Assembly (NCBI GenBank): GCA_018304505.1
Contig: JAGVWA010000012.1
Location: forward strand, 1-10,378
DNA from: Nanobdellati archaeon
Lineage (GTDB): Archaea; B1Sed10-29; JAGVWA01
Direction: 5' to 3'
Length of the DNA stretch: 10,378 nt
The notes under the pieces were generated by a model. The model was given only the letters and a program-made list of their open reading frames with translations. It did no database searches and had not been told where the DNA came from. The position numbers and the translations under genes were made by a program. Shown here piece after piece: positions 1 through 10,378 of the stretch. Position 1 is the stretch's first letter. Each line of letters starts with the position of its first letter.

Positions 1-103
1 CGCCGCAATATACAAATACGAAGACCACGCCGGAGTACCCCCAGACGAAAAAAGAAACAACACCAAACGCGACGAAACAGAACTAGACATAATACTCGTA
101 TAA
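1..103 (+). CDS. 3' end of an upstream CDS (partial, unknown product)
   Basis: Frame 2 is open from base 2 to TAA at 101-103: AAIYKYEDHAGVPPDEKRNNTKRDETELDIILV*. Not in the ORF track because it has no start in the window. Confidence 0.6.
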   Translation, partial: AAIYKYEDHAGVPPDEKRNNTKRDETELDIILV

Positions 104-140
104 GCAATAACTTTTTATACCTCCCATGCGCAAATAATAT

Positions 141-299
141 ATGTGGACACGGCGCAGCGACGAGTCTGAGTTTGAGGGACTACTAAAGGGCTCAATTAAA
201 CAGCCCATGTTAAAAGGAAAAACAGGGATAACTCCAACGCAAATTCCCCCCATGCCGCCAACGCCAACATCGAAAGAGCCCCCGACAAAACCAGTATGA
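141..299 (+). CDS. small Pro-rich hypothetical protein (52 aa)
   Basis: Read manually from ATG 141 to TGA 297-299: MWTRRSDESEFEGLLKGSIKQPMLKGKTGITPTQIPPMPPTPTSKEPPTKPV. A TATA-like TTTTTATA at about 112-119 sits at leaderless spacing. Confidence 0.5.
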   Translation: MWTRRSDESEFEGLLKGSIKQPMLKGKTGITPTQIPPMPPTPTSKEPPTKPV

Positions 300-303
300 T
301 GAA

Positions 304-319
304 GAAAAACCTTTATAAA
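304..319 (+). promoter_or_regulatory. BRE-TATA archaeal promoter candidate
   Basis: GAAAAACCTTTATAAA matches a purine-rich BRE followed by a TTTATAAA box; it may drive the 415..660 ORF. Confidence 0.45.
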
Positions 320-414
320 TGGAAACTAATTATAACTAGAATATACAATCGATACACCAAACACAATCGAACTAACCAAAACCAACAAAACACGACAGGA
401 GTTGAGCGCACAAC

Positions 415-660
415 ATGTGGGACACAAACAGCTCGCGAGAAGCACTTAATACTGAAACTAACGAACCAAAACCAGTTGCACAAAACAACAACATCGGCAG
501 GCTTATTCCATTGAGGTATAGACACATCGTACAAAACCTTGATCTTCACGGACTAAGTATTGGTGCAAGCAATAGCATAGAGGTTGAGGGAATCAAACAG
601 CCAGAACCACCAACGCCAAATGCCCAGTTGCCGCAGTGGTTCCCCCCCAGAAAACAATAA
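415..660 (+). CDS. hypothetical protein with Pro-rich C-terminus (81 aa)
   Basis: ORF track; ATG start; co-oriented with neighbours; no recognisable domain. Confidence 0.45.
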   Translation: MWDTNSSREALNTETNEPKPVAQNNNIGRLIPLRYRHIVQNLDLHGLSIGASNSIEVEGIKQPEPPTPNAQLPQWFPPRKQ

Positions 661-679
661 CGAAAACAATAACCATACT

Positions 680-702
680 TTATCAAAATCGCTAGCTTCA
701 AC
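680..702. repeat. displaced partial copy of the leuS 3' end (att-like direct repeat, copy 3)
   Basis: TTATCAAAATCGCTAGCTTCAAC is 23/23 identical to 1097-1119 and 21/23 identical to leuS 1627-1649. Confidence 0.9.
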
Positions 703-714
703 AACAGCTCTTTT

Positions 715-735
715 TATTGCATAACCATTATAAAC
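715..735 (+). promoter_or_regulatory. TATA promoter block of hicB cassette 2
   Basis: TATTGCATAACCATTATAAAC is 20/21 identical to 1124-1144; TTATAAA starts 30 bp before ATG 758. Confidence 0.75.
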
Positions 736-757
736 CTCTACTTCGAAAGTAAGACAC

Positions 758-1039
758 ATGGCTAAAAAATTAAACATAATAGAATTACCTGTATTTACCT
801 ACAAAGACGGCAAGTACTACGTATCAGAAGTTCCATTCATACATGTTGCTAGCCAAGGCAAAACAATAGATGAATCGATAGCCAACGTAACGGAAGCAGT
901 AGAGCTCTACTTCGAGGGAGAAGACGTAGAGGAGATACTAAAAGAAAAAGTGCCATTAAAAAGCAACGTGTACACAAGCACCATAGCATTTGACAAAAAA
1001 ACAAAACACTTAGTCGCCACTAGTTCTATAACGAGCTGA
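758..1039 (+). CDS. hicB: HicB-family antitoxin (now orphan)
   Basis: Motif KDGKYYVSEVPFIHVASQGKTIDESIANVTEAVELYFE fits the HicB-like pattern (..P.....SQG.T..EA..N..EA.ELY). Confidence 0.85.
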   Translation: MAKKLNIIELPVFTYKDGKYYVSEVPFIHVASQGKTIDESIANVTEAVELYFEGEDVEEILKEKVPLKSNVYTSTIAFDKKTKHLVATSSITS

Positions 1040-1045
1040 GCCAGA

Positions 1046-1095
1046 ATGACAAAAATACCGGTGCTCTGGAAGAATTTATTGACCTTCTCAACTAG
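1046..1095 (+). pseudogene. internally deleted HicA toxin remnant
   Basis: ATG 1046 reads MTKIPVL (HicA-like N-terminus, cf. MTRLTPI at 1385). It is fused out of frame to EEFIDLLN* at 1069-1095 (HicA-like C-terminus, cf. EEFLKLL of the intact copy). It sits directly after hicB. Confidence 0.75.
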
Positions 1096-1123
1096 CTTAT
1101 CAAAATCGCTAGCTTCAACGGCA
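1091..1123. repeat. displaced copy of the leuS 3' end (att-like direct repeat, copy 2)
   Basis: ACTAGCTTATCAAAATCGCTAGCTTCAACGGCA versus 1621-1653 ACTAGCTTATCAAAATCGCGGGCTTCAACGGCA: 31/33 identical, including the leuS stop codon. Confidence 0.95.
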
Positions 1124-1144
1124 TATTACATAACCATTATAAAC
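1124..1144 (+). promoter_or_regulatory. TATA promoter block of hicBA cassette 1
   Basis: TATTACATAACCATTATAAAC; TTATAAA starts 30 bp before ATG 1167, the same spacing as in cassette 2. Confidence 0.75.
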
Positions 1145-1166
1145 TCCCACCCCGTAACTAAAATAC

Positions 1167-1388
1167 ATGACTAAAAAATACGAATTTACCGTTCTGATTG
1201 AAAAAGACGAAGACGGCTGGCTAGTCGGAAAAGTGCCGGATCTACAAGGCTGTGCGACGCAAGCAAAAACCATGAATGAATTGATGAAACGCGTAAGAGA
1301 AGCCATCCTAGCTTGTCTTGAAAGCGAAAAACAAGAGCCCCAGCACCTAGAATTAATCGGCGTGCAAAAATTAGAGATAAACGCATGA
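1167..1388 (+). CDS. hicB: HicB-family antitoxin
   Basis: FTVLIEKDEDGWLVGKVPDLQGCATQAKTMNELMKRVREAILACLE is a classical short HicB (UPF0150) signature. Confidence 0.92.
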   Translation: MTKKYEFTVLIEKDEDGWLVGKVPDLQGCATQAKTMNELMKRVREAILACLESEKQEPQHLELIGVQKLEINA

Positions 1389-1618
1389 CCCGCTTAACCC
1401 CTATTTCTGGAAAGAAACTCTCTAAAATTGTAGAACAGCTTGGTTTCAAACTAGTTCATCAAAAGGGTAGTCACAAACGTTACGTTCATGACGATGGAAG
1501 AAAAACCACAATCCCCACACATGGAAACGAAGAAATCGGCATCGGCTTATTGATTGAAATCCTCGGACAAATCAAGATACCAAGAGAAGAGTTTTTAAAA
1601 CTACTAAAGAAAAGGTAA
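1385..1618 (+). CDS. hicA: HicA-family mRNA interferase toxin
   Basis: ISGKKLSKIVEQLGFKLVHQKGSH...DGRKTTIPTHGNEEIGIGLLIEILGQ has the catalytic GSH motif; ATGA overlap with hicB. Confidence 0.93.
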   Translation: MTRLTPISGKKLSKIVEQLGFKLVHQKGSHKRYVHDDGRKTTIPTHGNEEIGIGLLIEILGQIKIPREEFLKLLKKR

Positions 1619-1621
1619 CTA

Positions 1622-4462
1622 CTAGCTTATCAAAATCGCGGGCTTCAACGGCACCGCGTTGCCCGCTTTTGCTTCTTTTGACCCAGAAGCTTTCATCACT
1701 TCAACCTCAGCGCCAAAGCGCTGCTTGAAGAAATCGCTAGCCTCCTTGATGGCATCAAACTCCTGCTGCTCAGAAGGCACGTCATCAAGCAGCTCTCCAG
1801 CGTGCTTTGATAAGTAACTCACATAAGTCACTGCCTGCTTTCCATGGGCTTTGACATCCTCTTGCTGCATCGCGTTCTTCAAGATGTTCTGTGGATGCTT
1901 CATCTGCGCAGCCATCCTATAAACAGTGCGTTTCCATTCCGGCGCAATGAAAATAGTTATGTTCGCCAGTTTGCCTAAGTTGGCGAGCTTCTGCACGTTT
2001 TCAATGTCACCCTGTAAACCAAGGAGCATCTGCTCATTCGCCTCGGCTGTTCCATCAATTTTTGTCTCGTCAGCCACTGGGTACGGTTGCTGTACAACAA
2101 AGCCCTTGTTGCCAAGCTGCTCCCATAGCTCCTCGCACGTGTGCGGAATTACGGGGTTTATCAACTTAACAAGCGTCTCGGCAGCCCACTTTGCCACCTC
2201 CTTGTTGTCGCCATTCCTGGTTTTGTACCACGCCAGGACCTTGAGGCCTTCGAACATGGCCTGATCAATCGCCTTCCGCAGCTCAAGCGAATTGAAGCTG
2301 ATTGTGGTGCTCTTTATTATTGTGTTTATCCTGGACTCGAGCCACGCGTCTATATGTTTTTTCTTGCTGCCTTTGACTTGCTTCATTTCCATTACCGCAT
2401 TGTAGAAGCGCTCTGCTTGGCTTTTGTAATTCATCACAGTATCATGAGCCCATTCAATGTCGCTAAACGGGCTGCCGACGTGCGCGTAAAACAAACGCAT
2501 TCCGTCAACGCTATACTCATCAGCAGGCGGAATCGCATTACTAAAGACGCCGCCTTTGCTCTTGCTTATTTTTTCTCCGCCGCCTTCTGTAACCCAGTAG
2601 TTGACGAAGATGCCTTGTGGCCAGTCGTTCTCAGGAAGAATGGCCGCGTGGTTCATGATGTAAACCGGAAAGTGCACTGTCTGGTGTTCCTTGCCGCCAA
2701 GGTTGATATCGACAGGATACCAGTACTCAAATTCCTTTTTGACTTGTTTCCAAGTTTCGTTTTTTGGTTTTCCTTTACCTAAAAAAACGTAGTCGAAGAA
2801 TTCCTCTGTCAAGTCATCGAGCTGCAGCTTGCCTGCGTTGAAGTACCTTGACACAACGTAAAAAGCAGGATACAGCGTGGAATCACTGATGGCCTCGATT
2901 GTCCAGCCCTTGTCGAATGGAAATGGGGTACCAACCCAATTGCCTCTGCGCGTAGCGCTTCTATATCCGAACCAGTCCAACACGCCTGGCAGGTTATCCT
3001 TGTAGCTTTGGGGGTAAATGTTCATTCTCTTGGCATGCTCCTTCGACTTTTCTTTCACTTCCGGGTTTTTGTAGTCGATCACCCACTGGTCGTTGATTTT
3101 CTTTACAACGACGCGTTCGCCACACCTGCAAACAACTGGCTCTGAAAAGTCCACAAACACGTCTGCTTTGCCTGCGCTGATTAGTTCTTGTTTTATCTTG
3201 TCTTTGGCTTCCATTACGCTCATGCCAGCGTATTTCCCAGAGTGCTTCGTCATGGTACCTGTGTGGAACCCTGCCTTATATACCTCTTTTTTCGCTTCTT
3301 CGAGTTTCGGGTCGTCCTGATTCTTTATTTTGAGGTCTCGGCATATTTTCACTGCAGCCATGTCGCCATAGCCTTTCACTTCCATAATTGGGATTACCTC
3401 TATTGATTTTATTTTCTCGTAGTCCAGGCCGTATTTTTCGCAATCGACCTTGGACTTCTGCAAGTCCACGAGACCCATGTAATCGATAGGCGCATCGCTT
3501 GGCACCGACGTCACTATGCCAGAGCCAATGCCAGGGTCACAGAATTTACTTGGCAGGATAATGATTTCCCGATCGACCCCTGGCGCCTTAGCGTACTGTC
3601 CAATCAAGTTCCCGCCTTTGATTTTCTGTATCACCTCAAGGTTGTCTTTCTGATACCTCAGTTTGGACAGAGCTTCTTGGCTTAGTATCCATTCTTCCCC
3701 ATCGACCTTGGCGAGCGCATACTCGACGTTTGGATCGATCCACAAGTTGGTTTGCCCGTACACGGTTTCTGGTCTGAGGGTGGCGGCTATAATATACCGG
3801 TTTGGTTTTTCAAATTCGAACTTCAGCAAGGTGTACTCGTTCTGTTGCGCATTACCTCCTTTGCTCAAGTCGGTTTCGCTTGGGTCTACAGCTACAGAGC
3901 CGTCCTTTGGGCAGTAGGCCTCGTACGACTCGATTTGTTTCAACATTCCCAAGTTTTTGAGTTTCCTGAACTGCCACTCGATGAACTTCTGGTACTGAGG
4001 GTATTGCGTGCAAACGATGGCGTCAAAGTCCGCCAATAAACCGAAGCGCTTGAATGTCTTCTGGTAATTTTCTGTGAAGTATTTCAAGACAACCATGATG
4101 TCCTTTTCGCCATCCTTCTTGAGTTGCTCTATCTGCTTTTCATTGAGGCCGTCGATCTTGAGGTTGTTGATTATGTCTTCCCGGCCTTCTTTTAGTTTGC
4201 GGAGCCATGTTGGCGCCACGTTTCCAGAGGCGTGAGTGCCTACTGGAAAAAAGATTGAGTGGCCTTGCATCCTTTTGAGGCGGCAGATCATGTCGCTGTA
4301 AGTAAACCCCCGCATGTGCCCGACGTGCTGATGACCAGAGACGCCAGGGTAAGCAAAGTGCAAGTAGAATTTTTTCTCCCCCGTTGGCCCTGACTTGAGT
4401 TCTGGGCTAGCATACCATCTTTCCTGCCATTTCTTCTCGATTTGTTTGTGATCAAATTTCAT
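1622..4462 (-). CDS. leuS: leucine--tRNA ligase, archaeal/eukaryotic type
   Basis: 946 aa. HIGH motif is HVGH and KMSKS is KISKS. CP1 editing motifs ATLRPET and GSGIVTSVPSDAP are present, as are EFEYWYPVD and the C-terminal PLKPAI. An SD-like GGAGTGA lies upstream (about 4470-4476, minus strand). Confidence 0.97.
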   Translation of the reverse strand: MKFDHKQIEKKWQERWYASPELKSGPTGEKKFYLHFAYPGVSGHQHVGHMRGFTYSDMICRLKRMQGHSIFFPVGTHASGNVAPTWLRKLKEGREDIINNLKIDGLNEKQIEQLKKDGEKDIMVVLKYFTENYQKTFKRFGLLADFDAIVCTQYPQYQKFIEWQFRKLKNLGMLKQIESYEAYCPKDGSVAVDPSETDLSKGGNAQQNEYTLLKFEFEKPNRYIIAATLRPETVYGQTNLWIDPNVEYALAKVDGEEWILSQEALSKLRYQKDNLEVIQKIKGGNLIGQYAKAPGVDREIIILPSKFCDPGIGSGIVTSVPSDAPIDYMGLVDLQKSKVDCEKYGLDYEKIKSIEVIPIMEVKGYGDMAAVKICRDLKIKNQDDPKLEEAKKEVYKAGFHTGTMTKHSGKYAGMSVMEAKDKIKQELISAGKADVFVDFSEPVVCRCGERVVVKKINDQWVIDYKNPEVKEKSKEHAKRMNIYPQSYKDNLPGVLDWFGYRSATRRGNWVGTPFPFDKGWTIEAISDSTLYPAFYVVSRYFNAGKLQLDDLTEEFFDYVFLGKGKPKNETWKQVKKEFEYWYPVDINLGGKEHQTVHFPVYIMNHAAILPENDWPQGIFVNYWVTEGGGEKISKSKGGVFSNAIPPADEYSVDGMRLFYAHVGSPFSDIEWAHDTVMNYKSQAERFYNAVMEMKQVKGSKKKHIDAWLESRINTIIKSTTISFNSLELRKAIDQAMFEGLKVLAWYKTRNGDNKEVAKWAAETLVKLINPVIPHTCEELWEQLGNKGFVVQQPYPVADETKIDGTAEANEQMLLGLQGDIENVQKLANLGKLANITIFIAPEWKRTVYRMAAQMKHPQNILKNAMQQEDVKAHGKQAVTYVSYLSKHAGELLDDVPSEQQEFDAIKEASDFFKQRFGAEVEVMKASGSKEAKAGNAVPLKPAILIS

Positions 4463-4580
4463 GAAAAAATCACTCCAGGTTATCCTTTCCTTGTTTTATT
4501 GACTTTTCTTGAGTATTTATAGCTTTTTAACTCACGTCAGTTTAAACTCGCTCAGGTGGCAAAATCGTTAAATATACTAG

Positions 4581-4850
4581 ATGCTCTTAAATACATTGAT
4601 GACTATGGCGGATGATACATCTATTGACGCTGGCAAGGCTAGCAGCATAGCAAAACAATACTTGATCGACACGTACGGTAATCTTGGCCAGTTTACATTT
4701 AAAATACACTCGATCAAAAGAAATTCAGCTGAACACATCTGGATTGTTGAGTGCGAATCTTATGCGACCCCTAAGGATGAAAAACCAACAGCGTACACCA
4801 TAAAAGTAAACATCAAAACAGGTGAGATCGTGTCAATCTCATCTATCTAA
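4581..4850 (+). CDS. small hypothetical protein, PepSY-like pattern (true start may be 4599 or 4605)
   Basis: Helix (A..IAKQYL) followed by beta strands W.V...Y.IKVNIKTGEIVS, reminiscent of the PepSY fold; divergent from leuS. Confidence 0.7.
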   Translation: MLLNTLMTMADDTSIDAGKASSIAKQYLIDTYGNLGQFTFKIHSIKRNSAEHIWIVECESYATPKDEKPTAYTIKVNIKTGEIVSISSI

Positions 4851-4889
4851 TATCATAATGACCCTAAGCCTTATCAGCAGCGCTATTAG

Positions 4890-5105
4890 GCAAGGCTGCT
4901 TGCTCGGGAGAAAATCCTATCTCACGACCTCTTTGAAGAACTAGGCGTTACAGATGTGGCCCTTCTAAATTGTTCTGAAGACAAAAAGTATTTTGTCATA
5001 ACAAAGGAACGGCAACTACTTGGACAGATGCGAGCAAGAAAAATGAACACCATCGGCATAGACACGCTAACTGCGTTTTATTACAGCTTGCCCGAGCATG
5101 CGTGA
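4890..5105 (+). pseudogene. C-terminal fragment of a PIN-domain (VapC-like) protein
   Basis: Frame with no plausible start, read manually after TAG 4887-4889: ARLLAREKILSHDLFEELGVTDVALLNCSEDKKYFVITKERQLLGQMRARKMNTIGIDTLTAFYYSLPEHA*. LGVTDVALL...VITKERQL resembles the PIN motif LG.TDA.IL....V.T.D..L. Confidence 0.55.
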
Positions 5106-5106
5106 T

Positions 5107-5577
5107 CTATAGCTTAACGAGCACGTAGAAGTCAAGCTCTGATTTACCAATGTAGCCTGACGAAGTTGCTTTTTCCGCCAGATACTTTAGCTGGCCGTCC
5201 ATTCGCACTGGCAATGAAACCACAACAACGCCCCCTGGGTTTGCGTACCGTTCCAGGTTTTTGTTTTTCAGCAAGTGATAAGCGTCGATGCAAATGATGA
5301 GGTCGAACTTTTCATCAGTTACGAAGTTATCTGTCACATGGTACTCAATGTTGGGCTTGCGCTTGCCGATTGCCTCATCAGAAACGTCAACACCTACGAT
5401 GCGCTTGATGCCGTGCTGCTTGAAATCCAAGAAGTCCTCGAACCAGGCCCTACCGATGCCGATGTCCAGCAATGACTTTTTGTCATGCATGTAGAACTCT
5501 AGCGTTTCCCACAAGTCTTCGTACTTTTCGAACTGCTTGGGCCGCCAGGATTCGTATATCTGGTTTGAGTACTCCAT
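5107..5577 (-). CDS. class I SAM-dependent methyltransferase
   Basis: Motif I SLLDIGIG, post-I IVGVDVS, motif II KFDLIICIDAYH, and NPGGVVVV. Confidence 0.85.
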   Translation of the reverse strand: MEYSNQIYESWRPKQFEKYEDLWETLEFYMHDKKSLLDIGIGRAWFEDFLDFKQHGIKRIVGVDVSDEAIGKRKPNIEYHVTDNFVTDEKFDLIICIDAYHLLKNKNLERYANPGGVVVVSLPVRMDGQLKYLAEKATSSGYIGKSELDFYVLVKL

Positions 5578-5627
5578 ATACGAATTTTGACGAATGCTTT
5601 ATATATGAATAATCCTTTTTCTTGAAC

Positions 5628-6050
5628 ATGGCACTACAAATAGTACCCGTAAACTACGTAGCTGTTGTAGTAGCTGCGATTGCCAGCATGGTCATCGGGT
5701 TTCTCTACTACTCCCCGAGCTTGTTCGGTGGCAAATGGATGAAACTCGCAGGCATTACTAAGAAGGAAGCAGACAAAGCAATGAAGCAAGGCATGGCCAA
5801 AACATTGGTCCTTGGTTTCATCACTGCCCTAGTAATGGCGTGGGTGATCGCAATGATCATTGGCAACGTCGGTGCGGCCACGGTAACAGAAGGCGCAATG
5901 GTCGGCTTCTGGGCATGGCTGGGCTTTGTAGCCACATTTAGCTACCACGGAGTCCTCTGGGGAAAGCAACCTCATTCACTCTGGACCCTCCAAAACGGCA
6001 ACAACCTAATATCAATGGTAGTAATTGGCGCAATAATCGCAGCACTGTAA
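5628..6050 (+). CDS. DUF1761-family membrane protein
   Basis: VNYVAVVVAAIASMVIGFLYYSPSLFGGKWM and GFWAWLGFV are typical of DUF1761; four hydrophobic segments. ATG 5628 is preferred over TTG 5622, with TTTATATA at 5598-5605. Confidence 0.88.
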   Translation: MALQIVPVNYVAVVVAAIASMVIGFLYYSPSLFGGKWMKLAGITKKEADKAMKQGMAKTLVLGFITALVMAWVIAMIIGNVGAATVTEGAMVGFWAWLGFVATFSYHGVLWGKQPHSLWTLQNGNNLISMVVIGAIIAAL

Positions 6051-6072
6051 AACTACACAGCTAAAAAACCAC

Positions 6073-6098
6073 TAGACGGGCCCTCAGGGCCCCATCTA
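6073..6098. terminator. GC-rich hairpin between convergent genes
   Basis: GGGCCC-TCA-GGGCCC (6078-6092) with outer TAGA/TCTA pairing; function is inferred from position only. Confidence 0.3.
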
Positions 6099-6416
6099 CT
6101 CTTCTTTCTTTTCAAATCTTTGGGTATCCCTATCGTGTAGTTTGTTTATTGTTCTATCAACGCATTCATCGAGGTTAATGCCAAGGGAGTTTGCCATGCA
6201 GGTTATAGTTACAATGAGGTCTGCTAGTTCATCTGCGACTTCCCTTGTTTGTTCAGACGGCTTTTTCTTTTTAGGACCATATCGGTGGTTGATTTCCCTG
6301 GCTAGCTCACCCATTTCTTCTGTCATGCGGGCCATTATTTCTAGTGGCTGCCAATAAGGAGTTTTAAATTGCTGAGCCCATTCGTCTACTTGCTCTTGCA
6401 CGTGCTTTAATGTCAT
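6096..6416 (-). CDS. MazG-like nucleotide pyrophosphohydrolase (YpjD-like)
   Basis: YWQPLEIMARMTEEMGELAREINHRYGPKKKK...ADELAD shows the EExxE...ExxD all-alpha NTP-PPase motif. Confidence 0.92.
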   Translation of the reverse strand: MTLKHVQEQVDEWAQQFKTPYWQPLEIMARMTEEMGELAREINHRYGPKKKKPSEQTREVADELADLIVTITCMANSLGINLDECVDRTINKLHDRDTQRFEKKEE

Positions 6417-6500
6417 TAAGTAGTATAGGGCCTTGATTTATTTAATCATTTTGTTTTCAAATACCCGGCCCATGTCCTATTTAAGTATGCTTAAGCTTAA

Positions 6501-6689
6501 TCAGGTTTCGCAAGCGCACTCGGCTTCCACTTGCTGGCATCCCCTGCACACAGGCATAATGTTTTCATTTCCACAGGGGTGCTCTTCGTCTTTTTCTATC
6601 ATGAAAGCGCTGCACATCTGGCACTTATACGCCACCGGAGCGTTGCACTTGCTGCACACATCCCCCGAGGTTGTTTGCCACGCCGTCAT
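6501..6689 (-). CDS. small Cys-rich putative zinc-binding protein (62 aa)
   Basis: Start revised to ATG at 6689 (MTAWQTT), preceded by SD GGTGA. Motifs CSKC, CQMC, HPC, CRGC and CAC. Confidence 0.75.
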   Translation of the reverse strand: MTAWQTTSGDVCSKCNAPVAYKCQMCSAFMIEKDEEHPCGNENIMPVCRGCQQVEAECACET

Positions 6690-6696
6690 TTTTACA

Positions 6697-7104
6697 TCAC
6701 CTTGTCTTGAAATACTCATCAATGTTATTTAAGGCTTCACCAACAGTTCGATAGCGCATGACTGGAAAGCTTCCGTTGCCTGAAATCATCGCACTAAGTC
6801 GCTGCCCGCGTTTTGGCCTGTACAAGCACAGGATGCGCTTTTGCATGTCCTCTGCCTTTGCGATCTCATAGCCAACGCCGATGCTCGGCACTGAAACATC
6901 GGCAACAACCACGTCTGCTAGGCGCAGCCAAGACATGTCCCGCTCATAGATCCAATCATCAGTGTTCACGCTATCGATTTCGGCCCCATGGGCAACGTGT
7001 TCTGTCAATACCTCGCCGTACTTCCTAAGGTGCGCGATGATCTTCTTGTATAGCCCCGTGTCAGCATCGCCACCGCGCATGGACCCTGCGAAGTAAATCT
7101 GCAT
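6697..7104 (-). CDS. nucleoside 2-deoxyribosyltransferase family / Rcl (DNPH1)-like dNMP N-glycosidase
   Basis: Start revised to MQIYFAGSMRGG (ATG at 7104). VLTEHV, IYERDMSWL, PSIGVGYE (catalytic Glu) and LSAMISG are DNPH1-type motifs. Confidence 0.92.
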   Translation of the reverse strand: MQIYFAGSMRGGDADTGLYKKIIAHLRKYGEVLTEHVAHGAEIDSVNTDDWIYERDMSWLRLADVVVADVSVPSIGVGYEIAKAEDMQKRILCLYRPKRGQRLSAMISGNGSFPVMRYRTVGEALNNIDEYFKTR

Positions 7105-7155
7105 AACACAAATAATGAACACAAAGTATTTAAACGATTCTTGCCTTACTCTGTT

Positions 7156-7548
7156 ATGGGAATGATCGGCGGAATCATCAAAAAATACGAGGCGCAGGGC
7201 AAACAGAAACAAAGGGACGCCCGGGTAAAACTAGGCATGGAGCCAACCCCAAATTTGGAGAAGCACTCAGGAGATGGGATTATAGACGCAGAATCGGGTG
7301 CCAAGGAGCAGGCTAAGGAAATCGCCGAAGTCAAAGGCTATTCCCAAAAATCATATGAAGTAACCCCCGAAGACATGAAGATCTTCGAGTACAACAACAA
7401 ACTCGTGGAGTTCTACAAGAACATCGAAAGGGCCACCATCATCTTAAACGACTTAAACCAACACAAGCAAGTCCTGGAACAACTAAACCAGTTGCGTGAA
7501 GAAAACGTTTCTCTAAAAGACAGAATTAACCAGCTTGAGCAACGATGA
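7156..7548 (+). CDS. hypothetical protein with C-terminal coiled coil
   Basis: ORF track gives 7141 (TTG); ATG 7156 is preferred because of TTTAAA at 7129-7134. Heptad-like C-terminus; ATGA overlap with the next gene. Confidence 0.75.
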   Translation: MGMIGGIIKKYEAQGKQKQRDARVKLGMEPTPNLEKHSGDGIIDAESGAKEQAKEIAEVKGYSQKSYEVTPEDMKIFEYNNKLVEFYKNIERATIILNDLNQHKQVLEQLNQLREENVSLKDRINQLEQR

Positions 7549-8132
7549 AGATCGAAGAAGAATACGGCCTGCCCGAAATTTATTTTTCAAAAGTCACAGC
7601 CGCGAATTACGAAAAGAGCCGCGCAATGCGAAAAATACAAACAGAAATCACGCGCAGGGCATTGGAATTCATAAAGTCCACCGAGGGCACTGCGCTCGAC
7701 ATTGGCTGCGGCACGGGATTTTCTATGCAGGTTCTCGCTGATGCAGGCTTCGATGCTGTCGGGGTTGACGTTTCGCAGGACATGATCGACATTGCCGTCA
7801 GCAAGGGCTTCAAAGCTCTGCATGGCACATTCATGAACCTGCCGTTCGACAACAATTCATTCGACGCTGCAGTTTCTATCAGCGCGCTGCAGTGGATTCA
7901 GGCAAAATCAGAATCAGAACTAATTAGGAATTACCTCAAGGTGCTCACAGAGATTTACCGGGTTCTAAAACCAAAGGGGGAATGTGTTATACAATTCTAT
8001 CCAATCAACGCCACTTACCACGATTTGTTCATCAAAGCTGTAAAGAAAACGCCGTTTACTGCTCGCACAGTCACTGATTTTCCAAACAATCAGAAGAAGA
8101 GAAAGACGTTCATCGTTCTTGAAAAACGCTAG
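7545..8132 (+). CDS. class I SAM methyltransferase, Bud23/WBSCR22-like (putative SSU rRNA m7G methyltransferase)
   Basis: ALDIGCGTG plus family-specific motifs PEIYF, IQTEITRRALE, SFDAAVSISALQW, QFYP and DFPNNQKKRKTFIVL, which parallel Bud23 motifs recalled from memory. Confidence 0.85.
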   Translation: MKIEEEYGLPEIYFSKVTAANYEKSRAMRKIQTEITRRALEFIKSTEGTALDIGCGTGFSMQVLADAGFDAVGVDVSQDMIDIAVSKGFKALHGTFMNLPFDNNSFDAAVSISALQWIQAKSESELIRNYLKVLTEIYRVLKPKGECVIQFYPINATYHDLFIKAVKKTPFTARTVTDFPNNQKKRKTFIVLEKR

Positions 8133-8743
8133 CATCCGAATTCGTTGTCTATCGGGCAGAACTTCGAGGTCGCATTTGAGCCTTTAGGAATACCCGGTTC
8201 TGGCCCAGAATAGATGTACTCCATGACGTCTGTCTGATTCCACTCATGTTCGTGGTTCCAGAGCTGCCAGAAGTACCTCCACTCGTTCCAACCTATGCCG
8301 AGGTGCTGTACATAGACTCCATTTTCAGCTAGCATGCCGCCGATTTTTCTGCCGGTCATGCATGGGATGCTGTAGCAGTAAACAATAATGTCCTTGCCTG
8401 GGTTTGATTCCTGCAGCGCCTTGAATGAATTCACAATCCGTTCTACATCGCCGTAGGCGCTTGTCTCGGGGTCCTTGTAAGCAGGTATGCTCACTGCGCC
8501 GATTATGTGCTCGCGTTCATACTCCTCCTGGCTTCTCAGGTCAACAAGGGCAAAATCCTGACTAGGCCCCATGTGCTTCCGGATGCTGTGCGGGCTGACA
8601 TGCACTGCGTTTTCAATGTCATAGAATTCCTTGATCAGCTGGTCTTGCGATTTTTGCTGTTGCGTGAGCGCAAGTGTAACTAAAGAGCCCACTACTGCAG
8701 CAACAACCACTGCCATCAGCAAAACCTGCATTTGGGGCTTCAT
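8129..8743 (-). CDS. rhodanese-like domain protein with N-terminal membrane anchor/signal
   Basis: LVDLRSQEEYEREHIIGAVSIP, IIVYCYSIPC active-site loop and LGIGWNEW; hydrophobic N-terminus. TTTTATAAA lies about 25 bp upstream on the minus strand. Confidence 0.9.
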   Translation of the reverse strand: MKPQMQVLLMAVVVAAVVGSLVTLALTQQQKSQDQLIKEFYDIENAVHVSPHSIRKHMGPSQDFALVDLRSQEEYEREHIIGAVSIPAYKDPETSAYGDVERIVNSFKALQESNPGKDIIVYCYSIPCMTGRKIGGMLAENGVYVQHLGIGWNEWRYFWQLWNHEHEWNQTDVMEYIYSGPEPGIPKGSNATSKFCPIDNEFGC

Positions 8744-8817
8744 AGAGTACTATCCCCAAAACGTCTTTATAAAAGTATCATAACCCTGCGTGCTATAACA
8801 ATAACCGGCACCGTTAC

Positions 8818-9096
8818 TCACCAGTACCGGATGTCGATTTTTCCTTTCTCTTTGAAGTACCTCAGCAAGAGGTATTGGATTTGCAGCAACAAGCCGACGA
8901 TGACAGCGATGCCCAGCAAGACCGCATCCTGGAATGCATCGAACGTGCCGAGGTAGAGCTTGTAGAACACGTACACAAACCCAATTAGCATTATCGCGGT
9001 GCCCCAGAGTTTGAACCACTCGGGCAGGTTTATCCAGTGCTTCTTGTTTAATATATGGTGCATTGCGTTCACTTCAATGATTTTCCTTTTTGCCAC
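8818..9096 (-). CDS. small two-TM membrane protein
   Basis: ORF track; two hydrophobic stretches (LWGTAIMLIGFVYVF and AVLLGIAVIVGLLLQIQYLLL). Start is uncertain (GTG 9096 or the later Met). Confidence 0.6.
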   Translation of the reverse strand: MAKRKIIEVNAMHHILNKKHWINLPEWFKLWGTAIMLIGFVYVFYKLYLGTFDAFQDAVLLGIAVIVGLLLQIQYLLLRYFKEKGKIDIRYW

Positions 9097-9362
9097 AAGC
9101 CTTTTTCGAAGTAGCCTATGTCTGCTTCTACAAGGGCCTTGTCAGTTATATTAATAGCGGCTCGGGTTTTGTCTGATTCAGCTCCCTTTATCGCCTTGCC
9201 CGATTGTAGGTTATCTTGTATCACAAATGAAATTGGGATATCCTTAGGATATACTACGCGAACCTCTACATTCTCATTGTTAAATAAGGTTTTCCATGTT
9301 TTTGTAGTTGGTTTGTAGTTTAGGAGGTTAATGTCGTCCGGCATTATTAACTTTATTTTTAT
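9069..9362 (-). pseudogene. C-terminal fragment of a TrmB-like (PLD-fold effector domain) regulator
   Basis: The frame stays open upstream of Met 9344 (IKIKLIMP). VEVR...ISFVIQD...INITDKALV...YFE..W resembles a TrmB C-terminal domain; no HTH is present. Confidence 0.45.
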
Positions 9363-9596
9363 GTGGGGCTAGGAACCTACGATGACATAATTATACAAAC
9401 CCGTTTGCCAGAACAGATAATCAGAGACATGGAAAAACTCTATAGTAACATAAAACAAGTTGAAGATTTAAACTTCGAAGATTTAATGAAGATAGCTACT
9501 AAAAACGTTCAATTTAGGGTTACTGTAATGAAAAATCCCCAATTAGCAAGACAGAACCAAGACTCTGTAATACAGACATTCAAAAAAGCGCGATGA
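9363..9596 (+). pseudogene. probable C-terminal fragment of a longer hypothetical protein
   Basis: GTG start only 18 bp from the divergent ORF's Met, so there is no room for promoters. In-frame TAA at 9348-9350. The sequence is protein-like through to TGA 9594-9596. Confidence 0.4.
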
Positions 9597-9624
9597 TCAC
9601 CAACAGCAATCCCCCCGCAAGTTC

Positions 9625-9632
9625 TTATATAC
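9625..9632 (+). promoter_or_regulatory. TATA box for the candidate sRNA
   Basis: TTATATAC about 25 bp upstream of 9650-9651, with no plausible protein ORF following. Confidence 0.55.
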
Positions 9633-9649
9633 TAAAACAGCATCTATAG

Positions 9650-9721
9650 TGCTGCGATGACGTCACCAGGCTTGCCAGAACCTCTCTGAGGTGATGATGA
9701 AGATCATGAGTGCAGAGCAGC
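9650..9721 (+). ncRNA. candidate box C/D methylation guide sRNA
   Basis: C-like GCGATGA 9654-9660, D' CTGA 9686-9689, C' ATGATGA 9694-9700, 12-nt guide 9701-9712 and D-like CAGA 9713-9716. Ends are complementary (GCTGC 9651-9655 / GCAGC 9717-9721) and a TATA box lies upstream. Confidence 0.6.
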
Positions 9722-9796
9722 TTATCTGCTTACAGATAGGCGCAGCTTATCTGCTTACAGATAGGCGCAGCTTATCTGCTTACAGATAGGCGCAGC
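9717..9796. repeat. 25-bp hairpin-forming tandem repeat, 3.2 copies
   Basis: GCAGCTTATCTGCTTACAGATAGGC occurs exactly at 9717, 9742 and 9767, followed by GCAGC. Internal stem GCTTATCTG-CTTA-CAGATAGGC has one G.T pair. Confidence 0.97.
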
Positions 9797-9810
9797 AATT
9801 TTAACTTATA

Positions 9811-9846
9811 GTTTGCAAACATTTATATAGTTTATTGTATAATAAA
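9811..9846 (+). promoter_or_regulatory. TA operon promoter with palindromic operator candidates
   Basis: TTTATATA 9822-9829, flanked by the palindrome GTTTGCAAAC (9811-9820) and the inverted repeat TTTATT-GTAT-AATAAA (9831-9846). Confidence 0.6.
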
Positions 9847-9860
9847 TCTATAGTGATTCT

Positions 9861-10109
9861 ATGGTATCTTATACAAGCATACAAATCTTGCCTGAAACAA
9901 GAGAAGAATTAAGTCATTTGAAATCAAGCCCTCGGGAGACTTATGACGAGTTAATCAAAAAATTGATTGAATTGATTCCAGAAGGAGACGAAGAAGGCAC
10001 TTACAAAGATGAATTTAAAGTTGGCCTTTTGAACGCAAAACTCGATGCCATAAAAGGAAGAACCTATTCGCTTTCAGACGTAAAAAAATCCCTAGGACTG
10101 AATAAATGA
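9861..10109 (+). CDS. putative antitoxin, RHH/CopG-like N-terminus
   Basis: TSIQILPETREELSHLKSSPRETYDELIKKLIE and C-terminal GRTYSLSDVKKSLGL are typical of archaeal RelE partners; ATGA overlap with the toxin. Confidence 0.85.
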   Translation: MVSYTSIQILPETREELSHLKSSPRETYDELIKKLIELIPEGDEEGTYKDEFKVGLLNAKLDAIKGRTYSLSDVKKSLGLNK

Positions 10110-10360
10110 CCTGGAAGATTGAGTTTACAAAAGAAGCACTTAGAGACATCTCAAAACTTGAAACAAAGATTCTCGACAGGATACTAGACAAACTTGAACA
10201 GACAAGAGAGAACCCACATCATTATTTTCAACGCTTGGTGGGCCACGATGATTTCAAATTCAGGGTGGGCGATTATAGGATACTAGTGCTCTTATTGCAT
10301 GACGAGAAAATAATAATACAAAAAGTAGGACACCGAAAAAACGTTTACAAACGTCTCTAA
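10106..10360 (+). CDS. relE: RelE/ParE-family toxin
   Basis: WKIEFTKEALRDISKL...RLVG...FRVGDYRIL...VGHRKNVY is a canonical RelE signature. Confidence 0.93.
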   Translation: MTWKIEFTKEALRDISKLETKILDRILDKLEQTRENPHHYFQRLVGHDDFKFRVGDYRILVLLLHDEKIIIQKVGHRKNVYKRL

Positions 10361-10362
10361 GC

Positions 10363-10378
10363 AGCAGCTTATCTGCTT
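10363..10378. repeat. further copy of the 25-bp repeat, truncated by the window end
   Basis: AGCAGCTTATCTGCTT is 16/16 identical to 9716-9731. Confidence 0.9.

Follow-up and report, generated by a model that had tools for sequence, protein, structure and literature searches.

Toxin-antitoxin pairs have been called 'mobile two-gene modules', and the movement of chromosomal pairs between genomes is mostly inferred from patchy distribution, the vehicle being rarely seen. The decay of a larger integrated element is the classical route to a cis-mobilizable element (CIME), and in Streptococcus thermophilus the 3' end of fda is occupied by the ICESt1/ICESt3 family. Tandem accretion, of integrative elements as well as of CIMEs, is among the subjects treated in PMC5704250. 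For archaeal elements, the account of integration sites in PMC6563490 places 14 of 68 elements in the 3'-distal parts of protein-coding genes and describes one site being re-used to build arrays, and archaeal tyrosine-integrase elements target either tRNA genes or such 3'-distal parts (PMC6563490, PMC4158269). Integron cassette arrays and CALINs have been reported in Archaea as well, and among the results given in PMC9668308 toxin-antitoxin pairs make up 10.5% of annotated archaeal cassette proteins.

Here we analyse a window of 10,378 nt (the whole stretch of DNA under study) from the MAG of a Nanobdellati archaeon (GCA_018304505.1, JAGVWA010000012.1:1-10378), in which hicB-hicA units lie stacked between direct copies of the 3' end of leuS (Table 1). 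The closest known kinds are CIMEs, that is, accreted integrase-less att-flanked elements, and integron cassette arrays, and such arrays qualify as neither. More likely than not, in our view, two and possibly three minimal cassettes, each acquired separately, have accreted in tandem here at a single attachment site, the last ~33 nt of leuS.

Table 1. Features at the leuS end, with positions counted from the first letter of the window
Feature	Position	Strand	Basis or remark
Upstream ORF 3' end, >=393 aa, coiled-coil	1-103	+	stop 101-103; continues in contig L034
A-rich spacer, no recognisable gene	104-673		AT skew 0.43-0.46
Tail copy 1 (distal)	674-706	+	leuS stop lost; TA signature
Promoter block 1	707-757	+	conserved with block 2
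hicB1, HicB-like antitoxin, 93 aa, now orphan	758-1039	+	BLASTP, sub-threshold Pfam
Probable hicA1 remnant	1046-1095	+	assigned by position and resemblance to HicA N-termini
Tail copy 2 (internal)	1091-1123	+	leuS frame and stop kept (MPLKLAILIS*); TA signature
Promoter block 2	1124-1166	+	conserved with block 1
hicB2, HicB-like antitoxin, 73 aa	1167-1388	+	PF15919 1.8e-7
hicA2, HicA toxin, 77 aa, intact	1385-1618	+	PF07927 1.3e-16
Tail copy 3, live leuS 3' end	1621-1653	-	VPLKPAILIS*; GG signature
leuS, archaeal-type leucyl-tRNA synthetase, 946 aa, target gene	1622-4462	-	Pfam
Hairpin GCGGGC...GCCCGC, A/T tracts either side, in leuS 3' end	1638-1680		folding

Like CIMEs, the leuS units have direct copies of a protein-coding target's 3' end as their borders, lack integration and transfer genes, and are arranged as though a newcomer inserts at the gene-completing copy and pushes older units outward. 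CIMEs, in contrast, are kilobases long, are visibly decayed ICEs or IMEs and share their att sites with a known integrase-bearing element, whereas the leuS units measure 0.4-0.5 kb, hold a promoter and a toxin-antitoxin pair, reside in an archaeal host and had no such partner in the collections described below. Direct repeats that overlap the target 3' end, element-borne sequence that restores the gene end and arrays built by site re-use are likewise traits of archaeal integrated elements, a pattern that the tRNA-Ala and 23S-flank arrays of this genome also fit; those elements, however, have an integrase gene, whole or split, among their several to dozens of genes, and the leuS units have no integrase. 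With integrons and CALINs the locus shares an array of short cassettes of variable cargo, a recombination-site block homogeneous within the array, a cargo type that is typical there, the common absence of an integrase and a newest cassette that would be the proximal one. It differs in that its MAG has no IntI (which a CALIN does not require), an essential gene's coding end takes the place of attI, every cassette has its own promoter, and the repeat forms no attC-type imperfect palindrome, with neither strand of the boundary units (664-772 and 1080-1180) folding better than shuffles (z -0.29 to +0.83). Because the repeat is not attC-like and IntI is missing from the MAG, the term 'integron-style' applied to the array in an earlier note on this DNA can be kept as an analogy and not as membership.

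The three direct copies of the leuS terminus on which that note was built are borne out by a repeat search of the window and by a whole-genome count. Each is 33 nt long, copies 1 and 3 being 82% and 94% identical to copy 2 as reference, and together they delimit two units of 417 and 530 nt. Their 23-nt core (TTATCAAAATCGC, then TA or GG, then GCTTCAAC), searched with up to 3 mismatches, matches three times in the window (0, 0 and 2 observed) and in none of 200 dinucleotide shuffles; in the 917-kb genome the only matches are the same three, and a reversed control gave 0. The 13 nt of TTATCAAAATCGC are common to all copies, and the whole core is identical between the tails of units 1 and 2, with CGCTAGC in both displaced tails against CGCGGGC at the live end. 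Copy 3 is the true leuS end, the leuS stop TAG being the complement of 1622-1624, and the gene itself matches tRNA-synt_1 (1.7e-22), Anticodon_1 (1.7e-20) and, weakly, the Leu editing domain. Each copy has the core in the middle: in copy 1 it stands between a foreign left flank and a promoter block, in copy 2 between the end of hicA1 and a promoter block, and in copy 3 between the end of hicA2 and the leuS body. The three behave as hybrid att sites would, copy 1 as the distal, copy 2 as the internal and copy 3 as the proximal one.

The packing is tight. Promoter block 2 begins directly after tail 2, hicB2 starts 43 nt beyond that tail, the hicB2 and hicA2 genes overlap by 4 nt, and 3 nt separate the hicA2 stop from the leuS stop. 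A TATA-like TTATAAA lies ~27 nt 5' of the ATG in promoter block 1, which would suit a leaderless mRNA. The hairpin in the leuS end (-15.5 kcal/mol; z -3.5 on the + strand, with 0/200 shuffles as good; z -2.3 on the - strand), in which the GG of the live end pairs with the leuS body, might act in both directions to terminate the leuS and hicBA transcripts, which converge. Farther out, the ORFs of the A-rich spacer have no Pfam match and no HicA or HicB signal with purpose-built HMMs, and the spacer contains no further tail copy; speculatively, it could be an older, wholly decayed unit. The upstream ORF belongs to no Pfam family above cut-off, and the first 99 nt of the window are common to another contig of the MAG (C14).

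Assignment by Pfam and BLASTP agrees with the claim that the intervals hold only a promoter, hicB and hicA, intact or as a remnant: within 674-1620 the family-assigned ORFs are hicB1, hicB2 and hicA2 only, the remaining listed frames are short and overlapping, and the one of them scanned in Pfam (553-777) had no match. HicA2 scores 60.9 bits against PF07927 (cut-off 27). The hicB1 product has no Pfam match at 0.01, its PF15919 match being sub-threshold at 0.011, and was recognised by BLASTP against a Pfam-validated HicB elsewhere in the same genome, on contig C4 (E 3e-10, 42% over 60 aa). By its HicA domain and the adjacent HicB-fold antitoxin, unit 2 is classified as a predicted type II HicAB module; it resembles such modules in pairing a HicA domain with a HicB-like partner in an overlapping two-gene operon, and is unlike them in that the antitoxin gene comes first and HicB2 is only 73 aa, with no DNA-binding domain by Pfam.

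The toxin gene next to leuS is thus intact and the distal one decayed, as had been noticed. What is left of hicA1 is ~17 N-terminal codons of ~75, in two frames (MTKIPVL, then LEEFIDLLN*); the remnant gives no match to a purpose-built HicA HMM and is too short for any statistic, and the loss of ~170 nt stops precisely at the edge of the tail. The remnant's TAG (1093-1095) and the displaced leuS stop (CTA, 1092-1094) do overlap, in agreement with the earlier note; the suggestion made there, that hicA1 once abutted leuS, does not follow, because this TAG is not the stop of hicA itself and only the N-terminal codons survive.

The repeated segment had been taken to be the leuS terminus, and it proves longer. 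Units 1 and 2 are homologous over 680-770 and 1097-1179 (77% over 91 nt, E 2e-16), a block of 91-105 nt that runs through tail and promoter (715-770 against 1124-1179, 80% identity) and ends 13 nt into hicB, past which the units cannot be aligned; HicB1 and HicB2 share only 37% over 43 aa. That the units have a boundary block in common while their hicB genes show hardly any relationship speaks against a plain tandem duplication and favours the serial insertion of distinct cassettes, each with its own copy of the target end. We nevertheless weighed the alternative that unequal crossing-over or tandem duplication, with no site-specific step, gave two or three copies of a unit reaching from the promoter 33 nt into leuS, and that ordinary homologous recombination, anchored in the conserved tail and promoter, later replaced the interiors with divergent hicBA alleles of other strains. 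Promoter-hicB-hicA-tail repeated n times, the leftmost unit lacking an upstream tail, is the layout of a tandem duplication; the spacer is about one unit long; repeat lengths that vary across loci fit accidental end points; and no recombinase would be needed, in agreement with the absence of a detected one from the MAG. Against this, two processes would be required at every locus, the spacer retains no similarity to either unit, and duplication followed by drift is disfavoured by a non-coding boundary that is better conserved than the coding hicB, the opposite of expectation. The bases TA in both displaced tails and GG in the live end tell against it too, since the live end, if duplicated serially, would have to undergo one and the same two-base change on two occasions, whereas the TA signature would be expected if the cassettes bring it with them and the crossover falls on its left side. 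We regard duplication as unlikely, and loci elsewhere in this genome and in its relatives weigh on it further.

At the intron-bearing tRNA-Ala gene of the same genome, four 3'-end copies delimit three two-gene units, one of them hicBA; the middle unit is broken, so that decay does not rise with distance. Downstream of the 23S rRNA gene, three sites (A, B and C) have a common core and combine their arms in ways that suit a proximal, an internal and a distal hybrid site, and they enclose a PIN+RHH unit and a HEPN-like+nucleotidyltransferase unit. A RelE-like unit standing beside HicAB is another case of unrelated families side by side within an array. Duplication cannot yield either neighbourhood. 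Four of the six hicA loci of the MAG fall inside intervals bounded by direct repeats of >=22 nt, intervals that make up 6.9% of the genome (3e-4 by a rough, post-hoc binomial). The same architecture occurs at other gene ends in related genomes, and in related archaea flanking repeats of 25-54 nt spaced 470-570 nt apart were found at 4/28 hicA loci against 2/29 control loci. At one of the four hicA loci (G024) the displaced gene end departs from the proximal one by three changes that are synonymous, three that are conservative and one from stop to stop, with frame and stop kept in both, so that the displaced tail resembles a functional allele and not a drifting duplicate; judged from these substitutions, it has the look that an imported surrogate 3' end would have. 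At leuS itself, no duplicated tail was present among the leuS loci of 29 relatives, and none of these offers a close comparison or a true empty site, since all are <=42% identical in the LeuRS C-terminus.

A further alternative is that two ordinary, far larger viruses or plasmids integrated at the leuS end and were deleted down to the att-proximal hicBA, which addiction would have retained. Toxin-antitoxin modules are common cargo of integrated elements, as the treatment of cargo in PMC6563490 has it. Yet there is no spare DNA in the units, so that every deletion would need to have stopped precisely at the two borders; the bare two-gene format is repeated in at least eight units here and also in relatives; and no integrase gene or fragment was found at any unit border, nor any recombinase gene inside the units. 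This makes the route through larger elements decidedly improbable, and the missing element genes and spare DNA are compatible with units that were never larger.

The array is no assembly artefact. An independent metagenome contig of 2751 nt (L034) equals positions 1-1673 of the window at 99.76%, and k=31 contigs from other runs span 70-1399 with 0 differences (X3 and X4, counted as one since they gave identical tables), 213-794 and 777-1149 (X5), and 1043-1209 and 1411-1691 (X6). That two strain variants downstream of leuS were chained through the shared repeat could be suspected from the window starting at a contig end, from the 99-nt overlaps of MAG contigs at graph branches and from the microdiversity at the locus, where a second population has a 2-nt deletion at 1516 that frameshifts hicA2. 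The longest exact stretches common to the copies are, however, ~23-24 nt, below k=31, and the k=31 contigs and L034 bridge all three copies and cross all junctions in the same order, which leaves chaining scarcely credible.

Serial insertion, the reading we prefer, would start from a cassette made up of a copy of the leuS 3' end, the adjoining archaeal promoter block and a hicB-hicA operon converging on leuS. Insertion would most likely be a reciprocal recombination between the cassette-borne copy, the cassette presumably being a circle, and the chromosomal leuS end, with a crossover placed within TTATCAAAATCGC. Each event would leave a complete leuS end, partly supplied by the cassette, and would displace the previous hybrid copy outward, so that the newest cassette would adjoin leuS. 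Once fixed, cassettes would tend to decay toxin first, as the hicA1 stub beside an orphan hicB1 and the frameshifted hicA2 of the second population suggest. The recombination might be provided in trans by an integrase of an unsampled virus or plasmid, or by host recombination acting on short homology.

Searches for the machinery and its intermediates were negative within their scope. A trans-acting recombinase, which the earlier note had proposed to seek, was not found in the 92.8%-complete MAG, either as PF00589 (tyrosine recombinase; 0 matches at E <=0.01, with a control search positive in 14/14 genomes) or as PF00239 (serine recombinase), and two relatives with repeat-flanked hicBA units (G019, 96% complete, and G020, 92%) have no PF00589 match. 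No functional integrase-bearing element using the same att site turned up in the MAG, in viral contigs or in one scan each of metagenome and genome collections, a negative that is not proof; the two scans returned only the same array (L034) and one chance match, and no viral contig contained the tail or the 23S-site core or encoded a HicA2 relative. A single classical integrase would in any case be a poor fit, because one genome offers at least six different targets with repeat lengths of 11-122 nt. Transposon-type insertion was rejected on that range of lengths across loci, with no fixed target-site duplication and no inverted repeats at unit ends. All four runs were free of any joint, loose end, empty site or alternative cassette at any tail, at the level of contigs, which cannot reveal rare forms, and neither these runs nor L034 contained an excision joint or circle. 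Of the serial, recombinase-less insertion first suggested, independent cargo and a shared boundary block stand, and an empty site, an alternative cassette or a circle did not come to light. Counting against the model are this lack of variant forms and of a resident tyrosine or serine recombinase, the unexplained truncation of hicA1 exactly at the tail boundary, and the tRNA-Ala array, whose decay does not follow distance.

More tentatively, and with the odds against it, these units may represent an undescribed class of minimal integrative cassettes of small (DPANN-type) archaeal genomes, recombining without a resident tyrosine or serine recombinase. Beyond an essential-gene 3'-end core (from leuS, tRNA-Ala or the 23S rRNA flank), such a cassette would have nothing but a promoter and a single toxin-antitoxin pair, and it would insert and excise as a sub-kilobase circle, piling up in arrays. 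If true, archaea would possess a counterpart of integron cassettes that is independent of an integrase, and this would account for the spread of toxin-antitoxin pairs in genomes almost without conventional mobile-element machinery.

The leuS array may show the toxin-antitoxin vehicle in its barest form, in units of 0.4-0.5 kb that are longer at other loci, and one 0.9-Mb genome, in which neither a tyrosine nor a serine recombinase was detected, has such units in stacks at essential genes of three kinds. Should they be mobile, they would offer natural landing sites together with a minimal format of cassette for an as yet genetically intractable lineage, and array building would not be restricted to integrons; if they are fossils, they would record the repeated site-directed gain and toxin-first decay of toxin-antitoxin modules.

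The leuS array lies on contig C2, whose first 10,378 bases make up the window and which belongs to a genome of 917 kb in 21 contigs, 92.8% complete, which is archaeal: it encodes an archaeal-type LeuRS, many intron-bearing tRNA genes, an archaeal 23S rRNA, class III signal peptides, Nre and aEF-1beta. No family-mates exist among species representatives, and LeuRS C-termini elsewhere reach no more than 42% identity. The last 33 bases of leuS are present three times as direct repeats, and their conserved 23-nt core has three matches in the window, none in 200 shuffles and none elsewhere in the genome. The copies enclose two units, 417 and 530 nt long, each a hicBA operon convergent with leuS (see the table), with 3 nt separating the hicA2 stop from the leuS stop. 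A hairpin embedded in the final 15 codons of leuS and bordered by A and T tracts (-15.5 kcal/mol; z -3.5 on one strand and -2.3 on the other), in which the GG of the live end pairs with the leuS body, may act as a terminator common to both convergent transcripts. In the distal unit hicA1 ends exactly at the tail boundary with about 170 nt absent by comparison with unit 2, so that the TAG overlapping the displaced leuS stop is not its own stop and cannot serve, as the earlier note had proposed, as a sign that it once abutted leuS directly. No evidence of older decayed units came from 104-673, where self-BLAST (word size 7) and custom HicA/HicB HMMs returned nothing. A second TA-like pair occupies the right-hand end of the window, and the genome-wide scan for direct repeats lists no flanking repeats around it.

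Features of the leuS array and of other repeat-bounded or toxin-antitoxin loci in the same genome
Feature	Location	Details
leuS	window, 4462 to 1622, minus	target gene
Tail copy 1	window, 674-706	distal
Tail copy 2	window, 1091-1123	internal
Tail copy 3	window, 1621-1653	live leuS end
hicB1 ORF	window, 758-1039	unit 1 (distal); 93 aa; no Pfam match at 0.01; aligns to a Pfam-validated HicB in the MAG, E 3e-10
hicA1 remnant	window, directly after the hicB1 ORF	unit 1; about 17 codons in two frames, HicA N-terminus-like
hicB2	window, 1167-1388	unit 2 (proximal); HicB-like, PF15919, 1.8e-7
hicA2	window, 1385-1618	unit 2; HicA, PF07927, 1.3e-16; 4-nt overlap with hicB2
Hairpin	window, 1638-1680	candidate terminator
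Promoter module	window, 4539-4580	before the ORF at 4581-4850
Second TA-like pair	window, 9861-10360	DUF7557 protein (4.9e-6), then ParE-family toxin (6.2e-10)
tRNA-Ala(UGC)	C3:124134-124358	array target; found by aragorn with introns (143-nt intron), missed without the intron option
C3 middle unit		hicB and hicA with an in-frame TAG
Other C3 units		RHH/RelE- and ParE-type pairs, sub-threshold scores only
C15 unit		PIN (25.1 bits, under cut-off) and ParD/RHH antitoxin (36 bits)
C15 unit		PaREP1/HEPN-like protein (under cut-off) and nucleotidyltransferase (38.8 bits)
parDE-like (ParE-family) pair (L048)	C5:34647-35471	a 122-nt segment on each side, the two copies matching at 119 positions
Single-gene units (L051, L052)	C9:20069-21561 and C9:86843-88199	AAA_14 ATPases, one with DUF4143; direct repeats of 50 nt (48 identical) and 61 nt (61 identical)

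The stacked array is real and not a product of assembly. An independent public metagenome contig (L034, 2751 nt) matches window 1-1673 at 99.76% and extends 1080 nt past the window start. Junctions were checked in contigs assembled from four other sequencing runs (X3-X6) at k=31, which is longer than any exact stretch common to the copies; the possible source runs X1 and X2 were left out, and stretches of X5 and X6 lacking cover were treated as uninformative. In X3 and X4, which gave identical tables and are counted once, one contig spans 70-1399 with no differences, while X5 contigs cover 213-794 and 777-1149 and X6 contigs 1043-1209 and 1411-1691, so that every tail copy is bridged. Given L034 and these contigs, we regard an assembly artefact as extremely improbable. 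The k=31 contigs of the four runs contain no joints or loose ends at the tails, and thus nothing that points to an empty site, to other cassettes or to excision, rare forms being invisible in contigs. In a second population (L034, X3/X4) hicA2 differs by two substitutions, at 1538 and 1582, and by the loss of 2 nt at 1516, which shifts the frame and truncates the toxin after residue 45; hicB2 is unchanged there. A loose end at position 103, present in three runs, was considered as an empty site and is actually the start of MAG contig C14. C2 and C14 open with an identical 99 nt and diverge at base 100, these 99 nt closing an ORF of 393 aa or more that the MAG otherwise lacks. Since the C14-type continuation is found alongside the C2-type in X3, X4 and X5, this ORF is either present twice or followed by different downstream DNA in two strains. 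It was also considered as a hidden recombinase and set aside, its Pfam matches all being sub-threshold and of coiled-coil type.

The three tail copies reported in the earlier note are confirmed, and the repeated unit proves longer than described there: homology between the units runs from the tail through the promoter block to 13 nt inside hicB (680-770 versus 1097-1179, 77% over 91 nt), where it ends abruptly. HicB1 and HicB2 compare at 37% over 43 aa, so that the non-coding boundary is far more conserved than the coding cargo, which, judged from the sequences, is not the pattern of a drifting duplication. The tail copies behave as hybrid sites: copy 1 consists of foreign flank, core and promoter block, copy 2 of the unit 1 end, core and promoter block, and copy 3 of the unit 2 end, core and leuS body. 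Both displaced copies read CGCTAGC and the live leuS end CGCGGGC. If separate recombinase-less mini-cassettes had been inserted serially, the newest adjoining leuS, with the TA arriving on the cassettes and the crossover falling to its left in the 13 nt invariant among copies, TA would be expected in all displaced copies and GG at the live end, which matches observation. Repeated duplication of the live end would require the identical double change from GG to TA twice.

Comparable arrays are found elsewhere in the genome. A scan for local direct repeats combined with a HicA search placed four of the six hicA loci inside repeat-bounded intervals, which make up 6.9% of the genome; a 104-nt repeat containing the final 65 nt of a gene has its second copy 12 nt before the start of a fifth hicA. 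On contig C3 the 3' end of a tRNA-Ala(UGC) gene occurs in four copies of 11-18 nt, beginning at the tRNA's last base and bounding three two-gene units; in Rfam this tRNA scores 28.1 bits against a threshold of 29, with a 69-nt stretch aligned and two acceptor-stem mismatches. The 23S rRNA gene of contig C15 has its end at about 25992, and 16 nt further on begins a series of sites with a common core starting GTCGCAGCGC; these sites bound two units (see the table), and the combinations of their left and right arms are those that proximal, internal and distal sites should show. Because its units belong to unrelated families, duplication is excluded as the origin of the C15 array, and the same finding weighs against duplication followed by allele swapping as the explanation at leuS, to which we assign a rather low probability. 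The pair on contig C5 gives the impression of having inserted into a toxin gene with a long duplication: the second 122-nt copy falls within a PIN-domain gene, and the Pfam match of that gene is confined to the N-terminal half. The two C9 units, with near-perfect direct repeats around AAA_14 genes, resemble additional cassettes of the repeat-bounded kind, loaded with cargo other than TA genes.

Among 40 related genomes, 4 of 28 hicA loci (two in G019, one each in G020 and G024) have the pair enclosed by repeats of 25-54 nt at a spacing of 470-570 nt, as against 2 of 29 control loci with such repeats. The G024 repeat is the end of a 178-aa gene, whose proximal and displaced versions encode DNIFAFPYVTKSV and NNIFAFPYVAKSI, each followed by a stop; between them are three synonymous changes, three conservative ones and one from stop to stop, the signature of two functional alleles, one imported with the cassette. 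The G019 units (L061, L079) are homologous hicBA pairs at different loci with unrelated flanking repeats and 73% mean column identity in a DNA alignment; at L079 the last two codons and stop of hicA fall within the displaced copy of the target gene end. A script that recovers copy 2 in the window as a positive control found a duplicated leuS tail at none of 29 leuS loci in relatives, and the leuS end was rejected as a general hot spot; none of these loci is near enough in relatedness to count as an empty site. In a genome of another family (G021; L083, G021:C63:4074-7172) a hicB and a frameshifted hicA of the unit-2 subfamily lie about 1.2 kb behind leuS, with a 400-aa gene intervening and no tail repeat. 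In 31 genomes of the class, no nucleotide relatives of the array appeared beyond one 31-nt match (E 9e-4).

The trans-acting recombinase postulated earlier was not found: the 92.8% complete MAG gave no tyrosine or serine recombinase in searches whose controls were positive in all 14 genomes and in 12 of 14, respectively. A tyrosine recombinase is present in 16 of 41 genomes searched and absent from G019 and G020, both of which have flanked units. The use within one genome of at least six different targets, with repeats of 11-122 nt, fits a single classical integrase poorly, and leaves room for host recombination on short homology, for instance Campbell-type entry of a circle carrying a piece of the target. 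No donor appeared among virus and plasmid contigs scanned for the tail, the 23S-site core and HicA2 relatives, and one scan each of large metagenome and genome collections gave only the same array (L034) and one chance match. The latter, a genome-collection match to the 23-nt core, is intergenic, in an Arenimonas MAG (L035), and has neither leuS nor hicAB in its vicinity; by our own estimate about 0.3 chance matches are expected. The palindrome ACTGGTTTAAACCAGT, found beside the repeats of three other hicBA loci and absent from the leuS units, was rejected as a recombination site, since it is part of a general promoter module. This module, which consists of a palindrome GGTTTAAACC (often ACTGGTTTAAACCAGT), 4 or 14 nt, GTTGCAAAATC and a TATA box, occurs at roughly 30-46 sites genome-wide upstream of all kinds of genes and probably represents an upstream element of strong promoters that is specific to the lineage.

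Several known systems share part of this organization. As reported in PMC6563490, 14 of 68 archaeal elements integrate into the 3'-distal part of protein-coding genes, tRNA genes are also targets, and arrays form through re-use of a site; repeats overlapping a tRNA gene beside an integrase are described in PMC4158269 as the common archaeal arrangement. According to PMC9668308, Archaea including the DPANN group have integron arrays, mostly with no integrase on the contig and with TA pairs as frequent cargo. The leuS units match the array logic of integrons but differ in having neither IntI nor an attC fold (z about 0 on both strands), and the integron-style array of the earlier note is at best an analogy. 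They likewise match the logic of CIMEs or accreted elements, but neither a cognate integrase-bearing element nor a trace of a larger ancestor was found; that larger elements were whittled down to the present units appears quite unlikely. Literature searches returned no description of units with TA genes as their sole cargo and duplicated gene ends as their borders. Present mobility of the cassettes is no more than a possibility; the central proposal of the earlier note, that recombinase-less mini-cassettes were inserted serially with the newest at leuS, largely stands as an account of history. Serial site-directed insertion is the historical mechanism that we moderately favour, a reading that the parallel arrays at a tRNA gene and a 23S rRNA gene strengthen.

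Follow-up and report, generated by a model that had tools for sequence, protein, structure and literature searches.

The window, i.e. the whole stretch of 10,378 nucleotides of archaeal DNA analysed here, contains three type II toxin-antitoxin (TA) cassettes: one with hicB and a stump of hicA, one with hicBA, and one with relBE. They measure 417, 530, and about 566 bp per unit, respectively. Each cassette has its own promoter-like region and is bounded by direct repeats. The features are listed below in the order of their positions.

674-706, plus strand: copy 1 of the leuS-tail repeat, the outermost one, with degenerate edges and the core ACTTTATC (82% identity to the reference, copy 2)
715-770, plus strand: promoter-like module P1 with the first codons of cassette 1, a TTATAAA box lying about 29 nt before the ATG (80% identity to 1124-1179)
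758-1039, plus strand: hicB-like gene, the antitoxin gene of cassette 1, 93 aa (aligning over 43 aa with the Pfam-positive HicB at 37% identity, E 4e-6)
1046-1090, plus strand: 5' stump of hicA of about 15 codons, continuing without a gap into repeat copy 2
1091-1123, plus strand: copy 2 of the leuS-tail repeat (reference), between cassettes 1 and 2, with AGCTTATC at 1094-1101
1124-1179, plus strand: promoter-like module P2 of cassette 2 (80% identity to P1)
1167-1388, plus strand: hicB antitoxin gene, 73 aa (PF15919 HicB_lk_antitox, E 1.8e-7)
1385-1618, plus strand: hicA toxin gene, 77 aa, stop TAA at 1616-1618 (PF07927 HicA_toxin, E 1.3e-16)
1621-1653, minus strand: copy 3 of the leuS-tail repeat, the functional 3' end of leuS, with AGCTTATC at 1624-1631 (94% identity to the reference)
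1622-4462, minus strand: leuS, the insertion target, coding for an archaeal-type leucyl-tRNA synthetase of 946 aa (tRNA-synt_1, Anticodon_1; homologues annotated as leucyl-tRNA synthetase)
9717-9796, plus strand: 25-nt unit in 3.2 tandem copies with 100% matches, each holding AGCTTATC
9797-9860, plus strand: AT-rich putative promoter region of relBE, judged from its sequence
9861-10109, plus strand: relB-like antitoxin gene, 82 aa (PF24434 DUF7557, E 4.9e-6)
10106-10360, plus strand: relE/parE-family toxin gene, 84 aa, stop TAA at 10358-10360 (PF05016 ParE_toxin, E 6.2e-10; homologues named RelE)
10363-10378, plus strand: downstream copy of the 25-nt unit, its first 16 nt, identical to 9716-9731

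hicBA and relBE are assigned to type II TA operons on the basis of family matches and gene overlap, the antitoxin and toxin genes overlapping by 4 nt in both. The repeats of both operons begin 2 nt past the toxin stop codon, and in the hic units 0-8 nt separate the repeat from the promoter. The G+C content of the cassettes is 0.35-0.40, as against 0.484 in leuS and 0.46 in the remaining genes. ORFs of the cassettes match TA families or nothing, and no integration genes lie inside them; a co-occurring recombinase was sought throughout the 10.4-kb window, and none of its 22 ORFs, nor of seven further short ones, matches a recombinase family. A transposon or MITE origin was rejected, as no pair of inverted repeats brackets any cassette and the flanking repeats, of 33 and 25 nt, are direct.

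The 33-nt repeat at leuS copies the last ten codons of this gene and is present three times. Copy 3 encodes PLKPAILIS, followed by the TAG stop codon (the complement of 1622-1624), and the reading frame of leuS, with its 946 aa, is unbroken. LeuRS thus ends in Ser, a residue found in none of the 62 C-terminal tails from the loci (E in 49, K in 3, V, I, G, and L in 2 each, Y and F in 1 each), while E is the last residue in 15 of 17 homologues taken from the protein database. The Ser end, as opposed to Glu in 49 of the 62 relatives, points to the insert as the supplier of the last codon and the stop codon of leuS (AGC TAG). As judged by reading, copy 1 agrees fully with copy 2 over its inner 23 nt (679-701) but has unrelated edges. 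The leuS-type repeat has no dyad (folding z -1.3 and -0.7), and the repeat taken together with the promoter module has no structure on either strand (z -0.31 to +0.54). That leuS is a site of insertion is supported by the triplication of its tail, the non-native terminal codon, the tandem arrangement of the cassettes, and their low G+C content.

Cassettes 1 and 2 are alike at their ends, the repeats being 82% identical and the P modules, of which P1 is presumably a promoter given its archaeal promoter architecture, 77% identical over the 43 nt preceding the ATG. The coding DNA of the two hicB genes after codon 10, however, is only 47% identical, which is the level of shuffled sequences (46 +/- 1.6). 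Similar ends combined with such divergence indicate a cassette family with common ends and different cargo. The protein of the hicB-like gene of cassette 1 has no Pfam or NCBIfam match of its own, and the ORF containing the hicA stump (1046-1174), which begins with MTKIPVLWKNLL where HicA has MTRLTPISGKKL, a similarity judged by eye, has no Pfam match either. The evidence supports an older, decayed hic cassette in the distal position and a newer, intact hicBA adjoining leuS. The exact end of the stump at repeat copy 2 requires an additional deletion or an event at a secondary site. The intact hicA has an internal segment, 1449-1464 (AACTAGTTCATCAAAA), that agrees with the repeat in all but two of 16 positions.

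It is quite improbable that no mobile family exists at leuS and that unequal crossing-over between the flanking repeats turned a single ancient insertion into a tandem pair, the repeat and promoter being then kept alike by gene conversion or by promoter function while the genes diverged. Direct flanking repeats do invite unequal crossing-over, the P module is probably a promoter and hence constrained, and both HicB proteins are homologous. Nevertheless, the non-functional copies of the leuS-tail repeat are 82-94% identical next to coding DNA that has diverged to the shuffled level, and such a history accounts neither for how the insertion first came about nor for relBE or the non-native leuS terminus.

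The relBE cassette, with a G+C content of 0.348, is preceded by the array of 25-nt units, each of which folds into a 22-nt hairpin with a 9-bp stem and a 4-nt loop (-7.3 kcal/mol, z -2.9); for the whole array z is -3.7. The window stops at 10378, inside the downstream repeat copy, of which 16 nt are visible. The protein cluster of relE is found on 8 contigs (longest 79,475) and that of LeuRS on 2 (longest 7,869), which indicates that relBE also exists away from this leuS. The identity of relE homologues is graded from 99 to 61%, whereas for LeuRS there is nothing between 100% and the best homologue, at 49%.

The 25-nt repeat could be read as a functional hairpin array and not as an insertion scar, serving as an operator for RelB/RelE, as a 3'-end or terminator hairpin, or as an iteron-like element, with the copy after relE opening the next array and the likeness to the leuS repeat being incidental. 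Autoregulation through palindromic operators is common among TA operons, and the three perfect tandem copies without spacers, the significant hairpin in every unit, and the mere 16 nt visible downstream all suit this reading. We consider it unlikely, though, in view of the position of the array, which by reading lies 65-145 nt upstream of relB and precedes the likely TATA box without covering it. Moreover, the outer copies (9716 and 10363) share one extra base that is absent from the inner ones, as expected for a flanking pair, the G+C content of the cassette is low, and relE is found in other contexts.

The cassettes are real insertions. What the data show is the repeats, the anatomy of the cassettes, the non-native end of leuS, and cassette ends that are conserved around unrelated cargo, and the initial annotation was right to regard the two places as TA insertion sites, since both TA operons are compact and bounded by direct repeats, with marks of insertion at leuS. 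It had also noticed that the two repeats, otherwise dissimilar, share an 8-mer at the same offset from the toxin stop codons, and had proposed that a single trans-acting system may deliver different TA families to sites with this core.

The 8-mer, AGCTTATC, is indeed placed equally with respect to hicA and relE: it starts at 1624 and 10366, i.e. 6 nt past the last base of the stop codon in either case, with 5 nt between. Its further copies start at 1094 and, one in each tandem unit, at 9719, 9744, and 9769, again as had been stated. All six copies are on the plus strand. The expectation is 0.41 copies, and six were reached in none of 200 shuffles, but the copies represent only two independent sequences, the family of the leuS-type repeat and that of the 25-nt repeat. 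When one mismatch is allowed, just seven sites are added, and the resulting 13 (8.8 expected) are equalled in 21 of 200 shuffles. The dissimilarity of the two repeats outside the 8-mer likewise holds, with 6 of 25 in-register positions matching by reading, which is the random level. In both types of site the 8-mer lies at the cassette-proximal edge. At leuS, the switch from native sequence to insert, that is, the beginning of the non-native AGC TAG, falls within the 8-mer, and the identity of repeat copies 1 and 2 likewise starts at TTATC.

The chance of such a coincidence was estimated with control flanks, the 18 nt after the stop codons of ORFs of at least 120 aa in real archaeal loci. Identical in-register runs of 8 nt or more were seen in 20 of 20,288 pairs from the same locus and in 1,894 of 1,971,030 sampled pairs from different loci, giving an empirical chance of ~1e-3. 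An 8-mer common to a random 33-mer and a random 32-mer in any register is found with a frequency of 0.017 (400,000 samples), and given the post-hoc freedom of choice the chance of coincidence could be as high as about 0.01-0.02. In the window, the 8-mer is present within 18 nt downstream of 2 of the 66 ORF stops, on the plus strand only those of hicA and relE. Among 80 distant archaeal loci it follows 3 of 5,537 ORF stops within 30 nt, and its 68 matches in the 1.47 Mb of these loci are at the background level. The enrichment test proposed in the initial annotation was run on these distant archaea, with this outcome. Three other archaea have two-gene cassettes bounded by repeats, two of them TA pairs by Pfam; the motif is lacking from these cassettes, and their repeats lie 50-78 nt past the last stop codon, as compared with 2 nt here.

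These data bear on two readings of the shared 8-mer. It is possible that the insertions are real but the 8-mer coincidental, functionless, and common to hic and relBE cassettes that arrived in unrelated events; different integrases could have acted, or small circles could have entered by Campbell-type single-crossover homologous recombination over 25-33 nt. Coincidence is consistent with there being only two independent sites whose identity outside the core is random, with the any-register probability given above, and with the background frequency of the motif. It also agrees with the hicAB of locus L041 and the TumE pair of locus L021, where the bounding repeats are arbitrary, 43-76 nt long, and free of the motif. 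Against coincidence stand the rarity of an in-register match among the control pairs, the 2-nt distance from the toxin stop to both repeats in comparison with the much longer distances in the three other cassettes, and the switch from native to foreign sequence at leuS inside the 8-mer.

We tentatively prefer, while leaving it short of an even chance, the reading in which the insertion machinery is shared and the cassettes are moved by one recombinase with AGCTTATC as the common core; a shared recombination core is plausible. A cassette would then comprise an attachment repeat followed by a promoter of its own, the antitoxin and toxin genes, and 2 nt; encoding no recombinase, it would be non-autonomous. 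It would be inserted into the chromosome at short attachment sites, through conservative recombination by an enzyme encoded elsewhere. Two hic cassettes would have accumulated in tandem at an att-like site formed by the last ten codons of leuS, the older one, with its truncated hicA and frayed outer repeat, ending up distal, and the newer, intact hicBA next to leuS, giving this gene its new last codon and stop, AGC TAG. relBE would have been placed between copies of a separate, hairpin-forming 25-nt site. AGCTTATC is, as our best guess, the recognition or crossover core common to one recombinase, which would allow different cassettes to use otherwise unrelated sites. We infer the circular intermediates, the recombinase acting in trans, and the role of the 8-mer.

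Several observations count against a common core. There are just two independent families of sites, and repeat copy 1 does not have the full core, its ACTTTATC differing from AGCTTATC at two positions. The sites are unrelated outside the 8-mer and differ in structure, with a hairpin (z -2.9) in one and none in the other; the sites of one tyrosine recombinase usually have more than 8 bp in common. At leuS, the TTATC portion of the core belongs to the ordinary coding sequence, specifying the conserved ...L-I residues. Three tandem 25-nt copies without spacers are not the product of clean integration. The extra event needed for the hicA stump, the lack of a recombinase gene among the ORFs of the window, the motif-free cassettes of the three other archaea, and the post-hoc chance of about 0.01-0.02 weigh against this reading as well.

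The initial annotation called the proposed system undescribed, which is too strong as far as the concept is concerned, TA cassettes of integrons, pdif modules, and CIMEs being close known counterparts. CIMEs, decayed remnants of large bacterial ICEs/IMEs (streptococcal ICE/IME systems), resemble the leuS array in having no integrase, in keeping both attL and attR, and in piling up in tandem where the target gene ends (3' accretion). At leuS, too, direct flanking repeats reproduce the 3' terminus of an intact target gene, and the element carries no integration genes; we know of no cognate integrase for the leuS-site cassettes. The present units differ in their size of 417-530 bp, in precise trimming to a TA pair only, and in their archaeal host.

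Integron gene cassettes in integrase-less attC clusters (CALINs) are a most improbable explanation. The boundaries of integron cassettes have only a short conserved core in common, and the cassettes here are likewise small, with a single orientation and boundaries sharing just a short core. attC, however, is an imperfect palindrome that folds when single-stranded, with paired core and inverse-core boxes, and is far longer than the 25-nt hairpin unit. No attC-like fold is found here: the leuS repeat with its promoter is unfolded as a single strand, and the 25-nt unit gives just its 22-nt hairpin. No match to structured-RNA families was obtained in a search made without a dedicated attC model, and none of the 22 ORFs in the 10.4-kb window is an intI. 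Integrons also exist in archaea and frequently contain TA genes; according to an excerpt of PMC9668308, most of their arrays are CALINs, TA components make up 10.5% of annotated cassette proteins, and the cassettes are small, often TA pairs with their own promoter, and moved by the integrase in trans. Instead of a single array, the window has two sites separated by 8 kb in which housekeeping genes lie, and the boundary repeat at leuS is a literal, duplicated piece of the coding sequence of a housekeeping gene.

pdif sites flank their modules in alternating orientation, whereas the repeats here are all direct and on the plus strand. The pdif modules of Acinetobacter plasmids are, in the parts of PMC6449649, PMC13141974, and PMC12907356 that describe them, small, in some cases with TA genes, and bounded by short recombination sites on which the chromosomally encoded XerC/XerD of the host act, a dependence that the present cassettes would share. 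Their 28-bp sites have 11-bp imperfect inverted arms and a 6-bp spacer (11-6-11; excerpt of PMC2958812). Laid out in this way, the 25-nt unit has 7 of 11 arm positions complementary (by reading), while the leuS repeat has no dyad. For archaeal elements that integrate with tyrosine integrases at att sites of tRNA or protein genes, a portion of PMC8371274 describes attB sites within protein-coding genes in some cases, with duplication of a short att segment and rebuilding of an intact target gene, as at leuS; those, however, are viruses and plasmids of kilobase size with their own integrase, and the unit here is a single TA operon without one. TA loci were regarded as 'mobile cassettes' by Pandey and Gerdes (2005), as cited in a passage of PMC12413379. 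That idea, as rendered there, resembles ours in treating TA operons as small units that are mobile both inside a genome and from one genome to another. The original work reportedly gives no attachment-site mechanism, whereas here the flanking repeats are explicit and a candidate core can be seen.

The archaeal-type leucyl-tRNA synthetase gene leuS is adjoined at its 3' end by two toxin–antitoxin (TA) cassettes arranged in tandem, the intact one (hicBA, cassette 2) next to leuS, and the decayed one (a hicB-like gene with a hicA stump, cassette 1), with a frayed outer repeat, distal to it. The site comprises the following features:

1622-4462, minus strand: leuS, archaeal-type leucyl-tRNA synthetase (LeuRS), 946 aa (ORF and Pfam)
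674-706 (82%), 1091-1123 and 1621-1653 (94%): 33-nt leuS-type repeat, copies 1, 2 and 3 (repeat search)
715-770, plus strand: promoter-like module P, with a second P, 80% identical, at 1124-1179
758-1039, plus strand: hicB-like gene of cassette 1 (37% identity over 43 aa to the Pfam-positive HicB, E 4e-6)
1046-1090, plus strand: hicA stump of ca. 15 codons, directly before repeat copy 2
1167-1388, plus strand: hicB of cassette 2 (Pfam)
1385-1618, plus strand: hicA of cassette 2 (Pfam)

The 33-nt repeat corresponds to the final ten leuS codons together with the stop codon (PLKPAILIS, TAG). Copy 3, separated from the hicA stop codon by 2 nt, is the working end of leuS, and copy 1 is frayed at both edges. 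The hic units are 417 and 530 bp long.

Relatives were collected by a LeuRS search of species-genome contigs with 10-kb flanks, in which 80 loci were kept of 174 relatives. Among 185,579 species genomes the best LeuRS relative is 49% identical and none lies between 49% and 100%, and a search of 5.8 billion proteins with LeuRS residues 640-946 gave a single match above 44%, the 100% one; the window belongs to a very sparsely sampled archaeal lineage. The nearest LeuRS homologues belong to unclassified 'archaeon' MAGs, Micrarchaeota, Thermoplasmata, and Iainarchaeum. The LeuRS tail reads ...KPAI-x-x-E in 15 of 17 database homologues, and in the 62 loci with a recognisable motif the last residue is E in 49, K in 3, V, I, G, and L in 2 each, and Y and F in 1 each. 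The window protein ends in S, which is found in none of these 62 loci, so the last codon and the stop of leuS (AGC TAG) look as if supplied by the insert. Read on the plus strand, foreign sequence passes into native sequence within AGCT|TATC, and the identity of repeat copies 1 and 2 likewise starts at TTATC. A downstream copy of the gene's own leuS tail was found in none of the ca. 73 properly tested relatives (a long ORF was present in 76 of 80 loci, and in three of the loci, L004, L005, and L076, the longest ORF is not the full LeuRS match). Matches of 12-15 nt to the leuS tail in five loci (L002, L006, L009, L013, and L071) were of low complexity or far off and were not counted as real copies.

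The two hic cassettes are alike at their ends (repeat 82%, promoter 77%), but their hicB coding DNA past codon 10 is 47% identical, the level of shuffled sequence (46 +/- 1.6), which speaks for separate acquisitions and against a simple duplication. Duplication with gene conversion could accommodate the similar ends; with coding DNA at the shuffled level it is very improbable. The G+C content is 0.378, 0.398, and 0.348 in the three cassettes (the third being relBE), 0.484 in leuS, and 0.46 in the remaining genes. The intact hicA contains AACTAGTTCATCAAAA at 1449-1464, where the conserved F-K-L-V-H-Q-K motif is encoded; 14 of these 16 nt agree with the leuS-type repeat. In cassette 1 the hicA stump joins repeat copy 2 at an approximately homologous place, which suggests that a deletion between such an internal hicA site and the repeat removed most of the first toxin gene. 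HicA homologues show 57-75% identity. Another contig, of 2,751 nt, encodes the same HicA (protein P0055) without differences as far as residue 45 or so and with a frameshift thereafter, a population variant whose toxin gene is inactivated.

The second site, at the other end of the window, carries the relBE cassette bounded by a 25-nt unit:

9717-9796, plus strand: 25-nt unit, 3.2 copies without spacers, 100% matches (tandem-repeat search)
between the array and the antitoxin gene: AT-rich promoter region (sequence)
9861-10109, plus strand: DUF7557 antitoxin-like gene (Pfam)
10106-10360, plus strand: RelE/ParE toxin gene (Pfam), followed by 2 nt and then the repeat
10363-10378, plus strand: downstream copy of the first 16 nt of the 25-nt unit, where the window stops

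Three spacer-less copies are not the residue of a clean integration, and the downstream copy is visible for 16 nt only. The outer copies (9716 and 10363) have in common one extra base, which the inner copies lack, and this would fit a flanking pair with an amplified inner part. Each 25-nt unit forms a hairpin whose stem has 9 bp (-7.3 kcal/mol, z -2.9; whole array z -3.7), as might be expected if the array were a regulatory or structural element and not a scar, a reading regarded as quite improbable beside the matching outer pair. The array lacks spacers, and a CRISPR-like reading was therefore rejected. The RelE protein cluster occurs on 8 contigs, the longest of 79,475 nt, and the 100%-identical LeuRS cluster has 3 members on 2 contigs, the longest of 7,869 nt, so the 79,475-nt relE contig cannot also hold the leuS of the window. 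Homologues of relE are graded (99, 79, 77, 70, 70, 65, 62, and 61% identity), and 4 of 9 relE clusters at an identity of at least 61% are known solely from contigs of at most 1,121 nt. This distribution points indirectly to relBE being mobile or present in multiple places.

According to the initial annotation, these two otherwise unrelated sites have an 8-mer in common at the same distance from the toxin stop codon, and exact matching and the ORF coordinates bear out both the positions and the description:

AGCTTATC, plus strand: exact matches starting at 1094, 1624, 9719, 9744, 9769, and 10366

With the stop codons TAA of hicA at 1616-1618 and of relE at 10358-10360, the candidate core starts 6 nt past the stop in both. 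Six matches compare with 0.41 expected in the window, a number reached in 0 of 200 shuffles; the six copies are non-independent and fall into two repeat families, the 33-nt leuS-type repeat and the 25-nt unit. With one mismatch permitted, the window holds 13 matches versus 8.8 expected, no excess over chance. In a control set of 1,679 real 3' flanks from the window and the 80 archaeal loci (18 nt past the stop), an in-register shared run of at least 8 nt was found in 20 of 20,288 within-locus pairs and in 1,894 of 1,971,030 sampled cross-locus pairs, ca. 1e-3 in each case, and for random sequences of 33 and 32 nt the frequency of a common 8-mer in any register is 0.017. The 8-mer follows 3 of 5,537 ORF stops in the 80 loci (within 30 nt) versus 2 of 66 in the window (within 18 nt), these two being, by their coordinates, the hicA and relE stops. 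Outside the 8-mer the two repeat types agree at 6 of 25 in-register positions, as read by eye. The coincidence, resting on two sites and picked after the sequence was seen, is suggestive.

That AGCTTATC is the functional shared core of one recombinase is held tentatively, at somewhat less than an even chance. In its favour count that it is in register, that in both repeats it lies at the edge nearest the cassette, and that leuS changes there from native to foreign sequence; against it count the number of sites (n=2), the coding origin of TTATC, repeat copy 1, which is without the core, the different structures of the two sites, and motif-free cassettes elsewhere. A coincidence between independent insertions is judged only a little less probable. 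The 80 loci contain 68 matches to the 8-mer in 1.47 Mb, a background density predicting 0.48 per window.

The cassettes elsewhere came from screening the 80 loci for pairs of direct repeats, each 20 nt or longer, at a spacing of 150-3,000 bp; three two-gene cassettes bounded by repeats were found:

L041, 1691-2403: hicA and hicB, 76-nt repeats
L021, 272-1057: TumE toxin and partner, 43-nt repeats
L028, 1764-2578: unknown pair, repeats of ca. 95 nt

In all three the repeats duplicate the promoter or the 5' end of the next host gene, and the repeat starts 50-78 nt past the last stop, versus 2 nt past the toxin stop at both sites of the window. The 8-mer is absent from all three, even with one mismatch permitted, and is, among the repeat-bounded cassettes screened, particular to the window. 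Homologues of the TA genes gave two matches only in the 80 loci, hicB in L041 and relE in L004, and in the relBE locus of the latter the 8-mer is absent past the stop. Repeat-bounded TA cassettes recur in Archaea, as the three cassettes indicate, and the 8-mer is at background in these distant archaea. The three loci display a recurrent mode of TA-cassette insertion with long, variable target duplications of 43-95 nt, for which no description of a mechanism was found.

A recombinase-family match was found in none of the 22 ORFs of the window and in none of 7 additional short ORFs. An attC-like fold or other single-strand structure in the leuS-type repeat with the promoter was rejected on both strands (z -0.31 to +0.54). 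An integron or CALIN is scarcely credible, since neither an attC-like structure nor intI is present in the window. Neither cassette region has a blastn match in plasmid and phage sequences, tRNA and Rfam searches of the window returned nothing save an irrelevant match (E 4), and a scan for bacterial-type promoters and terminators, with models ill-suited to archaea, stayed at the shuffle level. The best-supported reading is that the TA cassettes are non-autonomous and entered short attachment sites through conservative recombination, the hic cassettes having presumably accreted in tandem at the leuS tail and the recombining enzyme being encoded outside the window. The initial interpretation, in which one trans-acting system may deliver different TA families, is supported in part: the insertions and the in-register core stand in favour, and the two sites and the want of a recombinase among the window ORFs against. 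In its fullest form, an unlikely one, a deep-branching DPANN-like archaeon would possess an integron-like, attC-less system, whose chromosomal recombinase, recognising the 8-bp core AGCTTATC, would insert minimal, self-promoted TA cassettes of different families, as circles of ca. 0.4-0.6 kb, into any core-bearing site, including the stop-codon region of an essential gene, with its last codon rewritten.

Several other features were observed. Positions 1-673 of the window are T-poor on the plus strand (AT skew +0.41 to +0.46, GC skew negative), with ORFs fragmented in all frames and, in the leuS direction, T-tracts at the start resembling a terminator or 3' UTR; the ORFs of 1-704 and the small unknown ORFs have no Pfam or NCBIfam matches, and the region 1-673 might have no coding function, be the remains of a gene or hold an RNA that escaped recognition. 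A perfect palindrome, GGGCCC-TCA-GGGCCC (6078-6092), between the convergent genes 5622-6050 (DUF1761) and 6096-6416 (MazG-like) is possibly a bidirectional 3'-end element. A Nanoarchaeota contig (L026) has three copies of the 8-mer in 50 nt (19743-19791), one forward and then two reverse, the first two forming a near-perfect palindrome. In the Micrarchaeota locus L005 an exact 20-nt direct repeat resembling a tRNA T-arm/3' end (12085-12104 and 12488-12507, 403 bp apart) could represent two tRNA genes or an att duplication.

TA operons are termed mobile cassettes; to our knowledge, their movement is seldom visible outside integrons, transposons, and the pdif modules of Acinetobacter. The TA units of the window are minimal and exactly delimited, one of the attachment sites lies within the gene of an essential aminoacyl-tRNA synthetase, and two unrelated sites have a candidate core in common. 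Were a single recombinase to act on both, the window would represent a compact system of cassette exchange, in an archaeal lineage that is barely sampled, and a concrete, testable answer to the spread of TA genes; if the 8-mer is due to chance, the locus remains a clean case of TA cassettes without an integrase that have accreted at an archaeal protein-gene att site. The literature searched contains no account, for Archaea, of integrase-less TA cassettes flanked by a copy of the 3' end of a protein gene.

Closest in logic are CIMEs, which accrete at the end of a target gene (PMC5704250), integron cassettes, including those of archaea, where TA components make up 10.5% of annotated cassette proteins (PMC9668308), Xer-dependent pdif modules carrying TA genes (PMC6449649, PMC13141974, PMC12907356), and integrative elements of archaea, which in some cases have their attB site within a protein gene (PMC8371274). 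The 25-nt unit, read by eye, fits the 11-6-11 geometry given for dif (PMC2958812) weakly, at 7 of 11 arm positions. Unlike in those systems, the units of the window are minimal and exactly trimmed, a recombinase is not at hand, and the repeats are direct; moreover, one of the sites coincides with the region around the stop codon of an essential synthetase gene, and the two unrelated sites have only 8 bp in common.
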